Source: Chitinophagaceae bacterium (GTDB taxonomy: Bacteria; Bacteroidota; Bacteroidia; Chitinophagales; Chitinophagaceae). From it: 64,000 nucleotides of DNA. This document shows, one piece after another, positions 1-64,000 of the stretch (positions within the stretch are counted from its first letter, which is position 1; each line of letters begins with the position of its first letter). The notes beneath the pieces were generated by a model. It was not told the DNA's origin. It did no database searches and saw only the letters and a program-made list of their open reading frames with translations. Where the stretch lies: assembly GCA_004173235.1 (NCBI GenBank), contig SEAC01000020.1:84678-148677 (forward strand). Direction: 5' to 3'. The translations under genes and the position numbers were made by a program.

Positions 1-798
1 GAGTGTGATCTCGTTCTTGGTTTGCTGGTAGAAATAATTGAGCGCGTCCACAAGGGACTGCAGGTCGTTGGAGGCGTTGATGTTCATGATCTCGTTGCGC
101 TTGGCGTCGTTGGGCGCGTGGAGCGAAAGCGCGAGCTTGAACTTCACCTTATCGTCACCGAGCTGGCGGATGGCCTTGGCCACACCGGCCGTGGAAACCG
201 TGATGCGGCGCGGGCTCATGCCGAGACCGTCGGGAGCGGTGATGCGTTCGATGGCGCGGAGCACGTTCTTGTAATTGAGCAGCGGCTCGCCCATTCCCAT
301 GAAGACGATGTTGGTGAGCTTATGTCCGTAGATGCGCTCGCTTTGCTGGTTGAGGAGAACCACTTCGTCGTAGATCTCGTCGAAGTCGATGTTGCGCTTG
401 CGGTCGATGTAGCCGGTGGCGCAAAACTTACAGGCCAGCGAGCAGCCGATCTGGGAGGATACGCAGGCCGTAAAGCGCTCCTCGGTAGGGATGAGCACAC
501 CCTCGCACAAGTGTCCCTCGTGGGTGCGGAACCGGCTTTTCACGGTGCCGTCCGAGCTTTGCTGCGTGGCGTCAATGGTGAGCACGGGGAGCGTGAAGTG
601 CTCGCCCAGTTTTTGGCGCAGCTCTTTGCTCAGGTTGGTCATGGCCGAAAACGAGTGGGCCTGCTTGGCCCAAAGCCATTCCCACACCTGTTTGGCGCGG
701 AATTTCGGCTCACCCATCACTTCGAAATACTGGGTCAGCTCGTCGAGCGAAAGCTCGCGGATGTTGCGTACGCCCTTGGAATTTGCCGTTGCGCTCAT
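1..798 (-). CDS. rlmN: 23S rRNA (adenine(2503)-C2)-methyltransferase RlmN, radical SAM (3' end runs off the window)
   Basis: Manual translation from ATG at 798 gives MSATANSKGVRNIRELSLDEL...CVSSQIGCSLACKFCATG (CxxxCxxC radical SAM motif in RlmN context). Absent from the ORF track because it has no stop in the window. Confidence 0.93.
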   Translation of the reverse strand, partial: MSATANSKGVRNIRELSLDELTQYFEVMGEPKFRAKQVWEWLWAKQAHSFSAMTNLSKELRQKLGEHFTLPVLTIDATQQSSDGTVKSRFRTHEGHLCEGVLIPTEERFTACVSSQIGCSLACKFCATGYIDRKRNIDFDEIYDEVVLLNQQSERIYGHKLTNIVFMGMGEPLLNYKNVLRAIERITAPDGLGMSPRRITVSTAGVAKAIRQLGDDKVKFKLALSLHAPNDAKRNEIMNINASNDLQSLVDALNYFYQQTKNEITL

Positions 799-802
799 GC
801 CG

Positions 803-810
803 CAAAGATA
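803..810 (-). promoter_or_regulatory. Bacteroidota sigma70 -7 element (TATCTTTG) for rlmN
   Basis: Exact TAnnTTTG match 4 nt upstream of the rlmN ATG. Confidence 0.65.
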
Positions 811-875
811 CCTTAAAGGGCGCAGGGGAGTAGCGGGGAGGTGTTATCTTGCGTTGCTTTTAACAGCGAGAACCC

Positions 876-973
876 GTTTTCGGTTTTCGGTTTATAGTTT
901 TCGATTAAATCACAGAGAATAAGTGCAGGTGTGGTTTTCCTAACTGTAAACTCAAAGCTGTAAACTCTAAACT
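876..973. repeat. Imperfect heptamer-periodic inverted repeat upstream of thiolase
   Basis: Left arm GTTTTCG GTTTTCG GTTTATA GTTTTCG; right arm TAACTG TAAACTC AAAGCTG TAAACTC TAAACT. Confidence 0.65.
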
Positions 974-980
974 TTCTTCC

Positions 981-2174
981 ATGCGTCCCGTATACGTCAT
1001 CGACTGCCTCAGAACCCCCATTGGCCGCTACGGAGGCGCGCTTTCTTCGGTGCGCCCCGACGACCTGCTGGCCCATACCATAAAAGCTTTGTTGGCCCGC
1101 AACCCGGGCGTGGACCCCGAGGCGATCGAAGATGTGATTGCAGGAGATGCGAACCAGGCGGGTGAAGACAACCGCAACGTGGCCCGCATGGCAGCGCTGC
1201 TGGCGGGATTGCCCCCAACCGTCCCCGGCAACACCGTAAACCGCCTTTGCGCTTCGGGCCTCCAGGCCATCATGGATGGCGCGCGCCAGGTAATGACCGG
1301 CGATGCAGAGCTCATCATCGCCTGCGGCGTGGAAAGCATGAGCCGCGCGCCCTTCGTAATGGCGAAGTCGACGAGCCCGTTTCAGCGCACTGCCGAAGTG
1401 GCGGACACGACGCTCGGCTGGCGTTTCGTCAACAGCAGGTTGTCTGAAATGCATTACCCCTACAGCATGGGTGAAACCGGCGAGAACGTGGCGAAGCAAT
1501 GGAGCATTTCGCGGGAAGCGCAGGACCAGTGGGCGCTGCGCTCTCAGGAGAATTATTTCGCTGCCCTCGAGGCAGGCAAGTGGGCCGATGAAGTGATTCC
1601 CGTAGAAATACAGGAAGGCAAGGAGCGGAAGATGGTAGACACCGACGAGCATCCGCGCCGTACATCACTTGAAAAACTCGCTTCGCTGAAGCCGGCGTTT
1701 GTAAAAGACGGCACCGTAACCGCTGGTAATGCCGCCGGCCTCAACGATGGTGCGGCGGCGATGCTGCTTGCTTCGGAAGAAGCCGTGCAGAAGTATGGCC
1801 TGAAGCCGATCGCGAAGGTGCTTTCGATGGCTGTTGCAGGTGTTGATCCATCCATCATGGGCATCGGCCCGGTGCCTGCTACACAGAAGGCACTGAAGCG
1901 CGCCGCTCTTTCCATTGCCAACATCGGGCTGGCCGAGCTCAACGAAGCCTTTGCCGCGCAGGTGCTGGCTTCCATCCACGACCTGCAGCTGGATCCGCAA
2001 AAGGTGAACGTCAATGGCGGCTCCATCGCCCTGGGCCATCCGCTTGGTTGCTCGGGCGTGCGCATTTCCACCACGCTGCTCCACGAAATGAAACGCCGCG
2101 GCGAAAAGTACGGCCTTGCCACCATGTGCGTTGGTGTGGGCCAAGGCGCGGCGGTCATCTACGAAAGCGTTTAG
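981..2174 (+). CDS. Acetyl-CoA C-acyltransferase (thiolase, PcaF/PaaJ-like)
   Basis: Thiolase motifs NRLCASG, NEAFAAQ, GHPLGCSG, CVGVGQG; 397 aa. Confidence 0.93.
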   Translation: MRPVYVIDCLRTPIGRYGGALSSVRPDDLLAHTIKALLARNPGVDPEAIEDVIAGDANQAGEDNRNVARMAALLAGLPPTVPGNTVNRLCASGLQAIMDGARQVMTGDAELIIACGVESMSRAPFVMAKSTSPFQRTAEVADTTLGWRFVNSRLSEMHYPYSMGETGENVAKQWSISREAQDQWALRSQENYFAALEAGKWADEVIPVEIQEGKERKMVDTDEHPRRTSLEKLASLKPAFVKDGTVTAGNAAGLNDGAAAMLLASEEAVQKYGLKPIAKVLSMAVAGVDPSIMGIGPVPATQKALKRAALSIANIGLAELNEAFAAQVLASIHDLQLDPQKVNVNGGSIALGHPLGCSGVRISTTLLHEMKRRGEKYGLATMCVGVGQGAAVIYESV

Positions 2175-2177
2175 CGA

Positions 2178-2205
2178 AAGTTGGAAGCAGGAAGTGGGAA
2201 GCCGG
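2178..2205. repeat. Heptamer tandem repeat (AAGYNGG x4) after the thiolase stop
   Basis: AAGTTGG AAGCAGG AAGTGGG AAGCCGG. Confidence 0.6.
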
Positions 2206-2232
2206 GTCTGGTTCTTGCCTAATTTTCCGATT

Positions 2233-2676
2233 ATGAAACGCTTCGCTCCCTGTTTTTTGTTCCTGCTTTTTGCCTGCAATCCCTACAAGGCCATGCGTTC
2301 CGCATCGGCGGATTTTACTTCGGCGCAAGGGCCGGCGGGCTTGTCGTTCCTGGTGCCTAAAGGCTGGAAGGGCGTGCGCAACGAAACCGACAGTGCGGGC
2401 AGGGCCGTCAGGTTTTTCGAGTATGCCGGCGGCACCGTTTTTTACGTGGCCTATGCACCCAAGGGCGGCGACATTCAGCCCATCCCGCGCGACAGCCACG
2501 TGCCCAGGCTGATGCGCACCGGCGACACGCTCTACAAGGAGCAGTCCTCGCGTACGGGCCGCGTGTGGCGTGAAGACAAGAAGGGCGCGCTTCGTGCCGG
2601 TTACATCAATGTGAGCGAAGGCAAATCGGAAGCGCTTTTCGATTCGGCGGTGAATTCAGTGCGGGCAATACGGTAA
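2233..2676 (+). CDS. Hypothetical lipoprotein
   Basis: MKRFAPCFLFLLFAC lipobox-like signal; start moved to ATG 2233 within ORF 2116..2676. Confidence 0.7.
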   Translation: MKRFAPCFLFLLFACNPYKAMRSASADFTSAQGPAGLSFLVPKGWKGVRNETDSAGRAVRFFEYAGGTVFYVAYAPKGGDIQPIPRDSHVPRLMRTGDTLYKEQSSRTGRVWREDKKGALRAGYINVSEGKSEALFDSAVNSVRAIR

Positions 2677-2801
2677 GAGAAAGAACGCAGATGCCCCCTT
2701 CGGGGTCTCGCAGATGATTAAGATTGTTATGATTTGCTGACGCACAAAAAAACCTTATCCGCGCAAATCATAAAAATCATAAAGGATCCGCGTTCTTTCT
2801 C
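2677..2801. repeat. Nonamer-periodic inverted repeat between convergent genes
   Basis: Outer arms GAGAAAGAACGCAGAT (2677-2692) and ATCCGCGTTCTTTCTC (2786-2801), 15/16 complementary; inner arms TTATGATTTGC (2727-2737) and GCAAATCATAA (2763-2773), perfect. Confidence 0.85.
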
Positions 2802-4210
2802 TTCGCCGCGAAGCGGCCGACGAGCTCGCTGAACGCAACCGTTTCCTGTTTGCCCGTTGCAAGCTCTTTTACTACCGCCGTTTGCTGTTCCACTTCGCGC
2901 GAGCCGATGATGACGGCATAGGGGATCCCTTTCTTTTCGGCATACTTGAACTGCTTGTCCATCTTCGAAGCTTCGTGGTACAGTTCACCGGAGATACCGG
3001 CGCTGCGTAGTCCGTGCAGCAACGCGTAGGCTACGCGGCTTTCCGATTCGCCGAGGTTGAAGAAGAGCGTTGTGGTAGCCTGCGTGACGGTTTCCGGGAA
3101 CAATTTCAACTCCTCCAGCACATCATAGATTCGATCGACGCCGAAGGAGATGCCCACGCCGGGCATGTCGGGAACGCCAAACAAACCGGTGAGGTCGTCG
3201 TAGCGGCCACCGCCGCCAATGGAGCCCATCTTCACGTTGGCGGGCGCCTTCACTTCGAAGATGATGCCCGTGTAGTAGTTGAGGCCGCGGGCGAGGGTGA
3301 GGTCCAAGAAGATGTTCGGGCCGGGGTCGTGAGCCGTGAGTGGTGAGCCGTCAGCGCCAGCGCCGGAAACCATCTTCGTCACGAACGCTATTTCTTCTAT
3401 GCCTTTACGGGCTGTTTCATTTTCACCGAACAAGTCTTTGATCGCATCCAGCTTTTCTTCGTTGCTGCCGGAGATGTTAAGGAAGCGTTCGATGGAGGAT
3501 ATCTGCTCTTCGTTCAAACCGCGCTGGGCCAGTTCTTCCTTCACTTTTTCGAGGCCGATCTTATCGAGCTTATCGATGGCGATGGTGATGTCCATCATCT
3601 TGTCGGCACCGCCACAGGTTTCGGCCAGCGCGGCAAGCAGCTTGCGCGAATTGATGCGCAGCTCGTAGCCTTCGAGGCCCAGTTGTAGAAATACGGTATG
3701 GTAGATCCAGCAAAGGTCCACTTCGTTGAGCAGCGAGCGCGAGCCCACCACGTCGGCATCGCATTGGTAGAATTCGCGGTAGCGGCCGCGCTGCGGCTTG
3801 TCGGCCCGCCACACCGGCTGCATCTGGTAGCGTTTGAAGGGAAAGGTCAGCTGCCCGTGGTTCATGGCAACGAAGCGGGCAAAAGGTATGGTAAGGTCGT
3901 AGCGCAGCGCGCGCTCGGTGAAGTCTTTCGTGCTTTTGCCCTGCAGCACTTTTTCAAAGGCGGCACGCGCGCTGGCTTCTTTCTCCGCGCGGTCGAGGCC
4001 GTTGTTGAGGATCTTGAAAATGAGCTTGTCGCCTTCCTCGCCATACTTGCCCATCAGCGTATCGAGGTTTTCCATTGCCGGCGTTTCGAGCGGCTGAAAG
4101 CCGTAGCGCTCAAACACGGTGCGGATCGTATTCAATATATATTGACGCTTGCGCACTACTTCGGGAGCGAAGTCGCGCGTGCCTTGTGGGAGGGATGGTT
4201 TGTTGCTCAT
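2777..4210 (-). CDS. hisS: Histidine--tRNA ligase
   Basis: PQGTRDF N-terminus, LRYDLT, WRADKPQRGRYREFYQCD, LARGLNYYTG, GGGRYD; ATG at 4210. Confidence 0.97.
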   Translation of the reverse strand: MSNKPSLPQGTRDFAPEVVRKRQYILNTIRTVFERYGFQPLETPAMENLDTLMGKYGEEGDKLIFKILNNGLDRAEKEASARAAFEKVLQGKSTKDFTERALRYDLTIPFARFVAMNHGQLTFPFKRYQMQPVWRADKPQRGRYREFYQCDADVVGSRSLLNEVDLCWIYHTVFLQLGLEGYELRINSRKLLAALAETCGGADKMMDITIAIDKLDKIGLEKVKEELAQRGLNEEQISSIERFLNISGSNEEKLDAIKDLFGENETARKGIEEIAFVTKMVSGAGADGSPLTAHDPGPNIFLDLTLARGLNYYTGIIFEVKAPANVKMGSIGGGGRYDDLTGLFGVPDMPGVGISFGVDRIYDVLEELKLFPETVTQATTTLFFNLGESESRVAYALLHGLRSAGISGELYHEASKMDKQFKYAEKKGIPYAVIIGSREVEQQTAVVKELATGKQETVAFSELVGRFAAKRKNADPL

Positions 4211-4214
4211 AATC

Positions 4215-4301
4215 AATTCAAAATTCAAAAGTAAAAAACTGGTTCTTCGTCAAATGCTGCATAGCAAGCGCTTTTGACTTTTTAATTTTGACTTTTGACT
4301 T
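4215..4301. repeat. AAAGTCA/TTTTGAC heptamer inverted-repeat element
   Basis: AATTCAAAATTCAAAAGTAAAA ... TTTTGACTTTTTAATTTTGACTTTTGACTT; right arm encodes the phosphatase C-terminus and stop. Confidence 0.9.
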
Positions 4302-4755
4302 CTCCGTATCTATTAATGACCGCACTACATGCGGCTTCTATCAAGGAGTACACATCATGGTACCCGGGCTCTTCTCCGTACCAGGGGTCGGGAACGTCTT
4401 CGTTCTTGCCCGGGTGCAGCTCGTTGAGCAGGAGGTCGACCTTGCCTGCGTTCCAGTGCCGCCCGGCGATGCGCTTCATATCCACCACCACGTCGTTGGC
4501 CATGGCGTAGATCTTATCATAGCGATGCAGGTCTTCGGCCACAAATCGGCGTGCGCGCTGCCGGCAGATGTCGACGCCATTGTGCTGCGCCACTTTCTGC
4601 GACAACCGGTGCGGCGCTTCGCCCACGTGGTAGCCGTTGGTGCCCGCGCTTTCCACCGTCCACTGCAGACCCTCCGCATCTGCCTTGTGCTGCAAAATGC
4701 CTTCCGCAAGCGGGCTGCGACAGATGTTGCCGAGGCATACCATCAGGATTTTCAT
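4282..4755 (-). CDS. Low molecular weight protein-tyrosine-phosphatase
   Basis: MKILMVCLGNICRSPLAEG P-loop and DVPDPWYG motif; ATG at 4755. Confidence 0.95.
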   Translation of the reverse strand: MKILMVCLGNICRSPLAEGILQHKADAEGLQWTVESAGTNGYHVGEAPHRLSQKVAQHNGVDICRQRARRFVAEDLHRYDKIYAMANDVVVDMKRIAGRHWNAGKVDLLLNELHPGKNEDVPDPWYGEEPGYHDVYSLIEAACSAVINRYGEVKSQN

Positions 4756-4761
4756 CGGGCG

Positions 4762-4769
4762 CAAAGGTA
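4762..4769 (-). promoter_or_regulatory. -7 element (TACCTTTG) for the LMW phosphatase/hisS unit
   Basis: Exact TAnnTTTG match 6 nt upstream of ATG 4755. Confidence 0.65.
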
Positions 4770-4810
4770 ATGGGGGAATGGGGTAATAAGGGAACTGCAT
4801 GATGTGACTT

Positions 4811-4842
4811 CCCTTCCCTTAGGGAAGGGGCAGGGGATGGGT
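4811..4842. repeat. REP-like hairpin of the family flanking DUF559 at 38.4-39.0 kb
   Basis: CCCTTCCC-TTA-GGGAAGGG-GCAGGGGATGGG has the same layout as CCCCTCTCC-TTT-GGAGAGGGG-CCGGGGGTAAGG. Confidence 0.65.
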
Positions 4843-4909
4843 CTGGCTAATGGGGTAATGGGGTATGGAATTGGATTCGCCGCCGCATCTCTTTACAAAA
4901 CCAAACGCC

Positions 4910-5707
4910 ATGAGTCCCAACGAAATTACCCGCAGCTCGCTGCTCGACCTGCTCTTCGAGCACCGCAACAAACAGTATGGTGCCTATGTGCTCCGCAAAT
5001 ATTACGGCAACCGCCTCAGTCTTTCCATCGGCATCATGCTCGGCACCGTGTTGCTCGTGCTGCTGCTGATGAACGTGTTGGCGGGCAAGCCCGAACGCGG
5101 CTTTCTGCCTCCCCAGAAAGTGATCGACATCGTGCTGGCGCAGGCGCCTGCGAAGACGCCCGACCCGGAGCCCATTAAGCCCGCCCGCCGCAGCGGCGCG
5201 CCCGTGCGCACCGACGTGTTCACTAAGCCGGTGATCACCAACGGCCCCACCAACATGCCGCCAAACGATAATTTCAATACGGCCGCCATCGGAACCGTTC
5301 GCTCGGACGGCGGCCCTGGCGACGGGCCTTCGATTCCTGCCGTTGAACCCGGCCCCCCGGCGCCCCTTCCCGCACCTATCGAGACGGCCCCGGAGCCCGA
5401 GGGCATTACCTCCGCGCCGTCGTTTCCGGGTGGTATGAAAGCGTGGACCGACTTCCTGGTGCGGCACCTCGTTCCGTCTTCGGATATGCAGCCCGGCGAA
5501 AGGCGCTCTGTGCTGGTTCGGTTCTGGGTAGATGAGGAGGGCGCCGTTGGCCGCTTCGAGATCGTGCAGTCTGCCGGCAGCGCATTCGACAACGAAGTGC
5601 TGCGCGTGCTGCGCAAGATGCCCCGCTGGAAACCCGCCCTCCAACGCGGCCGCGCCGTTGCTACTTCGTTCGTGCAGCCGGTCACTTTTCAGGCCCCTGA
5701 CGAATGA
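4910..5707 (+). CDS. tonB: Energy transducer TonB
   Basis: SLLDLLFEHRNKQYGAYVLR N-terminus, one TM helix, Pro-rich linker, TonB_C (FPGG, VRFWVDEEG, WKPALQRG); ATG 4910. Confidence 0.9.
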   Translation: MSPNEITRSSLLDLLFEHRNKQYGAYVLRKYYGNRLSLSIGIMLGTVLLVLLLMNVLAGKPERGFLPPQKVIDIVLAQAPAKTPDPEPIKPARRSGAPVRTDVFTKPVITNGPTNMPPNDNFNTAAIGTVRSDGGPGDGPSIPAVEPGPPAPLPAPIETAPEPEGITSAPSFPGGMKAWTDFLVRHLVPSSDMQPGERRSVLVRFWVDEEGAVGRFEIVQSAGSAFDNEVLRVLRKMPRWKPALQRGRAVATSFVQPVTFQAPDE

Positions 5708-5748
5708 AAATGTGCTAATTTGCCCAACCCAAATTGCCCGGAGTTATC

Positions 5749-5991
5749 ATGGTAGAGGAATACGAACAGAAAAGACGGAAACAGGTGAGCCGCATACGCT
5801 CGATAATGGACTACACGATGGGGCTGGTATTCAGCGTGCTGGGACTCCTGTTCCTATATTTCCAGATCAGCAACCGCGAGTTGCTCGGGCGCCGTCCCGA
5901 CACCTGGAACTATTTCATCGGCCTCCTTTTTCTTTGTTACGGCTGCTGGCGCATTTACCGGGGTTACAAGAAGAACTATTTCCGCGAATGA
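5749..5991 (+). CDS. Small two-TM hypothetical membrane protein
   Basis: Two hydrophobic segments, YGCWRIYRGYKKNY C-terminus; ATGA overlap with the next gene. Confidence 0.75.
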   Translation: MVEEYEQKRRKQVSRIRSIMDYTMGLVFSVLGLLFLYFQISNRELLGRRPDTWNYFIGLLFLCYGCWRIYRGYKKNYFRE

Positions 5992-6923
5992 AAAGGCTGA
6001 TGGCTAAACTGGTACGGAGCGCGCCCCTGTGGCTGCTTTGCTCGGCCCTGTTCACGGGCTGCGGCGAGAGCGGTCCCGCATTGGGGGTGCCGGCCGATAC
6101 GCCCGACAGCGGCACCATCCACATATCGGTCGACGAGTCGTTCAAGCCCGTTATCGATAGCGAGATCGCCGTGTACGAGTCGCTGCATCCCGGCACGCAC
6201 ATCATCGCCCATTACAAGCCCGAGGCCGATTGCCTGCGCGACCTGCTTACCGACTCCACGCGCTGCATCATTGCCACGCGCACCTACAGCGCGGCGGAGC
6301 GCAACATCGTCAACGACTCGCTCAAGACTGACCTGCGCTACAACGTAGTGGCCTATGACGCCATCGCGGTGATCACGCATCCGCAATCGCCCGACTCGCT
6401 TTTCAGCACCGAGGAACTGCGTGCGCTGCTTTCGGGACGATCGGCATCAAAGCTTCGCCCTGTATTTGATGGACTGAAGGCAACCAGCACCGTGCGTTTC
6501 ATCGTAGACTCCTTGCTCCAGGGAGGGAAGCTCGGATCGAACGTGACGGCGGCGGAAGGGAGCGAGGCCGTGATCGATTACGTGGCGGCCAACAAAGACG
6601 CGATCGGCTTTATCGGCGTGAGCTGGGTGGGCAACCGGCAGGACAGCTCGCAACTCAGCTACCTCAGCCGCGTGCGCGTGGCATCGCTGCAGGATGCACG
6701 CAACCCGGACAAATACGTGACGCCGGCGCAATACAACATTTACTTTAAACGTTACCCGCTGCGCCGCGATCTAGTATGCATTTTGAAGGAACGTCATATT
6801 GGCCTCGGACATGGCTTTTATAACTACCTCACGACGCAGAGCGGCCAGCTCATCTTCAACCGCGCATTTCTGATGCCGGCGCTGATGAACTTCCAGATCC
6901 GCGATGCACGCGTAAGTGATTAA
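5988..6923 (+). CDS. PstS-like substrate-binding lipoprotein
   Basis: Lipobox FTGC, GTIHISVDESFKPVID, VAYDAIAV, YPLRR; ATG 5988. Confidence 0.85.
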   Translation: MKRLMAKLVRSAPLWLLCSALFTGCGESGPALGVPADTPDSGTIHISVDESFKPVIDSEIAVYESLHPGTHIIAHYKPEADCLRDLLTDSTRCIIATRTYSAAERNIVNDSLKTDLRYNVVAYDAIAVITHPQSPDSLFSTEELRALLSGRSASKLRPVFDGLKATSTVRFIVDSLLQGGKLGSNVTAAEGSEAVIDYVAANKDAIGFIGVSWVGNRQDSSQLSYLSRVRVASLQDARNPDKYVTPAQYNIYFKRYPLRRDLVCILKERHIGLGHGFYNYLTTQSGQLIFNRAFLMPALMNFQIRDARVSD

Positions 6924-7013
6924 TAAACAGTTAGAAAGTCAACCTTAACATCTCACTGGTAAACTAAAGAATAATTTTTGCGCTCTAAATCGAATATAAA
7001 CTCAGATAGGACC

Positions 7014-8708
7014 ATGAAGAAATCTGCCCTTGTTATGTTGCTCGCCGTGTTCTTCGCCCTGGCAGGTGCCGCCCAATCCGTGCAGGAAGGGGTGAACCAC
7101 ATCTATGCCGAGCGGAACAACAGCGCGAAGGCCACGTTTGAGAAGATACTGGCCGCTAACCCCAATAACCTTGAAGCCATCTACTGGCTCGGCCAGGCAC
7201 AACTTGAGCTCGGCGCAGTTGCCGATGCCCGCATTACCTATAGCCGTGCTTTGACCACCAATGGCAATGCGCCCCTCCTGGTGGCCGGCATTGGTCACGT
7301 TTTGCTCGTTGAAGGCAAAAGCGCAGAAGCACGCCAGCAATTTGAGATGGCGCTCAACCTGAGCCGTGGCAAGAAAGGCGACGACCCGGCCGTGCTCAAC
7401 GCGGTTGGCCGCGCCAACGTGGAAACACCTTCGGGCGACGTGGCCTACGGCCTTTCGAAGCTCCAGGCTGCCTCCCAGCTGGCTCCGGCCAATGCCGACG
7501 TGCATATCAACCTCGGTAACGCTTACCGCCGTGCGCACGAAGGTGGCGAGGCCGTAAAAGCATATGGTGTGGCTGCCGCCAATGGCCAGCGTGCCGTTGC
7601 CCTCTACCGCATGGCACGCATCTACGAAACCCAGCGCAACTGGGACGTGGTAACCGAGAACCTCAACAATGCCATCGCCGCTGACCCCAAGTATGGCCCT
7701 GCCTACCTGCGTCAGTATGTATATAACCTCTTTTACAAGCAGGACTTCACCGCTGCCAACGAATGGGCGCAGAAGTATGTAGCCGTTGCCGAGCCTTCGC
7801 TCCAGAACGAGATCTTCAAGGCACAGCCGCTGTACCTGCAGAAGAAGTATTCCGAAGCGATCGCGATCGGTGACCGCATCATCCAGCAGAGCGGAAACGC
7901 CAAGATCGAGCCCACGGTTTACCGCCTGATGGCCTACTCGTACCTCGAAGGACCGAAGGACACTGCAAAAGCCCGCCAGTATGTGGACCAGCTCTTTGCT
8001 ACCGCCAAGAAGGACGAATTCGTAGCTAAAGACTATTCTCTGAAGGCTGCCATCTATTCGAAAGAAGCTCCGAATGAAGTAGTGAACGTTTATATGGATG
8101 CGATGGAAGGCGACACGACGCTGCGCAACAAGCTGCTCATCCTGCAGGAAGGCATTGACTGGGCCAAGTCCAGCGGCCGTAAAGTGGCCGAGGCCGACCT
8201 GCGCCTTGCCCAGTATCGCGTGAACCCGAACTCAAACCCTGCCAGCCTCTTCCAGGTGGGCCTGCCTTACTACCAGGGCGGTGCGTTTGCGAAGGCCGAC
8301 AGCGCGTTCCAGGCTTACAGCCGTGCTTTCCCGGACAGCCTCTACGGTTACCTGTGGAGCGCCCGTGCCCTCGCCAACATCGACACTTCGGGCAAACAGG
8401 GACTGGCTGTGCCCCAATACGAGCAGGTGCTCCGAGTGTCGGCAACCGATAAGGTGCGGTTTGCACCCTACGGCTACGAGGCGGCCACTAACCTCGCCAA
8501 CTACTATGTGAACGAGAAAGGTGACCGTGCCAAGGGAGCCGAACTCCTCCGCCAGGCCATTGCTTTCGATCCTTCCAAAGAGCCATCGCTGAAAGGAGTG
8601 ATCGAGCGGCTGGAAAAGCCCGCGGCGCCGGCCCGGCCTTCGAGGCCTTCCGGAGCCACCAAAGTGAAAACGGAAAACGACAAGACAAAGGCGAAAGTCA
8701 AAAAATAG
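7014..8708 (+). CDS. Tetratricopeptide repeat protein, exported
   Basis: Signal peptide MKKSALVMLLAVFFALAGAAQ and many TPR-like helical repeats. Confidence 0.9.
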   Translation: MKKSALVMLLAVFFALAGAAQSVQEGVNHIYAERNNSAKATFEKILAANPNNLEAIYWLGQAQLELGAVADARITYSRALTTNGNAPLLVAGIGHVLLVEGKSAEARQQFEMALNLSRGKKGDDPAVLNAVGRANVETPSGDVAYGLSKLQAASQLAPANADVHINLGNAYRRAHEGGEAVKAYGVAAANGQRAVALYRMARIYETQRNWDVVTENLNNAIAADPKYGPAYLRQYVYNLFYKQDFTAANEWAQKYVAVAEPSLQNEIFKAQPLYLQKKYSEAIAIGDRIIQQSGNAKIEPTVYRLMAYSYLEGPKDTAKARQYVDQLFATAKKDEFVAKDYSLKAAIYSKEAPNEVVNVYMDAMEGDTTLRNKLLILQEGIDWAKSSGRKVAEADLRLAQYRVNPNSNPASLFQVGLPYYQGGAFAKADSAFQAYSRAFPDSLYGYLWSARALANIDTSGKQGLAVPQYEQVLRVSATDKVRFAPYGYEAATNLANYYVNEKGDRAKGAELLRQAIAFDPSKEPSLKGVIERLEKPAAPARPSRPSGATKVKTENDKTKAKVKK

Positions 8709-8715
8709 CAAGCTG

Positions 8716-8739
8716 AAGCCCCCGGTCCGGGGGCTTTTT
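8716..8739 (+). terminator. Rho-independent terminator
   Basis: AAGCCCCCGG-T-CCGGGGGCTT followed by T tract, just after the TPR stop. Confidence 0.85.
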
Positions 8740-8789
8740 CGTGGCCCTGGCGCCGTGAAATATTAGTGCCGGGATTGATGGCGGTGCTG

Positions 8790-8797
8790 TATTTTTG
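8790..8797 (+). promoter_or_regulatory. -7 element (TATTTTTG) for the nuo operon
   Basis: TAnnTTTG match 18 nt upstream of ATG 8816. Confidence 0.55.
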
Positions 8798-8815
8798 CCG
8801 GCGATTCAAAAGCTT

Positions 8816-9226
8816 ATGTTCCATTTGCTTCAAGCCGACATTACCCGCGCTGTGCAAGACGTGCAAGGCGCTGGCAGCTACCTTCCCGTAGCGCTTCAGT
8901 TCCTGTTTGCATTCGGGATGATTGGTACCCTCATGGGCGTTACCCACCTGCTGGGCCCCAAGCGCAAGACTGCCGACAAGCTCGAAAACTTCGCCTCGGG
9001 CATCGAAAGCCATGGAGCTGCGCGTCAGCCGATGGCGATCAAGTATTTCCTGGTGGCCATTCTTTTCGTTTTGTTTGACGTGGAAGTGATCTTTTTCTAT
9101 CCCTACGCGGTTAATTTCCGTGGATTGGGCTGGGATGGGTTTGTGGCTGTGGTGATGTTCGTAGCCTTTTTCCTGTGCGGGTTCATCTACTGCGTGAAGA
9201 AAGGTGCGCTCAAATGGGAAGACTGA
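8816..9226 (+). CDS. nuoA: NADH-quinone oxidoreductase subunit A
   Basis: FASGIE, KYFLVAILFVLFDVEVIFFYP, KKGALKWE; start ATG 8816 preferred (ORF begins 8795). Confidence 0.95.
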   Translation: MFHLLQADITRAVQDVQGAGSYLPVALQFLFAFGMIGTLMGVTHLLGPKRKTADKLENFASGIESHGAARQPMAIKYFLVAILFVLFDVEVIFFYPYAVNFRGLGWDGFVAVVMFVAFFLCGFIYCVKKGALKWED

Positions 9227-9340
9227 ATTAAAAAGTCAAAATTCGAAAGTCAAAAAGCGGAGCCATCCCAGTTCCGCACTGTTTTTGACCTCGTTAACGC
9301 GTAACAATTTTGACTTTTGACTTTTAAATTTTGAATTATT
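9227..9340. repeat. AAAGTCA/TTTTGAC heptamer inverted-repeat element (nuoA-nuoB)
   Basis: AAAAGTCAAAATTCGAAAGTCAAAAA ... TTTTGACTTTTGACTTTTAAATTTTGAATT. Confidence 0.9.
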
Positions 9341-9925
9341 ATGGCACGTCCCGTATCGTTCAACATACACGAAAAACCGCTGGAGAGAGACATCTCGGTG
9401 GCTGAAATGCCTGATGGCTTCCAGGGGGAAGGATTCTTTGCCCAAAAGCTGAGCGAGGCCGTGGGCCTCGCGCGCAAGAATTCCATCTGGCCGCTCCCTT
9501 TTGCCACTTCCTGCTGCGGTATTGAATTCATGGCCACGATGGCCTCCCACTACGACCTTGCCCGCTTCGGCGCCGAACGCCTCGGCTTTTCGCCGCGCCA
9601 GTGCGACCTGCTGATGGTGATGGGCACCATCTCGAAGAAAATGGCACCGGTGGTGCGCCAGGTATACCTGCAGATGGCTGAGCCCCGATGGGTGATGGCC
9701 GTGGGTGCCTGCGCCTGCTCCGGCGGTGTGTTCGACTCGTACAGCGTGCTCCAGGGCATCGACCAGGTGGTGCCTGTAGACGTGTATGTGCCCGGCTGCC
9801 CGCCGCGCCCCGAGGCCATCATCGACGGCATCCTGCGCATCCAGGACCTTGTGGGCAAGGAAAGCCTGCGCCGCCGCAACAGCGATCATTATAAAACGCT
9901 CCTCGAGAGCTACGGTATACAATAA
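9341..9925 (+). CDS. nuoB: NADH-quinone oxidoreductase subunit B
   Basis: WPLPFATSCCGIE, SPRQCD, GACACSGG, YVPGCPPRPE. Confidence 0.97.
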   Translation: MARPVSFNIHEKPLERDISVAEMPDGFQGEGFFAQKLSEAVGLARKNSIWPLPFATSCCGIEFMATMASHYDLARFGAERLGFSPRQCDLLMVMGTISKKMAPVVRQVYLQMAEPRWVMAVGACACSGGVFDSYSVLQGIDQVVPVDVYVPGCPPRPEAIIDGILRIQDLVGKESLRRRNSDHYKTLLESYGIQ

Positions 9926-10014
9926 TTAAAAAGTCAAAAGTAACAAGTCAAATGGGTTCTTCGCCGATGATACTGAATGAGCTTTTGACTTTCGACTTTT
10001 GAATTTTGACTTTC
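9926..10014. repeat. AAAGTCA/TTTTGAC heptamer inverted-repeat element (nuoB-nuoC)
   Basis: AAAAAGTCAAAAGTAACAAGTCAAA ... TTTTGACTTTCGACTTTTGAATTTTGACTTT. Confidence 0.9.
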
Positions 10015-10569
10015 ATGAGTAACGAACAAATCCAGCAGCAACTCCAGGAGCACTTCGGCGACACCGTCAAGGGTTTCGAGGAGTCTTACGGCATGCTGAC
10101 TTTCGAAGCGGAAACCGGACGGAACATTGACGTGCTCCGTTTTTTGTATGAGCAGGGCTTCCGTTTTCTTACCGATGTGACGGCCGTGCACTACCCGGCG
10201 TTTGCCGGCCGCGAGATCGCCGTGGTGTATCACCTGCACAACCTGGTGGACAACATCCGCATCCGCTTCAAAGTGTTTGCGCCCATAGCGAAGCCCGACG
10301 TGGCGAGCGCAACGGCTATTTTTGAAAGCGCCAACTGGCAGGAGCGAGAGGCCTACGATTTCTTTGGCGTCAACTTCACGGGCCACCCCAACCTGAAGCG
10401 GATCCAAAACGTTGAGGAGATGGACTACTTCCCGCTGCGCAAGGAGTTCCCGCTCGAAGACCAGACGCGCATCGATAAAGACGACGAGATGTTCGGTCGG
10501 GGCGGCTCGTTCGATTTCGGAAACCGCCAGGAAGACGGCTCGCCCGCGCAGCTGGCAAACAATGAGTAA
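10015..10569 (+). CDS. nuoC: NADH-quinone oxidoreductase subunit C
   Basis: ANWQEREAYDFFGVNFTGHPNLKRI, FPLRKEFPL; ATG 10015. Confidence 0.96.
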   Translation: MSNEQIQQQLQEHFGDTVKGFEESYGMLTFEAETGRNIDVLRFLYEQGFRFLTDVTAVHYPAFAGREIAVVYHLHNLVDNIRIRFKVFAPIAKPDVASATAIFESANWQEREAYDFFGVNFTGHPNLKRIQNVEEMDYFPLRKEFPLEDQTRIDKDDEMFGRGGSFDFGNRQEDGSPAQLANNE

Positions 10570-10570
10570 T

Positions 10571-10595
10571 GCCCTTCGACTCCGCTCAGGGCGAC
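10571..10595. repeat. REP-like palindrome (reverse complement GTCGCCCTGAGCGGAGTCGAAGGGC)
   Basis: GCCCT...AGGGC stem with an internal loop and a terminal GAC/GTC tag. Confidence 0.7.
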
Positions 10596-10663
10596 AAGCC
10601 CTCCGCAGGGTCAAGGAGTAAGAATAAGTTTAAACGGTGAAGCCGGAATTTTGGATGAAAGCC

Positions 10664-10691
10664 ATTCACGATTCACGATTCACGATTCACG
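10664..10691 (+). repeat. Perfect heptamer tandem repeat (ATTCACG)4
   Basis: Four exact copies ending 6 nt before the nuoD ATG. Confidence 0.95.
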
Positions 10692-10697
10692 ATAACA

Positions 10698-11933
10698 ATG
10701 GCCACAACAAATCCGCATTCCCACATCCCGCTTCCGGAAGGAGCGCTTGAGAAGGAAACGACGACCATCAACCTCGGCCCCACGCACCCGGCCACGCACG
10801 GCGTGTTCCAGAACATCGTGGAGCTCGATGGCGAAACCGTGGTGTCGGCCGAGCAGACCATCGGCTATATCCACCGGGCCTTCGAAAAGATCGCCGAGCG
10901 CCGCCCGCTTTACCAGATCACGCCGCTGACCGACCGCCTCAACTACTGCTCGGCGCCCATCAACAACATGGGCTGGCATATGACCTGCGAAAAGCTTCTG
11001 GGCATCCAAACGCCGAAGCGCGTAGATTATCTCCGCGTGATCATCATGGAACTGGCCCGCATCGCCGATCACATCATCTGCAACTCCGTGATCGGGGTAG
11101 ACACCGGCGCTTTCACCGGCTTCCTCTACGTGATGCAGTACCGCGAACTCATCTACGAGATCTGGGAAGAAGTGTGCGGCTCGCGCCTCACCACCAACAT
11201 CGGCCGCATCGGTGGCTTCGAGCGCGACTTCAACAACATCGCTTTTACCAAGCTGGAAAAATTCCTTGCCGAATTCCCCGACGTACTGCGGGAGTTCGAT
11301 AGCCTCTTCACGCGCAACCGCATTTTCATGGACCGCACCATCGGCGCGGGCCCCATTGGAGCGGAGCGCGCCCTCAACTACGGCTTCACCGGTCCCAACC
11401 TGCGTGCAGCGGGTGTGGATTACGATGTGCGCGTGCATTCGCCCTACTGCTCTTACCAGGACTTCGAGTTCAGCATTCCCACCGGCACCACCGGCGACTG
11501 CTACGACCGCTTCCTGGTGCGCAACGGCGAAATGTGGGAGTCGATCTCCATCGTGCGCCAGGCCTACCAGAAGCTCCAGGACATAAAGGGCGCGGATGCA
11601 TCGGTGTACCACGCCGACGTGCCCGAGTATTACCTCCCCGACAAGAAAGATGTGTACACGAAGATGGAAGCGCTGATCTACCACTTCAAGATCGTCATGG
11701 GCGAGGTTAATATACCGCCGGGCGAAGTATACCACAGCGTGGAAGGCGCCAACGGCGAGCTGGGCTTCTACCTCATCTCCGATGGTGGCCGCAGCCCGTA
11801 CCGCCTGCACTTCCGCCGTCCCTGCTTCGTATACTACCAGGCCTACGAAGAACTGGTAAAAGGGGGCATGTTGTCCGACGCCATCATCACGATGTCGTCG
11901 CTCAACCTGATCGCCGGCGAAATGGATGGGTAA
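10698..11933 (+). CDS. nuoD: NADH-quinone oxidoreductase subunit D
   Basis: NLGPTHPATHG, GYIHRAFEK, DRLNY, EGANGELGFY, IAGEMD. Confidence 0.97.
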   Translation: MATTNPHSHIPLPEGALEKETTTINLGPTHPATHGVFQNIVELDGETVVSAEQTIGYIHRAFEKIAERRPLYQITPLTDRLNYCSAPINNMGWHMTCEKLLGIQTPKRVDYLRVIIMELARIADHIICNSVIGVDTGAFTGFLYVMQYRELIYEIWEEVCGSRLTTNIGRIGGFERDFNNIAFTKLEKFLAEFPDVLREFDSLFTRNRIFMDRTIGAGPIGAERALNYGFTGPNLRAAGVDYDVRVHSPYCSYQDFEFSIPTGTTGDCYDRFLVRNGEMWESISIVRQAYQKLQDIKGADASVYHADVPEYYLPDKKDVYTKMEALIYHFKIVMGEVNIPPGEVYHSVEGANGELGFYLISDGGRSPYRLHFRRPCFVYYQAYEELVKGGMLSDAIITMSSLNLIAGEMDG

Positions 11934-12044
11934 AGACGCACCATGTGCGTCTCTGTGTGAGATGTAAAGACGCACCATGTGCGTCTCCGATAGCGTAAAG
12001 ACGCACCATGTGCGTCTCCAGTAAAGACGCACTATGTGCGTCTC
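11930..12044 (+). repeat. Four tandem 24-bp GTAG-type REP palindromes
   Basis: GTAAAGACGCACCATGTGCGTCTC at 11930, 11964, 11995 and 12021 (last has one substitution); spacers 10, 7 and 2 nt. Confidence 0.95.
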
Positions 12045-12059
12045 CTAAAACGAACGACA

Positions 12060-12557
12060 ATGACCTTTTCAGAAGACAAACTCAATAAAGTACGCGAGAT
12101 CGTGGCGCGCTACCCCGAAGGGAAGCAGAAGAGCGCCCTCATCCCCGTGCTGCACCTGGCACAGGAAGCCAACAATGGCTGGCTGTCGTCGGACGCGATG
12201 GATTACGTGGCTTCGCTGCTCGACCTGAAGCCGATCGAAGTGTACGAGGTGGCGACCTTCTACAGCATGTTCAACCTGAAGCCGATCGGCAAGTACCTGT
12301 TTGAGGTGTGCCAGACCGGCCCCTGCATGGTGAACGGCTCCGACGATATCATCGCCTACATCAAGCAGAAGCTGGATATCGGCGTGGGTGAAACCACTAC
12401 CGACGGCATGTTCACGCTGAAGACCGTTGAGTGCCTTGGCGCCTGCGGTTATGCGCCCATGATGCAGCTGGGCAAATTTTACAAAGAGCACCTCACTCCT
12501 GAAAAGGTGGATGCGATCATTGACGAATGCCGTAGAAATGCGGTTGCTAATAATTAA
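12060..12557 (+). CDS. nuoE: NADH-quinone oxidoreductase subunit E
   Basis: VATFYSMF, VCQTGPC, ECLGACGYAPMM 2Fe-2S motifs; ATG 12060. Confidence 0.96.
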   Translation: MTFSEDKLNKVREIVARYPEGKQKSALIPVLHLAQEANNGWLSSDAMDYVASLLDLKPIEVYEVATFYSMFNLKPIGKYLFEVCQTGPCMVNGSDDIIAYIKQKLDIGVGETTTDGMFTLKTVECLGACGYAPMMQLGKFYKEHLTPEKVDAIIDECRRNAVANN

Positions 12558-12643
12558 AAAGTCAAAATTCGAAAGTAAAAACGCTCATGCGATACCAACA
12601 GCGTAGAACCGGTTTTTGACTTTTGAATTTTGAATTTTGACTT
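12556..12643. repeat. AAAGTCA/TTTTGAC heptamer inverted-repeat element (nuoE-nuoF)
   Basis: AAAAAGTCAAAATTCGAAAGTAAAA ... TTTTTGACTTTTGAATTTTGAATTTTGACTT. Confidence 0.9.
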
Positions 12644-12650
12644 GTACACC

Positions 12651-14003
12651 ATGGGTAGAAAATTATTACTCGAACACGAACACGTAGAAGGCATCCGCTA
12701 CTACGAAACCTACCGCCGCAACGGTGGTTATGCCGCCGTGGAGAAGGCCTTCAAAATGGGCCCTGCCGACATCGTGGAAGAAGTGAAGAAGAGCGGCCTC
12801 CGTGGCCGTGGTGGCGCCGGCTTCCCTACCGGTATGAAGTGGAGCTTCCTTGCCAAGCCCGAGGGCGTTCCGCGCTACCTCGTTTGCAACGCCGACGAAT
12901 CGGAGCCCGGTACCTTCAAGGACCGCTACCTGATGGAGTTCCTCCCGCACCTGCTGATCGAGGGGCTCATCATTTCTTCGTTTGCGCTGGGCTCCAACCG
13001 CACCTATATCTATATCCGCGGCGAATATGCCTGGATCGTAGATATACTGGAGCAGGCTATTGCCGAAGCCAACCAGGCGGGCTTCCTCGGAAAGAACATT
13101 CTCGGCTCGGGCTTCGACTGCCAGATCTATGTGCAGCGCGGCGCGGGTGCCTATATCTGCGGTGAAGAAACCGCGCTCCTCGAATCGCTCGAAGGCAAGC
13201 GCGGCAACCCACGCATCAAGCCGCCCTTCCCCGCTATCAAGGGACTCTACGACTGCCCCACCGTGGTCAACAACGTGGAGACGCTCGCAGCGGTGGTGCC
13301 CATCATCAACATCGGTGGTGAGGAGTATGCGAAGATCGGCGTGGGCAAATCAACCGGTACCAAGCTCATCTCGGCCTGCGGCAACATCAACAAGCCCGGC
13401 ATCTACGAGATCGACATGACCATCTCGGTAGAAGAATTCATATACGGCGAGGAATACTGCGGCGGCATCCCCAAAGGCAAGCGCCTGAAGGCTTGCATTC
13501 CTGGTGGTTCTTCGGTTCCCATCCTGCCTGCCAACCTCCTGCTCAAAACGGCAAAAGGCGAGCAGCGGATGATGACCTACGAAAGCCTCGCCGATGGCGG
13601 CTTCCCCACGGGTTCGATGATGGGCTCGGGTGGATTCATCGTGCTGGATGAAGACCAGTGCGTGGTGCGCCACACTTATTCGCTGGCACGCTTCTACCGC
13701 CACGAAAGCTGCGGCCAGTGTTCGCCCTGCCGCGAAGGCACGGGCTGGATGGAAAAGATCCTGCACAAGATCGAGCACGGTAAAGGCGATATGCGCGATA
13801 TCGACCTGCTGTGGGATATCCAGAGCAAGATCGAAGGCAACACCATCTGCCCCCTGGGTGATGCGGCTGCCTGGCCGGTGGCTGCGGCCATCCGCCACTT
13901 CCGCGACGAATTTGAATGGCACGTGCTGAACCCCGAGGAAAGCCAGAAGCGCAACTTCGGGCTGGCGCATTATGCGGATCCGATTTCGGTTGCCGTAGGA
14001 TAA
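12651..14003 (+). CDS. nuoF: NADH-quinone oxidoreductase subunit F
   Basis: GLRGRGGAGFPTG, NADESEPGTFKD, GAYICGEETAL, ESCGQCSPCREG; ATG 12651. Confidence 0.97.
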   Translation: MGRKLLLEHEHVEGIRYYETYRRNGGYAAVEKAFKMGPADIVEEVKKSGLRGRGGAGFPTGMKWSFLAKPEGVPRYLVCNADESEPGTFKDRYLMEFLPHLLIEGLIISSFALGSNRTYIYIRGEYAWIVDILEQAIAEANQAGFLGKNILGSGFDCQIYVQRGAGAYICGEETALLESLEGKRGNPRIKPPFPAIKGLYDCPTVVNNVETLAAVVPIINIGGEEYAKIGVGKSTGTKLISACGNINKPGIYEIDMTISVEEFIYGEEYCGGIPKGKRLKACIPGGSSVPILPANLLLKTAKGEQRMMTYESLADGGFPTGSMMGSGGFIVLDEDQCVVRHTYSLARFYRHESCGQCSPCREGTGWMEKILHKIEHGKGDMRDIDLLWDIQSKIEGNTICPLGDAAAWPVAAAIRHFRDEFEWHVLNPEESQKRNFGLAHYADPISVAVG

Positions 14004-14007
14004 ATAG

Positions 14008-14351
14008 AAAGTCAAAATTCAAAAGTCAAAAGGCCTCGCTGTTCGCACAGTTTTATAGGTTTGAGACTTCTAAATTTTGACCGGATGGAGTTTGAAGATC
14101 TTTTTTTATTGGAAGACGGCGAGAAGCGATCGCTTTGAAGTCGGCCAATGAAACGAAATATTGGATTTGCCTGATCCGTGAAACGATGGATTTGGACAAA
14201 CGAAAACTAAATGAGTTGCTCCAGGAAGCCAACGAGCTTTCGAAGATAATCGCCAGTATTATCACAAGTGAGTGATTCGAATTGAGTACGCTGGCCAACG
14301 AGCGGAGTCTACGACCTGCTTTTTGACTTTTGACTTTTGAATTTTGACTTT
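14008..14351. mobile_element. Heptamer inverted-repeat element enclosing a four-helix-bundle gene remnant
   Basis: Left arm AAAGTCAAAATTCAAAAGTCAAAA (14008-14031) is perfectly complementary to 24 nt of the right arm (14321-14351); the interior is AT-rich. Confidence 0.7.
14096..14275 (+). pseudogene. 3' fragment of a four helix bundle protein gene (TIGR02436 / 23S rRNA IVP-like)
   Basis: Manual translation ...IALKSANETKYWICLIRETMDLDKRKLNELLQEANELSKIIASIITSE* fits the A-x-E-T-x-Y-W ... E-L-x-x-I-I C-terminal half; in-frame TGA at 14093-14095 and no start that includes the ETKYW motif. Confidence 0.75.
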
Positions 14352-14353
14352 AT

Positions 14354-15544
14354 ATGTCAGAAGAGAAGAAACTTTTTAAGGTAACGATCGACAACATCAC
14401 GGTGGAAGTCGAGCAGGGCACTACGATCCTCATGGCCGCCCGCAAGATTGGTGGCGATATAGTGCCGCCCACGATGTGCTACTACAGCAAGCTCGATAAG
14501 ACAGGTGGTTATTGCCGCACCTGCCTCGTGCGCGTGGCTGCAGGCTCTACCGCCGACCCGCGCCCGATGCCCAAGCTCGTGGCCTCCTGCCGCACGCAGG
14601 TGATGGACGGAATGATCGTGGAAAACATCACCAACCCCACGGTGCTCGAAGCACGCAAGGGCGTTGTTGAATTCCTGCTGCTCAACCACCCGCTCGACTG
14701 CCCCGTGTGCGACCAGGCCGGTGAGTGCGACCTGCAGGATCTTTCGTACCAGCACGGTAAGGAGGGCACCCGCTACGAGTTTAAGCGCCGCACCTTCGAG
14801 CGTATCGACCTCGGGCCTTATATCCAGCTGCACATGACGCGCTGCATTCTTTGCTACCGCTGCGTGCACACCGCCAACCAGGTGGCCGGCGGCCGCGAGC
14901 ACGGCGTGCTGGATCGGGGCGACCACGCGCAGATCGCAACCTATATACAGAAGTCGCTTGATAACGAAATGATCGGCAACGTCATCGACGTTTGTCCGGT
15001 AGGCGCGCTTACCGACCGCACGTTCCGCTTCAAGAACCGCGTGTGGTTTACCAAGCCGGTGGACGCGCACCGCGATTGCACCCATTGCAAGGGTGAAGTG
15101 CGCCTGTGGATGCGCGGCGACGACGTGCTGCGCGTTACCGCCCGCAAAGATCAGTGGGGTGAAGTGGGTAACAACTCCGATGGCAGCACGGGCTGGATCT
15201 GCAACGAATGCCGCTTCGAGAAGAAGCAGGTGAGCGACTGGACCATCGAAGGTCCTACGCGCGTAGACCGCCACTCGGTGATCAATGCGGGACACTACAC
15301 GAACACGGTAGTGCCGAAAGAAACCTTCCAGGATGTGATGAAGGGCCGCGATCCGAAATTGCTGATGGACATCCACAGCGTTTCCGATGTAAATACAGTG
15401 GACCTCAACGTGCTTCCCGGACCGGCAACCAGCGCCACCTTCAACGGCCACCCGCAGGCCAGCGGCGTCAACGTTACCGATGTGAAGGAAGGCGTGGGAA
15501 GAAACAAAATGGGAACGGATTCGACGAATGCCAATACTCCGTGA
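14354..15544 (+). CDS. nuoG: NADH-quinone oxidoreductase subunit G (short, Fe-S domain only)
   Basis: CYY...CRTCLV, HPLDCPVCDQAGECDLQ, CILCYRCV, CPVGALT. Confidence 0.95.
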   Translation: MSEEKKLFKVTIDNITVEVEQGTTILMAARKIGGDIVPPTMCYYSKLDKTGGYCRTCLVRVAAGSTADPRPMPKLVASCRTQVMDGMIVENITNPTVLEARKGVVEFLLLNHPLDCPVCDQAGECDLQDLSYQHGKEGTRYEFKRRTFERIDLGPYIQLHMTRCILCYRCVHTANQVAGGREHGVLDRGDHAQIATYIQKSLDNEMIGNVIDVCPVGALTDRTFRFKNRVWFTKPVDAHRDCTHCKGEVRLWMRGDDVLRVTARKDQWGEVGNNSDGSTGWICNECRFEKKQVSDWTIEGPTRVDRHSVINAGHYTNTVVPKETFQDVMKGRDPKLLMDIHSVSDVNTVDLNVLPGPATSATFNGHPQASGVNVTDVKEGVGRNKMGTDSTNANTP

Positions 15545-15610
15545 ACCGTGAGCCTGGAACCGTGAGCGCCATCCGGCTACCTGCTCACGGCTGACGGCTG
15601 ACGCTTCACG
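15541..15610. repeat. GTGARCC/GCTSACG heptamer inverted-repeat element (nuoG-nuoH)
   Basis: GTGAACC GTGAGCC TGGAACC GTGAGC ... GCTCACG GCTGACG GCTGACG CTTCACG; contains the nuoG stop. Confidence 0.85.
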
Positions 15611-15652
15611 AAACGATATCATCACGGGGCGCAGCTCCACACTGAAGCAACT

Positions 15653-16786
15653 ATGCACTTACTAATGGCAGAATGGGTCATCACCCTCATTGAAAAATTT
15701 GCACTGGTGGCGATCATCGTAACGGTGTCGCTGGTAGTGGCGATGTACAGCACCTATGCGGAGCGCAAGATCGCGGCCTTCCTCCAGGACCGCCGCGGCC
15801 CCAACCGCGCCGGGCCTTTCGGCCTCTTGCAACCGCTTGCAGATGGCGTGAAGCTGTTCATGAAAGAAGAGATCATCCCGAACACGTCTTCGAAATTCCT
15901 CTTTATTGCAGGCCCACTGCTCGCAATGATCACGGCTACCATGACGAGTGCGGTCATCCCCTGGGGACCAACCTCGACGATGTTCGGCCACACCATGCCG
16001 CTGCAGATCGCCGACATCAACATCGGCGTGCTCTACATCTTCGGTGTGGTTTCGCTGGGCGTATACGGCATCATGATCGGCGGCTGGGCCTCCAACAATA
16101 AATTCTCGCTGCTGGCAGCCATCCGCGGCGCCTCGCAGATGATCTCCTACGAACTGGCGATGGGCCTTTCGCTCCTGGCCGTGCTGCTCATCGTGGGCGA
16201 CCTGCGCATGAGCGTGATCGTGGACTACCAGATCCAGCATGGCTGGAACGTGCTCTACCAGCCGCTTGGCTTCTTCATTTTCTTTATCTGCGCCCTTGCC
16301 GAGTGCAACCGCACGCCCTTCGACCTTCCGGAAGCGGAGAACGAGCTGAACATGGGCTACCATCAGGAGTATTCTTCGATGAAGCTTGGTTTCTACCTCT
16401 TTGCGGAGTATATCAACATGTTCATTTCGGGTGTGGTGATGGCGACGCTCTTTTTCGGCGGCTGGGACATCCCGTTTTTCAACGAAGCGGCGCACGGCGG
16501 CGCGTGGTGGGTTGGACTGCTCAGTTTCGCCTGCCTCATGTGCAAAGCATTCTTCTCCATCTTCCTGTTCATGTGGATCCGCTGGACCATCCCGCGCTTC
16601 CGCTTCGACCAGCTGATGAACCTCGGGTGGCGTGGCCTTCTGCCGCTGGCACTCGCCAACATGGTAATCACCGCAGGACTCGTTCTGTGGCTCAATAATG
16701 ACGCTGCGCCCGCCCCTCAAAAAGGAGTAATTTCGCAGCCGTCGCAAACTCAACAAGTAAGCCTGACAAATGCAACTCACCAATAA
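15653..16786 (+). CDS. nuoH: NADH-quinone oxidoreductase subunit H
   Basis: ERKIAAFLQDRRGPNRAGPFGLLQPLADGVK, AECNRTPFDLPEAE, PRFRFDQLM. Confidence 0.97.
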   Translation: MHLLMAEWVITLIEKFALVAIIVTVSLVVAMYSTYAERKIAAFLQDRRGPNRAGPFGLLQPLADGVKLFMKEEIIPNTSSKFLFIAGPLLAMITATMTSAVIPWGPTSTMFGHTMPLQIADINIGVLYIFGVVSLGVYGIMIGGWASNNKFSLLAAIRGASQMISYELAMGLSLLAVLLIVGDLRMSVIVDYQIQHGWNVLYQPLGFFIFFICALAECNRTPFDLPEAENELNMGYHQEYSSMKLGFYLFAEYINMFISGVVMATLFFGGWDIPFFNEAAHGGAWWVGLLSFACLMCKAFFSIFLFMWIRWTIPRFRFDQLMNLGWRGLLPLALANMVITAGLVLWLNNDAAPAPQKGVISQPSQTQQVSLTNATHQ

Positions 16787-17312
16787 GAACAAGCCGGTAG
16801 ATCGCCGGCCGATGACGGTGGCCGAGAAGCTGTACATCCCCGCGATCATCAAGGGCATGGGCATCACCTTCAGCCACATGTTCAAGAAGAAGCCGACGAT
16901 CAGCTATCCCGAGGAGCAGCGCCCATTCTCGGCAGTTTTCCGCGGGCTGCAGATCCTCAACCGCGACGAGGAAGGACGTGAGCGCTGCACCGCCTGCGGC
17001 CTGTGCGCCCTTGCCTGCCCTGCCGAAGCCATTACGATGGAAGCGGCGGAGCGCCAGGCTGGCGAAGAGCACCTCTACCGGGAAGAGAAGTACGCAGCCA
17101 GGTACGAGATCAATATGCTGCGCTGCATCTTTTGCGGACTGTGCGAAGAAGCCTGCCCGAAGGATGCCATCTACCTCTCTCAAACTTTTGCGCCCGCCAA
17201 CTACGGTCGCAAGGGCTTTATTTATAAGAAGGACGACCTGCTGATACCCGACCCGACGACGGATCCGGAAGGCTACGCGAAAGCGAAAGGAACGATCCCC
17301 CAATCGAAATAA
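16770..17312 (+). CDS. nuoI: NADH-quinone oxidoreductase subunit I
   Basis: CTACGLCALACP and CIFCGLCEEACP 4Fe-4S motifs. Confidence 0.97.
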   Translation: MQLTNKNKPVDRRPMTVAEKLYIPAIIKGMGITFSHMFKKKPTISYPEEQRPFSAVFRGLQILNRDEEGRERCTACGLCALACPAEAITMEAAERQAGEEHLYREEKYAARYEINMLRCIFCGLCEEACPKDAIYLSQTFAPANYGRKGFIYKKDDLLIPDPTTDPEGYAKAKGTIPQSK

Positions 17313-17326
17313 ACCACAACCTGCTC

Positions 17327-17884
17327 ATGGGAATTACGGAAATACTCTTTTGGATCCTTGCGGTGGCCTCCATCGGCAGTGCGCTGATGGTGGTCACGAG
17401 CAAGAACCCCATCTTCAGCGTGATCTGGCTGATCGTAACCTTTTTTACCATCTCCGGTCACTACATCCTGCTCAACGCGCAGTTCCTGGCCGTGGTGAAC
17501 ATCATCGTGTACGCCGGCGCCATCATGGTGCTGTTCCTCTTCGTGATCATGCTGATGAACCTCGATAAGAACACCGAAGTGCAGAAGGGACGCTGGATGC
17601 GGCTCATCGGCGCCGTTGCGGGCGGATGCCTGCTGCTGGTGCTCGTGGCCGGCCTGCGCAGCACCGAAGCGCGCGCAACCCAACTGGGTACGGGCGACAT
17701 CGGCCTCATCCAGAACCTTGGCCGCGTGCTGTTTACCGAATACGTAGTGCCTTTCGAACTGAGCTCGGTGCTCTTCCTCACTGCGATGGTAGGCGCCGTA
17801 GTTATCGGCAAGCGCGACCAGACCGGCCGTGCCGCCGTGGCTACCGCGGCCGCAACAACCGCAGGAACGTTGGAAGCGGAGTAA
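17327..17884 (+). CDS. nuoJ: NADH-quinone oxidoreductase subunit J
   Basis: IVYAGAIMVLFLFVIML, PFELSSVLFL. Confidence 0.96.
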   Translation: MGITEILFWILAVASIGSALMVVTSKNPIFSVIWLIVTFFTISGHYILLNAQFLAVVNIIVYAGAIMVLFLFVIMLMNLDKNTEVQKGRWMRLIGAVAGGCLLLVLVAGLRSTEARATQLGTGDIGLIQNLGRVLFTEYVVPFELSSVLFLTAMVGAVVIGKRDQTGRAAVATAAATTAGTLEAE

Positions 17885-17911
17885 ACCTCAAAACAAGCGA
17901 ATAACATCCTC

Positions 17912-18241
17912 ATGGATATCCGATACTACATTTTTCTCTCCATCGCGCTGTTCGTCACCGGCATCATCGGTGTGCTCACGCGTCGCAATGCCATCGTCAT
18001 CTTCATGTGCATTGAGCTGATGCTGAATGCTGTGAATCTGCTGCTGGTGGCTTTTTCGAAGATGCACTATAAGGCGCTCGCCGCCACGAACCCTACGGCG
18101 GGCACCGACGGACAACTGTTCGTGTTCTTCATCATGGTGGTTGCCGCAGCTGAAGTAAGCGTCGGCCTGGCTATCATCGTGATGCTATACCGCAACACGC
18201 GCTCGGTAGATATTAACTTTCTGAATCGTCTTAAACATTAA
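17912..18241 (+). CDS. nuoK: NADH-quinone oxidoreductase subunit K
   Basis: [32 protein letters not shown]. Confidence 0.96.
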
Positions 18242-18313
18242 TTCAAAAGGCGAAAGTCAAAATTCAAAAACCGGTTCGTTGCAAACGCTTTTGACTTTTG
18301 ACTTTTGAATTTT
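18241..18313. repeat. AAAGTCA/TTTTGAC heptamer inverted-repeat element (nuoK-nuoL)
   Basis: ATTCAAAAGGCGAAAGTCAAAATTCAAAAA ... TTTTGACTTTTGACTTTTGAATTTT. Confidence 0.9.
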
Positions 18314-18321
18314 CCTTCGTC

Positions 18322-20226
18322 ATGAAGAATCTGATCGCACTCATACCGCTTCTACCCCTCGCCGGTTTCCTCATCAACGGGCTTGGGCGTAATTTCCTGT
18401 CGAAGGGCCTCGTGAGCATCATCGGCTCCGGCACCGTGCTCGGCTCCTTCATCATCAGCTGCATGCTTTTCTCGCGGGGCGAGTTCTCGAGCGTTCCCTA
18501 CAAGTACTTCGACTTCATCAACGTCGGCACGCTGCACATCCCCTTCGCATTCCAGATCGACCAGCTGTCGACCCTGTTCCTGCTGATCATCACGGGCGTG
18601 GGCTTCCTCATCCACGTGTACTCCACGGCTTATATGCACGAAGAGAACCGCGGGCACTTCGGCCGCTACTTCGCGTACCTCAATCTCTTCGTATTCTCGA
18701 TGCTCCTGCTGGTGATGGGCGCCAACTACCTGATCATGTTCATCGGCTGGGAAGGCGTGGGCCTTTGCTCTTACCTGCTCATCGGCTACTGGTTCAAAAA
18801 CATCGATTACACCAAGGCGGCAAAAAAGGCCTTCGTGATGAACCGCATCGGCGACCTCGGCTTCCTCCTCGCACTCTTCTGGATGCTGCAGCGATTCGGC
18901 ACACTATCGTACCACGAGCTGTTCAGCGCCAATGGCATCATCGCCTCACTACACACGCTCGATACCACCGATATCGTAGGCATCACATTGCTCCTCTTCG
19001 TGGGCGCAACGGGTAAGAGCGCACAGATCCCGCTCTACACCTGGCTCCCCGACGCCATGGCAGGTCCAACGCCCGTGTCGGCGCTGATCCACGCCGCAAC
19101 GATGGTGACCGCAGGCATTTACATGATCGCGCGCAGCAACATCCTGTATAACCTTGCGCCCTCCACTCTTACCGTGATCGCTTATGTGGGTGGTGCTACC
19201 GCGCTTCTCGCAGCCACCATCGCCGTGAAGCAGAACGATATCAAAAAGGTACTCGCTTATTCCACCGTGAGCCAGCTCGGATACATGTTCCTCGCCCTCG
19301 GCACCGGCGCTTACGTTGCCGGCGTCTTCCACGTGATGACGCACGCATTCTTCAAGGCGCTGCTGTTCCTCGGCTCCGGCTCTGTGATCCACGCTATGAG
19401 CGGCCAGCAGGATATCCGTTTCATGGGCGGCCTGCGCAAGAAACTCAAGATCACCTATCTCACTTTCCTCATTGGTTGCATTGCCATCGCCGGCATCCCG
19501 CCATTCAGCGGCTTCTTCTCCAAAGACGCCATCCTGCTCAGCGCATTCGAACACGAAAAGTTTCTCTGGGTAGTGGGCCTGCTTACCGCAGCACTCACCG
19601 CTTTCTATATGTTCCGCCTGCTCTTTGTTACGTTCAACGGTTCCTTCCGCGGCACCGAGGAGCAGCGTCATCATGTGCATGAAAGCCCCGCAGCAATGAC
19701 CATCCCGCTCATCGTGCTGGCCATCCTCTCGATCGTTGGCGGGTTTGTGGGCGTGCCCGAAGTGTTTGCAGAAGGAGGGGAGCGGCTCGCTGCTTTCCTC
19801 TCGCCGGTGATCGCGCAGCACCACGGGAATGTGGAGCATGCAGGCGTATCGCACGGTACCGAGCTGGCGCTGATGGCCGGCACCACGATTCTTGCGCTGC
19901 TTGCCATCGGGTTTGCATGGTTCCGCTACCGCAACTACCGCGAAGAACAGAACGGCGCGTTTGGAAAAGTGCTGGAGAACAAATGGTATGTGGATGAACT
20001 CTACGATTCGGTGATCGTAAAACCGCTCAACGGGCTCGGTCGCTTTGCCGATGTGTTCATCGAACGCAGCGGCATCGATGCACTCGTAAACGGGGTGGGC
20101 CGCGCGGTGAACTATGGTGGTCGCCAACTACGCTGGCTGCAAAGCGGGCAGGTAGGAAGCTACGTGCTGTTGATGGTGATCTCGATGGTGTTGTTCTTTG
20201 TGATGGAATTCTTTCTAAAAAAGTAA
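18322..20226 (+). CDS. nuoL: NADH-quinone oxidoreductase subunit L
   Basis: GWEGVGLCSYLLIGYW, KSAQIPLYTWLPDAMAGPTPVSALIHAATMV; ATG 18322. Confidence 0.97.
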   Translation: MKNLIALIPLLPLAGFLINGLGRNFLSKGLVSIIGSGTVLGSFIISCMLFSRGEFSSVPYKYFDFINVGTLHIPFAFQIDQLSTLFLLIITGVGFLIHVYSTAYMHEENRGHFGRYFAYLNLFVFSMLLLVMGANYLIMFIGWEGVGLCSYLLIGYWFKNIDYTKAAKKAFVMNRIGDLGFLLALFWMLQRFGTLSYHELFSANGIIASLHTLDTTDIVGITLLLFVGATGKSAQIPLYTWLPDAMAGPTPVSALIHAATMVTAGIYMIARSNILYNLAPSTLTVIAYVGGATALLAATIAVKQNDIKKVLAYSTVSQLGYMFLALGTGAYVAGVFHVMTHAFFKALLFLGSGSVIHAMSGQQDIRFMGGLRKKLKITYLTFLIGCIAIAGIPPFSGFFSKDAILLSAFEHEKFLWVVGLLTAALTAFYMFRLLFVTFNGSFRGTEEQRHHVHESPAAMTIPLIVLAILSIVGGFVGVPEVFAEGGERLAAFLSPVIAQHHGNVEHAGVSHGTELALMAGTTILALLAIGFAWFRYRNYREEQNGAFGKVLENKWYVDELYDSVIVKPLNGLGRFADVFIERSGIDALVNGVGRAVNYGGRQLRWLQSGQVGSYVLLMVISMVLFFVMEFFLKK

Positions 20227-20251
20227 TTCCTCGCCTTCGCTCGGAATGGCA
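20226..20251. repeat. REP-like palindrome (reverse complement TGCCATTCCGAGCGAAGGCGAGGAAT)
   Basis: ATTCC...GGAAT stem with a TCGC/TCG loop; followed by a lone TTTTGACTTTTGAATT heptamer arm (about 20274-20290). Confidence 0.65.
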
Positions 20252-20302
20252 AAACGATGGCGGCAAGCTGCCTTTTGACTTTTGAATTGAATTGACTGTA
20301 TT

Positions 20303-21778
20303 ATGACCGTATTACTACTGTTCCTTCTTCCGCTCATCGGCGGCCTCGTCACCTTCGCTTTGAAGGATGCGAAGCTGGCGCGCGGCTGGGCGCTGCTCGT
20401 AGCTTTCGCCGTGATGGCGCTTTCGCTTGCCGGCTTCGCAGCACTCCGCTCCGGTGAAACGCTTGCATTCAACGCACCCTGGCTCGGCTCGCTTGGCTCT
20501 TCGTTCAGCCTTTCGCTGGATGGACTTTCCGGCATCCTCACCCTGCTCACGGGCGTAGCGTATCCCATCATCCTGCTGGCTACGTGGAAGACGGACTACC
20601 GCAAGGCCGCCAACTTCTTCGGGCTGATGCTGCTCACGCAGGCCGGCCTGATGGGCGTGTTCCTCGCCACCGACGCGCTGCTGTTCTACTTCTTCTGGGA
20701 GCTCGCGCTTATCCCCGTCTACTTCCTCTGCTCGGGCTGGGGCAACGAGCGCCGCATTCCTGTTACGTTCAAGTTCTTCATCTATACGTTCCTCGGTTCG
20801 GTGATCATGCTCATCGCACTGCTGTATCTCTATGCGCAAACACCCGACAGCTCTTTCGCCATGCAGGCGTTTTACAAGCTGCGCCTGAGCAACGGCTCGC
20901 AAAGCTTCCTGTTCTGGATGCTCTTCGTCGCGTTTGCGGTGAAGATGCCGATCTTCCCTTTCCACACCTGGCAGCCCGACACCTACGAGCAATCGCCCAC
21001 GGCGGTGACGATGGTGCTCAGCGGCCTGATGGTGAAGATGGGCGTGTTTGGCGTGCTGCGCTGGGTGCTGCCCGTGGTGCCCAATGCCGCGTTCATCTGG
21101 GGTGATGTGGTAATGAGCCTTTGCGTCATTGGCATCATCTACGCTTCACTCATCGCGCTGCAGCAGGACGATCTCAAGCGCCTCGTCGCCTATTCTTCCA
21201 TCGCCCACATCGGGCTGATGGGTGCGGCCATTTTTGCGGAGACCCGCACCGGTCTGCAGGGCGTGCTCATCCAGCTCTTTCACCACGGCATCAACATCAT
21301 CGGTCTCTGGATCGTAGTGGAGCTGATCGAGCGCCGCTTCGGCACGCGCAAGCTTTCCGAGCTCGGAGGCATCGCGCACAAAGCACCAGCGCTCACCATT
21401 TTGCTGGTGGTAGTTGCCTTCGCCAACATTTCCCTGCCGCTTACCAATTCCTTCCCGGGTGAGTTCCTGATGTTCAACGGCATCTGGAGCTCGGGAGGAA
21501 CGAAATACAATGTGCTCTTCACCGTGCTGGCTGCAACGAGCATCATCCTGGGAGCGGCTTACACGCTCAAGATGGTGCAGCGCGTTTTCTTCGGTGCCGC
21601 CAACGAGCGCACCGAGGCTGGCTATCGCCTGCAGACGCCCGAAACGGTGGCACTGCTGCTGGTGGTGGGAATGATCCTTTGGTTCGGCTTCTACCCGCAG
21701 CCCCTCATCAGCGCAACTGAAGGCTTTGTGAACGGCCTGCTGAAAGTGGCCAATTATTCAAACTTTGTAGTACGATAA
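20303..21778 (+). CDS. nuoM: NADH-quinone oxidoreductase subunit M
   Basis: FFWELALIP, VKMPIFPFHTW, KRLVAYSSIAH, FPGEF. Confidence 0.96.
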   Translation: MTVLLLFLLPLIGGLVTFALKDAKLARGWALLVAFAVMALSLAGFAALRSGETLAFNAPWLGSLGSSFSLSLDGLSGILTLLTGVAYPIILLATWKTDYRKAANFFGLMLLTQAGLMGVFLATDALLFYFFWELALIPVYFLCSGWGNERRIPVTFKFFIYTFLGSVIMLIALLYLYAQTPDSSFAMQAFYKLRLSNGSQSFLFWMLFVAFAVKMPIFPFHTWQPDTYEQSPTAVTMVLSGLMVKMGVFGVLRWVLPVVPNAAFIWGDVVMSLCVIGIIYASLIALQQDDLKRLVAYSSIAHIGLMGAAIFAETRTGLQGVLIQLFHHGINIIGLWIVVELIERRFGTRKLSELGGIAHKAPALTILLVVVAFANISLPLTNSFPGEFLMFNGIWSSGGTKYNVLFTVLAATSIILGAAYTLKMVQRVFFGAANERTEAGYRLQTPETVALLLVVGMILWFGFYPQPLISATEGFVNGLLKVANYSNFVVR

Positions 21779-21781
21779 GAT

Positions 21782-23155
21782 ATGAACGCACTTCTTTTTT
21801 CGGCGATCAGCGGTGTCCTGATGATGTTCAGCGGAATTTCGGTGAAGCGCAATGCAACCGTGCGCGGACTCGCCATCGTGCTGCTGCTGGTTGTGCTTGC
21901 CGGCACCATCCTCGACCTGCAGGGCGTGCGGCTATTGCACATCAACACCGAGGGGATGCTGGGCTTCAGCCGATTCTCGTCGCTGTTCATGCTGGTGGCC
22001 GTGGTTTCCACACTTGCTTATTTTCTTCTGTCCGCGCGCGACATGGAAGCGGTGGGCAATCACTACAGCGAATATTTTGCACTCATCTTTTTCATTCTCA
22101 CCGGTGTGGCCATGACCGCCGGTTTCCAGTCTTTGCTCATTCTCTTCCTCGGCATCGAAGTGCTTTCCATTCCACTTTACATCCTTGCAGGCGCCGAAAA
22201 GAACAACCTCAAAAGCAACGAGGCGGCACTCAAATATTTCCTCATGGGTTCGTTCTCCACCGGCTTGCTGCTGATGGGCATTGCACTCGTGTACGGCGCA
22301 ACGGGCACGTTCGCTACGGTGCCCTTCACACCTGCTGACGGCAAGGTTCCCGTGCTGCTTACTACCGGCATGATGATGCTCCTGTTCGGGCTTTCTTTCA
22401 AAGTGTCGGCGGCGCCGTTCCACTTCTGGACGCCTGACGTATACGATGGATCTCCAACCGTATTCACATCATTTATGGCAACGGTTGTGAAAGCTGCCGG
22501 CTTCATTGCGTTCATGCGTCTTTTCAACGATGCTTTCTCCAACATCGCGCCGCAGTGGAAGCTGCTGGTTGCGGTGATTGTGGCGGTAACGCTCTTCGTG
22601 GGCAACATAACGGCGGTGTTCCAGCAAAGTGTAAAGCGGATGCTGGCCTATTCGTCCATTGCGCAGGCGGGCTTTATGATGATGGCCGTGTACGCACTCA
22701 ACAGCGACGCGCAGGATGGATTGATCCTCTATGCGGCTGCTTATTCTTTTGCCACCATCGGCATCTTCGCCGTGCTGATCCGCATGAAAGACCAGAGCTT
22801 TGAAGGCTTCAACGGCTTTGCGCGCCAGCAACCGCTGCTCGCTGCCACGCTGGTAGTGTTCCTGCTATCGCTGGCAGGCATTCCGCTAACGGCAGGCTTC
22901 CTTTCTAAATTGTACATGCTGCGCGCAACCATGCAGGCCGGCTCGCTGGCACTGCCGCTCTTTGCGGTGCTGATGGCCGCCATCTCGGTATATTATTATT
23001 TCCGCCTGCTGCAGGCCATGTATTTCCGCGAAGGCAACAGCGGTGCCACCCTCCAGGTAACCGGCGGCTTCAAAGTGACACTGGTGCTGCTGGCCGCCGC
23101 AACGATCCTCCTGGGTGTGTTTCCGGAGCTGCTTACGCAGTGGCTTTACTTCTAA
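21782..23155 (+). CDS. nuoN: NADH-quinone oxidoreductase subunit N
   Basis: EAALKYF, FKVSAAPFHFWTPDVYDG, KRMLAYSSIAQ, SLAGIPLTAGF. Confidence 0.96.
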   Translation: MNALLFSAISGVLMMFSGISVKRNATVRGLAIVLLLVVLAGTILDLQGVRLLHINTEGMLGFSRFSSLFMLVAVVSTLAYFLLSARDMEAVGNHYSEYFALIFFILTGVAMTAGFQSLLILFLGIEVLSIPLYILAGAEKNNLKSNEAALKYFLMGSFSTGLLLMGIALVYGATGTFATVPFTPADGKVPVLLTTGMMMLLFGLSFKVSAAPFHFWTPDVYDGSPTVFTSFMATVVKAAGFIAFMRLFNDAFSNIAPQWKLLVAVIVAVTLFVGNITAVFQQSVKRMLAYSSIAQAGFMMMAVYALNSDAQDGLILYAAAYSFATIGIFAVLIRMKDQSFEGFNGFARQQPLLAATLVVFLLSLAGIPLTAGFLSKLYMLRATMQAGSLALPLFAVLMAAISVYYYFRLLQAMYFREGNSGATLQVTGGFKVTLVLLAAATILLGVFPELLTQWLYF

Positions 23156-23286
23156 AGCGGAAGTCGGAAGCAAACGTTCGACGTTGCCACTTACAAAAAT
23201 TACTATTTGCCCCGCAGCGGAGCGGGGCTTTTTCTTGTCCAAGCGGTAATGCAAAACTTCCCACTTCCAACTTCCCAACTTAACTT
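23155..23286. repeat. GAAGYNG/ACTTCC heptamer inverted-repeat arms flanking the nuo terminator
   Basis: AAGCGG AAGTCGG AAGCAAA ... AACTTCC CACTTCC AACTTCC CAACTT. Confidence 0.7.
23209..23233 (+). terminator. Rho-independent terminator of the nuo operon
   Basis: GCCCCGC-AGCGGA-GCGGGGC-TTTTT. Confidence 0.8.
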
Positions 23287-23295
23287 ACAGGCGTC

Positions 23296-24573
23296 ATGAG
23301 GCTAACCGACGTGTACTCTCTCGCTTCCCGCACCGTGCGCGGCAACAAGCTGCGCACAGGCATTACCGTTGCCATCATCGCCATGGGCATCTGGGCGCTC
23401 ATCTTCATCATCACCTGCATCCAGGCCATGAGCCAGAAGTTTACCGAGAGCTTTTCCACGATGGGCGCCAACGGTTTTACGGTGCGTTACAAAGAGCGCA
23501 ACGTGCAGTTTGGCGGGGGCAACAACAACGACCTCAAGGTGTCGAAGAAGGGAGGCCGCCGGCAGAAGAAATCCTCGCTGGGCAAGCCCATCACGCAGGA
23601 GCAGGCAGAAGGCTTCGCACGTGCCTATCACTTTCCCGCATCTGTTGGCCTGTCCACCTTCGCTTCGCGCAATGCCATCATCAACAACGGCACGCGCAAA
23701 ACAACGCCCAACGTATTTCTTTTCGGTGCCGATGAAAACTATACCGCGCTCAACGGCTTCACGCTGCATAGCGGTCGCAACTTCGGCCGCCAGGAGGTGC
23801 AAAGCGCGCAGAACGTTTGCCTGCTCGGCTACGACGTTGCCAAGCGCCTCTTCAAGCCCCGCATGGAAAGCGCGGTAGGAGCGGTGGTGCGCGTCAACGG
23901 CATTCCGTTCCGCGTTGTGGGGATACTGGGGAGCCGCGGATCGTCGTTCGGGTTCAGTCGCGATAACATCGTGATCGTGAGCTACAAGGCCGTGCGCCGC
24001 TACTTCGACCCCAACGGATCTTTTGCCATCGGCGTGCTTGTCAACGACCTCCACCAGGTGGAGGAAGCCATGGGAGAGGCCGAAGGCGTGTTTCGGCCCG
24101 TGCGCCACCTGAGCACCACCGAAGAAAGCAACTTCGTGATCGACCGCAGCGACAGCATTGCCGAGAAGGCGATGAACAGCCTGGGCTTTCTCACCATATC
24201 GGCCACCGTTATCGGCATCATCACGCTTATCGGCGCCGCCATCGGTTTGATGAACATCATGCTCGTGGCCGTAACGGAACGCACCAAAGAGGTGGGACTG
24301 GTAAAGGCCATCGGCGGAAAGAGCCGCACCGTGCGCATGCAGTTTTTGTTCGAGTCGTTGATCATCAGCGTGCTCGGCGCAATCTTCGGCATCATCATTG
24401 GAATCCTCACGGGCAACATCGTGGCGATTGCGATGGGCACGGGTTTCGTGGTGCCGTGGAATTGGGTGCTGCTGGGCATCATCATCTGCAGCGGCGTGGG
24501 CCTGCTGGCAGGATTGTATCCGGCGCTGAAGGCCGGACGCCTCAACCCGATAGAGGCGCTTCGCTACGAATGA
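23296..24573 (+). CDS. ABC transporter permease, MacB/FtsX family
   Basis: NKLRTGITVAIIAMG, MNIMLVAVTERTKEVGL, YPALKAGRLNPIEALRYE. Confidence 0.93.
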   Translation: MRLTDVYSLASRTVRGNKLRTGITVAIIAMGIWALIFIITCIQAMSQKFTESFSTMGANGFTVRYKERNVQFGGGNNNDLKVSKKGGRRQKKSSLGKPITQEQAEGFARAYHFPASVGLSTFASRNAIINNGTRKTTPNVFLFGADENYTALNGFTLHSGRNFGRQEVQSAQNVCLLGYDVAKRLFKPRMESAVGAVVRVNGIPFRVVGILGSRGSSFGFSRDNIVIVSYKAVRRYFDPNGSFAIGVLVNDLHQVEEAMGEAEGVFRPVRHLSTTEESNFVIDRSDSIAEKAMNSLGFLTISATVIGIITLIGAAIGLMNIMLVAVTERTKEVGLVKAIGGKSRTVRMQFLFESLIISVLGAIFGIIIGILTGNIVAIAMGTGFVVPWNWVLLGIIICSGVGLLAGLYPALKAGRLNPIEALRYE

Positions 24574-24702
24574 GGCCCGGCGCGGGTTTCCTGCCATCAA
24601 AAAAAATGCAACCTTGTTAACAATTGAACCGTTTTTTGCTTAGAATTGTGACCTCTTAATCGTTAGTTCAATATTCATCTCAAAAAATCTAAAAACAGAA
24701 TC

Positions 24703-25563
24703 ATGGCTGATCAAAGACCCGCTGCAACTGCAACTTCCACAAAGGCTACCTCCGTGCAGCCGAAACGCAGCAGCAACATCATCTCGTGGCTGGCGCCCAT
24801 CATTTGCATCATTGTAGGTTATATCATCTGGCGCTATGGCATGGGTAATGCAGACGGTTTCCGTGAGCCCGCCGCAACCGGCGGATTCTGGCCCGAGCAT
24901 AAACACCCGAAGACCGCATTCAACCGTATCTATGAAGGTGGTATCATCGTTCCCCTGCTGATCGGTATGCTGCTTATGGTGATCACGTTCTCCATCGAGC
25001 GCTTCCTCACCATCAGCCGCGCACTGGGTTCGGGCAACATCGCCGACTTCATCCGCAAGGTGCAGTATCACCTCGCCAACCGCAACGTAGACGCAGCAAT
25101 CGCCGAGTGCGACAAGCAGCGTGGCTCGGTAGCCAACGTAATGAAGGCCGGTCTCCGTCGCTACAAGGAAATGATCAGCGAAGGTGGTCTCGATACGGAG
25201 CAGAAAGTAATGTCCATCCAAAAGGAAGTTGAAGAAGCTACGGCCCTCGAACTTCCGATGCTGCAGAAGAACCTCGTGTTCCTTTCCACCATCACTTCGG
25301 TTGGTACGCTCATCGCCCTACTCGGTACGGTAATCGGTATGATCAAATCGTTCTCCGCCCTCGGTGACTCGGGTGGTGGCAACGCAGCCGACCTCGCCGT
25401 TGGTATCTCGGAAGCCCTGTACAACACCGCCCTCGGTATCGGTACGTCGGCGCTCGCCCTGATCATGTACAACGTGTTTACTACCAAGATCGACAGCATC
25501 ACTTACGGCATCGATGAGTCTGGCTTCACGCTGACGCAAAGCTTTGCATCGCTTTACAAATAA
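24703..25563 (+). CDS. exbB: MotA/TolQ/ExbB proton channel protein
   Basis: TLIALLGTVIGMIKSF, ISEALYNTALG. Confidence 0.92.
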   Translation: MADQRPAATATSTKATSVQPKRSSNIISWLAPIICIIVGYIIWRYGMGNADGFREPAATGGFWPEHKHPKTAFNRIYEGGIIVPLLIGMLLMVITFSIERFLTISRALGSGNIADFIRKVQYHLANRNVDAAIAECDKQRGSVANVMKAGLRRYKEMISEGGLDTEQKVMSIQKEVEEATALELPMLQKNLVFLSTITSVGTLIALLGTVIGMIKSFSALGDSGGGNAADLAVGISEALYNTALGIGTSALALIMYNVFTTKIDSITYGIDESGFTLTQSFASLYK

Positions 25564-25626
25564 GCGGAGCTTGTTTTGTGGAAATCGTGAGCAACCAGCA
25601 TCTTATCAATCAAATTTTCTCTCAAC

Positions 25627-26289
25627 ATGCCAAGTGTTAAAATTCCCAGGAAAAGTACCGATACGGATATGACGCCCTTCGTGGATGTGGCGTTCCTGAT
25701 CCTGTCGTTCTTCATGCTGGCGACCAAATTCAAACCACCGGAGCCGGTAGAGATTACGACCCCGAATTCGGTGTCGACGATCAAGCTCGGCGAGCACGAT
25801 GCCATCCTGGTGGCGATGGACCCCAAGGGCCGCGTATTCTTCGACTTCATGCCGAAGGATGGTCCTGGTCAAAGCAAGAAGTACGATCTTATCAAGAACG
25901 TCAACCAGGGCCGCAACCTCGGCCTGACGGAAGCCGAAATGCGCGAGTTTGCGAAGCCCGGCCCCGTAGGCGTTCCGTTTACCAACCTCAAGCAGGTTCT
26001 GTCCGGACAGGCCACTAACCCCAACAGCTGGCCCGGCATCCCGGTGAAAGACTCCGCTACCAACGAGCTGGTGTACTGGATCCGCGACGCGGTGACGCTG
26101 CTGGCCGGTCAGCAGGTAGACTATATGATCAAAGGCGACAACAGCTCGAAGTACCCTGATTTCAAGAACGTGCTCGAGGCTTTCAAGCGCAATGATATCT
26201 ACAAGTTCAAGCTCGTGACGATGCCCGAAGAAGCGCCGGCCGGAAGCCCGCTTTCGCTGGAGCGCGCCTCAGGCAAGACGACGGAGTAA
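25627..26289 (+). CDS. exbD: Biopolymer transporter ExbD
   Basis: DMTPFVDVAFLILSFFML. Confidence 0.9.
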   Translation: MPSVKIPRKSTDTDMTPFVDVAFLILSFFMLATKFKPPEPVEITTPNSVSTIKLGEHDAILVAMDPKGRVFFDFMPKDGPGQSKKYDLIKNVNQGRNLGLTEAEMREFAKPGPVGVPFTNLKQVLSGQATNPNSWPGIPVKDSATNELVYWIRDAVTLLAGQQVDYMIKGDNSSKYPDFKNVLEAFKRNDIYKFKLVTMPEEAPAGSPLSLERASGKTTE

Positions 26290-26319
26290 ACCCAATCATT
26301 CAACCCAAAAGCAAAGAAA

Positions 26320-26883
26320 ATGGCAAGTATAGATACCGGTGGAGATGGCGGCCATAAGAAAGGCCCGGGCGTCAAGAAAGCGAAGAAGCTGTCCACCCGC
26401 GTGGACATGACGCCGATGGTAGACCTGGGCTTCCTCCTGATCACCTTCTTCATCTTTACCACCACCATGAGCACGCCGGCAGCAATGTCGCTGTTCATGC
26501 CGAAGGATACCGACAAGCCGGAGGAGCAGAACAAAGCGAAGGAGTCGGGCGCCCTCACCATCATGCTGGGCAACGACAACCACGTGTACTACTACGAAGG
26601 CCAGCTCACTCCCGACGCGTCGAACTTCAAAACGACCTCGTTCGACCCGGAGAAAGGCATCCGCTCGGTGATCATGCAAAAGAAGCGCACGACGCCTCCC
26701 GAAGACATCGTGATCGTGATCAAGCCGAACGAGCAGGCATCGTATAAGAACACCGTGGATATCCTCGACGAAATGACGATCGCCAACATCAAGCGTTTTG
26801 CGCTGATCGACATTACGCCCCAGGAAAACATGCTCGTGCATGCTACCGAAGGCACGCCGATGCCAGCCGGAAGCCCACAATAA
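26320..26883 (+). CDS. exbD: Biopolymer transporter ExbD (second copy)
   Basis: DMTPMVDLGFLLITFFIFTT, YKNTVDILDEM. Confidence 0.9.
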   Translation: MASIDTGGDGGHKKGPGVKKAKKLSTRVDMTPMVDLGFLLITFFIFTTTMSTPAAMSLFMPKDTDKPEEQNKAKESGALTIMLGNDNHVYYYEGQLTPDASNFKTTSFDPEKGIRSVIMQKKRTTPPEDIVIVIKPNEQASYKNTVDILDEMTIANIKRFALIDITPQENMLVHATEGTPMPAGSPQ

Positions 26884-26943
26884 TGGTCCCAATGTTGTGG
26901 AATGTGTCCCCTGGGCGCATCTCACTAAAAACAAAAACAACTA

Positions 26944-27750
26944 ATGGAAGCAAATAAGATTCTGAGTGCGGACATCCTCGACATCGTGTTCGAGAACCGC
27001 AACAAGGAGTACGGGGCGTACGAGCTGCGCCGGGCTTACAACAAGCGGATCACGACGGCCTTGCTGGCTACCGCCGCGCTGTTGATCCTCGGCCTGGTGG
27101 CTTCGTTCATCTCCAAGCAGCTCGACAACGGCCCCGCCGAGATCGAGGTGAAAGACGTGCAGCTGGAGAAGATCGAGCAGCCCGAAGAGAAGAAGCCCGA
27201 GCCGCCACCGCCACCGCCGCCCAAGACCGAGCCGCCACCGAAAGTGGAAATGACCAAGTTCACACCTCCCAAGATCGTTAAGGATGAAGAGGTGAAGAAA
27301 GAAGACATTCCGCCGGAAGTAGAGAAGCTCGAAGACACCAAGATCGACGTAGTAAACCAGGAAGGCGTGAAGCAGGACGTAGCCGTTCCTCCCGTGGATG
27401 AAAACAAAGGCGTGGTTGCTGCCCCGAAAGACGAGACCAACTACGACCAGACCTTTACCAAGGTGGAAGTGGATGCCGGCCAGCCGGGCAACTGGGGTTC
27501 TTACCTCCAGCGCACGCTGCAGGCTCCCGGTGATGCCCCTCCGGGCTCCTACACGGTGCGTGTTCGCTTCGTGGTGGACAAGGAAGGCAACGTGAGCGAT
27601 GTGGACGCCCTCAACGACCCCGGTTACGGGATGGCTGAAGAAGCCGTTCGCGCCGTGAAAAAGGGACCGAAGTGGACGCCCGCCATCCAGAACGGCCGCC
27701 AGGTGAAAGCCTACCGCACGCAGCCGATCACGTTCATGATCTCCGAATAA
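26944..27750 (+). CDS. tonB: Energy transducer TonB
   Basis: ILDIVFENRNKEYGAYELR, poly-Pro linker, VRFVVDKEG, WTPAIQNG. Confidence 0.92.
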   Translation: MEANKILSADILDIVFENRNKEYGAYELRRAYNKRITTALLATAALLILGLVASFISKQLDNGPAEIEVKDVQLEKIEQPEEKKPEPPPPPPPKTEPPPKVEMTKFTPPKIVKDEEVKKEDIPPEVEKLEDTKIDVVNQEGVKQDVAVPPVDENKGVVAAPKDETNYDQTFTKVEVDAGQPGNWGSYLQRTLQAPGDAPPGSYTVRVRFVVDKEGNVSDVDALNDPGYGMAEEAVRAVKKGPKWTPAIQNGRQVKAYRTQPITFMISE

Positions 27751-27769
27751 TCGCATCGGTTTTATACCC

Positions 27770-27793
27770 GTAGAGACGCACCATGTGCGTCTC
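27770..27793 (+). repeat. GTAG-type REP followed by a T tract (probable exbBD-tonB terminator)
   Basis: GTAGAGACGCACCATGTGCGTCTC then TTTTTTTT; same unit as the 11930 array. Confidence 0.9.
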
Positions 27794-27943
27794 TTTTTTT
27801 TGCCACCGCAGGTGGCAACCGGCAACGAAGTTGCCCTGCCCCCCACCGCAGGTAGCAACCCTCCGCCGTTGCATTCCTCGCCTGCTGCGTCGGAGTACAT
27901 GTGAGCCGCATGGGATGCGTCGATTGATCCCACAACTGCAAAG

Positions 27944-27974
27944 TTGAGACGCACATGGTGCGGCTCTACCTTTG
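27944..27974 (+). promoter_or_regulatory. Candidate mnmE promoter (-33 TTG, 20-nt spacer, -7 TACCTTTG)
   Basis: TTG 27944-27946, TACCTTTG 27967-27974, ATG at 27979. Confidence 0.6.
27946..27969 (-). repeat. GTAG-type REP, inverted relative to 27770
   Basis: GAGACGCACATGGTGCGGCTCTAC is the reverse complement of the unit with one mismatch. Confidence 0.88.
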
Positions 27975-27978
27975 CGTC

Positions 27979-29251
27979 ATGTTGAACAAATTGTCCGGTT
28001 GGTCCGACACCATTGTTGCCCTTGCCACGCCTCCCGGGGTCGGCGCTATTGGGGTCATCCGGCTGAGTGGCAAAGAGGCGTTGGCGATTGCCAACCGGCT
28101 CTTTCCTTCCAAGGATCTCGAGGCGCAACGCACGCATTCGATGCACGTGGGCATGCTGCGGCACTTGGTCGAGGACCTCGACGAAGTGGTGGTTTCGCTT
28201 TTCAAAGGACCGCGTTCCTATACCGGCGAGCACGTGGTGGAATTTTCCTGCCACGGATCTCCGTACGTGCAGGCCCGCGTTATCGATGCCTGTATTGCCG
28301 AAGGGGCAAGGCTGGCGAAGCCCGGGGAGTTCACGCAGCGGGCTTTCCTTAATGGCAAGCTCGACCTGGCTCAAGCCGAATCGGTGGCCGACCTGATCGC
28401 CGCCAACACAGCGGCTTCCGCACGAACCGCGCTGCAGAATATCCGCGGCGGATTCTCGAAAGCGCTGGGTGTTCTCCGCGAGCAGCTGCTCACGTTTTCG
28501 GCGCTCATTGAACTGGAGCTCGACTTTTCGCAGGAAGACGTAGAGTTTGCCGACCGCTCAAGGCTGCGCGCACTGCTCCACGAGGCGCGTGCGCTCACGG
28601 GGCAACTGCTGCAGTCGTTTCGTCTCGGCAACGTATTGCGCAACGGTGTTTCGGTGGCCATCATCGGTCGCCCGAATGCGGGCAAGAGCACGCTGCTCAA
28701 TGCGTTGCTCAACGAAGAGCGTGCGCTGGTGAGTGAGATCGCGGGCACCACGCGCGACAGCATCGAAGAAACCCTCCGATCTCGTGCTGTTCCTGTTTGA
28801 TGCTTTCAACACATCCTCCGTAGAACTACGGGAGCTGGAAAGCGAGCTGCCGCACGAAGGCAAGCCCTGGATATCGGTGGCCAACAAGGTGGATGCCGGC
28901 ACGCCATCGGAGCTGCAGGCACGCTGGCAGGACCGCACCGACCTGCTTTATTTGTCTGCGAAGGCCGGTGATGGGATCGATGTTTTAAAGAAGGCCATGG
29001 TGGAAAAGGTGCTCGAAGGCGCGACGCAGAGCGAGAACGTGATCGTTACCAATGCCCGTCACTACGCGGCGCTCCAGGAAGTGCAGCAATCGGTGCAGGA
29101 AGTGCTGGACGGCCTCGACACCGGCCTTCCCGGCGACCTGCTTGCGCTCGACATCCGGCGCTGCATGCATTTTCTCGGCGAGATCACCGGCGAGATCACG
29201 AACGAGGATCAGCTGGATTACATTTTCAGTAAGTTTTGTATCGGGAAGTGA
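27979..29251 (+). pseudogene. mnmE: tRNA modification GTPase MnmE (TrmE), split by an internal deletion with frameshift near 28775 (or an assembly error)
   Basis: Part 1: [40 protein letters not shown] then out-of-family RSRAVPV*. Part 2, in another frame: [29 protein letters not shown]. The G3 DTAG segment is absent. Confidence 0.85.
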
Positions 29252-29327
29252 CCTGCCGCCCCACGCTCGTCTGCGGGCAACTATTTTTTTGCAGACGGCA
29301 ACGAAATAAATGAAAATTGATTGCTAT

Positions 29328-29343
29328 ATCGTAATATTGCAAT
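29328..29343. promoter_or_regulatory. Candidate ArsR operator upstream of arsR
   Basis: Imperfect palindrome ATCGTAATATTGCAAT, repeated at 29704. Confidence 0.6.
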
Positions 29344-29355
29344 CAAATATCGCAT

Positions 29356-29685
29356 ATGGGAATCACCAAATCGGAAATGTACACGGCGAAGCAGAACGCT
29401 CTGGCAACGATGCTTAAGGCGGTGGCGCATCCTGCCCGCATCGCCATCCTTCAACACCTCATCAAGGCCAACGCCTGCATTTGCGGCGATCTGGTAGGAG
29501 AGCTGGGTCTGGCGCAGGCAACGATCTCCCAACACCTGCGGGAATTGAAAAGTGTAGGGCTGATTCAGGGCACTGTTGAGGGCACGAGCGTATGCTACTG
29601 CATCGATCCGAAGGTGTGGGGCCGGTTTCAAAAAGAGCTGGACGCGCTCTTTGGATCGTATAAGGGCGGCACCGCCTGCTGCTGA
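29356..29685 (+). CDS. arsR: ArsR/SmtB family transcriptional repressor
   Basis: KAVAHPARIAIL, CICGDLV, LAQATISQHL, C-terminal ACC; first gene of the ars cluster. Confidence 0.92.
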   Translation: MGITKSEMYTAKQNALATMLKAVAHPARIAILQHLIKANACICGDLVGELGLAQATISQHLRELKSVGLIQGTVEGTSVCYCIDPKVWGRFQKELDALFGSYKGGTACC

Positions 29686-29703
29686 TTTTTTTTGCTCCCA
29701 ATA

Positions 29704-29719
29704 ATCGCAATATTACAAT
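29704..29719. promoter_or_regulatory. Candidate ArsR operator upstream of arsM
   Basis: ATCGCAATATTACAAT, 14/16 identical to the 29328 site. Confidence 0.55.
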
Positions 29720-29737
29720 AAACAAAAAACGACAGTT

Positions 29738-30571
29738 ATGCAAACAGAACAACAACTGAAAGATCTGGTGCGGGAAAAGTATGCCCGGATTGCCGGCCAG
29801 GACAAAAACACCAATGCTGCCTCCTGCTGCGGCGCAGGTGGGTGCTCTACGGAGGTTTACAACATAATGTCCGACGACTATACCCGGCTCGAAGGCTACA
29901 ACGCAGATGCTGACCTGGGCCTCGGCTGCGGACTCCCCACCCAGTTTGCGATGATCGAGCCGGGCCAGACCGTGATCGACCTCGGATCGGGCGCCGGCAA
30001 CGACGCCTTCATCGCCCGCCATGAGGTGGGTGAAAGCGGCAAGGTAATCGGCATCGACTTCACTCCCCAGATGATCGAAAAAGCCCGTCACAATGCCGAA
30101 GTGCGCGGGTTCAACAACGTGGAGTTTCGCCAGGGCGATATCGAGAAGATGCCGGTGTCGAACAACACTGCCGATGTGATCGTAAGCAACTGCGTCCTGA
30201 ACCTGGTGCCGAACAAAGACGGTGTGTTTAAAGAGATCTTCCGTGTGCTGAAGCCTGGTGGCCACTTCTCGATCTCCGACATCGTGCTGGTAGGAAATCT
30301 GCCTGCCAACCTTCGGAATGCCGCGGAAATGTATGCAGGGTGCGTAAGTGGTGCGATCCAACGGGATGTGTACCTGGAGCTGATCAAAGTAAACGGGTTC
30401 ACCAGCATCCTGGTTCAAAAAGAAAAGCCCATCATCATCCCCGACGACATCCTGCGCAACTATCTATCGGATTCCGAGCTGGACTCCTTCAAGCGCTCAG
30501 ACGTCGGCATCTTCAGCATTACTGTTTACGCACAGAAACCTTGCTGCGACCCTGCCGGTGGCTGCTGCTGA
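29738..30571 (+). CDS. arsM: Arsenite S-adenosylmethionine methyltransferase
   Basis: [42 protein letters not shown]. Confidence 0.93.
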
Positions 30572-30603
30572 ATCGTTTGGTTTTAACTACAATTCACCTG
30601 CTC

Positions 30604-31698
30604 ATGTCGGCAAACAACTGTGCCCCTTCTGCTGAACGAAAGCGGTTGGGGTTCCTGGATCGCTACCTGACGTTATGGATCTTCGGGGCCATGGCCATCG
30701 GCGTCGCTATTGGTTACTTTTTCCCGTCGTCTTCAGGGTTCATCAACTCCTTTTCCAGCGGTACTACCAACATCCCGCTGGCTGTGGGCCTCATCCTGAT
30801 GATGTATCCGCCGTTTGCAAAGGTTCGCTACGAGCAGCTGGGCCAGGTGTTCCGCAACACGAAGGTGCTCGGAGCCTCCCTGTTCCTCAACTGGATCGTC
30901 GGACCCGTCCTCATGTTCGTGCTGGCCATCGTCTTCCTGCACGACTATCCTGAGTACATGGTGGGCCTCATACTCATCGGCCTCGCCCGCTGCATCGCCA
31001 TGGTGATCGTGTGGAACGAGCTGGCCGGGGGAAGCCGTGAATACGCCGCGGGCCTTGTCGCCCTCAACAGCATTTTCCAGGTGCTCTTATACAGCGTATA
31101 CGCCTACGTTTTCGTGACCGTACTGCCGCCGCTCTTTGGCATCCGCGGCACGGAAGTCAACATAACGATCGGGGCCATTGCGAAAAGCGTTGCCATCTAC
31201 CTGGGACTGCCGTTCGTAGCGGGGCTGCTCACACGGTTAATCCTGAGACGGGCCAAAGGTGACGATTGGTACCACAACAAGTTCCTGCCCCTCATTTCTC
31301 CAGTCACACTCATCGCGCTGCTTTTCACCATCGTGGTGATGTTTAGCCTCAAAGGCGAGCTGATCGTGCGCATCCCGCTAGACGTGGTACGGATCGCCAT
31401 CCCACTGGTAATCTATTTCGCCATCATGTTCCTGGTGAGCTTCTTCATCGGTAAGAAGATGGGAGCCGACTACGCGCGCAACGCCTCCATTGCCTTCACG
31501 GCGGCTGGCAACAATTTCGAGCTGGCCATCGCAGTTGCTATCGGAGTGTTCGGAATAAATTCTGGCCAGGCATTCGCTGGCGTCATCGGGCCATTGGTGG
31601 AGGTGCCTGCGCTGATCGCCCTGGTGAACGTCGCCTTCTGGCTCCGAAAGAAGTATTACACAATCGATTCAGACGAAAGCGTTTCGTCGGAAGCGTAA
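30604..31698 (+). CDS. acr3: ACR3 family arsenite efflux transporter
   Basis: [46 protein letters not shown]; ATG 30604. Confidence 0.95.
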
Positions 31699-31708
31699 AT
31701 CAAACATC

Positions 31709-32485
31709 ATGAAAATTGCTCTGTTCAGCGATATCCACGCGAATCTTCCTGCACTGGAAGCCTGTTTGAAAAGCATCGAGGAACAAAAGACCGATGCGGT
31801 TTATTGCCTCGGCGACCTGGTAGGATACAACATCTGGCCCAACGAAGTAGTGAACGAGATCCGCCGCCGGGGCATCCCCACCATCGCGGGCAACTACGAC
31901 CAGGGCATCGGCCTCATGAGCGACGAGTGCGGCTGTGCCTACAAGACGGACAGCGAGAAGGATATGGGAAAGATCTCGATCTCCTACACGAACTCGATCG
32001 TGAAACCCGACGAGCGCCGCTACCTCCGCACGCTGCCTGCGCACATCCGTGTGGAATTCAAGCTGAACGAACACGAGCGACTGAACCTGGTGCTGGTACA
32101 TGGTTCCCCGCGGAAGATCAACGAGTACCTCTTCGAAGACCGGGACGAGAAGAGCCTGCTACGGATCATGGAAGGCGCGGATGCCGACATCATGTGCTTC
32201 GGCCACACCCACAAGCCTTACCACCGCATTCTGCCGGCGGGAAGAGACCAGGGCGATCACTTCCGCCACGCGATCAACACTGGGTCTGTAGGGAAGCCGA
32301 AAGACGGCGATCCCCGCGGATGTTACGTGTTGCTCACGATCAACGCCGACAGCTCCATCGGTGCGAAGGACTCCGTGCAGGCGGAGTTTGTTCGGGTTGA
32401 GTACGATGTGGAGAAGGCTGCAAGGGCCATTGAAGAAAGCCCTCTCCCCAACGAATATGCAGACATGCTACGAAAGGGGTACTGA
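31709..32485 (+). CDS. Calcineurin-like metallophosphoesterase
   Basis: SDIHAN, CLGDLVGY, AGNYD, HGSP, FGHTH motifs. Confidence 0.92.
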   Translation: MKIALFSDIHANLPALEACLKSIEEQKTDAVYCLGDLVGYNIWPNEVVNEIRRRGIPTIAGNYDQGIGLMSDECGCAYKTDSEKDMGKISISYTNSIVKPDERRYLRTLPAHIRVEFKLNEHERLNLVLVHGSPRKINEYLFEDRDEKSLLRIMEGADADIMCFGHTHKPYHRILPAGRDQGDHFRHAINTGSVGKPKDGDPRGCYVLLTINADSSIGAKDSVQAEFVRVEYDVEKAARAIEESPLPNEYADMLRKGY

Positions 32486-32681
32486 AACATGGGTGGTTAG
32501 CAGATAGAGGCAAAGCAACATCGTCGTTGATGAATCATTATGGCGGAAACCGCGGCAAAAGCGCAAAAACGCCATCAGTTTGTACGCATCTTGCACCTAC
32601 GATGTGTGAAACGCTTACCAGAAGCGGACTTTTACTTTCTGTATTGGGAAGTGAACTGTATTTCTACTGATGCTTGATTTG

Positions 32682-32984
32682 CTAGCGCAGGATCTTCAGC
32701 TTATTGATCATATCCGTAGTGAGGCTGTCCGCGTATACACCATAGGCATCCATCATGGTGCCTTTTATTCCTTCTTTAGATGAAATGGCATAGATGATGG
32801 CGCTGTCATCGGGATTGCTTGCGCCTTCAAAGCGAAAGAACTTGTCGATGATAAAGTCTTCGGGATGCAGAGTGATGTTGAGCGATTCGCATTCCACGCA
32901 ATCGGGCTTCAGGTTGAAATCATGTACGTAGCCCTCTTTTTTCAATGCGTTCAGCGTGTCGGTGACAGTTGTATAGCCATTCAT
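32682..32984 (-). CDS. Conserved ~100-aa Bacteroidota hypothetical protein (family often mislabelled phosphoribosylpyrophosphate synthetase)
   Basis: MNGYTTVTDTLNALKKEGYVHDF...FFRFEGASNPDDSAIIYAI...GTMMDAYG; ATG 32984. Confidence 0.8.
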   Translation of the reverse strand: MNGYTTVTDTLNALKKEGYVHDFNLKPDCVECESLNITLHPEDFIIDKFFRFEGASNPDDSAIIYAISSKEGIKGTMMDAYGVYADSLTTDMINKLKILR

Positions 32985-33081
32985 AATTTCAATTTTTTGC
33001 AGGTCAGGTTTTGGGAAGTTACCAAGACTTTTTGGAGAAAAATGGTTGTTGCCATGGCTCATCGCCTGAGTTGCCGCACTC

Positions 33082-33268
33082 TTGATGAAGCAAATGCTGC
33101 AGCACTTATTTTTTGGCACAGGATTGGAAAACGATAAAGTGCTAACCTATCAAACACCTTTTTTACATCAGTTGCGGATGGCGGCGGAACGGCACACCCT
33201 GGGAGGAAGTGCAGGAGCAACGATTCGAAGTGACCTCACTCGGGCGTCGCGCTGCACCGCTACCGTAG
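33082..33268 (+). pseudogene. Possible frameshifted paralog of the small protein at 55187..55444
   Basis: The frame ending at TAG 33266-33268 reads RNGTPWEEVQEQRFEVTSLG, matching NGAEWKALQELRHDVTEL; the upstream part lies in another frame. Confidence 0.35.
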
Positions 33269-33307
33269 AACTACGGGATTGGAGCCCGGCTCTGTTGCGC
33301 GCAGTAG

Positions 33308-33709
33308 CTAGGATCCACACATCTGGATAATGTGGCCGGCAATCCGGTTCATTTCTTTGTAGTCCATCGGCTTGCTGATGAATTCGGCACCCAGTGAATT
33401 GAAGTATTCCTTGTCGTGGGGGTTGAGACTGCTCGTGAAGATGATGACGGGAATATTCTTCAGCGATTCGTCGGCGCAGATGCGGCCAAAGACCTCGCGT
33501 CCCCCGATAAAGGGTAGGTTGAGGTCGAGCACGATGAGGCACGGACGGCGGTCACCGCCTTTTATCGATGCCAGGTATTCAACGGCCTGCAGTCCATTTT
33601 CAGCAACGGCAATGTCAATGCCGTTGGTTTGTGCACGCACTGCATCAATCAGCAACTCGCGATCTTCAAAATCATCTTCCACGAACAGTATGCGCTTCGG
33701 TTGATACAT
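33308..33709 (-). CDS. Stand-alone response regulator receiver
   Basis: ILFVEDD, IVLDLNLP, IIFTSS, ISKP; ATG 33709. Confidence 0.92.
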   Translation of the reverse strand: MYQPKRILFVEDDFEDRELLIDAVRAQTNGIDIAVAENGLQAVEYLASIKGGDRRPCLIVLDLNLPFIGGREVFGRICADESLKNIPVIIFTSSLNPHDKEYFNSLGAEFISKPMDYKEMNRIAGHIIQMCGS

Positions 33710-34913
33710 ATCCGGTGTTTTGTGCTCCTTCGGACGCTTGCGTCCGTGCGAGCGGAAAGAATAAGATAACGGCCGTACCAGCCCCGGGCGTGCTTTCCAG
33801 CCGGATGCTTCCACCGTGGTGGTCGAGGATCTTCCGGCACAACGCGAGGCCGATGCCGCGGCCGCTGTTGCTATGAAGCCTCCGGAACAATTCGAAGGCC
33901 TGGCCTGCATAGGCGGGATCAAAGCCTTGCCCGTCGTCTTCAATGCGCAGCCGGCCATACTCTTCGTAGGCATAGTGATCCTCGAGATTGCGAAACCGGT
34001 TTTGCTGCACGATATCGTAGCGCACACGCACCGTTGCCGACGATGGTTCTCTACGAAACTGTATCGCGTTGTGAAGCAGCTCGTAAAGCAACCAATGCAA
34101 TTGCTCGCGATCGGCCGGAAAGCTGCATTCCTCCGGCATGTGGAGTGCCAGGTGCACGGCAGGAAAATCTTTCTCCGAACGTGCAGCGATGGCCCGCAGC
34201 ATCGGAACGATGTCAACGGGTTCGATGCGCATAGGTGCATCGTTCAGCCATACGTATTGCTGAAGTCCTGCAATGATGTCGCGCAACTGGCCCGTTGCCC
34301 TGCAGATCTTCTCCACCAGCGGATGCTTTTCTGCCCGGGCTCCATCTTCCAGCATCATATTGGCAAATACCTGCAGCTTGCGCAGCGGCTCCTGCACATC
34401 ATGCGTTACTACCCTGTTGAATTGCCGCAGTTCGGAGTTCTGCCGCGACGTTTGCTCCATCTCCGCATCCAGTTGCTCGCTGTGCCTCCGCAACGCTTCC
34501 TTCGCTTCGAGCAGCGCAGAATTTTCGTTGAGTGCCGTCTCCGCAGCTTTGCGTGCTGCGATAAGTTCTTCTTCAAACTGCTTGCGCTGGCGCACCACGA
34601 TGCCGGCATAGTGGATCTCCAACACCTCTTCACGCCGTTCGGCGTTGATGAGCATCGGGAGGTCGTCGCCGGTGCGTGGACGCAGGTGCAGGAAGATCTC
34701 TTCGGCAAAGCCCTGCATCTTCAATAAAGGAAACAAGTGCGTTTGCTGAAAGATGCGCGTGGCGGGCGGCAGAAGGAGATCGGAGCGTTGACCGACCAGC
34801 TCGGCGGCGCTGTAACCCAGCCGCGCGGCAAGCGCTTCGTTGATGTCGAGCAGTATGCCATCGTCGGAGGTCACGAAATAAAGGCAGGGAGATTTTGCGA
34901 TCCGTGCATCCAT
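33672..34913 (-). CDS. PAS domain sensor histidine kinase
   Basis: N-terminal PAS, THDVQEPLRK H-box, NAIQF, DDGQGF, GIGLAL. Confidence 0.9.
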   Translation of the reverse strand: MDARIAKSPCLYFVTSDDGILLDINEALAARLGYSAAELVGQRSDLLLPPATRIFQQTHLFPLLKMQGFAEEIFLHLRPRTGDDLPMLINAERREEVLEIHYAGIVVRQRKQFEEELIAARKAAETALNENSALLEAKEALRRHSEQLDAEMEQTSRQNSELRQFNRVVTHDVQEPLRKLQVFANMMLEDGARAEKHPLVEKICRATGQLRDIIAGLQQYVWLNDAPMRIEPVDIVPMLRAIAARSEKDFPAVHLALHMPEECSFPADREQLHWLLYELLHNAIQFRREPSSATVRVRYDIVQQNRFRNLEDHYAYEEYGRLRIEDDGQGFDPAYAGQAFELFRRLHSNSGRGIGLALCRKILDHHGGSIRLESTPGAGTAVILFFPLARTQASEGAQNTGYVSTEAHTVRGR

Positions 34914-35722
34914 CAGGCTGCTGTTGAGAGGTATTCTTTCATTAACTGGATCGTTTCCTCGGGCTCGCTCATATGCGGACAGTGGCCGGTGGCGCGCATC
35001 ACGCGCAAGGTGCTCCTCGGCATCGTTGCTGCAAGGTATTCACCTACTTCGGAAGGAGCGATGATGTCTTCGGAGCATTGAAGGATCAGGGAAGGCACGC
35101 TGTTTTGCGCGAGGTCGCGGCGATTGTCGGAAAAGAATGTGGCTTCCGCAAAGCGCCGCGCGATCTTCGGATCGGTGGAGCAAAAACTTCGCGTCAACTC
35201 TTCACCTAGCTCCGGTCGGTCTTTGTGCCCCATGATGGCCGGCGCCAGGAAGTTGGCCCATCCGATGTAGTTCTGGTCCATCGTTTCGAGCAGGCCTTCA
35301 ATGTCCTTGCGTTCGAATCCGCCTTTATAGCCTGCATCGTTGATGTAGCAGGGTGAGGGTCCTACCATGATGAGCCGGCTGAAATAAGAAGGCTCCGCAT
35401 TTGCCGCGAGCAGTCCGATCATGGACGAAACCGAGTGGCCAACGAAGATGGTATCACGGAGGTTGAGCTCGGCGCAGATGTCGAGCACGTCCTGTGCATA
35501 CCCCCGGAGGGAGCTGTAGCGTTGTTCGTTGTAAGCCGATGCGTCTGAATGACCGGAACCAACGTAGTCGAAGAGGATGATCTGGTAATCGTTTTCGAAG
35601 GCGGGCGTGAGGTAGCGCCACATATTCTGGTCGCAGCCAAAGCCGTGTGCGAAAAGCATGGGCGTAGTGCCCTTGCCGAAAACGTGTACGTTATTGCGTT
35701 GAAGAACGTTGCTGGAATTCAT
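34913..35722 (-). CDS. rsbQ: RsbQ-family alpha/beta hydrolase (KAI2/D14-related)
   Basis: HGFGCDQNMW, GHSVS nucleophile, GHCPHMS; TGATG coupling to the kinase. Confidence 0.88.
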   Translation of the reverse strand: MNSSNVLQRNNVHVFGKGTTPMLFAHGFGCDQNMWRYLTPAFENDYQIILFDYVGSGHSDASAYNEQRYSSLRGYAQDVLDICAELNLRDTIFVGHSVSSMIGLLAANAEPSYFSRLIMVGPSPCYINDAGYKGGFERKDIEGLLETMDQNYIGWANFLAPAIMGHKDRPELGEELTRSFCSTDPKIARRFAEATFFSDNRRDLAQNSVPSLILQCSEDIIAPSEVGEYLAATMPRSTLRVMRATGHCPHMSEPEETIQLMKEYLSTAA

Positions 35723-35755
35723 TAGAAGTTGAGGTTAAGGGTAGCCGAAGCATTT

Positions 35756-35763
35756 CAAAGTTA
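35756..35763 (-). promoter_or_regulatory. -7 element (TAACTTTG) for the rsbQ operon
   Basis: Exact TAnnTTTG match upstream of rsbQ. Confidence 0.55.
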
Positions 35764-35854
35764 AACACCGGCCGTCAAAGTGCACATTAGTAAACGGCAA
35801 TGTGCGAAGACCTATTTTTGCGGTGCCCACCTCATCCCTTAACAAAGCTCACGA

Positions 35855-38350
35855 ATGGATAGCACGCAGTCCGCCACTTACGCCCGGTTTCTCCAGTCCG
35901 GCGGCCAGATGGGCGAGCGCATCCGGAATTTCGATTGGTCGAACCATCCGCTGGGACCGATCGAGGAGTGGCCCGTACTACTACGTACATCGCTCAGCAT
36001 TTGCCTCAACGCGGGCTTTCCCATTGCCATTTACTGGGGCCCGGAGCTTTATCTTTTGTATAACGATGCGTGGAGCGCCATACCTGGCGACAAGCATCCA
36101 TGGGCACTCGGGCAGCGCGCTGCCGATGTGTGGCCGGATATCTGGGACACCGTTGGCCCGCAATTCGAAGAGACGCTCGCGGATGGACGTTCGTTTCGTT
36201 CCACCGACCAGTTTCTTCCGATGCAGCGTTTCGGTTTCATTGAAGAAACCTATTTCGATTATAGCCTGTCGCCGATCTTCGAGTCGGACGGCAGCGTTGC
36301 GGGTGTGTTCAATGCCGGCATCGAAACCACCTACCGCATCATCAACGAACGGCGGAACCGCTTTCTGGGCAAGCTGGTGGAAGACCTCAGCACCGCGCGC
36401 AATGCGCAGGAAGTGTTTGTGAACGCTGGCGCCGCATTTTCGGAGATTCCCATCTCGATCCCGTTCGTGATCTTTTACACCATCGAAGCCGACGGCCGCA
36501 TTGTGCAGGCGAATGCAGCGGGATTGCCCGAAGGCATGGAGATCGAGCCGGAGGCCTGGACTTTTTCGGCTGTAAGAGAAAGTGGTGCGGCCCGCCTGGA
36601 GCCGATCACACACGTGGCGTTGCACGACCTCCCCGGCTATTGGCCGGAGGCAGCGCGCAATGCGATATTGCTTCCCTTGTACACCGATAGCACCCTTACC
36701 GGTTTCCTCGTTTGCGCCGTCAGCCCGCGTCGAATCATGGACGCAGCCTACCAGCAATACCTTGTAACCACTGCGCTGCACATCAGCACGGCGCTCACGC
36801 GCAGCGCTGCAATGGCCAAGGAAGAAGAGGTGCGTGCGCAGCTGGCGGAAAGCGAAGACAACCTGCGCCGGCTTTTCATGCAGGCACCCATGGGCATCTG
36901 CATTTTGAGTACGGAGGATATGATCGTGGAGCTGGTCAACGATGTGTACCTGTCGATCGTGCAACGCGAGCGGGCCAGCTTTGAGCACCGTCCTTTGTGG
37001 GAAGGACTCCCCGAGGTGCGCGACCAGGGCTTCGACGATATTCTCCGCAACGTGCTGCGCACCTGTGAGCGGTTTATCGGGCGCGAGGTGCCCGTGCAGA
37101 TCCTCCGCAACAACGTGGAAGAAACCATCTATGTAGATTTTGTTTACGAGCCGATGCGCGAGAACGATGGTCGCTGCAGCCGCATCATGGCGCTGGTGAT
37201 CGATGTTACCGACAAGGTGCAATCGCGCCGTGCCATCGAGCTTTCGGAAGAACGTGCGCGGATTGCAATCGAGTCGGCAGACCTGGGAACTTTTGATGTG
37301 GATCTTACCACCGATGATTTGAAGGCTTCGCAACGGATGGCCGACATCATGGGCGTGTCGGACCGTAACAACCGGGCATCGTACATCCGCGTGCTTCATC
37401 CCGACGACCTGCACATTCGTGATGCTGCCTATGAGCGCGCTTTCAAGGATGGCTATCTTTTATACGAGTGCCGCATCATCCGCGAAGACGGCAGCCTGCG
37501 CTGGTGCCGCTTCAAAGGCCGCATCTTTTTTGAAGACGGAAAGCCAGTGACCCTGCTCGGCGTGGTGCAGGACATTACCGAGGTAAAGCAGTTTGCCGCC
37601 GAGCTCACGCGCATGGTGGAAGAGCGTACGCAAGCACTTCAAGCTGCTAATGCAGCACTCGAGCGCCAGAACTCCGAGCTGGAGCAGTTTGCTTACGTAT
37701 CCAGCCACGACCTCCAGGAGCCGCTGCGGAAGATCCGGATGTTCGCCGATTTCATCCGCGAGCACGAGTGGGAACGACTGAGTGAGCTGGCCCGCAACCG
37801 TTTTGAAAAGATCAGCGCCTCTGCCGACCGCATGAGCCGCTCGCTGCGCGACCTGCTCGAATTTGCATCGCTCGACCGCGCCGAACATCGCGAGCCCGTT
37901 GACCTCAACGAAGTGCTTCACCAGGTGCGGCAGGACCTGGAACTGGCCATCGCACAGAATGGTGCAGAGATCGTATCCGAATCATTGCCCACGCTGCCTG
38001 CCATCCCGCTGCAGATGCACCAGTTGCTTTACAACCTCGTGAACAACGCGCTGAAGTTTGTGCGCCCCGGCGTGCCGCCTCGCGTGGAAGTGCAATGTCG
38101 CGAGGTGACCGAAGGCGGAAAGGAATACTACGAGATCCGCGTGCACGACAACGGCATCGGTTTTTCGCAGCAGTACGCGCAGCGCATCTTTACCATCTTC
38201 CAACGCCTCCACGATCGCAGCACGTATACGGGCTCCGGCATCGGCCTGGCCATATGCAAGAAAGTGGCGGAGAACCACGGCGGGTCAATCCGTGCGGAGG
38301 GCCGGGTTGGAGCGGGTGCGACGTTTATAGTGGTGCTGGCGGCCCGGTGA
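35855..38350 (+). CDS. Multi-sensor PAS/GAF histidine kinase
   Basis: LGPIEEWP...WGPELYLLYNDA PAS-like N-terminus, further PAS domains, SHDLQEPLRK, DNGIGF, GSGIGLAIC. Confidence 0.92.
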   Translation: MDSTQSATYARFLQSGGQMGERIRNFDWSNHPLGPIEEWPVLLRTSLSICLNAGFPIAIYWGPELYLLYNDAWSAIPGDKHPWALGQRAADVWPDIWDTVGPQFEETLADGRSFRSTDQFLPMQRFGFIEETYFDYSLSPIFESDGSVAGVFNAGIETTYRIINERRNRFLGKLVEDLSTARNAQEVFVNAGAAFSEIPISIPFVIFYTIEADGRIVQANAAGLPEGMEIEPEAWTFSAVRESGAARLEPITHVALHDLPGYWPEAARNAILLPLYTDSTLTGFLVCAVSPRRIMDAAYQQYLVTTALHISTALTRSAAMAKEEEVRAQLAESEDNLRRLFMQAPMGICILSTEDMIVELVNDVYLSIVQRERASFEHRPLWEGLPEVRDQGFDDILRNVLRTCERFIGREVPVQILRNNVEETIYVDFVYEPMRENDGRCSRIMALVIDVTDKVQSRRAIELSEERARIAIESADLGTFDVDLTTDDLKASQRMADIMGVSDRNNRASYIRVLHPDDLHIRDAAYERAFKDGYLLYECRIIREDGSLRWCRFKGRIFFEDGKPVTLLGVVQDITEVKQFAAELTRMVEERTQALQAANAALERQNSELEQFAYVSSHDLQEPLRKIRMFADFIREHEWERLSELARNRFEKISASADRMSRSLRDLLEFASLDRAEHREPVDLNEVLHQVRQDLELAIAQNGAEIVSESLPTLPAIPLQMHQLLYNLVNNALKFVRPGVPPRVEVQCREVTEGGKEYYEIRVHDNGIGFSQQYAQRIFTIFQRLHDRSTYTGSGIGLAICKKVAENHGGSIRAEGRVGAGATFIVVLAAR

Positions 38351-38358
38351 GGTATCCC

Positions 38359-38978
38359 GACCTCGCCCCCGGCCCCTCTCCCAGGAGAGGGGTGCCTCTG
38401 CGGGACATTTTTTTCTGTCTTCTAACTGCCTTTCTTTGAGAAAAACACCGCCTGAATGTGGTGAAAAACACATGGTTCAGTCACTTGAAGTTGGGTTCTT
38501 TAGTGCATGAAAAGGCCGATCAGGAAACACTATGAATTATCCCATCCAGCCATCTACAAGTTTGTTTTCCCTTTCGCAAAAGAAAATCGCAAGTCACCCA
38601 CTGCAGCTGAAGCGAAGCTTTGGAAACACATCAAAAATCGCCAGATAGACGGTTTCAAGTTTCGACGGCAGCATGTTGTTGATCGTTACATACCCGATTT
38701 CATTTGTATCGATGTGCGATTGATTGTGGAGGTTGATGGCAGCATTCATGAAGAAGAGGAACAACGCAAATATGATCTGGAGCGCACGTCCGATCTGGAA
38801 GCACTGGGTTTTAAATTAATCCGATTCACCAACGAACAAGTTCTGGAACATACACGTGTTGTATTGGACGAAATACGAAGGGCGCTTCATGAATGTGCAA
38901 CCAACATGCAGCAACAAACTAATTAGTCTGTACAACTGAGGCACCCCTCTCCTTTGGAGAGGGGCCGGGGGTAAGGTC
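38359..38978. mobile_element. DUF559 gene bracketed by ~40-bp inverted REP-like repeats
   Basis: Left GACCTCGCCCCCGGCCCCTCTCCCAGGAGAGGGGTGCCTC (38359-38398); right arm 38938-38978 has reverse complement GACCTTACCCCCGGCCCCTCTCCAAAGGAGAGGGGTGCCTC. Confidence 0.7.
38507..38926 (+). CDS. DUF559 (Vsr-like) endonuclease domain protein
   Basis: RKSPTAAEAKLW, GFKFRRQH, YIPDFIC, VEVDGSIH, IRFTNEQV; AT-richer than the flanks. Confidence 0.9.
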   Translation: MKRPIRKHYELSHPAIYKFVFPFAKENRKSPTAAEAKLWKHIKNRQIDGFKFRRQHVVDRYIPDFICIDVRLIVEVDGSIHEEEEQRKYDLERTSDLEALGFKLIRFTNEQVLEHTRVVLDEIRRALHECATNMQQQTN

Positions 38979-39396
38979 AGGGGGCCTTCTCAAACCGCTC
39001 CGTCCTCCCCAGCAGCGAAAACCCGATAAAGCCGCGTGCATTCAGCGTTTTACCATTGTTGGTGATCCAGAGCTTGCAACTGTATACTTTGCCGTTTTGC
39101 GGGTCGTACACCTTGCCGTCTACCCACTCCTTATCGTCGCTGTCGTAGCTGAAGTTGGTGAAGAGGTTGCTTCCCATCAGTTCGCGGCCCCGGAGTGATG
39201 CGTCGGGGTTTTTATCATCCTTCTTTCCCGGGTTTTTGGTCCACACGAGGCGGCCGAAATACTTGCCGTTGCTTTTGTAGAATTCGATCTGTCCGTCGCG
39301 CTTCGGGCTCCACCAGCGACCAAGCAGTGCGTCTTGCGCGGAAGCGGCCAGGGTGAGCAGGAGCGTGAAGGCGAGCAGCGAAAGTGCCTTATGCAT
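38977..39396 (-). CDS. DUF2147 domain exported protein
   Basis: Signal peptide, DKNPDASLRGRELMG, GKVYDPQNGKVYSC, GFIGFSLLGRT. Confidence 0.88.
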   Translation of the reverse strand: MHKALSLLAFTLLLTLAASAQDALLGRWWSPKRDGQIEFYKSNGKYFGRLVWTKNPGKKDDKNPDASLRGRELMGSNLFTNFSYDSDDKEWVDGKVYDPQNGKVYSCKLWITNNGKTLNARGFIGFSLLGRTERFEKAP

Positions 39397-39415
39397 AGTA
39401 GGTGTTTTTGTGAAT

Positions 39416-40435
39416 TTACGCGAACTGCGGGATGACCTGCGTGCCGTATAGCTCTATGGATTTCATGAGTGCCTGCTGCGGCACGGCGCCGATGCTCATT
39501 TGCGCGGCGAAGCGCGTGCAGCCGAAGATCTCGCGCTGGTATGCGATCTTATCGGCAACCTCCTGGGGCGAGCCCACGAGCAGGTGCCCACTGGGAGCGC
39601 AACCTGCGTCGAACTGGGCGCGCGTCATTGGCGGCCATCCACGCTCGCGGCCAATACGCGTCATCACGGCGGCATAGGCAGGCCAGAAGGTATCGCGCGC
39701 GGCCTGCGATGTTTCGGCAATGAAGCTGTGTCCGTTGATGGCGAATTCCATCTGCGCGGCATCGTGTCCCGACTTCGTCCAGGTTTCCTTGTAAAGATTT
39801 ACCAGCGGAACGAAATGCGCAGGCTGTCCGCCTATGATAGCGATGGCGAGGGGCAGCCCATTCTGCGCGGCGCGCACCACGCTTGCTGGCGTGCCACCTA
39901 CAGCGATCCACACCGGCAGCGGCTGCTGCACCGGCCGCGGAAAGACGCCCCGCTGGCTGATGCGTTGCGTGTGCTTGCCTTCCCAGTTAACGATAACGCT
40001 GTTGCGCAGGCGGAGCAGCATTTCGAGCTTTTCTTCGAAGAGCACGTCGTAGTCGTCGAGGTCGTAGCCGAAGAGCGGGAAGGATTCGATGAACGACCCG
40101 CGGCCCGCCATGATCTCCGCGCGCCCGTTCGACAGTAGATCTACGGTAGCGAATTGTTGGAACACGCGCACCGGGTCTTCGGACGAAAGCACCGTGACCG
40201 CACTCGTAAGACGGATCGTGGATGTGCGCGCAGCTATGGCGGCAAGCACGGTAGCGGGCGACGACACTGCGTAATCGGGACGGTGGTGCTCGCCGATGCC
40301 GAACACGTCGACACCCACCTGCTCGGCAAGCACCGCCTCTTCGATGAGGTAGTTCATCCGCTGCTGTGCGGTGATGGTTTCGTTGGTAGATGGGTTGGTG
40401 CCGATGTCGCCGAAGGTGAAGAGTCCGAATTGCAT
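39416..40435 (-). CDS. LLM class flavin-dependent oxidoreductase
   Basis: FGIGEHHRPDY, IRLTSAVTVLSSEDPVRV, GRGSFIESF; ATG 40435. Confidence 0.92.
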   Translation of the reverse strand: MQFGLFTFGDIGTNPSTNETITAQQRMNYLIEEAVLAEQVGVDVFGIGEHHRPDYAVSSPATVLAAIAARTSTIRLTSAVTVLSSEDPVRVFQQFATVDLLSNGRAEIMAGRGSFIESFPLFGYDLDDYDVLFEEKLEMLLRLRNSVIVNWEGKHTQRISQRGVFPRPVQQPLPVWIAVGGTPASVVRAAQNGLPLAIAIIGGQPAHFVPLVNLYKETWTKSGHDAAQMEFAINGHSFIAETSQAARDTFWPAYAAVMTRIGRERGWPPMTRAQFDAGCAPSGHLLVGSPQEVADKIAYQREIFGCTRFAAQMSIGAVPQQALMKSIELYGTQVIPQFA

Positions 40436-40439
40436 GGGA

Positions 40440-40447
40440 CAAATGTA
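40440..40447 (-). promoter_or_regulatory. -7 element (TACATTTG) for the LLM gene
   Basis: Exact TAnnTTTG match 4 nt upstream of the ATG. Confidence 0.6.
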
Positions 40448-40462
40448 ACAGCAGGACGGGTG

Positions 40463-40639
40463 GCGCACGGAATACACGGAAACCCGAAGGTGGACGATCA
40501 ATGGGGGGCTGCGTGCCCGGTTACGATCAAGGCATCACTTTACGTGTATCGTACCGCGTTCTCGTTCCGAATAGGCGCGCAGCCTCCGTCAATACAAAGA
40601 GTGTATTTTCTTTCCGTGTATTCCGTGATTTCCGTGCGC
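40463..40639. repeat. Nonamer-periodic inverted repeat
   Basis: CACGGAATACACGGAAA (40466-40482) perfectly complementary to TTTCCGTGTATTCCGTG (40611-40627); extra TTTCCGTGCGC unit on the right. Confidence 0.88.
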
Positions 40640-40640
40640 T

Positions 40641-41630
40641 TTACTTCTCTACGCTGCGCATCATGCTCTCCGGGTACCGCCCTCCGGCAGCCACTCCTTT
40701 CGGTGCGATGGCGTCGAGCAGCTCGAGTTCTTCGGGGCTTAGGGCGACATCCATGGCGCCGATATTTTCGGCGAGGTATTCGAGCTTCTTGGTGCCGGGG
40801 ATGGCGAAGATGTCGTCGCCCTGGGCGAGCACCCAGGCAAGGGCGAGCTGCGCCGTGGTGCAGCCTTTGGTGGTGGCGAGGGTGCCGATGCGTGCTACGA
40901 GGTCGAGGTTCTTCTGGAAGTTTTCGCCCTGGAAGCGCGGTGAGTTGCGGCGGTAGTCGTCGGCTGCGAAGTCGTTGAAGCTTTTGAGTGCGCCGGTGAG
41001 GAAGCCACGGCCCAGCGGGCTGTAGGCCACGAAGGCGATGCCCAGCTCGCGGCAGGCCGGCAGCACTGCGTCTTCGGGGTCGCGGGTCCAGAGGGAGTAC
41101 TCGCTTTGGAGGGCTGCGATGGGATGCACGGCGTGTGCGCGGCGCAGCGTTTCGGCATTCACTTCGCTGAGGCCGATGGCGCGGATCTTTCCTTCTTCTT
41201 TCAGCCTGGCCATTTCACCCACGGTGTCTTCGATGGGCACCTGCGGGTCGAGGCGGTGGAGGTAATAGAGGTCGATGACGGAAGTGCCGAGGCGCGTGAG
41301 CGATCCTTCGATGCTGGCGCGTACGTATTCGGGGCGGCCGTTGAAGCCGCGTTTGGTAGGGTCGGAGGGGTCGCGGACGATGCCGAACTTGCTGGCCAGC
41401 ACGATGTTTTGGCGGAAGGGTTTGATGGCGCGGCCCACGAGCTCTTCGTTCGTATACGGGCCATAGATATCCGCTGTATCGAAAAAGGTGATGCCGCGAT
41501 CGAAGGCCTCCTTAATCACGCTCTCGGAGACTTCATCATTGCGTTCGCCATAAAATTCGCTCATGCCCATGCAGCCCAGGCCCTGGCGGGAGGCGTAGAG
41601 GGTGGAATTGCCTAACTGTCGTGTTCGCAT
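40641..41630 (-). CDS. Aldo/keto reductase
   Basis: [37 protein letters not shown]; ATG 41630. Confidence 0.94.
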
Positions 41631-41638
41631 ATGGGGAA

Positions 41639-41735
41639 AGGTTCTGAATAGGTTTTTGAAAGGTTTTGAGATGGTTCTGAAAAGGTTCTGAGAAGGTTCT
41701 GAATAGGTTTTGAAGGGTTTTGGGAGGTTCGTTGA
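41639..41735 (+). repeat. Degenerate 11-bp tandem array (AGGTTYTGARW, about 9 units)
   Basis: AGGTTCTGAAT AGGTTTTTGAA AGGTTTTGAGA TGGTTCTGAAA AGGTTCTGAGA AGGTTCTGAAT ... Confidence 0.85.
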
Positions 41736-41793
41736 TATCCCTTGCAAATGGAGCGCCGAAGACAATCGGGAAGGGCTCAGTTACCTACTCCCT

Positions 41794-41838
41794 GAGATTG
41801 CTTCACCAGCTCCACTTCGTTCGCTGGTTCGCAATGAC
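41794..41838. repeat. CGTC-type REP-like element
   Basis: GAGATTGCTTCACCAGC...GCTGGTTCGCAATGAC: ATTGC/GCAAT and CCAGC/GCTGG stems with a GACGG tag. Confidence 0.7.
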
Positions 41839-41869
41839 GGCAAGGGATGGGGGCCGTCGCTGGTGTCCG

Positions 41870-42030
41870 CAACTGCAAACTGGAAAACGGCAAGCGCAAA
41901 CTGCAAACTGGAAACTGGAAAAACGCAAAACGCAAACTACAAACTGCAAACCAAAAACGCAAACCGCAAACTGGAAAACCGCAAACTGCAAACCGAAAAC
42001 TGCAAACTACAAACCACAAACTTCAAACTC
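41870..42030 (+). repeat. Long degenerate heptamer array (CAAACTG-like, about 23 units)
   Basis: CAAACTG GAAAACG ... CAAACTA CAAACCA CAAACTT CAAACTC, ending next to the helicase stop. Confidence 0.92.
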
Positions 42031-42035
42031 CCCCC

Positions 42036-43397
42036 TTACCTCGCCATATCAATCTTAATCTTCTTCCCCTTCAGCTTTTCGTCTTTGATGTCGGCGAGCA
42101 CGCGGGAGGCCTGGCTGCGGCGCACGGCGGCGAAGGCCATATGGTCTTTCACCTCGATGATGCCGATGTCTTCTTTGTTGAGGCCGCCCACTTTGGAGAG
42201 GAAGCCCACGATGTCGATCTTGTTCACCTTGTCTTTTTTGCCGGCGCTGATGTAGAGCGTTGTCCAGCGCGGCTTTTCGGGCAGCTGCAGGTCTTCGGGC
42301 AGCTCGATGAAATCGACGGGCCCGGTGATGTATTCGGGGATGTCTTCGCCGGGGCTTACGATGAGCACGGCGGTCCCCGAGGCGTCGGCGCGGGCGGTGC
42401 GGCCGTTGCGGTGGGTGAACTCCGACTCGGAGTTGGGAATATGGTAGTGCACCACGGCGCGGATGTGCGGGATGTCGAGGCCGCGCGCGGCGAGGTCGGT
42501 GGTAACGAGGAAGGGGTCGGAGCCGTTGCGGAAGCGGGCGAGGGCCACTTCGCGTTCGCGCTGCTCGAGGGCGCCGTGGTACCAGCCGGCGGCGATGCCG
42601 GCTTCGCGGAGGTAGCTGGCCGTGCGCTCCACGCTTTCGCGGTGGTTGAGGAAGATGATGGCGGGGCCGCGGCCGAGGAGGCAGAGGTAGCGGAAGAGCG
42701 TGTCGAGCTTGTCTTTTTCGGAAGCACGCAGTGCCTGCAGCGTGAGGCGGGCGCCGAAGCTGACGCCGGCTTCCTCGTCGTCGGTTTGTCCGTCGGCGCG
42801 TGTAGACGGGTCGGCTTCGTGGCGCAGCACGTGCGCGTTGGAAGCACCCACGAATGCGGGTATCTCGGCGGAGGTGGCGGAGGTGAGGATGCGTTTTTGG
42901 ATGTTGGGCAGGTGGCTGAGCACTTCTTCGAGTTCGTCCTGGAAGCCCAGCTCTACCGACTTGTCGAATTCGTCGAGCACGAGGAAGGTGACGGTGTCTT
43001 TGTGGATGTTGCCGCGGCGCAGGTGATCGGCGAGGCGGCCGGGGGTGCCCACGATGAGCACGGGTGCTTCGCCGGCGATGGACGTTTCTTCGATCTCGCG
43101 TTTGTGGCCGCCATAGGTGGCCAGCACCTTGCGGCCGGTCTTCAGTTTGCGCCACACTTCTTCGATCTGGAGGGCGAGCTCGCGCGAGGGCGTTACGATG
43201 ACGGCCTGCGTGGAGATGCCTGGCTGCAGGCCGTTGAGGATGGGCAGCAGGAAGGCGAGCGTCTTGCCCGAGCCCGTGGGCGCGAGCAGCACGAGGTTGT
43301 CGTGTTCCTCCGCGGCGGCAAGCGCCGACTCCTGCATCGGGTTAAGGGCGGCGATGTTGAGGTTGGAGAGGAGGGAGGGGAGATTGAGGGGGGGCAT
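42036..43397 (-). CDS. DEAD/DEAH box RNA helicase with DbpA-type C-terminal RNA-binding domain
   Basis: Q-motif LNPMQ, APTGSGKT, PSRELALQ, GTPGR, DEFD, SAT, ARGLD, HRNGRTAR, C-terminal AGKKDKVNKIDIVGFL. Confidence 0.93.
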   Translation of the reverse strand: MPPLNLPSLLSNLNIAALNPMQESALAAAEEHDNLVLLAPTGSGKTLAFLLPILNGLQPGISTQAVIVTPSRELALQIEEVWRKLKTGRKVLATYGGHKREIEETSIAGEAPVLIVGTPGRLADHLRRGNIHKDTVTFLVLDEFDKSVELGFQDELEEVLSHLPNIQKRILTSATSAEIPAFVGASNAHVLRHEADPSTRADGQTDDEEAGVSFGARLTLQALRASEKDKLDTLFRYLCLLGRGPAIIFLNHRESVERTASYLREAGIAAGWYHGALEQREREVALARFRNGSDPFLVTTDLAARGLDIPHIRAVVHYHIPNSESEFTHRNGRTARADASGTAVLIVSPGEDIPEYITGPVDFIELPEDLQLPEKPRWTTLYISAGKKDKVNKIDIVGFLSKVGGLNKEDIGIIEVKDHMAFAAVRRSQASRVLADIKDEKLKGKKIKIDMAR

Positions 43398-43556
43398 GGG
43401 GCGAAGGTACGCGCAAGAAGGCGCTTAGTAGGTTTGACTTACGCAAATGGGAATTATCCGGCACAGATATCGATTTTAGATTTTAACCAGGCACGAAATT
43501 TTTGGGGGAGAACCTTGGACTTCACCTTGATTATTCATCAAGTACGATTTGACAAG

Positions 43557-45833
43557 CTAGTATTGATATTTCTTACCCTGTTCGATCAACAATGACGGCC
43601 AGAAAGAAGGATTGATGATGTACACGATCTCGCGTTTGAACTTGTGTATAAATCCTTTTAAAAGAGGCATGTTGTAGTTGAAATTGTAGATATAGTGAGG
43701 GGTGTCATCAGATATCCTCTTAACGCCAAGGAATCCGTGCCAAAGTAGCAAGTCGACAACTTTGGCTGTTAGTCCCTGTGGCGGAACTACTTCTTCTAAC
43801 AAATTAGTTAGTTTATTTTCAGAAAGTTCCGGCTCAGAAGCGATAAACGTGTAGAGAATGTTTTCCGCCTCAGGCAGCACATCTCGGATTTCGTAGTTGA
43901 TATCCGTCAACAGGTCAGTTGAGTAAGAGCGAAAGCCTTTCTCAATGTCATCCGCTTCAATTTTGATATGATTTAAGTTCACTGCAAAGCCTTTGCATTG
44001 GTTGATGATATTGATCAAAAATCGTGGCCTCATTAAAGATCGCTCGATCAGGTACTGAGAGGTCTCTTCTCCCTTATAATGACTGACACAGATTTTTCTC
44101 CAAATGTTTTCGAAAGTGTCTGTTTCGATTTCCAAACTTGAAACAATTCTCAGTCTTAGTATTTCACGCAATAGATCTGGATCTACCCAGTCAATGAGTT
44201 CTTTAGCTTCTTTTTGTCGATCCGATGTTTTCTCCACCAACAATTCATAAACGTCGTTTCTCAAGAAGAGTATAGGGTACAAATCAATTCTCTCTTTGCT
44301 CAGACTCCTTTGTATGTTCCGCAACGCATCTATTAGCGTTCTCATAATTAAGAAGTCTTCATGTTGTAATCCCGATGAAGGCCAACCCTTATCGATATTG
44401 TCAAGTAGAAGCCAAACTTTATCCTTGTGTTTCAAATAATTAACCAAGTCATTTCTTAATGCAGAGATGTCTGACTTGTGCAGCAGATTCGTTATCTCTG
44501 GGATTGAAAGCCTAATGTTAGTGGACTGTCCAAATTTGATTTTATATGAGCTCGTCAAATTGTCCATGAGCTTTGACATTCTCTCAGAAAAATCACCTTC
44601 AGTTAAATAATGCTCTTTTTTATAGCTTTCTGCTAAAGCTCGATAGGGTTCGAATAAGTTCGTATCAATTTTATGCCTGCTTTTGTCATTTTCGATAACC
44701 CGGTGACAAATTTCTAGTAAAAGGATGTACTCCCAAAATGCTGTTATAGTATGACTCAGTGTGCCTTCCTGCAAATATTGCAGAATCTGTTCTTTGAACT
44801 TGATAAGTTTGTAGCCCTCTGGCTTGAGATCTAAAACGATGTTTTTGCTTTTGCTTCTTTCTTTGTCACGTATTTGAAGAAAGATTGCAGACTTACCGGA
44901 CCCCTTTCGACCAACAACCAATTGAACCTCTCCCCTCAAAGCTCGATTAAAAGCATCGGTCTTAAGATAGTAGCCTTGCAGGGTCTTCATTTCATTCTCG
45001 GCTGAGGAAGAGCCGAAATCAAGCTTTTGTAAAATGGTAGTGTCCCTAGACGTTTCGTAGGAATGTCCGTCTTGGAAGGCTTCAACAACCTTCGCTGCAA
45101 ATTCTGCAACGATTGTGTCGATATCATCAAAGTTGTAATAAACGTTTACAAAATCCCGATAGTCAATTGGCACGGGATCGTCACCATGTTGTAGGACGCA
45201 AACTGCTTTTTCCATTCCGTGGGCGAGCCCAAGAATGAATGCTGCTCGTAGGTTATGAATTTTATGATCAGTTGTTTCTTTCGATAGGAGAGATACTAGC
45301 ACGCCGTACGATTGTGAGACCTGATTGATGGCATCATTAGCTGATAGTCGTGGCGTTTCGTTTGGGTCGAAGCTCCTATATATGTACCGAGCCTTCTTTA
45401 TCCTAGAAGTAATCCTAGTTGCGTAATCTGTCTTGAATTTCTGTTCTAAGATGTACAAGGGTGCTTTGTTGTTTAGTTTTGGGGCATCTCCCCTGAGGGC
45501 ATTAGTTTTTGAATGTAAGAGTACCTTATAGAGTTCATCTGAGTTATTATATTCTAGATACCCGATAGTGTCAAAAATTCCGACCTCCGCGATCTTAGGA
45601 TCCATTTCAATAATCGCCTTGTTCTTTACAAGGAGAACTTTTTTGCCTTTACCAATTGCATATCCGACTTCGTAGGTGACGTTAAAATTCAAAGCCGTTA
45701 TGTCAGCAACAAAGGAATCCTCTTGATTGATCGCATCCTGAATACTGGAGATAATGAAAGCGCCAACTATGTCCAACTCCTTCCAAGACCTGATTTTCTG
45801 GTCCAGTCCATTGTATTTTTGAACAGCACTCAA
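43557..45833 (-). CDS. NDT/TIR-like domain(s) fused to a FunZ/Sll1717-like P-loop ATPase; probably 5'-truncated; candidate defence protein
   Basis: ADITALNFNVTYEVGYAIG, GSSSAENE, VVGRKGSGKS (Walker A), WLLLDNIDK (Walker B), FLRND, RPR; AT-rich codons; only a TTG start, with an in-frame stop at 45840-45842. Confidence 0.8.
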   Translation of the reverse strand: MSAVQKYNGLDQKIRSWKELDIVGAFIISSIQDAINQEDSFVADITALNFNVTYEVGYAIGKGKKVLLVKNKAIIEMDPKIAEVGIFDTIGYLEYNNSDELYKVLLHSKTNALRGDAPKLNNKAPLYILEQKFKTDYATRITSRIKKARYIYRSFDPNETPRLSANDAINQVSQSYGVLVSLLSKETTDHKIHNLRAAFILGLAHGMEKAVCVLQHGDDPVPIDYRDFVNVYYNFDDIDTIVAEFAAKVVEAFQDGHSYETSRDTTILQKLDFGSSSAENEMKTLQGYYLKTDAFNRALRGEVQLVVGRKGSGKSAIFLQIRDKERSKSKNIVLDLKPEGYKLIKFKEQILQYLQEGTLSHTITAFWEYILLLEICHRVIENDKSRHKIDTNLFEPYRALAESYKKEHYLTEGDFSERMSKLMDNLTSSYKIKFGQSTNIRLSIPEITNLLHKSDISALRNDLVNYLKHKDKVWLLLDNIDKGWPSSGLQHEDFLIMRTLIDALRNIQRSLSKERIDLYPILFLRNDVYELLVEKTSDRQKEAKELIDWVDPDLLREILRLRIVSSLEIETDTFENIWRKICVSHYKGEETSQYLIERSLMRPRFLINIINQCKGFAVNLNHIKIEADDIEKGFRSYSTDLLTDINYEIRDVLPEAENILYTFIASEPELSENKLTNLLEEVVPPQGLTAKVVDLLLWHGFLGVKRISDDTPHYIYNFNYNMPLLKGFIHKFKREIVYIINPSFWPSLLIEQGKKYQY

Positions 45834-46041
45834 AGCGTATCACAAAAGCCTGGGTGATGCCGGAAAGGGGGTAGATGAGGCTGCGGCGGCCCTGCGCAGT
45901 GCCCGAAGCGAGCGCAACAAACTTTTTTATGATGAAGAGCGCGGGATGAGCGCACGCCGCAAGCTTATGGGCAACTACTTCAAATCGCGCAAAGGCGGCG
46001 ACAACCCGCTGAAGGGAATTTCGTTTCGCAACTTCGGATAA
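45823..46041 (+). pseudogene. 3' fragment of a hypothetical protein gene with no start codon for the fragment
   Basis: Open frame ...AAALRSARSERNKLFYDEERGMSARRKLMGNYFKSRKGGDNPLKGISFRNFG* in host-like GC, followed by a terminator. Confidence 0.55.
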
Positions 46042-46070
46042 CAACACACGCATTTTGGTGAACCATCTAC

Positions 46071-46103
46071 GAGTCGCTCCTTTCGCGGAGGGGCTCTTTT
46101 TTT
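46071..46103 (+). terminator. Rho-independent terminator
   Basis: GAGTCGCTCC-TTTCGC-GGAGGGGCTC-TTTTTTT. Confidence 0.7.
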
Positions 46104-46173
46104 GCAAAACGCAGCCGGCTGTACGTGGGATGAGCGCGCTTTACACCGCAAGGGCTACGCCGCTGTAACCGAG

Positions 46174-46446
46174 GGTTGAGCGAAGGTTGTGTGGGGTAGC
46201 GGCAAAGTCGGGCGGGGGTAGGCCTCCGGCATACGTGGTTGTGCCGTCGTTGCGCGTGGTTATGGCTCCGTCGTTCGGGGTTGCGCCTTCGCTCTGCGGG
46301 GTTATGGCTCCGTCGTTTGGGGTTGCGCCTTCGCTCTGCGGGGTTATGGCATCGTCGTTTGTGGTTGGGGCTCCGTGGTATGCGGTTTTGCCACCGTTGC
46401 GCGGGGTTGAAGCATCGGTGGAAGCCAGTGTGCCACCGTTGCAGGT
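46174..46446 (+). repeat. Degenerate 21-bp tandem array (about 13 units; one near-exact 42-bp duplication)
   Basis: Most units start GGTT/GGGT every 21 nt; GGTTGCGCCTTCGCTCTGCGG at 46279 and 46321; GGTTATGGCTCCGTCGTT at 46258 and 46300. Confidence 0.85.
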
Positions 46447-46555
46447 GTGGCGCAAGCGCCGCCGCATTGAGCGCGAGAAGCGGGAGGGCGAGGCGCTGCT
46501 GCTCCGCGCCGATGCGCGCACGTAAGGGCTGCTGTTCCTTGCTTACCTTACTGCT

Positions 46556-46993
46556 GTGAAGGCCTTCTATTCTTTTCTGGGGTCGCTGGGCGCCATGATC
46601 GCCGGGGTGCTGAGCACCATCGCGCTGGCTATCGCCGTGCGGCTACTGTTGCCCGAATCTTTTTTTGAATTCACGATGAGCATGCAGGCGCCGGGGCTGC
46701 TGGAGTATGCCCGGCTCTTCGCGTTCGCGGCGCTGTTCATCGGTGTATCGGGAGCGGTCACCGCGGCGCTGTCGCTTGCGCGCTGGCCCGGCCCCGTGCT
46801 CGGCCTCGGGTGGCTGCTTGCCGGCGCCGCCGACGGCTCGGGCGACTGGTCGATGCTCCGCGGCGGGCTCCTCGGCGTCTCCCTCTTCGCGCCCATCATT
46901 GCCCACGCGCTCGTGCTCAACTACCGCTTTCGCCGCCGGCTGCGCAAGGCGAGCATGGAACTGGAGCTGGAAGGGGAGCGGGAGGACGCGTGA
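46556..46993 (+). CDS. Hypothetical membrane protein
   Basis: GTG start, 3-4 hydrophobic segments, basic/acidic tail. Confidence 0.55.
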   Translation: MKAFYSFLGSLGAMIAGVLSTIALAIAVRLLLPESFFEFTMSMQAPGLLEYARLFAFAALFIGVSGAVTAALSLARWPGPVLGLGWLLAGAADGSGDWSMLRGGLLGVSLFAPIIAHALVLNYRFRRRLRKASMELELEGEREDA

Positions 46994-47891
46994 CGGCGCC
47001 CATCACGCAGCTGCGGTGCGGGCTGCAGGAAGCATGTGGGATGCTCCATCGGGTGGCGTCATTCCGGTGCGCAGCACTGGGATCTAAAGGGGGGTGATGC
47101 TACAACGCGCAGCGGGGACATCAACGAGGGTGTTGCACTACGCGCAGCACCGGGATCTAAAGGAGGGTGATGCATTTTGCCAGGGGGAATGCCGGCCAGG
47201 GGCTTTCGTTCTATGCGTCCGCGGCGTCCCCGCGCGCATGCGTCGCCCTCATTCCCTTCGCGCATGCCTCTCCGTCATTCCCCGGCGCATGCGCGGCGCA
47301 TAGATCCCGGCGGCAAGCGCCGGGATGACGGCGCTGCGCGGGGCGCAAAGGGGCCCCATGACAGCAGTATCCTCTGTTCCGGGCATCCGGGTGATGGGGC
47401 CCCGTAAGTGCAGGATTTCCTCATTCCTGCGTCCAAGCCGCGAATGTTCCCCCGCGTGTGCGCGGCCATCATTCCCCCGGCGCATCCGCGGCGCATAGAT
47501 CCCGGCGGCAAGCGCCGGGATGACGGCCCTGCGCGGGGCGCAAAGGGGCCCCATGTCAGCAGTATCCTTTGTTCCGGGCATCCGGGCGATGGGGCCCCTT
47601 AGGTGCAGGACTTCCTCGTTCCTGCGTGCGAGTCGCGACTGTTCCCCTGAGTGTGCGGCGCCCTCATTCCCCCCGCGCATACGCGGCGCGTAGATCCCGG
47701 CGGCAAGCGCCGGGATGACGGCCCTGCGCGGGGCGCAAAGGGGCCCCATGGCAGCAGACCCCTCTGTTCCGGGCATCCGGGTGATGGGGCCCCGTAAGTG
47801 CAGGATTTCCTCGCGGAATACTGGGAATAATCCCATGAACTGCTGGCCAAATGCACAGTGCGGGCGACAATGTGGGTTGCACCTTAGATGG

Positions 47892-48233
47892 ATGAAAGGC
47901 GGATACACGTACATACTCACCAACTACCGGCGCACGGTCCTTTACGTCGGCGTCACCAGCGATCTGCGCCGCAGGTTGCGCGAGCACCGGGAACAACTTC
48001 ATCCTGGTTCTTTCACGGCGCGCTACCAGTGCTTCTACCTTGTCTACTTCGAACAGGTGCCCGGTATTGTTGCCGCTATCCAAAGGGAAAAGCAATTGAA
48101 AGAATGGCCCCGCCAACGCAAGCTGGAACTAATCCGCACCGTCAACCCGCACCTGTATTTCTACCACCCACACACCTTACTGCTCTCCGATACCCGAAAC
48201 CCCTTGTGCAGCCGCGGTGTATGCTGCCGTTAA
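47892..48233 (+). CDS. GIY-YIG nuclease family protein
   Basis: MKGGYTYILTN...LYVGVTSDLRRRLREH...FTARY...LVYFE...AIQREKQLK; ATG 47892. Confidence 0.92.
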   Translation: MKGGYTYILTNYRRTVLYVGVTSDLRRRLREHREQLHPGSFTARYQCFYLVYFEQVPGIVAAIQREKQLKEWPRQRKLELIRTVNPHLYFYHPHTLLLSDTRNPLCSRGVCCR

Positions 48234-48488
48234 ATGTGGTGGATGCTACATCGGGGGGCCTTCCTTTATAAAAAAAGGGGAGCCGTCATCCCGGCGCTTG
48301 CCGCCGGGATCTAAAGAGGATGAAGCCAGGATGCGCAGCGCCGGGATCTAATGGGGATGATGCACTCCGCGCCGCGCCGGGATGACGGGCGTCGCAGGAA
48401 CGCATCGGGCCCCATGACAGCATCTCCCTCTGTCCCGGCATCCGGGCGATGGGGCCCCGTTAGTGCAGGACCTCCTCGCGGAATACTA

Positions 48489-48950
48489 CGCGCAGCGCCG
48501 GGATCGAATGCTGATAATGCACTCCGCGCAACACGGGGATCTAAAGTGGAGGATGCAGTAAGCGCAACACCGGGATCTAAAGGGGAGGATACACTCCGCG
48601 CAGCACCGGGATGTAATGGGGCGTTGCATTGCGCGCAGTCGTTGGAGGTATGCAAAGGGGTACTTTCATACTGTCCATTGCGATTGTTCCCCCAACGCAG
48701 TCGCCGGTAGATCCCGGCGGCAAGCGCCGGGATGACGGCGCTGCGCGGGGCGCAAAGGGGCCCCATGACAGCATCTCCCTCTGTCCCAGCATCCGGGCGA
48801 TGGGGCCCCGTTAGTGCAGGACCTCCTCGCGGAATACTACGCGCAGCGCCGGGATCGAATGCTGATGATGCACTCCGCGCAACACCGGGATCAAAAGGGG
48901 AGGATGCAGTAAGCGCAACACCGGGATCTAAAGGGGAGGAAGTCTTGGCG
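48489..48950 (+). repeat. Two runs of degenerate 36-bp tandem repeats (further units at 47068-47175 and 48330-48380)
   Basis: CGCGCARCRCCGGGATCTAAAGGGGAGGATGCACTC-like units at 48489, 48525, 48561, 48597 and 48840, 48876, 48912. Confidence 0.85.
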
Positions 48951-49364
48951 CAGCGCCCGAGGAACAATGAAAGAGTTTCCATTGCCAGGCTTGTGCGGAC
49001 GCTACTGCCGGATCATGTGGTGGATGCTACATCGGGGGCCTTCCTTTAAAAAAAAAAGGGGAGCCGTCATCCCGGCGCTGCCGCCGGGATCTAAAGAGGA
49101 TGAAGCCAGGATGCGCAGCACCAGATGGAACCAAACAAAAAGCCGCCCCTCGCGGAACGGCCCTTCTATAGAGACCAAGATCTTTATCCCTTGCAGCTTT
49201 GAAGTACACTGCGGAAGCACTAAAAATAACGTTCGCGAGCCAACGGTGCGGGCCCAGGGGAACGAAAGCTGCTTTTGTGGGACGCAATGTTCCTGCACAG
49301 TGCGGCCACGGCACCCCGCGTGCTGCGTATGGCCCTGCGGTAATTTGCAGTCTCAAAGAAACCT

Positions 49365-50381
49365 ATGGCAAAGCCCCTCTCCCAAATACCGCTGTCCGTG
49401 CTCGACCTGGCCACCATCGTGGAAGGCGAAGACCTGGCAGCCGCCTTCCGCCGCAGCGTGACAGGCGCACAAAATGCCGAGCGCCTCGGCTGCACCCGCT
49501 ACTGGTTTGCCGAACACCACAACATGGAAAGCGTTGCCTCCGCAGCCACCTCGGTGCTCATCGGCCACGTAGCCGGGCAAACAAAAAACATCCGCGTGGG
49601 CGCGGGCGGCATCATGCTTCCCAACCACGCGCCCATCGTCATCGCCGAACAGTTCGGCACACTCGAAGCACTATACCCCGGTCGCATCGACCTCGGGCTG
49701 GGGCGCGCACCCGGCACCGACGGACTCACCGCGGCCGCACTCCGCCGCAGCCTGCAGGGCGGCGACGACTTCCCACGCGACGTGATGGAACTCCTTCGCT
49801 TCCTCGGCCCCCGCGACCCGGAAGCCCGCGTGCGCGCCATTCCCGGCGAAGGCGCCCAGGTGCCCGTGTGGCTGCTTGGCTCGAGCACCTACAGCGCACA
49901 GCTCGCAGCCATGCTGGGACTGCCCTTCGCTTTTGCCTCGCACTTCGCACCTACCTACCTCCACGAGGCCCTCGCCGTGTACCGCCAACGCTTCGAGCCA
50001 TCCGTATATCTACGGGAACCCCACGCAATGGCGTGCGTGTCGGTGATAGCTGCCGACACCGATGCAGAGGCACAGCGGCTCGCAACTTCGTTTCACCAAC
50101 TCGTGCTCGGGCTGATACGCAACCAGCGCCGCCCGATGCCGCCACCCGTTGACGATATGAGCAGCATCTGGACACCTGCGGAGGAAGCAGCCGTGCGGCA
50201 GTTCGCGCACTACTCGTTCATCGGAAGCAAAGCGACGGTTGAAGAACGCCTCGGCGATTTCGTAGCCGAGACCGGCATAGACGAACTGATGATCACTGCC
50301 CACATCTACGACCTCGACGCACGCAGCCGCTCGCTCGAACTCGTTGCGCCCCTCTTTCAACAAAAAAACTATCCTGCATAA
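49365..50381 (+). CDS. LLM class flavin-dependent oxidoreductase (luciferase-like)
   Basis: [44 protein letters not shown]. Confidence 0.92.
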
Positions 50382-50382
50382 G

Positions 50383-51324
50383 ATGAAAGCGATCGTACTC
50401 AAAGCCGCTGGCGGCACCGAACAACTGGAATGGACCGAACTGCCGAAGCCCGCTCCTGCCGCCGGCGAAATACTTCTCCGCAACGAAGCGCTGAGCGTCA
50501 ACCCTGTGGACTTCAAGACCCGGAAGGGAGGCGCCTTCTTCGCGAAGTTGTCGGAAACGCCACCCATCGTGTTGGGGTGGGACGTGGCCGGAACCGTGGA
50601 AGCGGTAGGGGAAGGCGTTACCGGCTTCAGGCCCGGCGATCGTGCCTTCGGGATGGTGAACTTTCCCGGCGCAGGGCGTGCGTATGCCGAATATGTTGCC
50701 GCACCTGCCGATCACTTTGCACATATCCCTGACCGTATTTCTACGGAAGACGCGGCGGCCACCACGCTGGCGGCACTTACGGCATGGCAGGCCCTCGTAC
50801 ATCGCGGTGGTTTGCAGGCGGGCCAGCGCGTACTCATTCACGCAGCGGCAGGTGGCGTGGGACATTTTGCCGTGCAGATCGCGCGGCAGCTCGGTGCGGA
50901 AGTGCTGGGAACCGCGTCGGCAGCCAACCACAATTTCCTCCACAGCATCGGTGTGGCGCAGGCCATCGATTACCGTGCCCGGGACTTTCGCGACGTAGCA
51001 AACGATATCGATATCGTGCTCGATCCCATCGGCGGCGATACCGCGCTTCACTCACTGGACGTGCTGCGTCCCGGCGGGCTACTGGTATCGATCGTTGGTG
51101 GAGCCAGGGAGCAGGTAGTGCTTGCCGCGCAACAGCGTGGGCTTCGCGCGGAGAACTACCTCGTTCATTCGAGCGGCGCAGATATCGAGCAACTCGCGCG
51201 CCTCCTCGAAGGCGGCAACCTGCAACCTCTGATCGAACACCGTTTTCACTTTACGGAGATGGCTGCTGCACACGCGCAGCTGGAAACGGGCCGCACGCGC
51301 GGAAAGGTGATCGTAACGCTTTGA
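50383..51324 (+). CDS. NADP-dependent quinone oxidoreductase-like (MDR family)
   Basis: SVNPVDFK, LGWDVAG, GAGRAYAEY, HAAAGGVG, GRTRGKVIV; ATG 50383. Confidence 0.92.
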   Translation: MKAIVLKAAGGTEQLEWTELPKPAPAAGEILLRNEALSVNPVDFKTRKGGAFFAKLSETPPIVLGWDVAGTVEAVGEGVTGFRPGDRAFGMVNFPGAGRAYAEYVAAPADHFAHIPDRISTEDAAATTLAALTAWQALVHRGGLQAGQRVLIHAAAGGVGHFAVQIARQLGAEVLGTASAANHNFLHSIGVAQAIDYRARDFRDVANDIDIVLDPIGGDTALHSLDVLRPGGLLVSIVGGAREQVVLAAQQRGLRAENYLVHSSGADIEQLARLLEGGNLQPLIEHRFHFTEMAAAHAQLETGRTRGKVIVTL

Positions 51325-51329
51325 AGAAT

Positions 51330-52265
51330 TCAGGAACCCAGCGGCGCAAGCACATTCTTGCGAAAGCGTTCGCTGCCGGAGGCAGGCAGGTGCGCGCGCA
51401 CGGTTTCAGACAGTACTTCTACAATCTTGCGGCGTGCATAGTGCGGCGTGGTAACGATGCTGATCTCACGCACCGGCGCAGGGCTGCGAAAGGGCAGCAC
51501 GTTCTTTTGCTGCGCAGCGCTAAGTCCATCAATGGCCAGCTCGGGCAGGATGGTGATGCCGCCCTGCGCATCTACCAGGCGAAGCAACATTTCGAGCGAC
51601 CCGGTTTCGAACGCAAGCCTGCGGTTGCCTGCCTGGCCACCGCAAAGCTGGATCACCTGCGTGCGCAGGCAATGCCCTTCTGAAAGCAGCCATAATCGGT
51701 CGGTGTCGAGGTCGGTGGGAACCACGCCGTTCTTGCGCGGCAGTTTTTCACCGGCAGCAGCATACACGAAGAAGCGCTCGTAAAATAGCGGGTGCTCGGT
51801 GAGCGTCGGGCGTTCCAGCGGCGTTGCCAACAGTGCGGCGTCGATGGTATGATCTTCCAGACGGTCGATGAGCTCGCTCGTGTTGGCTTCGGTTACGCGC
51901 ACCTGCAGCTGCGGGTAAGATGCGAGCAGCGCGGGTAGAAAGCGGGGGAGCAGGTAAGGCGCCAACGTTGGAATGACACCGAGGCGCAACTCGCCGCTCA
52001 CCGTGCCCTGTGCTTCCTCCACCAGTTGCGTCATTCTTCCGGCTTCCTGCAAGATGAGGCGGGCCTGCGCCACCAGCACCTCGCCGATCGGCGTAGGCGT
52101 CACGGGCTGATGGCTGCGGTCGAACAGCCGCACCCCCAGCTCGTCTTCGAGCTTGCGGATCATCATGCTCAACGTTGCCTGCGTTACGAAGCAATGTTTC
52201 GCGGCATTTACAAAGTGCCGGTGCGTGTCGAGCGCTACAATGTATTCGAGTTGCTGCAGGGTCAT
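51330..52265 (-). CDS. oxyR: LysR family regulator, OxyR-like
   Basis: MTLQQLEY HTH, TQATLS, GVIPTLAPYLLP, EGHCLRTQVIQLC (C-x8-C redox pair). Confidence 0.75.
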   Translation of the reverse strand: MTLQQLEYIVALDTHRHFVNAAKHCFVTQATLSMMIRKLEDELGVRLFDRSHQPVTPTPIGEVLVAQARLILQEAGRMTQLVEEAQGTVSGELRLGVIPTLAPYLLPRFLPALLASYPQLQVRVTEANTSELIDRLEDHTIDAALLATPLERPTLTEHPLFYERFFVYAAAGEKLPRKNGVVPTDLDTDRLWLLSEGHCLRTQVIQLCGGQAGNRRLAFETGSLEMLLRLVDAQGGITILPELAIDGLSAAQQKNVLPFRSPAPVREISIVTTPHYARRKIVEVLSETVRAHLPASGSERFRKNVLAPLGS

Positions 52266-52301
52266 AAGCGCGGGCGGTGCGTGAGAAAGACGTTGCTGAT
52301 A

Positions 52302-54020
52302 TTAGGAAGATGGAACAGCGCCGGACGGATGGCGAGGATGGGTGGATTGTTGTTCCGGCAGCAGAATATCGAAGCGGGCGCCTTTGCCTTCTTCGCCGAT
52401 TGCGCGGATATGCCCGTGGTGGCTGTCGATGATGCGTTTGACTATAGCCAGGCCCACGCCGGTGCCTTCGTATTTGTCGCGCGTGTGGAGCCGCTGGAAC
52501 ACTTCGAATATCTTGTCTGCCTGCTCGCTGCGGAAGCCGATTCCGTTGTCGCTGTAGTGCAACATCCAGTGCCCGTTGGGGGCGGGCTCGGCTTCGATGC
52601 GGATCTCGGGGCGGCGGCCGCTCTGCGTGAACTTCAGCGAATTGGCCAGCAGGTTTTGAAACACTTGTCCCAACTGCAGCGACACGCCTTCAATGTGCGG
52701 AAGCTTGCCGATGTGGATGACGGCGTCTTTTTCTTTGATGGGAAGTTCGAGGTCTTCGAGTATGCGTCGCAGCAGCTCGTTGAGGTCTACGTCCTGGAAG
52801 TCGATCTCAGTGTGCGACAGCTTGGAGAAGGAAAGCAGGTCGTCGATGAGACGCAGCATGCGCCGTGATGAATTCACGATGTTGTCGAGGAAGCGGTTGG
52901 TGCCGGCATCCAGCTGGTCGTGGAGCTTCTCCTGCAGCAGCTGGCTGAATACGGAGATCTTGCGCACCGGCTCCTTCAGGTCATGCGACGCTACGGAGGC
53001 AAACTGCAGGAGGTCGTAATTGCGTTGTTCCAGTTCGGCCGTGCGTTCGCGCACTTTTTCCTCCAGCAACGCCATTGCTTTCTTTTCCTGCTCGCGGAGC
53101 TCGGCCTGCAGGCGTTGTTCCTCGGTGATGTCGCGCGAAACAGAAAGCACGTGCGGCTTTTCGCGGAAGAGGAATTGCGAGCCGTGGTAGGCTACTTCGA
53201 AGCGCGAGCCGTCGCTGCGGATGCGGCGGTTGCGGCCCGAGTAGCGGCCACCGGCCATCGCTATTTCTTTGAGGCGAATGAAGTCGTTGGGATCGTCGAA
53301 GAGGCGGCTGGCGTGCTGGCCAATGAGGTCTTCGTATTGAAACCCGAAGATGCGGCAAGCGGAAGGATTTGCTTCCACGATGAGGCCGTCTTCGTTATAG
53401 ATGATCATCGAGTCGGAGCTGGCGTCGAAGATGCTGCGGTACTGGTCGCGCTCTTCCTGCAGGCTGCGCTCGATGCGTTTCTTGTCTTCGAAAAGGCGCG
53501 CGTTGCTCATGGCAATGGCTGCTTGCAGCGCCATTCCTTCAATGAGCTTTTCCGATGCTTCGGTAAAGATCCCCGGCTCGGGGTGTCCAAAGAAAAGGCC
53601 GCCGATCACCTCGCGCGTAAACGGGTTGATAACAGGTACGGCAAGGTAGCTGCGCACGGGCAGGTGGCCTTCGGGCATGCCGTGGTAGGGCGGGTTTTGT
53701 CCGTAGGCCGTTTCCTTAGTTACGTCGTGGTAGCGTACGGTGCCGCGCGCCGAGAAGGTGGGTTCGAAAATCTTGGTGTTGCGCGGCATCGGGAACCTGG
53801 AGAACGCTTCGCGGGGCACACCCGAGATCGTGTACAGCACATACGATTCGCCGGCGGCATTGACCACATTATAAAAAAAGGCACCGAATTGTGCGCCGGA
53901 GAGTTCCGTGCCGATGTCGGTAACGCGTTGCACAACGGTCTCCAGCTCGATCTCCGATGCGATCGACTTGCCGGATTCCAGGAGTAGTTCGAAAATGTTG
54001 TTCGTAGCAGACGATTCCAA
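52302..54020 (-). CDS. GAF/PAS sensor histidine kinase
   Basis: GAF (AQFGAFFYNV, HLPVRSYLAVP), PAS, SHDLKEPVRK, DNGIGF, GTGVGL; TTG start. Confidence 0.9.
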   Translation of the reverse strand: MESSATNNIFELLLESGKSIASEIELETVVQRVTDIGTELSGAQFGAFFYNVVNAAGESYVLYTISGVPREAFSRFPMPRNTKIFEPTFSARGTVRYHDVTKETAYGQNPPYHGMPEGHLPVRSYLAVPVINPFTREVIGGLFFGHPEPGIFTEASEKLIEGMALQAAIAMSNARLFEDKKRIERSLQEERDQYRSIFDASSDSMIIYNEDGLIVEANPSACRIFGFQYEDLIGQHASRLFDDPNDFIRLKEIAMAGGRYSGRNRRIRSDGSRFEVAYHGSQFLFREKPHVLSVSRDITEEQRLQAELREQEKKAMALLEEKVRERTAELEQRNYDLLQFASVASHDLKEPVRKISVFSQLLQEKLHDQLDAGTNRFLDNIVNSSRRMLRLIDDLLSFSKLSHTEIDFQDVDLNELLRRILEDLELPIKEKDAVIHIGKLPHIEGVSLQLGQVFQNLLANSLKFTQSGRRPEIRIEAEPAPNGHWMLHYSDNGIGFRSEQADKIFEVFQRLHTRDKYEGTGVGLAIVKRIIDSHHGHIRAIGEEGKGARFDILLPEQQSTHPRHPSGAVPSS

Positions 54021-54070
54021 GGGCGTTTGTTAAGGGAGCTATCTAAACCGACTAAATTACAGAGAAATCG

Positions 54071-54634
54071 GTGATGGAACATTTTCTGGAACGGGTGCGT
54101 GCGTTTGCGGATGAAGCCCACGGCACGCAGCTCCGCAAATACAGTCCCGACCGCTACATCGTGCACCCGGTGCGCGTGATGGAGCTGCTCGCCGCACACC
54201 GGGCAACGCGTGCGCAGCTGGCGGCGGCACTGCTCCACGATGTACTCGAAGACACACCTGTAACAGAAGGGGAGCTGTCGCACTTCCTCCATTCCATTAC
54301 AGCTGCAGAAGAAGCTGAAGCGGTGATGCAGCTGGTGGTTGAGCTCACCGACGTATACACCTACGAGGCCCACCCGCAATGGGGGCGGAAGCGCCGCAAG
54401 GAAGCCGAGGTGGCCCGAATGGCCGGCGTCAGCACTGCTGCGCAAACGGTGAAGTATGCCGACATTATCGACAACACAAGCGAGATCGTGCGGGAAGACC
54501 CAGGCTTCGCTCCTAAATTCTTGAAAGAATGCCGTGCCTTGCTTCACGAAATGAAAGCCGGTGACGCAGAGCTGCGCGCGCAGGCATTGGACGTGATCCG
54601 GGCGGGTTTCGATGCGCTGCAGTCGGGTCGTTGA
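54071..54634 (+). CDS. HD domain protein, small alarmone hydrolase (SpoT/Mesh1)-like
   Basis: HGTQLRK...YIVHP, AALLHDVLEDT, VKYADIIDN. Confidence 0.85.
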   Translation: MMEHFLERVRAFADEAHGTQLRKYSPDRYIVHPVRVMELLAAHRATRAQLAAALLHDVLEDTPVTEGELSHFLHSITAAEEAEAVMQLVVELTDVYTYEAHPQWGRKRRKEAEVARMAGVSTAAQTVKYADIIDNTSEIVREDPGFAPKFLKECRALLHEMKAGDAELRAQALDVIRAGFDALQSGR

Positions 54635-54689
54635 GCATTCGTTTAACGGAAAATCAGATATTTGCCCTATCCTTTAAACACCCAATGCG

Positions 54690-54884
54690 TTGAATGTAGA
54701 AGAATTGAATGATGAGGAGCTGCAGGCGGAGCTCGCGCGGCTGAAGCAGCAGTTTGAGCATTCCGCAGCACAGGAAGACGCTTCGGCTCAAACCAACCAG
54801 CTTTACAGTGAATTTGTGCGCGCCCGCAACGAAGCCATCCGCAGGCTCATCCAGCGCTCGGATGCGTTGCCTTCAGGCGAATAA
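54690..54884 (+). CDS. Small helical hypothetical protein
   Basis: 64-aa ORF (TTG start) after an A-rich leader; coiled-coil-like composition. Confidence 0.5.
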   Translation: MNVEELNDEELQAELARLKQQFEHSAAQEDASAQTNQLYSEFVRARNEAIRRLIQRSDALPSGE

Positions 54885-54899
54885 AATTGTTTCCCGGGA

Positions 54900-55091
54900 T
54901 CAGGAATGATCGGCCGGCATATCGGTTACCACGGCGCCAAACTGGTTGATGGCATGTGCGATATCGAGCAGTTCGCAGTTGCAGATCACGAACAGGTCGG
55001 CGATGGACATCGACACGATCGCGTCGGGGGTCATCTTCCGGAATTGCTGGAAGTCCTGGGGTGTTTGAAACTGTACTTTCACATGCTCCAT
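54900..55091 (-). CDS. Small hypothetical protein
   Basis: MEHVKVQFQTPQDFQQF...; ATG 55091; natural-looking composition. Confidence 0.5.
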   Translation of the reverse strand: MEHVKVQFQTPQDFQQFRKMTPDAIVSMSIADLFVICNCELLDIAHAINQFGAVVTDMPADHS

Positions 55092-55186
55092 AAAAGCCCT
55101 CTTTGCCAATAGCGGGCCGGAAAATGGGAAATGGAAGCGAAATCGTTACGCCTTTGGTAAAGCCTGCATAGAAGGCGTTGCCCGCA

Positions 55187-55444
55187 TCAGGTGGTCACCG
55201 GCCCGGAGGCAGGGTCGGGAAAGGGGGCAGAATCGTCGGTAGAACGGATCTTTTTGTAAAGTGCGATCTCCAGTTCGGTCACGTCGTGCCGCAGCTCCTG
55301 GAGTGCCTTCCATTCCGCGCCATTGAGCAGTGCTTCTTTGAGCCGCGTGGCGGCGTCAACGTACATTACTTTCAATGCTTCCAGATCCAGCCGGAGAAAG
55401 TTCGTATGGTCCACTTTCGGTAGTGTTTTTGTTACGGCTAGCAA
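55187..55444 (-). CDS. Small helical hypothetical protein
   Basis: 85-aa ORF with LDLEALKVMY...LLNGAEW...RHDVTEL; a similar fragment lies at 33.2 kb. Confidence 0.6.
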   Translation of the reverse strand: MLAVTKTLPKVDHTNFLRLDLEALKVMYVDAATRLKEALLNGAEWKALQELRHDVTELEIALYKKIRSTDDSAPFPDPASGPVTT

Positions 55445-55575
55445 CTACAGGCGACCCAGCAACGAGTGTACCGATAGGCTAAGGGGCAGGCAAAATAAAA
55501 ATTTCCTGCACGTGCGAACAGATGAGCCCGCAACTTTTAATCTCCTCTTAATTTCACAGCGCGGCCGCAGGTGAC

Positions 55576-55604
55576 AAAAAAAAGGCCCCGAAAAAACGGG
55601 GCCT
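55576..55604 (-). terminator. Rho-independent terminator after the tRNA
   Basis: Minus strand AGGCCCCG-TTTTTT-CGGGGCCT-TTTTTTT. Confidence 0.85.
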
Positions 55605-55610
55605 GTTTCG

Positions 55611-55683
55611 AGCCAACTATCAGATTCGAACTGACGACCTATTCATTACGAATGAATCGCTCTACCAGCTGAGCTAAGTTGGC
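55611..55683 (-). tRNA. tRNA-Thr (anticodon CGT)
   Basis: GCCAACT TA GCTC AGCTGGTA GAGC G ATTCA TTCGTAA TGAAT AGGTC GTCAG TTCGAAT CTGAT AGTTGGC T cloverleaf; CCA not encoded. Confidence 0.96.
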
Positions 55684-55692
55684 GTGGGAGTG

Positions 55693-55700
55693 CAAATGTA
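55693..55700 (-). promoter_or_regulatory. -7 element (TACATTTG) for tRNA-Thr
   Basis: Exact TAnnTTTG match 9 nt upstream of the tRNA 5' end. Confidence 0.7.
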
Positions 55701-55809
55701 GGGAGTTTGACCAATTTTCCAAATGCATCCGGGGCACGTGCCGATCAACCAATGTGCTCCACCTGAGAAACCACTTCAAACCTTCCCTAATCGGTATCTT
55801 AGCGCCGCA

Positions 55810-56973
55810 ATGGGATTGGCTGCCGTTTTGTTCTGGCTCCTGCTCGCAGGCGTGTTTTTTGCCTACGTGGGCTATCCCGTGCTGCTCCTCGCCCTCGATC
55901 TGTTTCGCCGCCAACGCACGGCGCCTGCATCATCCACCTGGCCCTCGGTAACGCTGGTGGTTGCGGCTTACAACGAAGCAGCGATCCTGCCCGGGAAGGT
56001 CCGGAACGCCCTTGCCCTCGACTACCCCGGCGAGCTGCGCCTGCTGCTGGTGACCGATGGCTCTACCGACAACAGCGGCGAAGGAGTTGCCGCATTTCCC
56101 GGCGTGCAGGTGCTGCATCAACCCGAACGGCGCGGCAAGACGGCGGCGCTCAACCGGGCGGTGGCATTCGCCGATACTGAGCTGCTCGTTTTCAGCGATG
56201 CCAATACGAGCCTGCCTCCCGATGCGCTGCGTAAACTGCTCCGCCATTTCAATGATCCTGGCGTGGGTGCCGTGGCAGGCGAGAAGCGCGTGCAGCACAG
56301 CTCCGGGATGGGCTTTGCCGAAGGCTGGTACTGGCACTACGAATCGTTCCTGAAAAAGCTGGACGCGCGTTTTTACAGCGTGGTGGGCGCGGCCGGCGAG
56401 CTCTTCGCTTTGCGGCGTCCGTTATTTACGGTCCTGCCCGACGACACGGTGCTCGACGACCTGGCGCTCTCGCTCGAGATCGGCATGCAGGGGAAGCGGA
56501 TCGCGTATGAGCCCGAAGCGTTTGCGCTGGAGGCGCCTTCCGCGTCGCTGGACGACGAGCGGCGTCGTAAGGTGCGGATCGCTGCCGGCGCGTTTCAGTT
56601 GCTCGATCGCCTTTCGTGGGCAAAGCTGTTGCAGCAACCGGCGCTTGCCTTCCAGTTCTTCGTACGGCGCTGGCTTCGCTGGGCTTTTTGTCCGCCCGCG
56701 CTGCCCCTGCTCCTCCTGCTCAACCTGCTGCTCGCAATCGGGCATCCCGCTGCACTGTACGACCTGTTGCTTGCCCTGCAGGGAACCGTATATCTACTGG
56801 CCGGCGCCGGTGCGCTGCTGCTGCGCCGCAACCGCGCATTTTTCCTGTGCACGGTGCCGTTTTATTTCCTCTTTATGAACGCATGCCTGCTCGAAGGCTG
56901 GTGGCGTCATCGAAAGGGCGGGCAGTCGGTGTTGTGGGAGAAGGCGAGGAGGGGGAGAGAGGTAAAGGGTTAA
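55810..56973 (+). CDS. Glycosyltransferase family 2 protein
   Basis: VAAYNE, DGSTD, GKTAALN, FSDAN, GAAGELFALR, LDD, RRKVRIAAG; ATG 55810. Confidence 0.92.
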   Translation: MGLAAVLFWLLLAGVFFAYVGYPVLLLALDLFRRQRTAPASSTWPSVTLVVAAYNEAAILPGKVRNALALDYPGELRLLLVTDGSTDNSGEGVAAFPGVQVLHQPERRGKTAALNRAVAFADTELLVFSDANTSLPPDALRKLLRHFNDPGVGAVAGEKRVQHSSGMGFAEGWYWHYESFLKKLDARFYSVVGAAGELFALRRPLFTVLPDDTVLDDLALSLEIGMQGKRIAYEPEAFALEAPSASLDDERRRKVRIAAGAFQLLDRLSWAKLLQQPALAFQFFVRRWLRWAFCPPALPLLLLLNLLLAIGHPAALYDLLLALQGTVYLLAGAGALLLRRNRAFFLCTVPFYFLFMNACLLEGWWRHRKGGQSVLWEKARRGREVKG

Positions 56974-57097
56974 AGAGTTAAAGAGTTAAAGAGTTAAGGG
57001 GTTAATAGGTTACAGAGTTGGGTACTGCCCACTTTTCAACCCGTCCACTATTCAACTTTCCAACTCCTCAACCTTCCAACTCCTCAACTTCTAACCC
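56961..57097. repeat. Octamer-periodic inverted-repeat element
   Basis: GTTAAAGA x3 plus variants (56961-57020) ... TCCTCAAC/TTTCCAAC units (57033-57097); contains the GT2 stop. Confidence 0.88.
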
Positions 57098-57130
57098 GCT
57101 CTGCCGTATTTTTACGCAAACACCAGCGCC

Positions 57131-59236
57131 ATACCGAATTACACGAACATACTGGGCAATCCCATCGAATACCTGAAGGGCGTGGGCCCGCAGAAGGCCG
57201 ACCTGCTCAAGAAGGAACTGGGCATCTTCACCTTCGGCGACCTGCTACACCATTTTCCCTACCGACATATCGACAAAACGCGGTTCTCGCCGGTGATCGA
57301 CCTCAACCCGACGCTCGACTACGTGCAGGTGCGCGGCTTTCTAACCTATAAAGAAACCGCCGGTGAAAAAAGCGGGCGACGCCTGCTTGCCTACCTGCGC
57401 GACGAGACCGGTACCATCGAGCTCACCTGGTTCAAAGGCCTCAATTGGGTGGAGAAGCTGCTGCGCGAAGGCGCTCAATACACGGTGTTTGGCAAACTTT
57501 CTTTCTTCATGGGAAAGCCCCAGCTGGTGCACCCGGAGATCGAGCCCTACAACCCCGACGCCGTGCCCAACAGCCTCGAGCCCGTGTACAGCAGCACCGA
57601 GAAGCTGAAAAGCCGCGGCCTCGGCGGACGGCCCATCGGAAAGCTCGTTCAGGCCCTTTTCGAAATACTTCCCCACGAAGAACTTCCGGAAAACCTTCCC
57701 GATGCTATCCTTGAAAAAGGCAAGCTGATGGGACGCTACGCGGCCTACCGCGGCATTCATTTTCCACGCAGCCCCAAAGAATGCGCGCACGCCATCCGTC
57801 GCCTCAAGTTCGAAGAGCTGTTCATCGCGCAGGTGCGGCTGGCCCGTACCCGCTCCGAGCGCCACCGCCTTTCGCGCGGCGTCCTCTTCGACCAGGTAGG
57901 CGACCTGTTCAACACCTTTTATAAAGAACACCTTCCCTTCGAGCTTACCGGCGCACAAAAGCGCGTGCTGAAGGAGATCCGCACCGATACCGCATCGGGC
58001 CACCAGATGAACCGGCTGTTGCAGGGCGACGTGGGCTCGGGTAAGACCATCGTGGCATTGCTCGCCATGCTGCTTGCCAACGACAACGGCTACCAGGCAT
58101 GCCTGATGGCGCCAACCGAGATCCTCGCGCAGCAACACTACAAGGGCCTCAGCGAACTGCTCGCACCGATGGAACTGCCGATCCGTATTCTTACGGGAAG
58201 CACAAAGACGGCAGAAAGAAAAAAGATCCTCGGCGAACTGCTGGAGGGTTCCGTACGTATTCTTATCGGTACGCACGCGCTCATCGAGGAAGTGGTGCAG
58301 TTTCAAAACCTGGGACTGGCCATCGTGGACGAACAACACCGGTTTGGCGTGGCGCAGCGTGCGCGTTTATGGAAGAAGGCTACGGTGCCGCCGCACGTGC
58401 TGGTGATGACCGCAACGCCCATCCCGCGCACGCTGGCAATGACGGCCTACGGCGACCTCGATTGCAGCGTGATGGACGAACTGCCGCCCGGCCGCCTGCC
58501 CGTGCACACCGTGCATCGCCTCGACGACCAGCGCACGCGCGTGATGGAATTCATGCGCGGCGAGCTGGAGAAGGGACGGCAAGCCTACGTGATCTTCCCG
58601 CTTATCGAGGAGAGCGAGAAGGTGGATTATGAAAGTCTGATGGTGGGCTACGAGAACGTGAAGGCGTTTTTCCCAGAGCCACGCTATTGGATCAGCATGG
58701 TGCACGGCCGGCAAACTTCGGAAGTGAAGGAGGCGAACATGCAGCGTTTTGTGCAGGGCGACACTCAGATAATGGTGAGCACCACCGTCATCGAAGTGGG
58801 CGTGAACGTGCCGAATGCCTCGGTGATGGTAATTGAAAGTGCGGAAAAATTTGGACTATCCCAGCTGCACCAGCTCCGGGGCCGCGTGGGCCGCGGTGCC
58901 GAAAAAAGCTATTGCGTACTGATGACCAGCCCCAAGTTGAGCAACGACGCGCGGGAACGCCTGAAGATGATGTGCGCAACGAACAGTGGTTTTGAAATTG
59001 CAGAAAAAGATCTGGAGCTCAGAGGACCGGGAGAAATTGAGGGCACCCGACAAAGTGGATCGTTAAACTTCCGGCTCGCAGATCTCGTCAAAGACAAAAC
59101 CGTTCTCGACGCGGCGAAATCCTACGCCGAGCAATTGGTGGAAGAAGACCCGGAACTGGAGTCGGCCGACCACGTGCGTTTGAAACAGTACCTCTTGTCG
59201 CAAATGGGTAAGACCCCCTGGAGCCGCATATCTTAA
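57131..59236 (+). CDS. recG: ATP-dependent DNA helicase RecG (start uncertain; ORF track starts at GTG 57182)
   Basis: PIEYLKGVGPQKA, LQGDVGSGKT, APTEILAQQH, VDEQHRFG, MTATPIPRT, QLHQLRGRVGRG, DLELRGPG. Confidence 0.95.
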   Translation: MPNYTNILGNPIEYLKGVGPQKADLLKKELGIFTFGDLLHHFPYRHIDKTRFSPVIDLNPTLDYVQVRGFLTYKETAGEKSGRRLLAYLRDETGTIELTWFKGLNWVEKLLREGAQYTVFGKLSFFMGKPQLVHPEIEPYNPDAVPNSLEPVYSSTEKLKSRGLGGRPIGKLVQALFEILPHEELPENLPDAILEKGKLMGRYAAYRGIHFPRSPKECAHAIRRLKFEELFIAQVRLARTRSERHRLSRGVLFDQVGDLFNTFYKEHLPFELTGAQKRVLKEIRTDTASGHQMNRLLQGDVGSGKTIVALLAMLLANDNGYQACLMAPTEILAQQHYKGLSELLAPMELPIRILTGSTKTAERKKILGELLEGSVRILIGTHALIEEVVQFQNLGLAIVDEQHRFGVAQRARLWKKATVPPHVLVMTATPIPRTLAMTAYGDLDCSVMDELPPGRLPVHTVHRLDDQRTRVMEFMRGELEKGRQAYVIFPLIEESEKVDYESLMVGYENVKAFFPEPRYWISMVHGRQTSEVKEANMQRFVQGDTQIMVSTTVIEVGVNVPNASVMVIESAEKFGLSQLHQLRGRVGRGAEKSYCVLMTSPKLSNDARERLKMMCATNSGFEIAEKDLELRGPGEIEGTRQSGSLNFRLADLVKDKTVLDAAKSYAEQLVEEDPELESADHVRLKQYLLSQMGKTPWSRIS

Positions 59237-59297
59237 CAGATAGCGCACAATCGAAGCACAACATTTCGTTCGTATATTCTGTTTATATTACGAGAGC

Positions 59298-62200
59298 TTG
59301 AACGTGAAGAAACCCATACTGTCCGCCCTTTGCCTTCTCTGTGCCCTGCTCACCTTCGCACAGCCTAAGTCGCCCCTGTCTTTTACCGAAAATAAAGGTC
59401 AGTGGGAATCGTTCGTGCGCTACCGCGCCGAGGTTCCCGCAGGCGCTTTCTTCCTGCGCAACGGCGGATTTACCGTGCTGCAGCAGGACGTGGCCGACCT
59501 CACCCGCGCAATGGACATGCTCCACCGGCGCGAGAAGACCGGCCAGCAACTGACCGTTCGCAGCCATGCCTACAGCGCCGACTTCATCGGAGCCAATGAA
59601 AAGGCGGTGTTCGAGGCCGACAAGCCGCTACCCGGCATCAACAACTACATCTATGGTAACGATCCTTCGGCCTGGGCCGGCAACTGCCGCCAGTTTGGAG
59701 GCGTCACCGTAAAAGACCTTTACCCCAACATCGACCTGCGCTACTATTCCGATAACGGCCGCCTCAAATACGACCTCATCGTGCATCCCGGCGGCGATCC
59801 TTCCAAAATTGCGCTGCGCTACAGTTATACCAATGGCCTCAAGGTGAAAGACAAAGAGTTGAACATCGAAACGTCGGTAGGTACGGTGCGCGAAATGCCC
59901 CCCTACGCATACCAGTATGGGGATGCGGGCCGCCAGACCGTTACCTGCAACTACCGTCTGAAAGACAGCGTGCTCCGTTTCGACCTCCGCAACTACGACG
60001 AGAAAAAGGTGCTGGTGATCGATCCGACGATCGTGTTTGCCTCCTTTGCCGGCAGCACCGCCGACAACTGGGGCTTCACTGCAACGTATGGCCCTGACGG
60101 CGCCTTCTTTGGCGGGGGCATCGTGTTCGCCAACGGATTTCCCACGCAACAGGGCTCGTTCCAGCAAAACATGTCGGGCGGACGCGTTGATATCGGGATC
60201 ATCAAACTTACTCCGGATGGTTCCAACCGTGTGTATGCTACCTACATCGGCGGCTCGGCCGAAGAGCAGCCGCACAGCCTGTTCTGCGATCCGGCCGGCA
60301 ACCTCGTTGTGGCAGGTCGCACCAATTCCGACAACTTTCCCACCACCACCACGGTGGGCACCGCGGGTGGATACGACCTGTTTGTGCTGAAGCTGAATGC
60401 CACCGGTTCTGCGCTGCTGGGCAGCATGCGCGTAGCGGGTTCGGCCGATGATTGCGTGAACATCGATGCGCAGCGAAACCGTGCGTCGCTCAATTATAAT
60501 TATGGCGACGATGGACGGAGCGAAGTGATCCTCGATGCGGCAGGCAACGCCTATGTGGCTACCTGCACCAAGTCGACCGACTTCCCCGTCACCGATGGAT
60601 CGGTGTTCCGGGGCAGGCAGGATGCCGCGGTGCTCAAGATCAACCCGGGTATGAATCAGCTGCTTTGGGCTACCTACCTGGGGGGCACCTCCGACGACGC
60701 GGCTTACGTGCTTGCCATCAGCCCCATCAACGGCAATCTCTATGTAGCAGGAGGCACCAGCAGCACTACGTTCCCGCAAACCGCCGGCACCATGGGCCCC
60801 AATAACAATGGCGATATTGATGGCTTCGTTGCGCAATACAACAACGGTGTGCTCGTACGCAGCACGTTCGTAGGCACTCCGCAATACGACCAGATCTTCG
60901 GCATCCAGTTCGACCGCACCGGCTTTCCTTACATTACCGGGCAAACGATGGGGCAATGGCCGAACATCAACGCGGCCTTCCACGTCAACAACTCACGCCA
61001 GTTCATTGCCAAGCTGCAACCCGACCTGAGCGCTTTTGTATACTCGCTTGCCTTCGGCACCGCCAACGCGGCGCAGGTCAATATTTCACCCACCGCTTTC
61101 CTTGTAGACCGTTGCGAGAACGTATACGTGTCGGGCTGGGGCGGGCAGGTGTCCAACTTCCCCTCTGCCGGCACGTTTGGTTTGCCGGTGACTTCTGATG
61201 CGCTGGTGATGAACCCGCCTTACAGCTCGCCGGCCCAAACCGACGGCAAAGACTTCTATTTTTTCGTGTTGAAGAAGAACGCGACGCAACAGTTGTATGG
61301 ATCGTTCTTTGGCGAAAATTCTCCCGCTTCCTTCCCCGACCACGTAGACGGTGGCACCAGCCGCTTCGACGCCAATGGCGTCATTTACCAGTCTACCTGC
61401 GCCAATTGCGGCAATCCGCACCCGTTCTGGCCTGCCACGCCGGGTGCATGGTCGGAGCAGAACCCATCCAACAGCTGCAACCTCGGCATGATCAAGATCG
61501 CGCTCAACCTCTCGGGTCTCGCGGCAGGTGTGCAATCGGCCATCGACGGCGTTGTGCGGGATACGGCGGGCTGCCTGCCGCTCACCGTACAGTTCCGCGA
61601 CACCATCGCCAATGCGGTAACCTATGAGTGGGACTTCAACGGCGACGGTGTTAACGACCAGACGACAACGGTGCCCAATGCGCAATACACCTACACGGCC
61701 GCGGGCACTTACCGCGTGCGCCTCGTTGCGATAGATCCCAACAGCTGCAACGTCAGCGACACTTCGTACCTCCACATCCGCGTGGGTGTGCTGCAGGCTA
61801 CGCCGAGCTTTACGTTCCGCAAGCTCAACCCCTGCGATTCGCTTAAGTTTGAATTCACCAATACAACGCCGGTGGCACCGAGCCGGCCCTTCACCAACTC
61901 CACGTTCGTGTGGGACTTCCTCGACGAAGGCATTATTCAAACGCGGGATGCGAGCGTGTTCACGCACAACTTCCCCGGTCCCGGCAGCTACCGTGTGCGC
62001 CTCACCATCGTAGACACTTCTTTCTGCAATGCGCCCGAATCGATCGATACCATCGTGAACGTGGCGGTGCTGGTGAAAGCGCGCATCGAAACCCCGGCAA
62101 CTGGCTGTGCCCCGTACTATGCCGTGTTCACCAACACTTCGGATGGCGGCCAGACCTTCCACTGGGACTTCGGCGACAACACCACCTACGATGGCGCCAC

Positions 62201-62846
62201 ACCGCCGCCGCACCTGTACGCAGCCCCGGGCATCTACAACATTCGGCTCATTGCAATTGATTCGGGCACGTGCAACATCGTTGATACCGCTTATGCCCGC
62301 ATCGAGCTGTTTGGCAAGCCAGTGGCCGGCATCGGCACTGTGAGCCCGCAGCCGCCCGTGCCCAACATGGCACTCACCTTCCAGAACACTTCTTCCTCCG
62401 ACGCCATCCGCTTCAAGTGGCTGTTTGGTGATGGCGACTCGTTGCTCACCAACAACCTGCTGCCGGTGCGCCACGAATACAACACGGCGGATTCTTTCCT
62501 CGTGCTGCTCATTGCATACAATGCGGTGGGCTGCCCGGATACGGCGCGTCGCTGGGTGACCACGCTGGTAGAGCCTGCGGTGGACGTGCCGAACGCGTTC
62601 ACGCCCATGAGCGGTGGCGTCAACTCGCTCGTGTTTGCACGCGGCTTTGGCATCGCCAGGCTCCACTTCACCATTTGGAACCGCTGGGGGCAGAAAGTGT
62701 TTGAAACCACCGACCGCCACCTGGGCTGGGATGGCACCGTTAACGGAAAGCTGCAGCCGATGGACGTGTATGCCTACACCCTCGAAGTAACGTTCATCGA
62801 TGGAAAGAAGGCGACCAGGAAAGGCGATATTACCCTAATCCGATAA
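59298..62846 (+). CDS. T9SS type B sorting (gliding motility-associated C-terminal) protein with beta-propeller repeats and PKD domains
   Basis: Signal peptide, FTENKGQW and VLVIDP N-domain, ATYIGGS/ATYLGG repeats, WDFGD PKD motifs, C-terminal VPNAFTP...FTIWNRWGQKVF...WDGT...GDITLIR. Confidence 0.93.
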   Translation: MNVKKPILSALCLLCALLTFAQPKSPLSFTENKGQWESFVRYRAEVPAGAFFLRNGGFTVLQQDVADLTRAMDMLHRREKTGQQLTVRSHAYSADFIGANEKAVFEADKPLPGINNYIYGNDPSAWAGNCRQFGGVTVKDLYPNIDLRYYSDNGRLKYDLIVHPGGDPSKIALRYSYTNGLKVKDKELNIETSVGTVREMPPYAYQYGDAGRQTVTCNYRLKDSVLRFDLRNYDEKKVLVIDPTIVFASFAGSTADNWGFTATYGPDGAFFGGGIVFANGFPTQQGSFQQNMSGGRVDIGIIKLTPDGSNRVYATYIGGSAEEQPHSLFCDPAGNLVVAGRTNSDNFPTTTTVGTAGGYDLFVLKLNATGSALLGSMRVAGSADDCVNIDAQRNRASLNYNYGDDGRSEVILDAAGNAYVATCTKSTDFPVTDGSVFRGRQDAAVLKINPGMNQLLWATYLGGTSDDAAYVLAISPINGNLYVAGGTSSTTFPQTAGTMGPNNNGDIDGFVAQYNNGVLVRSTFVGTPQYDQIFGIQFDRTGFPYITGQTMGQWPNINAAFHVNNSRQFIAKLQPDLSAFVYSLAFGTANAAQVNISPTAFLVDRCENVYVSGWGGQVSNFPSAGTFGLPVTSDALVMNPPYSSPAQTDGKDFYFFVLKKNATQQLYGSFFGENSPASFPDHVDGGTSRFDANGVIYQSTCANCGNPHPFWPATPGAWSEQNPSNSCNLGMIKIALNLSGLAAGVQSAIDGVVRDTAGCLPLTVQFRDTIANAVTYEWDFNGDGVNDQTTTVPNAQYTYTAAGTYRVRLVAIDPNSCNVSDTSYLHIRVGVLQATPSFTFRKLNPCDSLKFEFTNTTPVAPSRPFTNSTFVWDFLDEGIIQTRDASVFTHNFPGPGSYRVRLTIVDTSFCNAPESIDTIVNVAVLVKARIETPATGCAPYYAVFTNTSDGGQTFHWDFGDNTTYDGATPPPHLYAAPGIYNIRLIAIDSGTCNIVDTAYARIELFGKPVAGIGTVSPQPPVPNMALTFQNTSSSDAIRFKWLFGDGDSLLTNNLLPVRHEYNTADSFLVLLIAYNAVGCPDTARRWVTTLVEPAVDVPNAFTPMSGGVNSLVFARGFGIARLHFTIWNRWGQKVFETTDRHLGWDGTVNGKLQPMDVYAYTLEVTFIDGKKATRKGDITLIR

Positions 62847-62859
62847 AAGTGGAGGAGCT

Positions 62860-63891
62860 ATGAAGCGTTTACTAACCATATGGAGCATCCTGGCACTGGC
62901 CGGCGGAAGCGCGTCCGCCCAGGACCTGCACTTCTCGCAGTTTTTCAACTCCCCGCTTTCCACCAATCCGGCCAACACGGGCTTCATTCCCGACGGCGAC
63001 TACCGCATTGGCGTCAACTATCGCAACCAGTGGTCCTCGATCATGTCGGTGCCCTACAAAACGATGAGCGCATTCGGCGATGTTCAGATCGGAAAGGATC
63101 GCTTTCAGAATGGTTGGATCGGGCTGGGCGGAATGGTTTTGAAGGATGTTGCCGGCGCGGGCAATCTTACATCCACCAAGGTATATGGCTCGGTTGCTTA
63201 TCACCAGATGCTCGGCTATTCGAGCCTGATCAGCGCCGGCTTCAACGTAGGCTATGCCAGCAAGCGCATTGATATGTCGGCACTCAAATTCCCCGACCAG
63301 TTTGACGGGCACTTCTTCGACAACAAGCTTCCCACGTCGGCCTTCCTCGACCGCACCAGCGTTGGCTACCTCGACCTGCAGGCCGGCCTCAACTTCGCGT
63401 ATTTTCCCACGAGCAATATTTACGTCAACAGCGGCTTTTCGATCGGCCACATCAACCGCCCACGCGAGTCGTTCTTCAACAACGATGCAAGCGACGTGGA
63501 CAACCGCATCCCGATGCGCAATACGGCGTTCCTCAATGGCTCGATTAAAGTCAACGACCAATGGATCGTCAACCCGAATTTCTACTTCAGCAGCCAGGCA
63601 GGTTCGTTTGAAGCCGTGGGCGGGCTGAATGCACATTACAACCTTTCGGGCGATGGCGAGAAGGTGCTGGTCGGGGGCATGTATTACCGCTACAAAGAGG
63701 CGCTCATACCGATGATCGGCCTTGGCCTGAACGACTACGTTTTCACCTTCAGCTACGACATCACCATGTCGCCCCTCAAAGCGTTCAACAGCTCGCGCGG
63801 CGCACTCGAGTTCTCCCTCGTCAAGCAGGGCGTGCTTACGAAATACAGCTTCAACCGCAGGCAGACGATTTGCCCGAGTTTTAAGAACTAG
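62860..63891 (+). CDS. PorP/SprF family type IX secretion system membrane protein
   Basis: QDLHFSQFFNSPLSTNPANTG, YRNQW, FSYDIT, GALEFS; directly follows the type B CTD gene. Confidence 0.93.
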   Translation: MKRLLTIWSILALAGGSASAQDLHFSQFFNSPLSTNPANTGFIPDGDYRIGVNYRNQWSSIMSVPYKTMSAFGDVQIGKDRFQNGWIGLGGMVLKDVAGAGNLTSTKVYGSVAYHQMLGYSSLISAGFNVGYASKRIDMSALKFPDQFDGHFFDNKLPTSAFLDRTSVGYLDLQAGLNFAYFPTSNIYVNSGFSIGHINRPRESFFNNDASDVDNRIPMRNTAFLNGSIKVNDQWIVNPNFYFSSQAGSFEAVGGLNAHYNLSGDGEKVLVGGMYYRYKEALIPMIGLGLNDYVFTFSYDITMSPLKAFNSSRGALEFSLVKQGVLTKYSFNRRQTICPSFKN

Positions 63892-63896
63892 GGACA

Positions 63897-63931
63897 AGTT
63901 TGGAGTTCATCGTTTGTGGTTTGTAGTTGGC
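63897..63931 (+). repeat. Heptamer run after the PorP/SprF stop
   Basis: AGTTTGG AGTTCAT CGTTTGT GGTTTGT AGTTGGC; GTTTGTGGTTTGTAGTT is the reverse complement of part of the 41870 array. Confidence 0.6.
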
Positions 63932-64000
63932 TGGCGCGCATTGAAGGCGTTTCTCCCGAACTTTGCCGCATGTTAACCGTTGATTCGCCGGTACTCCGGC

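What the first reader, a model, noticed from the sequence alone, without database searches (positions are those of the whole stretch)
38359..38978. 620-bp DUF559 cassette bounded by inverted hairpin repeats
Seen: ~40-bp arms, each itself a hairpin (CCCCTCTCC-N2-3-GGAGAGGGG), inverted around a single AT-richer DUF559 gene and wedged between two convergent stops (the right arm overlaps the DUF2147 stop). A related orphan hairpin is at 4811. Known: DUF559 is a Vsr-like PD-(D/E)xK nuclease fold with no assigned mobility role. Inference: an IS-like unit in which a Vsr-like nicking enzyme recognises its own hairpin ends.
Basis: partly seen in the sequence, partly recalled or inferred. Interest (0 to 1): 0.66.

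Follow-up and report, generated by a model that had tools for sequence, protein, structure and literature searches.

The report
Mobile nuclease cassette with hairpin ends
A small gene for a Vsr-like DNA-cutting enzyme, bounded by mirror-image GC-rich hairpin repeats, has been inserted between two converging genes; related bacteria show this site empty, holding a gene-less copy, or holding the cassette flipped, so it is mobile DNA whose ends match the long-unexplained BoxC/TMECO repeats of E. coli.

Summary
Window 38359-38978 holds an intact DUF559 gene (38507-38926). It lies between about 45-nt inverted arms, each with a perfect 9-bp hairpin, and is AT-richer than its flanks. It sits between the stops of a histidine kinase gene and a DUF2147 gene.

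The cassette is an insertion. Relatives with the same gene order show this gap:
- empty (stops 7 nt apart, or overlapping genes);
- filled by gene-less arm pairs;
- filled by a related cassette (about 80% identical over the left ~190 nt that the contig holds) in the opposite orientation.

All four DUF559 genes of this genome have such arms. Two of them match repeat families of about 15 copies each. Across Bacteroidota:
- 61 of 77 DUF559 copies have flanks above the control's 95th percentile;
- 12 of 20 unselected free-standing genes also carry such arms;
- about a quarter of copies sit in frame inside housekeeping genes, with clean empty sites here.

The arms have the three-block layout of the BoxC/PIT/TMECO triplex repeats. 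E. coli's only DUF559 gene, ycjD, lies beside one.

Mobility is well supported. That the nuclease itself drives it is inferred, not shown. No paper in the searched library describes the link. Earlier notes of this scan found the same phenomenon many times.

The parts
35855..38350 (+). Left flanking gene: PAS/HisKA/HATPase histidine kinase. Its stop codon lies 6-9 nt before the cassette.
   Evidence: ORF list; Pfam. It is the conserved convergent partner of DUF2147 in relatives.
38356..38407 (.). Left terminal inverted repeat. It consists of a C-rich outer block (CCGACCTCGCCCCCGG), the hairpin CCCCTCTCC-CA-GGAGAGGGG (38373-38392) and an inner part TGCCTCTG..GGACA.
   Evidence: the repeat finder pairs I1, I2 and I15; pattern search with 0 of 100 shuffles matching; DNA fold of the hairpin, -8 to -10 kcal/mol. 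Homology with the L103 cassette starts at about 38359-38361.
38408..38506 (+). AT-rich 5' module upstream of the start codon. It contains the motif GAGAAAAACACC (38438-38449) and a second GAAAAACAC (38463-38471). No function is shown; a promoter or leader is presumed.
   Evidence: Direct repeat D16. The motif GRGAAAAAYACC occurs 14 times in the genome against about 2 expected, including in the other cassettes and the gene-less elements. It is partly conserved in L103.
38507..38926 (+). DUF559 gene (139 aa), a Vsr-like PD-(D/E)xK nuclease fold. The conserved residues D64, E75, D77, H81, D90, R93, R106 and N109 are all present.
   Evidence: Pfam PF04480 at E 3.8e-36; PDB 3HRL at E 2.3e-32 and 3R3P (I-Bth0305I) at 6e-6; residue conservation over 87 copies.
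38929..38981 (.). Right terminal inverted repeat. It consists of an inner part (TGTACAACTGAGGCA), the hairpin CCCCTCTCC-TTT-GGAGAGGGG (38944-38964), a CCG loop and a G-rich third block GGGGTAAGGTCAGG. This is the three-block BoxC/TMECO layout. It overlaps the DUF2147 stop.
   Evidence: the repeat finder pairs I1, I2 and I16; fold; comparison with the TMECO consensus and Table 1 of PMC4666352.
38977..39396 (-). Right flanking gene: DUF2147. Its last codons and stop (..AP*) lie within the outer block of the arm.
   Evidence: ORF list; Pfam. In relatives with an empty site the C-terminus reads ..TRVE*.
4811..4843 (.). Solo arm (hairpin CCCTTCCC-TTA-GGGAAGGG plus third block GGGGATGGGTC). It belongs to the repeat family of the DUF559 paralogue on genome contig C30, not to this cassette.
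   Evidence: Sequence; C30 cassette arms; genome-wide list of about 15 copies of this family.

Best explanation
This is a free-standing copy of a mobile, selfish cassette. It is widespread in Bacteroidota and occurs beyond that phylum. The cassette is a single gene for a DUF559 (Vsr-like PD-(D/E)xK) nuclease, bounded by terminal inverted repeats. Each repeat is a BoxC/PIT/TMECO-type three-block C/G/G element, able to form a hairpin and, by analogy with TMECO, an intrastrand triplex.

Shown here:
- The cassette is an insertion into the short gap between the converging histidine kinase and DUF2147 genes.
- The same gap in relatives is empty, holds gene-less arm pairs, or holds a related cassette inverted.
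- Related cassettes occupy at least 20 different sites. These include in-frame positions in linkers of housekeeping enzymes, where the stop-free arms are translated as Pro/Gly/Ser/Glu linkers.
- On the protein tree, copies at different sites cluster by host lineage. The cassette therefore moves between sites.

Inferred, not shown:
- The encoded nuclease cuts at or beside the folded arms.
- Host recombination and repair then use the arms as homology to copy the gene into other arm pairs, to flip it, or to delete it.
- Deletion would leave gene-less pairs and solo arms.

How the arms first reach a new site is unresolved.
For: This locus:
- The gene order AKR, luciferase-like gene, DUF2147, then a converging PAS kinase is conserved in relatives.
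- The gap is empty in L106 (stops 7 nt apart) and in L104/L105 (genes overlap by 17 nt).
- It holds a ~215-bp gene-less element with both arms in Flaviaesturariibacter flavus (L107).
- It holds a gene-less element with a different arm type in L110.
- In L103 it holds a cassette about 80% identical to this one over left arm, 5' module and the first eight codons, after which the contig ends; it is in the opposite orientation.
- GC is 42-46% inside the cassette against 55-65% outside.

This genome:
- All 4 DUF559 genes have hairpin-bearing inverted flanks.
- The arm types of the C5 and C30 genes match repeat families of about 15 copies each.
- Within the C5 family, 9 of 15 copies of the 23-nt unit are identical, and 7 lie at contig ends.
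- There are gene-less elements of ~560 and ~300 bp.

The wider family:
- Flank inverted-repeat score has a median of 18 against 9 for controls; 61 of 77 loci exceed the control's 95th percentile (Mann-Whitney p = 7e-32).
- 12 of 20 unselected free-standing genes have such arms.
- The hairpin pattern occurs in 14 of 41 relatives. 13 of those 14 carry DUF559, against 8 of the 27 without the pattern (Fisher p = 1.7e-4).
- There are in-frame copies in MetH, LeuRS, IleRS, AroC, UvrA, RecG and others, with clean empty sites in this genome.
- MetH sites A and B are each filled or empty among Flavobacterium relatives.
- Strongly supported tree clades mix different sites within one lineage.
- D64, D90, R93, R106 and N109 are 100% conserved in 75 embedded copies.

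E. coli:
- The only DUF559 gene, ycjD, has a TM-like hairpin over its stop codon.
- TMECO #9 lies 165 bp downstream of it.
Against: - No nuclease activity, cut site or binding to the arms is known for any member.
- No target-site duplication was seen.
- A PD-(D/E)xK nuclease alone has no known strand-transfer activity.
- Solo arms far outnumber genes (about 29 hairpin loci to 4 genes here).
- Protein clade and stem sequence do not strictly co-vary. The C5 and C30 proteins are sisters but have different stems. C14 and C5 share a stem but are not sisters.
- The four paralogues are only 38-48% identical, so gene-bearing copies have not moved recently in this genome.
- This cassette's own arm type has no orphans here.
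- 7-8 of 20 free-standing genes in the unselected sample lack clear arms.
- L103 ends inside the gene, so its far end is unseen.
Confidence: 0.45

Rival explanations
1. The repeats are the mobile or unstable agent, and DUF559 is only cargo. On this view the BoxC/TM-type arm pairs spread or rearrange by host processes, such as polymerase stalling at triplexes, template switching or recombination between repeats, or by an unidentified enzyme. The small nuclease gene has merely been trapped between them and is carried along.
For: - Solo arms and gene-less pairs greatly outnumber gene-bearing cassettes.
- Two different gene-less arm types occupy this very site in relatives.
- One relative has hairpins but no DUF559 gene (G018).
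- In E. coli there are 23 TMECO copies to one ycjD. TM loci there are hypervariable, and no mobility gene was noticed near them (PMC4666352).
- No strict co-variation of protein and stem was found.
Against: - A passive cargo would not be the same gene family in dozens of genera and at least 20 sites.
- Catalytic residues are invariant even in copies embedded in unrelated enzymes.
- Hairpin-bearing genomes almost always carry DUF559 (13 of 14).
- Each large repeat family here has one gene-bearing copy with matching arms.
Confidence: 0.25
2. This is an Ssn-like partnership and not a transposon. On this view DUF559 is a cellular nuclease whose job is to cut its cognate repeat in single-stranded or incoming DNA, so modulating transformation, recombination or defence. 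The GIY-YIG Ssn nucleases do this with NTS/SRM hairpins. The repeats around the gene would reflect autoregulation or local accumulation.
For: - The published precedent has the same anatomy: 71% of ssn genes have SRM repeats nearby and 42% have them on both sides (PMC11893778).
- The same genome has a GIY-YIG/REP locus of that kind (earlier scan note e1-5255321, not rechecked here).
- Matched repeat families exist per paralogue.
- A DUF559 protein of Caulobacter (VsrA) causes DNA damage in vivo (PMC12907096).
Against: - It does not explain the clean insertion/empty-site polymorphism of the gene itself.
- It does not explain the flipped orientation at one site.
- It does not explain the in-frame copies inside at least 15 different housekeeping genes.
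- Copy number per genome is patchy, from 0 to 9.

The two readings are not exclusive: a selfish cassette could have such an activity.
Confidence: 0.15
3. This is an ordinary very-short-patch repair (Vsr-type) gene, and the hairpins are just transcription terminators of the three converging genes.
For: - DUF559 is Vsr-like.
- The arms sit exactly at gene ends.
- GC-rich hairpins can terminate or stabilise transcripts.
Against: - Neither arm is followed by a T-run, and the terminator scan finds none at the arms.
- PIT/BoxC elements showed no terminator activity in earlier work, as cited in PMC4666352.
- No cytosine methyltransferase lies next to the gene.
- The same arms flank the domain inside coding sequences, where termination would be lethal.
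- The site is empty in relatives.
Confidence: 0.03

Closest known systems
BoxC / PIT / TMECO intrastrand-triplex repeats (E. coli and more than 260 genomes; Holder et al. 2015, PMC4666352)
   Same: - The arms have the same three-block C-G-G layout. The TMECO consensus is CCCTCNCCC-N3-6-GGGNGAGGG-N3-GGGNGAGGG.
- Even the second-loop words match: CCG in this cassette's right arm (type B) and TTA in the C5-type arms (type A).
- Both are multi-copy, occur as solo units and inverted pairs, and lie at unstable loci.
- E. coli's only DUF559 gene (ycjD) lies beside TMECO #9.
   Different: - TMECO was described as purely intergenic, with no associated mobility gene and no known function.
- Here the repeats bound a nuclease gene as terminal inverted repeats.
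- In relatives they are also translated inside genes.
- The stem register differs (CCCCTCTCC against CCCTCTCCC).
- Triplex folding of these particular arms was not tested.
REP/REPIN elements with their RAYT gene ('REPtron')
   Same: - A single nuclease-type gene is flanked by inverted copies of a hairpin repeat.
- The same repeat is dispersed through the genome as solo units and doublets.
- Each paralogue has one matching repeat family.
   Different: - RAYT is an HUH/Y1 single-strand transposase, whereas this is a Vsr-like PD-(D/E)xK fold.
- RAYTs are typically vertically kept, single-copy genes.
- DUF559 cassettes are patchy (0-9 per genome), show empty sites and enter reading frames.
Ssn GIY-YIG nucleases with NTS/SRM hairpin repeats (Chenal et al. 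2025, PMC11893778)
   Same: - A small nuclease gene is flanked on one or both sides by its hairpin repeat, which is abundant elsewhere in the genome.
- It is found across phyla.
   Different: - The nuclease superfamily differs.
- Ssn has demonstrated site-specific ssDNA cleavage and a role in transformation.
- No activity is known for DUF559 here, and Ssn genes are not reported as in-frame inserts.
EDxHD / Vsr-like homing endonucleases (I-Bth0305I, PDB 3R3P; Taylor et al. 2011, PMC3239194), and inteins carrying homing endonucleases
   Same: - The catalytic fold is related.
- Both are selfish nuclease genes able to live inside essential genes without destroying them.
   Different: - There is no intron or intein (Hint) module, and no N-terminal DNA-binding domains.
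- There are many unrelated target sites instead of one long recognition site.
- There are terminal inverted repeats.
- The copy in this window is intergenic.
Rickettsia palindromic elements and other MITEs read in frame
   Same: Short palindromic elements that insert into coding sequences and are translated. Gene-less derivatives are present.
   Different: RPEs encode nothing, whereas this family has a gene-bearing form with a conserved nuclease.
Vsr and VsrA very-short-patch repair endonucleases (E. coli Vsr; Caulobacter VsrA, PMC12907096)
   Same: They share the fold and active-site layout. VsrA contains a DUF559 domain.
   Different: - There is no linked cytosine methyltransferase here.
- The distribution is cassette-like and patchy.
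- There are hairpin inverted repeats.

Membership tests
DUF559 (Pfam PF04480), Vsr-like PD-(D/E)xK nucleases | Match to the family profile above the curated cut-off | tested here: met
   123.7 bits against a cut-off of 20.6, E 3.8e-36, covering profile positions 6-108 of 109.
DUF559 (Pfam PF04480), Vsr-like PD-(D/E)xK nucleases | Conserved acidic and His core residues (D..ExD..H) and a solved structural relative | tested here: met
   D64, E75, D77, H81, D90, R93, R106 and N109 are present and invariant in 87 copies. PDB 3HRL matches at E 2.3e-32 and 3R3P at 6e-6.
DUF559 (Pfam PF04480), Vsr-like PD-(D/E)xK nucleases | Nuclease activity | not testable with these tools
   This needs purified protein.
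BoxC / PIT / TMECO triplex motif | Three consecutive blocks (C-rich, G-rich, G-rich), with the first two forming a hairpin and a short second loop | tested here: met
   The right arm reads CCCCTCTCC TTT GGAGAGGGG CCG GGGGTAAGG. The TMECO consensus is CCCTCNCCC N3-6 GGGNGAGGG N3 GGGNGAGGG, and type B has the loop CCG.
BoxC / PIT / TMECO triplex motif | Multi-copy dispersal in the genome, as solo units and inverted pairs | tested here: inconclusive
   This is met for the genome's C5-type family (15 copies) and C30-type family (about 15 copies). This cassette's own arm variant occurs only at its two ends, plus one distant look-alike.
BoxC / PIT / TMECO triplex motif | Formation of an intrastrand triplex | not testable with these tools
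   ViennaRNA folds only the hairpin. A triplex needs CD or NMR, as in PMC4666352.
Insertion sequence / transposon | Terminal inverted repeats | tested here: met
   The arms are about 45-52 nt. In relatives the loops are reverse complements of each other.
Insertion sequence / transposon | Presence/absence polymorphism and multiple insertion sites | tested here: met
   Relatives show the site empty, gene-less or inverted. The family occupies at least 20 sites. MetH sites A and B are polymorphic.
Insertion sequence / transposon | Transposase of a known class (DDE, HUH, Ser or Tyr) | tested here: not met
   The only ORF with a Pfam match in the cassette is DUF559.
Insertion sequence / transposon | Target-site duplication | tested here: inconclusive
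   None is visible at this locus or at the compared sites. However, the empty sites come from relatives of only 62-75% protein identity.
Homing endonuclease gene (EDxHD family) / intein | Residence in a self-splicing intron or intein, with one long specific target site | tested here: not met
   This copy is intergenic. Embedded relatives add only about 130-180 aa with no Hint domain detected, and their target sites are unrelated.
REP/RAYT | HUH/Y1 transposase gene between inverted REPs | tested here: not met
   The gene is DUF559, not Y1_Tnp. Only the anatomy of gene plus repeats is shared.
Ssn/SRM | GIY-YIG nuclease with SRM repeats | tested here: not met
   There is no GIY-YIG match, and the arms differ from SRM/NTS. 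The resemblance is analogy only.
Vsr repair system | Genetic linkage to a C5-cytosine methyltransferase | tested here: not met
   The neighbours are a histidine kinase, DUF2147 and a luciferase-like monooxygenase.

The most novel reading that the evidence does not exclude
DUF559 nucleases and BoxC/PIT/TMECO-type triplex repeats would together form one previously unrecognised class of bacterial mobile element.

- The Vsr-like nuclease would recognise the folded hairpin or triplex ends of its own cassette, and of the gene-less copies.
- Its cuts would drive copying, flipping and loss through host repair.
- The stop-free ends would let the element settle either between genes, as here, or in frame inside essential genes.

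This would give the 30-year-old orphan BoxC repeats of E. coli a partner enzyme, YcjD, and an origin.
Probability: 0.3. Interest if true: 0.9.

Novelty: new variant of a known kind. Interest (0 to 1): 0.72.

Why it matters
If the link holds, it explains three loose ends together:
- what the very common DUF559 'domain of unknown function' does;
- where the BoxC/PIT/TMECO repeats come from. They have been known since the 1990s, are shown to fold as triplexes and mark unstable loci, and have no known function or partner;
- why many Bacteroidota housekeeping enzymes carry an extra nuclease domain flanked by Pro/Gly-rich peptides.

It would add a nuclease fold (Vsr-like PD-(D/E)xK) to the short list of 'nuclease plus cognate hairpin repeat' partnerships, alongside RAYT/REP and Ssn/SRM.

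It would also show a further way for a nuclease gene to live in essential genes, beside introns and inteins. No splicing module was detected in the in-frame copies; that the insert stays in the mature protein is inferred from the open frames, not tested.

The hypothesis is directly testable in E. coli K-12 with YcjD and TMECO oligonucleotides.

A structure- or sequence-specific nuclease for triplex or hairpin DNA could also be a useful reagent.

Tried and rejected
Steps that led nowhere:
- Exact-sequence look-ups of the window's DUF559 and DUF2147 proteins found nothing (the first used wrong coordinates). A homology search on DUF2147 was used in their place and gave the empty sites.
- A first attempt to find the empty site through DUF2147 homologues in 40 relatives gave only 37-46% identical paralogue-level hits.
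- A clean E. coli empty site for ycjD was not obtained. Strains lacking it carry the eefRABCD island in its place.

Explanations considered and rejected:
- Terminator reading: no T-run terminators at the arms.
- Known RNA family: only a sub-threshold whalefall-1 hit at the left arm (16.2 bits against a gathering score of 37, E 0.32). No Rfam family reached gathering score at the arms of 20 related loci.
- The ~560-bp gene-less element at C22:416040-416605 as a decayed DUF559 gene: a profile HMM over the six-frame translation finds no remnant.
- The arms as target-site duplications of a palindrome: rejected, because the two loops are reverse complements of each other in relatives.

Correction of a biased figure:
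- The 75 of 83 'embedded' fraction from the best-80 loci is a selection bias. In an evenly drawn phylum sample, about 34 of the 150 listed copies (about a quarter) lie in frames of 370 aa or more.

Literature:
- Searches for DUF559 with repeats or mobility, in-frame palindromes, and ycjD found no description of the cassette.
Full report
**1. The observation**

Window 38359-38978 is as described.
- A 139-codon ORF (38507-38926, + strand) matches Pfam DUF559 at E 3.8e-36.
- It lies between two arms that are inverted copies of each other, 38356-38407 and 38929-38981.
- Each arm holds a perfect 9-bp hairpin: CCCCTCTCC-CA-GGAGAGGGG at 38373-38392 and CCCCTCTCC-TTT-GGAGAGGGG at 38944-38964.
- The hairpin pattern occurs twice in the window and never in 100 dinucleotide shuffles.
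- GC drops to 42-46% inside, against 55-65% outside.
- The stop of a PAS/HisKA histidine kinase gene (38348-38350) lies 6-9 nt before the left arm.
- The stop of the converging DUF2147 gene (38977-38979) lies inside the right arm.
- Neither arm is followed by a T-run, and the terminator scan finds nothing at the arms.
- Rfam gives only a sub-threshold hit.

**2. This locus is an insertion, and the site is polymorphic**

The gene order is aldo-keto reductase, luciferase-like monooxygenase, DUF2147, then a converging PAS kinase. It is kept in relatives whose DUF2147 is 62-75% identical. The gap between the two converging stops takes several states.
- Empty in a JGI metagenome contig (L106): 'gtagaaTAGaaataaaTCAggcc', with stops 7 nt apart.
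- Empty in L104/L105, where the genes overlap by 17 nt.
- A ~215-bp gene-less element with both arms in Flaviaesturariibacter flavus (L107). It reads ACCTCACCCCCGGCCCCTCTCC-ctgg-GGAGAGGGG, then about 150 bp, then CCCCTCTCC-gtccc-GGAGCGGGG-CCG-GGGGTGAGGT. The kinase stop abuts the arm.
- A gene-less element with a different arm type (C5 stems) in a Chitinophagaceae MAG (L110).
- A different AT-rich repeat after DUF2147 in L108/L109, where the contigs end.
- In another Chitinophagaceae MAG (L103), a cassette about 80% identical to this one over left arm, 5' module and the first eight codons (MKRPIKKQ against MKRPIRKH), after which the contig ends. There the gene's 5' end lies next to DUF2147 and not next to the kinase, so the cassette is flipped relative to the flanks.

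Homology between L103 and the window begins at 38359-38361.

No target duplication is visible, but the compared genomes are distant.

**3. The link between hairpin arms and DUF559 genes**

This genome (3.76 Mb, 41 contigs, probably Chitinophagaceae):
- There are four DUF559 genes, 38-48% identical to each other.
- All four have hairpin-bearing inverted flanks, each of its own kind.
- The C5 gene's arms (unit CCTCACCCCCTAACCCCCTCTCC) match a family of 15 copies. Nine copies are identical over 23 nt and seven lie at contig ends.
- That family includes gene-less elements of ~560 and ~300 bp.
- The C30 gene's arms (CCCCTTCCC.. plus GGGGATGGGTC) match about 15 further copies, mostly solo half-arms.
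- The 'orphan' at window 4811-4843 belongs to the C30 family, not to this cassette.
- The window's own arm variant is private to this cassette.

41 relatives:
- The hairpin pattern occurs in 14 genomes, and 13 of them carry DUF559.
- Of the 27 genomes without the pattern, 8 carry DUF559 (Fisher p = 1.7e-4).

Closest homologues from genome contigs (80 loci, 83 copies, 77 of them scorable):
- The best inverted repeat across the gene scores a median of 18, against 9 at control positions in the same loci.
- 61 of 77 exceed the control's 95th percentile, and 41 exceed the control's maximum (Mann-Whitney p = 7e-32).

Unselected sample:
- Of 20 free-standing genes from 20 Bacteroidota genomes, 12 have clear C/G hairpin inverted flanks.
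- In some of these the third block faces inward, not outward.

**4. The cassette also lives in frame inside genes**

Most of the closest homologues (75 of 83) sit inside long open frames of housekeeping enzymes. The hosts are:
- MetH (four sites), LeuRS (three sites), IleRS (two sites) and two other aminoacyl-tRNA synthetases;
- chorismate synthase, UvrA, RecG and an IcmF-like mutase;
- adenine deaminase, Ham1 and MurF-Alr;
- and, as N-terminal additions, Gmk, TrpF, an amino-acid kinase and RNase H.

Points of evidence:
- This genome's orthologues are clean empty sites. For example, the MetH alignment is contiguous at C36:11985|11986.
- The inserts are 130-180 aa, and no Hint domain was detected in them.
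- The arms are translated. The left arm gives 'SPQPLSKGEG' and the right arm 'PSPLEREKEGEV'.
- Among Flavobacterium relatives, MetH site A is filled in four genomes and empty in one. Site B is filled in three and empty in two.
- On a tree of the nuclease domains, strongly supported clades join copies at different sites within one lineage. Examples are Flavobacterium MetH-A with MetH-B (99), including two copies in one gene; UvrA with IleRS-2 (98); and two Prevotella host genes (95). A Chitinophagaceae clade of AroC and LeuRS sites 1-3 has 94, just under the star threshold. Copies therefore move between sites and are not only inherited at one site.
- Residues outside the search patterns (D64, D90, R93, R106, N109) are invariant in all 75 embedded copies. 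This argues for selection on the nuclease itself.
- The 90% embedded figure is a selection bias. In an evenly drawn sample of 201 Bacteroidota genomes, 106 carry the family (1-9 copies each), and about a quarter of the 150 listed copies lie in frames of 370 aa or more.
- Free-standing copies such as this one are the majority form. They typically start a few bases after an upstream gene's stop.

**5. What the arms are**

Each arm has three blocks. The first two form the hairpin, and the third is a mirror-like repeat of the second. On the G-rich strand they read C-block, G-block, G-block. This is the layout of the BoxC/PIT/TMECO 'intrastrand triplex motif' (Holder et al. 2015, PMC4666352).
- The TMECO consensus is CCCTCNCCC-N3-6-GGGNGAGGG-N3-GGGNGAGGG.
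- Type A has TTA as its second loop, and type B has CCG.
- The window's right arm (CCCCTCTCC TTT GGAGAGGGG CCG GGGGTAAGG) is type-B-like.
- The C5-type arm (..GGAGAGGGG GTTA GGGGGTGAGG) is type-A-like.

That paper shows triplex folding in vitro, presence in more than 260 genomes, and hypervariable TM loci. It states that no mobility functions were found nearby, and it does not mention DUF559.

I checked E. coli K-12.
- Its only DUF559 gene, ycjD, has a TM-like hairpin (CCCCTCGCTC-TTTCA-GGGAGAGGG) with the stop codon in the loop.
- TMECO #9 lies 165 bp downstream of the gene.
- A duplicated remnant of the ycjD 3' end lies between them.
- With 18 TMECO sites in 4.6 Mb, the chance of one lying this close to a given gene is roughly 0.002 (my own estimate).
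- In other E. coli lineages the eefRABCD operon occupies this position, and ycjD is found 'in place of' it in two independent lineages (PMC12817139).

**6. How it most likely works**

Shown:
- The cassette is mobile DNA that inserts, is lost, and can be found flipped.
- It has gene-less derivatives and solo arms.
- Its gene encodes an apparently intact Vsr-like nuclease. PDB 3HRL matches at E 2e-32, and the homing endonuclease I-Bth0305I (3R3P) at 6e-6 (PMC3239194).

Inferred (my estimate is about 0.45 for the whole chain, and about 0.9 for mobility alone):
- The nuclease cuts at or near the folded arms.
- Host repair then uses the arms as homology.

Because the two arms are inverted copies of each other, repair from a gene-bearing template into a gene-less arm pair could place the gene in either orientation. 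This would account for the four states seen at this one site. Recombination between the near-palindromic hairpins would leave solo arms.

How the arms first reach a new site is unexplained. Arguments against the nuclease-driven model:
- no target duplication was seen;
- the nuclease fold has no known strand-transfer activity;
- protein clade and stem sequence do not strictly co-vary;
- solo arms far outnumber genes.

The main rivals are that DUF559 is cargo of self-spreading or unstable repeats, or that it is an Ssn-like cellular nuclease with a cognate repeat (PMC11893778). A plain Vsr repair gene with terminators is excluded by the in-frame copies and the empty sites.

**7. Novelty and limits**

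The searched library has nothing on DUF559 cassettes, on in-frame DUF559 inserts or on a DUF559-BoxC link.

Earlier notes of this scan report the same phenomenon in over 100 genomes. Their later checks rated the observation as solid and the 'moved by its own nuclease' reading as weak. I used those notes only as leads and re-derived the points cited here. This locus adds:
- a free-standing copy with its own 5' module;
- an allelic series at one site (empty, gene-less, and gene-bearing in both orientations);
- one-to-one matching of two paralogues with two repeat families;

L103 ends inside the gene, so its far junction is unseen.

Noticed in passing
window 38438-38449 and 38463-38471; genome contigs C5:6683, C15:6869, C22:416475, C22:611213, C30:23064, C12:120429, C13:146, C16:179875: A motif GRGAAAAAYACC lies 50-75 bp upstream of the start codon in three of the four DUF559 cassettes. 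It is also kept in the gene-less elements. It occurs 14 times in the genome against about 2 expected by chance (my estimate). It is not conserved upstream of free-standing copies in other genera. It might be a promoter, an operator or a recognition site; its function is unknown.
   Followed up: partly
genome contigs C40:10151-10171 and C21:78571-78591 (outside the window): Solo arms of the CCCCTTCCC family are translated in frame inside long ORFs. One gives 'SPLPLGKGSGDGS' in what looks by eye like IspG. The other gives 'DPSPDPFPRGRGE' near the C-terminus of what looks by eye like a DnaE2-type polymerase. Neither host ORF was searched against Pfam.
   Followed up: partly
window 58379-58393 (recG): This position in the window's recG gene is the empty counterpart of an in-frame DUF559 insertion in the RecG of Flavobacterium difficile (L056).
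   Followed up: partly
L101 (E. coli K-12 NC_000913.3 1351200-1351760): ycjD (DUF559) has its stop codon in the loop of a TM-like hairpin. TMECO #9 lies 165 bp downstream, and a duplicated fragment of the ycjD 3' end lies between them. In other lineages the eefRABCD efflux operon occupies this position (PMC12817139).
   Followed up: partly
genome contig C19:62590-62760 (L001): The fourth DUF559 paralogue is flanked on one side by about 4.5 tandem copies of a 34-nt unit (gggagggtggctggcgcgcgagacgttctgagtc) after a CCCTCCCC-GAA-GGGGAGGG hairpin. On the other side there are inverted matches of the same words.
   Followed up: no
L108:3925-4094 and L109 (Logan contigs): In two relatives the region after DUF2147 holds a different, AT-rich repeat (..ttgaaaatcgaacattgagcgttgaacattgaaaa..) around a terminator-like hairpin, and the contigs end in it. 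This convergent gap seems to attract several repeat families.
   Followed up: no
genome contig ends C7:8059-8160, C30:19-70, C32:68600, C41:47049, C23:1: Several contigs of the assembly break exactly in these arm repeats. The true copy number is therefore probably higher than counted.
   Followed up: no
window 38359-38395, minus strand: There is a weak, sub-threshold Rfam hit of the left arm to whalefall-1 RNA (16.2 bits against a gathering score of 37, E 0.32). No such hit reached gathering score in 20 related loci, so it is probably chance.
   Followed up: yes
L030, L040, L051: Single host genes carry two DUF559 cassettes at once (MetH in two Flavobacterium MAGs, LeuRS in a Chitinophagaceae MAG). 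In L030 the two copies are near-identical. In L051 they belong to different clades.
   Followed up: partly

What the first reader, a model, noticed from the sequence alone, without database searches (positions are those of the whole stretch)
43557..45839. AT-rich NDT/TIR-like + FunZ/Sll1717-type ATPase: candidate single-gene anti-phage system
Seen: a 758-aa ORF of roughly 40% GC by eye in a ~60% GC genome. It has an N-terminal ADIT-x2-N-x-NV-x-YEVGYA-x-G motif, a second similar Rossmann-like segment lacking the Glu (RAAFILGLAHG), then GSSSAENE, Walker A GRKGSGKS, Walker B LLLDNID, FLRND, RPR and a likely winged-helix end (LLWHGFLG). Known: the YE-x-G motif is the catalytic signature of nucleoside 2'-deoxyribosyltransferase/TIR-like glycosidases, which act as nucleotide-depleting or signalling effectors in several defence systems; effector + P-loop ATPase fusions typify NLR-like Avs defence. 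Inference: an ATPase-gated nucleotide glycosidase with a tandem active/inactive domain pair, not matching a named system I can recall.
Basis: partly seen in the sequence, partly recalled or inferred. Interest (0 to 1): 0.76.

Follow-up and report, generated by a model that had tools for sequence, protein, structure and literature searches.

The report
Truncated NDT-ATPase candidate phage-defence gene
This foreign, AT-rich gene belongs to a widespread but untested family that looks like a one-protein antiviral system (a base-sugar-bond-cleaving enzyme head on an ATP-driven switch), but the copy here has lost the start of the gene and its promoter, so it is probably dead.

Summary
The ORF is real: 43557-45833 (-), 758 aa, GC 0.40 against about 0.6 in the flanks. 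Every quoted motif is present.

**Architecture**
- Residues 273-748 are a full-length Sll1717-family P-loop ATPase (323 bits; cutoff 75).
- The N-terminus is two Rossmann-like domains. The first is DNPH1/NDT-like, with an invariant Glu. The second has the same topology but no Glu.

**Family**
- It is large and spread across many phyla by horizontal transfer. It occurs on plasmids and is absent from about 50,000 phage genomes.
- It has no conserved partner gene.
- It often sits beside R-M, Thoeris-TIR, Hachiman, Abi, integrase and resolvase genes.
- Close homologs of the same ATPase carry SIR2, caspase, CHAT or cold-shock heads instead.
- This supports an NLR-like, ATPase-gated effector. The family is unvalidated and unnamed; its only tested relative, DS-41, is remote.

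**New for this window**
- The copy is 5'-truncated. It lacks about 18 residues that all 59 intact homologs have, including the first strand of the enzyme domain.
- The break is a back-to-back junction that also removed about 70% of the neighbouring gene. An independent assembly reproduces it.
- The first in-frame ATG lies after the catalytic Glu.

Verdict: a probable recent relic of a candidate defence gene.

The parts
43557..45833 (-). 5'-truncated ORF (758 aa from TTG): remnant of NDT-like domain 1, degenerate domain 2 and an Sll1717-family ATPase
   Evidence: GC 0.401, GC3 0.437.
45504..45833 (-). Remnant of domain 1 (residues 1-110), DNPH1/NDT-like. It lacks beta1 and most of helix A.
   Evidence: Homolog model: beta1 at residues 2-6 and helix A at 12-27. 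Window model: residues 9-27 are coil with pLDDT 49-64. Alignments.
45651..45707 (-). Catalytic-type motif ADITALNFNVTYEVGYAIG (Glu55)
   Evidence: Glu, N49 and N51 are invariant in A1. The motif aligns with AEVTQPSLGVGYELGRA of Rcl/DNPH1. Coordinates.
45066..45473 (-). Domain 2 (residues 121-256): same alpha/beta topology. HNLRAAFILGLAHG replaces the Glu motif.
   Evidence: No Pfam or PDB sequence hit. hhalign against domain 1 is not significant.
43590..45017 (-). Sll1717-family P-loop ATPase module (residues 273-748), matching the full length of the model
   Evidence: NF047389, 323 bits, cutoff 75. Fold hits to Orc1/Cdc6, RuvB, Rpt and RPP1 are at marginal E-values.
44889..44912 (-). Walker A, GRKGSGKS (Lys314)
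   Evidence: Invariant G308, R309, K310, G311, G313 and K314. Coordinates.
44391..44411 (-). Walker B, LLLDNID
   Evidence: Invariant D478, N479 and D481. Coordinates.
44253..44267 (-). FLRND motif (a candidate for sensor 1 or the arginine)
   Evidence: Invariant F523, L524, R525, N526 and D527. The role is inferred.
44022..44030 (-). RPR motif (a candidate for sensor 2 or the arginine finger)
   Evidence: Invariant R602, P603 and R604. The role is inferred.
45834..45842 (.). Truncation junction: the low-GC gene meets high-GC DNA. An in-frame TGA lies at 45840-45842.
   Evidence: The junction is reproduced in the independent Logan contig L094, which is 100% identical over window 43102-46306.
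45823..46041 (+). Startless C-terminal fragment (72 codons) of a divergent high-GC gene. About 70% of that gene is missing.
   Evidence: It aligns to the C-terminus of the 254-aa paralog L002:967-1731.
46076..46094 (+). Terminator-like hairpin followed by a T-run, closing the truncated + strand gene
43440..43556 (.). Low-GC 3' flank of the foreign segment, ahead of the native DEAD-box helicase gene (42036-43397, -)

Best explanation
The feature is a recently truncated, probably inactive copy of a horizontally mobile single-gene cassette.

**How the intact family protein (about 770 aa) is built**
1. A DNPH1/NDT-like N-glycosidase domain with a nucleophile-type Glu.
2. A second domain of the same fold that has lost the Glu.
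3. An Sll1717-family AAA+-like P-loop ATPase with a helical and winged-helix-like tail.

**Most likely mechanism (inferred)**
- The ATPase and its tail sense an invader cue.
- They bind ATP and oligomerise.
- This switches on the N-terminal glycosidase, which destroys NAD+ or a (deoxy)nucleotide pool and stops phage replication (abortive infection).

**What happened in this genome**
- A deletion or illegitimate recombination joined the gene back-to-back to a native gene.
- It removed the first ~18 codons, including beta1 (which I take, from the flavodoxin-like fold's usual 2-1-3-4-5 strand order, to be the central strand), together with the native start and promoter, and about 70% of the divergent neighbour.
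- What remains can start only at weak TTG codons, or at an ATG beyond the catalytic Glu. The effector is therefore very likely non-functional.

**Shown:** the architecture, motif conservation, head swapping, gene contexts, and the truncation and its junction.
**Inferred:** the trigger, oligomerisation, the substrate, phage protection, and loss of function.
For: **Architecture**
- NF047389 at 323 bits.
- DNPH1/Rcl by profile at E=3e-4, aligned on the Glu.
- N-terminal model of a full-length homolog: pLDDT 91, two alpha/beta domains.
- Fold matches: DNPH1/NDT at TM 0.6-0.71; SARM1 TIR at 0.51.
- Glu55, N49, N51, the Walker A/B residues, RND and RPR are invariant in 48 sequences from several phyla.

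**Immune-type logic**
- ATPase homologs 43-47% identical, all true NF047389 members, carry other heads: SIR2 (P0136), CHAT (P0147), an EACC1-type caspase (P0162) and a cold-shock domain (G036).
- The module is remotely homologous to DS-41, a validated E. coli anti-phage gene.
- No partner gene is conserved in 72 loci.
- The most frequent families among neighbours within 3 genes are ThsB_TIR, ResIII, integrase, resolvase and HNH. R-M types I, III and IV, HamA, AbiD, DrmD and SoFic also occur.
- Only 2 of 61 related genomes carry the ATPase family.
- Full-length copies lie on 15 plasmids and on no phage.
- About 8 of 72 copies are broken.

**Truncation**
- All 59 intact homologs have the missing segment.
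- The window model is disordered at residues 9-27.
- The stop codon and the GC jump lie at the junction.
- The neighbouring fragment has no start codon but does have a terminator.
- The junction is identical in an independent assembly.
- The window shows no trace of the missing peptide.
- The first in-frame ATG is codon 77.
Against: - No member of this architecture has been tested against phage. DS-41 is only a remote relative (33 bits against a cutoff of 370).
- The defence-neighbour association is qualitative. I had no background control.
- Many neighbours are ordinary housekeeping genes.
- Domain 1 stays below Pfam's NDT threshold (15-21 bits against 28.8).
- The substrate is unknown.
- The retained 758 codons have no stop or frameshift. 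They match 251 of 262 strongly conserved columns, with only conservative differences. The remainder could therefore still be expressed from a TTG and keep some ATPase-only function.
- The Logan contig probably comes from the same sample as the genome, so read-level proof of the junction is lacking.
Confidence: 0.6

Rival explanations
1. The window gene is still functional. It is translated from the TTG at 45833 or 45776 and read from a fortuitous upstream promoter. It works either as a complete system or as an effector-less ATPase, for example as a sensor, a decoy or a dominant regulator.
For: - The frame is open for 758 codons.
- 251 of 262 highly conserved columns are kept, which is within the family's own range of deviation.
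- The catalytic motif and the ATPase motifs are intact.
Against: - The missing residues F4, A6, Y7 and P11 are at least 90% conserved, and the segment is present in all 59 intact homologs.
- Beta1 is missing from the sheet, and in the window model residues 9-27 are low-confidence coil where the homolog has beta1, helix A and beta2.
- There is no ATG before codon 77.
- The native upstream region is gone.
Confidence: 0.17
2. The family is not an anti-phage system. It serves another role, such as conflict between mobile elements or plasmids, addiction, or regulated nucleotide salvage and detoxification (DNPH1-like cleansing of aberrant nucleotides under ATPase control).
For: - The closest solved relatives of domain 1 are DNPH1/Rcl nucleotide-sanitising enzymes.
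- Copies occur on plasmids and beside integrases, resolvases and ArdC/RadC.
- Some loci lie among housekeeping genes, for example next to ribonucleotide reductase.
Against: - Distribution is patchy (2 of 61 relatives).
- The composition is foreign.
- Sibling proteins on the same chassis carry SIR2, caspase and CHAT death-effector heads.
- The neighbours include R-M, Thoeris, Hachiman and Abi genes.
- A remote relative, DS-41, is validated as anti-phage.
Confidence: 0.13
3. The tandem N-terminal domains are ligand sensors rather than enzymes, by analogy with the SLOG domain of ThsA. In this reading the ATPase and its tail are the output.
For: - NDT, TIR and SLOG folds are related (general knowledge).
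- ThsB-TIR genes are the single most frequent neighbour family: 7 of 296 neighbours.
Against: - The ThsB genes are in only about 6 of 70 loci, where they belong to separate TPR-S/TIR/SLATT modules.
- There is no conserved partner gene that could generate a signal.
- The nucleophile-type Glu is nearly invariant.
- The same position on the chassis is taken by enzymes (SIR2, caspase, CHAT) in sibling proteins.
Confidence: 0.07
4. The truncation is an assembly artefact: a chimeric join at about 45835. The real genome carries an intact gene.
For: - The genome is a draft of 41 contigs.
- Both genes are cut at a single point, and the composition switches there.
Against: - A Logan contig of run SRR6998484, built by a different assembler, is 100% identical across 43102-46306 and spans both edges.
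- There is no repeat at the junction that could mislead an assembler.
Confidence: 0.05

Closest known systems
NCBIfam NF047389, 'P-loop ATPase, Sll1717 family' (an annotation-only family with no function assigned)
   Same: Residues 273-748 match the full length of the model at 323 bits (cutoff 75). All sibling architectures do too.
   Different: The family name covers only the ATPase chassis. It says nothing about the NDT-like pair or about function. I found no paper that mentions Sll1717.
DS-41 ('AAA2'), a single-gene E. coli anti-phage system from DefensePredictor (Science 2026, PMC13092281); NCBIfam NF053860
   Same: Its P-loop ATPase is remotely homologous across about 370 positions. It is a single gene. 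It has been validated against phage.
   Different: The window protein scores only 33 bits against a cutoff of 370. The DS-41 model starts at the ATPase, so it has no NDT-like head. It is a different family.
DNPH1/Rcl and nucleoside 2'-deoxyribosyltransferases (Pfam PF05014)
   Same: The fold matches (TM 0.6-0.71). The motif around the nucleophile Glu aligns..ADI..N.NVtYEvGyA.G.gK.. against ..AEV....GVGYELGRA...
   Different: The match is below Pfam's threshold. The position that I align, from memory of the Rcl sequence, to its helper Asp is not conserved. The domain is fused in tandem with a Glu-less copy and an ATPase. The substrate is unknown.
NLR-like single-protein defence systems (Avs/STAND, SIR2-STAND, bacterial TIR-NLR, bNACHT)
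   Same: The design logic is the same: an N-terminal death effector, then an NTPase switch, then a C-terminal sensor-like region. Effectors are swapped on one chassis (SIR2, caspase, CHAT, NDT). The top whole-chain fold hit is the plant TIR-NLR RPP1.
   Different: There is no NACHT, NB-ARC or STAND profile hit (nSTAND_NTPase5 E=0.16). There are no repeat-type sensor domains. The fold hits lean towards Orc1/Cdc6-type AAA+ at weak scores.
Swarozyc (a DUF4062 TIR-like NADase activated by the phage portal; bioRxiv 10.64898/2026.05.01.722283)
   Same: It is a defence protein with an NDT/TIR-related fold and a catalytic Glu, and it causes abortive infection by NAD+ depletion.
   Different: The window protein gives no DUF4062 hit. 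Swarozyc has no Sll1717 ATPase.

Membership tests
NCBIfam NF047389 (Sll1717-family P-loop ATPase) | HMM score for the whole protein of at least 75 bits, with a full-length match | tested here: met
   323.1 bits, E=3.5e-96, model positions 1-454 of 454, residues 273-748. 325 bits on the genome search.
NCBIfam NF047389 (Sll1717-family P-loop ATPase) | Intact Walker A Lys and Walker B acidic residues | tested here: met
   GRKGSGKS and LLLDNID are present and invariant in 48 sequences.
DS-41 anti-phage protein (NF053860, equivalog) | HMM score of at least 370 bits | tested here: not met
   33.1 bits. Siblings score 26-45 bits. This is remote homology only.
Nucleoside 2-deoxyribosyltransferase / DNPH1 superfamily (Pfam PF05014) | Pfam gathering score of 28.8 bits | tested here: not met
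   15.3 bits for the window protein. 21.3 bits for domain 1 of a full-length homolog.
Nucleoside 2-deoxyribosyltransferase / DNPH1 superfamily (Pfam PF05014) | Flavodoxin-like NDT fold, with the nucleophile Glu at the N-terminal end of the helix after beta3 | tested here: met
   Model pLDDT 91. DNPH1 4kxm TM 0.66 and NDT 7o62 TM 0.71, probability 1.0. The Glu aligns with the YELG Glu of Rcl. The window copy itself lacks beta1.
Nucleoside 2-deoxyribosyltransferase / DNPH1 superfamily (Pfam PF05014) | N-glycosidase or transferase activity on (deoxy)nucleosides or nucleotides | not testable with these tools
   This needs a biochemical assay.
TIR domain (PF01582, PF13676, PF08937) | Profile match to a TIR family | tested here: not met
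   No TIR family at E<=1. ThsB1 reaches E=0.68 by the PDB profile search. SARM1 TIR has TM about 0.51, weaker than NDT or DNPH1.
Swarozyc / DUF4062 TIR-like NADase | DUF4062 profile match | tested here: not met
   DUF4062 is absent from the Pfam hits at E<=1.
STAND / Avs (NACHT, NB-ARC) | STAND-type NTPase profile match | tested here: not met
   Only nSTAND_NTPase5 at E=0.16, and no NACHT or NB-ARC hit. PADLOC gives no Avs hit.
STAND / Avs (NACHT, NB-ARC) | Structural similarity of the NTPase, helical and winged-helix core | tested here: inconclusive
   RPP1 (7dfv_B) E=6e-4 but TM 0.21-0.28. Orc1/Cdc6 (2qby_A) TM 0.45 by target length. The full model has pTM of only 0.50.
Any PADLOC v2.0 defence system | Significant hit to a system model | tested here: not met
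   Only PDC-M28C at E=4.7e-4 and mad8 at E=0.015. The full-length homolog P0003 has no hit at 1e-5.
Defence-island-associated gene (operational criterion) | Homologs recurrently sit next to known defence genes, in variable contexts, with no conserved housekeeping neighbours | tested here: inconclusive
   The contexts are variable, and the most frequent neighbour families are defence or mobile-element genes. No background control or enrichment statistic was possible.

The most novel reading that the evidence does not exclude
The Sll1717 chassis is a separate, widespread NLR-like immune lineage that is neither STAND nor NACHT. It carries interchangeable death heads (NDT pair, SIR2, caspase, CHAT). 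The NDT-pair head is not an NADase. It is an intramolecular pseudo-dimeric, DNPH1-like N-glycosidase that destroys (deoxy)nucleotides, possibly phage-modified ones, once the ATPase detects infection. That would be a new effector chemistry for single-protein immunity.
Probability: 0.18. Interest if true: 0.8.

Novelty: new variant of a known kind. Interest (0 to 1): 0.45.

Why it matters
If a full-length member protects against phage, it would add a very widespread single-gene system. There are at least 1,900 homologs across more than eight phyla, some on conjugative-type plasmids.

Two features would be new:
- An ATPase chassis that has not been studied.
- An effector closer to nucleotide N-glycosidases than to the known TIR or SIR2 NADases. 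That could broaden the chemistry of abortive infection.

The same chassis carries SIR2, caspase and CHAT heads. This makes it a natural system for asking how one sensor-switch drives different effectors.

The window copy matters less. It shows how such genes are gained and quickly disabled in a genome, and it should not be used as the template for experiments.

Tried and rejected
- **Empty-site comparison.** The DEAD-box helicase ortholog exists in relatives, but nothing else is syntenic, so the original insertion site could not be reconstructed.
- **Literature.** 'Sll1717' gave no paper. 'FunZ' gave only irrelevant hits: Neisseria and Glaesserella gene names. A DNPH1 plus phage-defence search gave nothing useful. 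The eLife 2020 conflict-systems paper does not mention NDT, Cdc6 or SIR2.
- **Internal duplication by sequence.** The profile-profile comparison of domain 1 with domain 2 is not significant (E=0.14). The domain 2 profile finds no solved structure. I keep 'same fold, degenerate copy' on topology alone.
- **Thoeris-like link through ThsB neighbours.** Rejected. They are in about 6 of 70 loci and belong to separate TPR-S/TIR/SLATT modules.
- **Frameshift instead of deletion.** No upstream frame resembles the missing peptide.
- **Flanking direct repeats or an integrase in the window.** None found.
- **Phage-borne copies.** None.
Full report
**1. Observation**

The minus-strand frame 43557-45833 is open for 758 codons from a TTG.

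GC is 0.38-0.45 across 43500-46000 and about 0.6 on both sides. The gene has GC 0.401 and GC3 0.437. Its neighbours have GC 0.59-0.68 and GC3 0.66-0.86.

All the quoted motifs are present. I verified their coordinates by translation.

**2. What the protein is**

*ATPase module.* Residues 273-748 match the whole NCBIfam model NF047389, 'P-loop ATPase, Sll1717 family' (323 bits, cutoff 75). Pfam gives only weak generic AAA hits and a sub-threshold Nuc_deoxyrib_tr hit at residues 33-72. PADLOC v2 gives nothing meaningful.

*Conservation.* A 48-sequence alignment of homologs from several phyla has 70% mean column identity. The following are invariant:
- Glu55 of YEVGYA, N49 and N51
- the Walker A residues, including Lys314
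- D478, N479 and D481 of Walker B
- R525, N526 and D527
- R602, P603 and R604

*Domain 1.* A profile of domain 1 reaches only DNPH1/Rcl among solved structures (E=3e-4). The alignment covers the catalytic-Glu segment. ThsB1 and NDT entries follow at E of about 0.7-0.8.

*N-terminal model.* I modelled the N-terminal 280 residues of a full-length homolog (L022) with AlphaFold. The model is confident (pLDDT 91, pTM 0.91) and shows two consecutive alpha/beta domains of the same topology. Foldseek gives these matches:

| Match | TM-score by target length |
|---|---|
| DNPH1 and bacterial NDTs | 0.6-0.71 (probability 1.0) |
| SARM1 TIR | about 0.51 |

*Domain 2.* It has HN.RAAF[IL]AGLA.G where domain 1 has LNFNVTYE[IV]GYAIG, so the Glu is replaced by an aliphatic residue. 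The sequence evidence for a duplication is not significant (hhalign E=0.14). The 'dead copy' reading therefore rests on topology.

*Full-length model of the window protein.* It has pLDDT 80 and pTM 0.50. It gives marginal fold hits to a plant TIR-NLR (RPP1), to Orc1/Cdc6 (TM 0.45 by target length), and to RuvB, RuvBL and proteasomal AAA+ modules. The ATPase is AAA+-like. STAND membership is not shown.

**3. The family in nature**

- *Size and spread.* The word-indexed search found at least 1,913 homologs, mostly 767-790 aa. Their source names are 'P-loop ATPase, Sll1717 family', 'nucleoside 2-deoxyribosyltransferase' or 'TIR domain-containing'. 72 loci from species-representative genomes span Bacteroidota, Alpha-, Beta- and Gammaproteobacteria, Acidobacteriota, Melainabacteria, Desulfobacterota, Myxococcota and Kiritimatiellia.
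- *Patchiness.* Among 61 relatives of the window's genome, only one other genome has an Sll1717-family gene, and its architecture is different.
- *No partner gene.* I clustered all genes within five positions of the gene. The largest cluster occurs in 6 of about 70 loci, at scattered positions.
- *Neighbours.* Among 296 proteins within three genes, the most frequent Pfam families are ThsB_TIR (7), ResIII (5), Phage_integrase (5), Resolvase (3) and HNH (3). SLATT, PIN, HamA, Abi_2, Fic and ParE also occur. Many are one-off housekeeping genes. PADLOC adds type I, III, IV and IIG R-M, Hachiman, AbiD, DrmD, SoFic, NsnC, MADS and several PDC candidates. I could not compute an enrichment against a background.
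- *ThsB neighbours.* They belong to separate TPR-S/TIR/SLATT modules in a few Pseudomonas-type loci.
- *Single loci.* These show a conjugative-element setting with RadC and ArdC, an RtcB/Ro60 setting, and an Mrr/PLD setting.
- *Mobility.* Full-length copies lie on 15 plasmids from unrelated bacteria. None was found in 50,697 phage records.
- *Decay.* About 8 of 72 copies are broken.

**4. Swappable heads**

I ran an exhaustive search with the ATPase part alone. It found 2,326 representative clusters, 380 of them at E<=1e-30.

Most of the top hits have the ~295-residue NDT-pair head. Close ATPase homologs (43-47% identity), all of them true NF047389 members at 276-329 bits, carry other heads:
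- SIR2 of the ThsA/LmuA type (P0136)
- CHAT (P0147)
- an 'EACC1-associated' caspase (P0162)
- a cold-shock domain (relative G036)
- no head at all

This is the effector repertoire of NLR/Avs-like immune proteins. It is my strongest argument that the N-terminal position holds an effector and that the ATPase is a sensor-switch.

All variants hit the DS-41 model only remotely (26-45 bits, cutoff 370). DS-41 ('AAA2') is a single-gene E. coli system validated in the DefensePredictor study (PMC13092281).

**5. This copy is truncated**

- Homologs begin M..GF[FY]AY.S.P..IG.TIE.A. The window copy begins at ..SAVQKYNG.
- The missing ~18 residues include beta1. In the flavodoxin-like fold the usual strand order is 2-1-3-4-5, which would make beta1 the central strand; this is from general knowledge and I did not read the strand order off the model. 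In the model of the window protein, residues 9-27 are low-confidence coil where the homolog has beta1, helix A and beta2.
- The break is exactly where GC jumps. On the other side, the + strand frame 45823-46041 has no start codon. It matches only the last ~70 residues of a 254-aa paralog and ends at a terminator-like hairpin. One event therefore removed both 5' ends and the divergent promoter region.
- A Logan contig of run SRR6998484, built by another assembler, is 100% identical over 43102-46306. No repeat sits at the junction.
- The window holds no trace of the lost peptide.
- The in-frame start candidates are TTG at codons 1, 20 and 48. The first ATG is codon 77, beyond Glu55.
- The retained part is not degraded. 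It matches 251 of 262 columns that are at least 95% conserved. Five of the rest fall in the missing piece and six differ. One of those six is the TTG start codon read as Met and the other five are conservative changes. This is within the family's leave-one-out range of 0-17. The truncation is therefore recent, or the remainder is still under some selection.

**6. Mechanism**

I commit to the following model for the family:
1. The protein rests in an autoinhibited state.
2. The C-terminal helical and winged-helix-like region recognises an invader cue.
3. The ATPase binds ATP and oligomerises.
4. The NDT-like head is activated. It may work as an intramolecular pseudo-dimer with domain 2, since, as I recall them, NDT and DNPH1 enzymes act as dimers.
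5. The head hydrolyses the N-glycosidic bond of NAD+ or of a (deoxy)nucleotide.
6. Infection aborts.

The architecture, the conservation, the head swapping and the contexts are shown. Every dynamic step and the substrate are inferred.

For this window, the effector domain has lost part of its core and the gene has lost its start and promoter. The copy is most likely a recent relic.

**7. Comparison and novelty**

The protein is a member of the annotation-only Sll1717 ATPase family. These membership tests fail or are inconclusive: DS-41, Pfam NDT (by score), TIR, DUF4062/Swarozyc, STAND/Avs and every PADLOC system.

It works like an NLR-type single-protein defence system. The combination of an NDT pair with this chassis is, as far as the searched libraries and literature show, undescribed and untested.

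Earlier unverified notes of this scan describe the same family in other genomes and reach similar readings. I re-derived the points I use.

I rate it a new variant of a known kind. I set interest at 0.45 because the family is a good candidate, but it is unvalidated, it has already been seen repeatedly in this scan, and this particular copy is broken.

Noticed in passing
window 45823-46103: Startless 72-codon C-terminal fragment of a high-GC gene, followed by a terminator-like hairpin at 46076-46094. It is back-to-back with the truncated ATPase gene. Its only relative in the genome is a 254-aa protein of unknown function (L002:967-1731).
   Followed up: partly
window 46207-46395: Diverged array of repeats with a 21/42-nt period, directly beyond the truncated + strand gene (family D1 of the repeat search). 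Nature unknown.
   Followed up: no
window 38507-38926: A second small low-GC gene (GC 0.433, GC3 0.436) in a high-GC neighbourhood. By eye its product resembles DUF559/Vsr-like endonucleases. I did not test this against a library.
   Followed up: no
window 47000-49100: Repeat-rich stretch with near-identical ORF pieces on both strands (..IPALAAGIYAPRMRRG..). It surrounds a probable GIY-YIG-type gene at 47715-48233.
   Followed up: no
window 45546-45574 (-): A perfect 12/12 sigma-70-type promoter consensus (TTGACA, 17 nt, TATAAT) inside the ORF, downstream of codon 77. It is probably a chance match in AT-rich DNA, and the host may not use this promoter type.
   Followed up: no
L011 1489-3165 (-), relative genome G036: A 558-aa protein with an N-terminal cold-shock domain fused to a true Sll1717-family ATPase (278 bits). 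This is another head on the same chassis, possibly one that binds nucleic acid.
   Followed up: partly
P0136, P0147, P0162: Sll1717-family ATPases 43-47% identical to the window's module, carrying SIR2, CHAT and EACC1-type caspase heads of 500-665 residues. None is a PADLOC v2 system as a whole.
   Followed up: partly
L095 3968-6064 (E. coli plasmid p1303_109, NZ_CP009167.1): A 698-aa hypothetical protein whose N-terminal ~465 residues are 24% identical to the window's ATPase module. It is the passenger gene of a Tn3-family ISEc63 transposon (transposase plus resolvase). The same gene occurs on more than 100 enterobacterial plasmids, mostly conjugative.
   Followed up: partly
L041 12481-15744, and also L043, L084 and L091: A recurring module next to the family gene in Pseudomonas, Brenneria and Vreelandella: a TPR-S protein, a ThsB-like TIR, a SLATT_3-SLATT_1 two-transmembrane effector and a second TIR.
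   Followed up: partly
L071 (Acidobacteriaceae MAG), domain 1: An otherwise intact homolog has Ala in place of the catalytic Glu (FNISYAIGYGIG). It may be a natural effector-dead variant.
   Followed up: no
L091 10001-13169 (Vreelandella stevensii): The homolog's match is stretched over about 3.2 kb, and the called frame is only 533 aa. The gene seems to be interrupted by an insertion of about 1 kb.
   Followed up: no

What the first reader, a model, noticed from the sequence alone, without database searches (positions are those of the whole stretch)
47055..49119. GIY-YIG element with defined left and right ends, tandem end amplification and an adjacent empty copy
Seen: left end = REP (TAGATCCCGGCGGCAAGCGCCGGGATGACGG) + ~100 nt ending CCTCGCGGAATACT; right end = ATGTGGTGGATGCTACATCGGGG...+ inverted REP. 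The layout is: three 195-bp left-end units (47301, 47496, 47691), GIY-YIG gene, right end (48234-48339), partial left end (48370-48487), 36-mers, full left end (48708-48838), 36-mers, right end (49015-49119). In both complete pairs the CGTC tags face inward. The 48708-49119 unit has the same ends with the nuclease replaced by 36-bp repeats. Known: CGTC-tagged REP families are described and small GIY-YIG genes are common, but a GIY-YIG-driven mobilisation mechanism is not established to my knowledge. Inference: an autonomous element beside its non-autonomous derivative, with local amplification consistent with nick- or break-induced recombination.
Basis: partly seen in the sequence, partly recalled or inferred. 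Interest (0 to 1): 0.82.

Follow-up and report, generated by a model that had tools for sequence, protein, structure and literature searches.

The report
Ssn-type nuclease gene inside REP cluster
A small GIY-YIG nuclease gene sits in a 2.1-kb pile-up of its own hairpin repeats; this gene-plus-repeat partnership was published in 2025 (the Ssn nucleases and their SRM repeats), so the locus is a well-laid-out new example and not a new kind of mobile element.

Summary
All the repeats, the GIY-YIG ORF (47892-48233) and the gene-less twin are at the stated coordinates.

The "REP" (CGTCAT-9 bp stem-5 nt loop-stem-C-TA) has the design of the NTS/SRM hairpins that Ssn-family GIY-YIG single-strand DNA nucleases bind and cut (Chenal et al. 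2025). The protein is 54% identical to a Neisseria homologue flanked by NTS-like arrays.

The repeat family has at least 54-72 copies in this genome, mostly as about 165-nt inward-tag dimers and tandem arrays. It has none in 40 related genomes.

The two "ends" are not sharp element termini:
- The right-end module reaches 31 nt into the ORF tail.
- A third, diverged copy of that module lies at 47007-47156.
- One left-end copy is fused to a half-repeat through the shared hairpin arm.

The gene-carrying unit is single-copy, and I found no target duplication, second insertion or empty site. This makes local REP-mediated duplication around an Ssn gene the best reading. Nuclease-driven mobility stays a hypothesis.

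The assembly is a short-read metagenome bin, and one 195-bp unit could not be confirmed independently.

The parts
47007..47156 (+). R0: a diverged third copy of the right-end module. It has a degenerate tagged hairpin (CGTCATTCCGGTGCGCAGCACTGGGATCTA, 47057-47086) and two half-site units, and starts 14 nt after the stop of the upstream membrane-protein ORF.
   Evidence: Local alignment to 48208-48383 scores 113; shuffles give mean 30, maximum 58. Coordinates.
47227..47293 (+). 26-bp repeats (2.6 copies) containing CGTCATTCCCC half-tags, leading into the first left-end unit.
   Evidence: TRF; family D7.
47275..47822 (+). Three tandem 195-bp left-end units (L1-L3). The third is cut short at CCTCGCGGAATACT (47809-47822).
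   Evidence: TRF period 195, 2.8 copies, 91% matches; family D2. Unit 1 and the end of unit 3 appear in independent Logan contigs at single-copy depth. The interior of unit 2 is not recovered.
47301..47330 (-). Tagged hairpin (SRM/CGTC-REP) read on the minus strand, with the tag on the gene side. Identical copies lie at 47496-47525 and 47691-47720.
   Evidence: Exact matches. DNA fold: 9-bp stem, 5-nt loop, -16.2 kcal/mol, z = -4.2.
47740..47793 (.). Central long hairpin GGGGCCCCAT...ATGGGGCCCC of the left-end module. Copies also lie at 47350-47403, 47545-47598, 48407-48458 and 48757-48809.
   Evidence: Regex coordinates. Fold of 47691-47822: 10-bp stem, z = -3.4. Diverged relatives on contigs C1 (two copies) and C17.
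47892..48233 (+). ssn-like GIY-YIG gene of 113 aa. The catalytic core covers residues 1-88. The last ~27 residues are unique to this protein, and the last 31 nt are encoded by the right-end repeat module.
   Evidence: Pfam PF01541, E = 2e-14. Y7, Y18, R28, H32, E66 and N85 are conserved. 54% identity to a Neisseria MAG homologue, E = 1e-26. Homologues are 93-100 aa and cover 71-80% of the query. Tail homology to 48990-49014.
48203..48373 (+). R1: right-end module. It contains a small A/T-loop hairpin, the tagged hairpin 48284-48313 (tag on the gene side) and two 36-nt half-site units.
   Evidence: (D8, D9).
48374..48487 (-). L4: partial left-end module that lacks the outer hairpin arm. It is joined to the preceding half-site through the shared arm GCGCCGGGAT, which marks a recombination or template-switch junction.
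   Evidence: Sequence reading and alignment.
48485..48616 (+). 36-bp half-site array A (3.7 copies). Each unit is loop + 3' arm + TCTAAAG tail of the hairpin. No stable fold.
   Evidence: TRF; fold z = 0.2; register printed.
48690..48838 (-). L5: full left-end module of the gene-less twin (hairpin 48708-48737, central hairpin 48757-48809).
   Evidence: 91% identical to L3 over about 150 nt and 97-99% identical to L4.
48836..48940 (+). 36-bp half-site array B (2.9 copies). It is part of a 351-bp segmental duplication: 48407-48589 versus 48758-48940, 97% identity.
   Evidence: (D4). The shared Logan contig has twice the depth (117 against about 57).
48990..49122 (+). R2: right-end module of the gene-less twin. 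Its hairpin (49065-49093) has a 1-nt loop deletion. It keeps about 25 nt homologous to the ORF tail and ends inside a half-site.
   Evidence: Alignment to 48203-48342, score 191; coordinates.

Best explanation
This is an Ssn-family GIY-YIG single-strand DNA nuclease gene embedded in a BIME-like cluster of its own cognate hairpin repeats. These repeats are the SRMs of Chenal et al. 2025, which are the CGTC-tagged REPs of Di Nocera et al. 2013.

By homology, the 113-aa protein should bind the folded hairpin on the strand that reads CGTCAT-stem-loop-stem-C and nick a few nucleotides 5' of the tag (inferred).

In this genome the repeat's usual form is a roughly 165-nt inward-tag dimer: hairpin, central long hairpin, inverted hairpin. 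These dimers are often tandemly arrayed. Here the ssn gene lies inside such a dimer.

The three 195-bp units, the 351-bp duplication, the half-site arrays and the gene-less twin were made locally, by recombination or template switching between hairpin arms. The junction is shown. Stimulation by nuclease nicks at replication forks is inferred. The twin is a local duplicate of the shell, not a transposed derivative.

Whether the nuclease also spread the ~70 dispersed copies is plausible but not shown.
For: Hairpin design and protein:
- The hairpin has the determinants mapped for NTS: GTC before an AT-initiated palindrome and a C right after it (compared).
- The protein has an intact GIY-YIG core and is 54% identical to a Neisseria homologue that lies in NTS-like arrays.

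Gene-repeat link:
- It is the only GIY-YIG gene in the assembly with this repeat beside it.
- The three RAYT-like genes carry other REPs.
- The exact pattern occurs 54 times here, against 0 for the reversed control and 0 in 40 relatives.

Properties of the repeat family:
- Compensatory stem changes: 31 cells, with 0 of 500 shuffles reaching the observed score.
- Extragenic bias: 44 of 54 copies lie outside long ORFs, which cover 86% of the genome.
- 19 inward dimers with spacings of 86-100 nt, plus tandem arrays elsewhere in the genome.

Local duplication:
- The junction through the shared arm at 48374.
- The same modules occur in other combinations: R0 stands alone and the R modules include the ORF tail.
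- Repeated ends also occur at other ssn loci: at least 13 of 86 loci have two or more same-orientation tagged hairpins on one side (examples L036, L009).
Against: - No biochemical data exist for this protein.
- The published degenerate SRM search string does not match this hairpin, because the stem is 1 bp longer.
- The tags face the gene here, whereas most homologous loci have tags facing away.
- The C-terminal tail is atypical, so the enzyme could be impaired.
- No transcript was seen in the one metatranscriptome.
- The copy number of the arrays rests on a short-read bin.
Confidence: 0.62

Rival explanations
1. This is an active transposon pair. The L-ssn-R unit is an autonomous element whose GIY-YIG nuclease cuts at the tagged hairpins. 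The gene-less twin and the ~165-nt dimers scattered through the genome are non-autonomous derivatives mobilised in trans, analogous to MITEs or REPINs.
For: - The gene-carrying unit, the twin and the dispersed dimers share polarity and three-part build: hairpin, central long hairpin, inverted hairpin.
- There is one gene copy and about 70 gene-less copies.
- The expansion is lineage-specific: 54 copies here against 0 in 40 relatives.
- Tagged hairpins are 17-fold enriched around homologues in many phyla.
- The authors of the Ssn paper note the insertion-sequence-like layout.
Against: - The gene, the R module and the full-length L module occur only in this cluster. Only diverged L fragments are found elsewhere.
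- The twin is adjacent and part of a 351-bp tandem duplication.
- Module boundaries are not fixed.
- No target-site duplication is seen; the terminal TAG/CTA is part of the inverted repeat.
- With tags inward, cuts 5' of each tag would fall inside the unit and on opposite strands. That would release neither the hairpins nor a single-strand circle.
- Two metagenome scans for the R module and the exact hairpin found nothing elsewhere.
Confidence: 0.2
2. This is an assembly artefact. Part of the tandem structure (number of 195-bp units, order of modules, the twin) was created by a short-read assembler threading through near-identical repeats.
For: - The source is a phyllosphere metagenome bin.
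- An independent assembly of the same run breaks at every hairpin.
- That assembly holds nothing for 47529-47689 and 47736-47781.
- 10 of 82 contig ends stop in this repeat.
Against: - The copies differ by 3-27%, so most can be placed uniquely.
- Independent contigs confirm these stretches at single-copy depth: the flank into unit 1, unit 1 into the hairpin of unit 2, the end of unit 3 through the gene into R1, R1 into L4, the spacer into L5, and R2 into the flank.
- The 351-bp duplication shows double depth.
Confidence: 0.1
3. This is chance neighbourhood. An unrelated small GIY-YIG gene happens to lie in a REP-rich intergenic region, and the repeats are maintained by another enzyme or by none.
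For: - The genome has three RAYT-like genes.
- It has other REP families.
- One array of the repeat lies 2.8 kb from a RAYT gene on contig C36.
Against: - None of the RAYT genes is flanked by this hairpin.
- The gene family is experimentally tied to exactly this hairpin design.
- The enrichment next to the gene holds in 86 loci.
- The other small GIY-YIG paralogues carry their own, different flanking repeats.
Confidence: 0.05

Closest known systems
Ssn nucleases with NTS/SRM repeats (SsnA of Neisseria meningitidis and homologues; Chenal et al. 2025, Nat Commun 16:2388, PMC11893778)
   Same: - A single-domain GIY-YIG protein with the conserved Tyr/Tyr/Glu residues.
- The gene is flanked on both sides by a hairpin repeat of the form CGTCAT + AT-initiated palindrome + C.
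- The same repeat is present in tens of extragenic copies and clusters.
- The protein is 54% identical to a Neisseria homologue.
   Different: - The stem is 1 bp longer, so the published degenerate SRM string misses it.
- The tags face the gene instead of away from it, which is the majority arrangement in 86 loci.
- A long central hairpin lies between repeat and gene.
- The protein has a unique 27-residue C-terminal tail.
- The host looks like a Bacteroidota-type bacterium from a leaf-surface metagenome, and nothing is known of its competence.
- Activity is untested.
CGTC-tagged REPs (Di Nocera, De Gregorio and Rocco 2013, BMC Genomics 14:522, PMC3733652)
   Same: - A CGTC/TGTC tag.
- An 8-9 bp stem starting with A-T pairs, a 4-5 nt loop and a short tail.
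- Mostly organised as 'HH' dimers. I read this as tags facing each other, which is my inference about their terms.
- Found in Bacteroidetes, among other phyla.
- No RAYT gene beside them (one search compared).
   Different: That paper found no dedicated enzyme. Here, as in the 2025 Ssn paper, a GIY-YIG gene sits between two copies. In addition, this family has a conserved central hairpin and half-site arrays on the tail side.
REP/REPIN elements with RAYT genes (REPtrons; Y1/HUH transposase relatives of IS200/IS605) and E. coli BIMEs
   Same: - One enzyme gene flanked by the repeat that is dispersed as inverted doublets.
- The repeats cluster into mosaic arrays.
- Recognition is of hairpins in single-stranded DNA.
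   Different: - The enzyme fold and chemistry differ: GIY-YIG hydrolytic nicking with no covalent tyrosine intermediate.
- The tag differs: CGTC rather than GTAG.
- The RAYT-like genes of this genome have their own ATAGCG-type REPs.
Free-standing GIY-YIG homing endonucleases (I-TevI, Seg proteins of T-even phages)
   Same: A GIY-YIG catalytic domain, and a selfish-gene logic could apply: gene present in one copy of a site and absent in the neighbouring copy.
   Different: - Homing enzymes carry a separate DNA-binding domain and cut double-stranded target sites.
- This protein is the catalytic domain alone.
- The 'empty' twin differs from the 'full' unit by a replacement (380 nt against 151 nt of half-sites), not by a clean insertion.

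Membership tests
Ssn nuclease family (cd10448) with SRM repeats | Single-domain GIY-YIG protein of about 90-100 aa with the catalytic Tyr, Tyr and Glu | tested here: met
   PF01541, E = 2e-14, and no other domain. Y7, Y18 and E66 align with nearly invariant columns. The length is 113 aa because of a non-conserved tail.
Ssn nuclease family (cd10448) with SRM repeats | Placement in the cd10448 clade / homology to characterised SsnA | tested here: inconclusive
   CDD is not available here. As a proxy, the protein is 54% identical (E = 1e-26) to a Neisseria sp. MAG homologue that lies in NTS-like arrays. No direct comparison with N. meningitidis SsnA was possible.
Ssn nuclease family (cd10448) with SRM repeats | Gene flanked 5' and 3' by a tagged hairpin repeat (SRM) | tested here: met
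   Identical hairpins lie 172 nt upstream (with two more further upstream) and 51 nt downstream.
Ssn nuclease family (cd10448) with SRM repeats | The repeat matches the published degenerate SRM string HGTCWYN(0-2)YYVSBRHN(0-5)WNVSBRGN(0-2)RNCYNB | tested here: not met
   There are 15 hits genome-wide and none in the cluster. The stem is 1 bp longer than the string allows. The mapped determinants (GTC before the palindrome, an AT-initiated palindrome, C after it) are all present.
Ssn nuclease family (cd10448) with SRM repeats | The repeat is over-represented in the host genome | tested here: met
   54 exact-pattern copies against 0 for the reversed control, and 72 with one mismatch allowed.
Ssn nuclease family (cd10448) with SRM repeats | Strand-specific binding and cleavage of single-stranded DNA next to the repeat | not testable with these tools
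   This needs purified protein and oligonucleotide substrates.
CGTC-tagged REP superfamily | CGTC/TGTC tag, 8-9 bp stem starting with A-T pairs, 4-5 nt loop, short tail, extragenic, dimers | tested here: met
   Position counts; fold; covariation; 44 of 54 copies outside long ORFs; 19 inward dimers.
Autonomous transposable element with non-autonomous derivatives | The full-length unit is present at more than one site, or shows a presence/absence polymorphism | tested here: not met
   The gene and the R module occur only in this cluster. The exact protein is seen on one contig only. Two metagenome scans found nothing. Relatives are too distant for an empty-site test.
Autonomous transposable element with non-autonomous derivatives | Fixed termini and a target-site duplication | tested here: not met
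   Module boundaries shift between copies. No direct repeat lies outside the dimer consensus.
REP-RAYT (REPtron) | A Y1/HUH transposase gene flanked by the repeat | tested here: not met
   Three PF01797 genes are present, and all have other REPs beside them.

The most novel reading that the evidence does not exclude
The inward-tag dimers are REPIN-like non-autonomous elements that this one Ssn nuclease has spread through the genome in a recent, species-specific burst (at least 54-72 copies against none in 40 relatives). The L-ssn-R unit, a dimer with the gene inside, is their master copy. Nuclease nicks at hairpins extruded on single-stranded DNA would both seed new copies and generate the tandem end and half-site arrays. 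If so, GIY-YIG enzymes would be a second, mechanistically distinct driver of REP propagation beside the RAYT tyrosine transposases.
Probability: 0.2. Interest if true: 0.75.

Novelty: new member of a known kind. Interest (0 to 1): 0.36.

Why it matters
Since 2013, CGTC-tagged REPs were thought to lack a dedicated enzyme. The 2025 Ssn paper tied them to a GIY-YIG single-strand nuclease but left open how the repeats multiply.

This locus adds a compact natural comparison:
- The same repeat shell occurs with and without the gene, side by side.
- A recombination junction runs through a hairpin arm.
- The repeat expansion is species-specific and comes with a single cognate gene.

It also shows that the published SRM search string misses a Bacteroidota-type family, and that the gene can lie inside a repeat dimer as well as between outward-facing repeats.

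The locus could serve as a substrate set for testing whether Ssn nicking causes repeat duplication or spread. On its own it establishes no new mechanism.

Tried and rejected
1. Empty-site test. The luciferase-like monooxygenase downstream has orthologues (63-69% identity) in nine congeners, but the neighbouring genes are not conserved within the 1.5-kb flanks held. No comparison was possible.
2. Independent check of the assembly. Only Logan contigs of one short-read run hold the region, and there are no long reads. Unit 2 of the 195-bp array is not recovered.
3. Search for the right-end module and the exact hairpin in JGI metagenome contigs: no hits.
4. Known RNA families: none in 45.8-49.5 kb.
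5. Sigma-70 promoter scan: nothing. Terminator-like sites are at the chance level.
6. NCBIfam, PADLOC and PDB by sequence: no informative hit for the nuclease.
7. RAYT as the partner enzyme: rejected, because all three RAYT-like genes have different REPs.
8. My first BLAST-based statement that the left end is wholly unique had to be softened. Gapped local alignment finds diverged copies of the hairpin plus central-hairpin module on contigs C1 and C17.
9. Minus-strand ORFs through the repeats (224 and 223 aa) were considered and set aside as repeat-generated.
10. One search was a mistaken call with no content.
Full report
**Observation**

The region was read directly and analysed with the repeat tools and exact pattern searches.

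- The 30-nt hairpin repeat TAGATCCCGGCGGCAAGCGCCGGGATGACG lies at 47301, 47496, 47691 and 48708.
- Its inverted form CGTCATCCCGGCGCTTGCCGCCGGGATCTA lies at 48284 and 49065. The 49065 copy has one loop base missing.
- A 195-bp tandem array spans 47275-47813 (2.8 copies, 91% matches).
- The left-end tail CCTCGCGGAATACT occurs three times, and the right-end start ATGTGGTGGATGCTACATCGGGG twice.
- There are two 36-bp arrays.
- The ORF has a GIY-YIG domain (PF01541, E = 2e-14). The likely start is ATG 47892, giving 113 aa.
- As single-stranded DNA the repeat folds into a 9-bp stem with a 5-nt loop (z = -3.0 to -4.2).
- The left end contains a second, long hairpin with a 10-bp GGGGCCCCAT stem.
- The 36-mers do not fold (z = 0.2).

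**Refined anatomy**

Gapped alignments and the pattern map show a mosaic of two module types rather than one element with sharp ends.

- R modules consist of about 80 nt starting GCAGC.GCGGTG...ATGTGG, then the hairpin with its tag on the left, then half-site units. There are three: R0 (47007-47156, about 70% identical, alone, 14 nt after the upstream gene's stop), R1 (48203-48373) and R2 (48990-49122).
- L modules consist of a short lead, the hairpin with its tag on the right, the long central hairpin and a tail. There are five: L1-L3 in the 195-bp array, L4 (48374-48487, partial) and L5 (48690-48838).
- R1 begins inside the ORF. The last 31 nt of the gene align with the gene-less copy, so the protein's odd C-terminal tail is partly repeat-encoded.
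- L4 has no outer arm. It is joined to the preceding half-site exactly through the arm GCGCCGGGAT, which the two orientations of the palindrome share. This is a visible recombination or template-switch junction.
- L4 plus its 36-mers and L5 plus its 36-mers form a 351-bp duplication at 97% identity.
- The 36-mers are the loop, 3' arm and tail of the hairpin, repeated head to tail.

**The assembly**

The genome is a 3.76-Mb, 41-contig bin from a phyllosphere metagenome. Logan contigs of the source run break at every hairpin. They still confirm, without mismatches and at single-copy depth:

- the flank into L1;
- L1 into the hairpin of L2;
- the end of L3 through the gene into R1;
- R1 into L4;
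- the spacer into L5;
- R2 into the downstream flank.

The duplicated 351-bp piece has double depth. Nothing is recovered for 47529-47689 and 47736-47781. The number of 195-bp units therefore rests on the original assembly alone. No long reads are available.

**What the repeat and the gene are**

Notes from earlier agents of this scan pointed to two papers, which I read.

Chenal et al. 2025 (PMC11893778) show the following:
- Small single-domain GIY-YIG proteins (Ssn, cd10448) bind hairpin repeats (NTS, CGTCATTCCCGCGMAVGCGGGAATCYRG; more generally SRM) on single-stranded DNA only, on one strand only, and cut a few nucleotides 5' of the repeat.
- The three bases before the palindrome matter for cutting, and the C after it matters for binding.
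- 71% of ssn homologues have an SRM nearby, and 42% have one on both sides.
- Mobility of NTS-ssnA-NTS is raised only as a hypothesis.

Di Nocera et al. 2013 (PMC3733652) defined CGTC-tagged REPs. These have 8-9 bp stems starting with A-T pairs and 4-5 nt loops, occur mostly as 'HH' dimers, are present in Bacteroidetes, and had no dedicated transposase.

The repeat here has exactly that design: CGTC, then A-T, then CCCGG.., a 3-5 nt loop, the complementary arm, then C-T-A.

The protein keeps the nearly invariant residues, including Y7, Y18 and E66. It is 54% identical (E = 1e-26) to a homologue in a Neisseria MAG that sits in arrays of NTS-like hairpins.

The published degenerate SRM string does not match this hairpin, because the stem is one base pair longer. 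That is a limit of the search string, not of the resemblance.

**The repeat family in this genome**

- The pattern GTCATCCCG-N11-CGGGAWCT occurs 54 times (27 on each strand), against 0 for the reversed control and 0 in all 40 related genomes, 24 of them congeners.
- With one mismatch allowed there are 72 copies. 26 of these lie within 600 nt of contig ends, and 10 of 82 contig ends stop in the repeat, so the true number is higher.
- Stem subfamilies (GGTGC/GCACC, GGCAC/GTGCC, GCTGC/GCAGC, GGCG/CGCC) keep pairing through double changes: 31 cells, with 0 of 500 shuffles reaching the score.
- 44 of 54 copies lie outside ORFs of 200 aa or more, although such ORFs cover 86% of the genome.
- The usual unit is a roughly 165-nt dimer with the two tags facing each other 86-100 nt apart around a conserved central hairpin GGCGCGGCC...GGCCGCGCC (19 cases).
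- These dimers often stand in tandem arrays, on C14:27-490, C22:302088-302747, C21:96022-96405, C10:1659-2097 and both ends of C19.
- Half-site arrays on the tail side of a full hairpin recur on C36, C41, C1, C10 and C32.
- Tandem amplification and half-site arrays are therefore habits of the whole family, not peculiarities of the gene's ends.

**Link between gene and repeat**

- Of nine GIY-YIG matches in the assembly, only this gene has the GTCATCCCG hairpin beside it.
- The paralogues have other flanking repeats. For example, the one on C10 has the CGTCATTGCGAGG type, whose motif CCTCGCAATGACG occurs 19 times in the genome.
- Three RAYT-like genes are present, but each has ATAGCG-type REPs.
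- The closest relatives of the protein are only about 60% identical, and the exact protein is seen on one contig. No congener has an orthologue above 52% identity.
- Gene allele and repeat family are therefore both private to this species.
- In 86 homologous loci from many phyla, perfect [CT]GTC-tagged hairpins are 17 times denser within 400 nt of the gene than further away (2.34 against 0.14 per kb).

**What differs from the usual cassette**

In those 86 loci the tags mostly face away from the gene. Upstream copies are on the gene strand 52:15, and downstream copies are on the opposite strand 67:27. I checked this by eye in L034, L036, L066, L055, L009 and L126.

Here both tags face the gene, and a long hairpin lies between the left repeat and the gene. 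In other words, the gene lies inside a dimer of the kind that is scattered, without a gene, through the genome.

The gene-less twin (tags 330 nt apart) and one cluster on C1 (199 nt) are the only other inward pairs with a large interior. Diverged copies of the L module, with the same GGGGCCCCAT...GCATCCGGGTGATGGGGCCCC hairpin, exist on C1 (twice) and C17.

**Mechanism**

- Shown: the repeat is a conserved DNA hairpin with a fixed tag. It is extragenic, dimeric, arrayed and species-specific. The gene is intact in its catalytic core. Modules have been duplicated and rejoined locally through hairpin arms.
- Inferred from the family: the protein binds the hairpin on the CGTCAT strand in single-stranded DNA and nicks 5' of the tag.
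- Inferred further: such nicks at replication forks or during repair favour slippage, template switching and unequal exchange between nearby copies. This would give tandem ends and half-site arrays.
- In support of the last point, at least 13 of the 86 other loci also have two or more same-orientation copies on one side. In L036 and L009 the duplicated ends include the first or last bases of the gene.
- With tags inward, the expected cuts fall inside the unit on opposite strands. That does not give an obvious excision route, which speaks against a simple cut-out or peel-off transposition of this unit.

**Verdict on mobility**

The dispersed dimers must have spread somehow, and the Ssn gene is the only candidate enzyme linked to them. 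Nothing here, however, shows movement of the L-ssn-R unit:

- The gene-carrying unit is single-copy.
- No target duplication is seen.
- No usable empty site exists in relatives.
- Nothing turned up in metagenome scans.
- The adjacent twin is best explained as a local duplicate.

I rate the local-duplication-around-an-Ssn-gene reading at about 0.6 and an active autonomous/non-autonomous pair at about 0.2. Assembly inflation of part of the structure gets about 0.1, and chance neighbourhood about 0.05.

**Novelty**

The partnership is published (2025) and the repeat class was described in 2013. This locus is a new member with an unusual layout: the gene sits inside an inward-tag dimer with a gene-less twin beside it.

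Its value is as a clean substrate set for testing whether Ssn nicking drives repeat duplication or spread. It also shows that the published SRM string under-detects this family.

Noticed in passing
G000 contig C1 (L129): 297-749 and 10434-10927, outside the window: Two roughly 460-bp clusters of the same tagged hairpins, with GGGGCCCC-type central hairpins and 47-nt half-site arrays, form inverted repeats of 92-96% identity. They bracket 9.7 kb of lower-GC DNA that encodes a 1387-aa NACHT/STAND NTPase, an HNH-HIT protein and an HNH_2 protein. This looks like a defence-type cargo flanked by SRM clusters, reminiscent of NTS clusters around genes in Neisseria.
   Followed up: partly
window 43557-45833 (minus strand): A 758-aa ORF in a low-GC island (38-45% against 57-67% around it) lies just upstream of the cluster. 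It has only weak P-loop/AAA hits and a weak PADLOC hit (PDC-M28C). It is probably a horizontally acquired NTPase gene.
   Followed up: partly
window 46212-46367: A 42-bp (21-bp sub-period) tandem array, unrelated to the hairpin family, lies between the low-GC gene and the membrane-protein ORF.
   Followed up: no
G000 C25:95022-95366, C36:3173-3517, C34:40688-41026: Three RAYT/IS200-like Y1 transposase genes each have their own ATAGCGGCGCG-type or GTAG-type REPs beside them. The genome therefore hosts at least two independent REP-enzyme systems.
   Followed up: partly
G000 C10:169795-170049, C12:120093-120353, C16:87071-87289: Other small GIY-YIG paralogues carry different flanking repeats.
- C10: CGTC(A/G)TTGCGA-tagged hairpins with tags outward. 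The motif CCTCGCAATGACG occurs 19 times in the genome.
- C12: a 21-nt inverted repeat.
- C16: the same CGTCCCGCACGGAGTGCGGG hairpin in direct orientation on both sides.
   Followed up: partly
whole genome: The degenerate SRM search string published by Chenal et al. gives only 15 hits and misses all ~70 copies of this family, because the stem is 1 bp longer. Published SRM counts may therefore under-report such families.
   Followed up: yes
L036:2880-3500 and L009:1780-1950 (Bacteroidota homologue loci): Tandem duplication of cassette ends that includes the first or last few codons of the ssn gene also occurs at other loci. End amplification therefore looks like a recurrent trait of these cassettes.
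   Followed up: partly
window 49137-49166 (minus strand): A strong terminator-like hairpin (13 pairs followed by a T run) lies on the minus strand, just right of the cluster and upstream of the plus-strand monooxygenase gene. No minus-strand gene is evident to its right.
   Followed up: no
window 48509-48661: A 153-nt contig from the metatranscriptome of the same sample matches the 36-mer array and spacer exactly, at low depth. No RNA contig covers the nuclease gene. DNA carry-over cannot be excluded.
   Followed up: no
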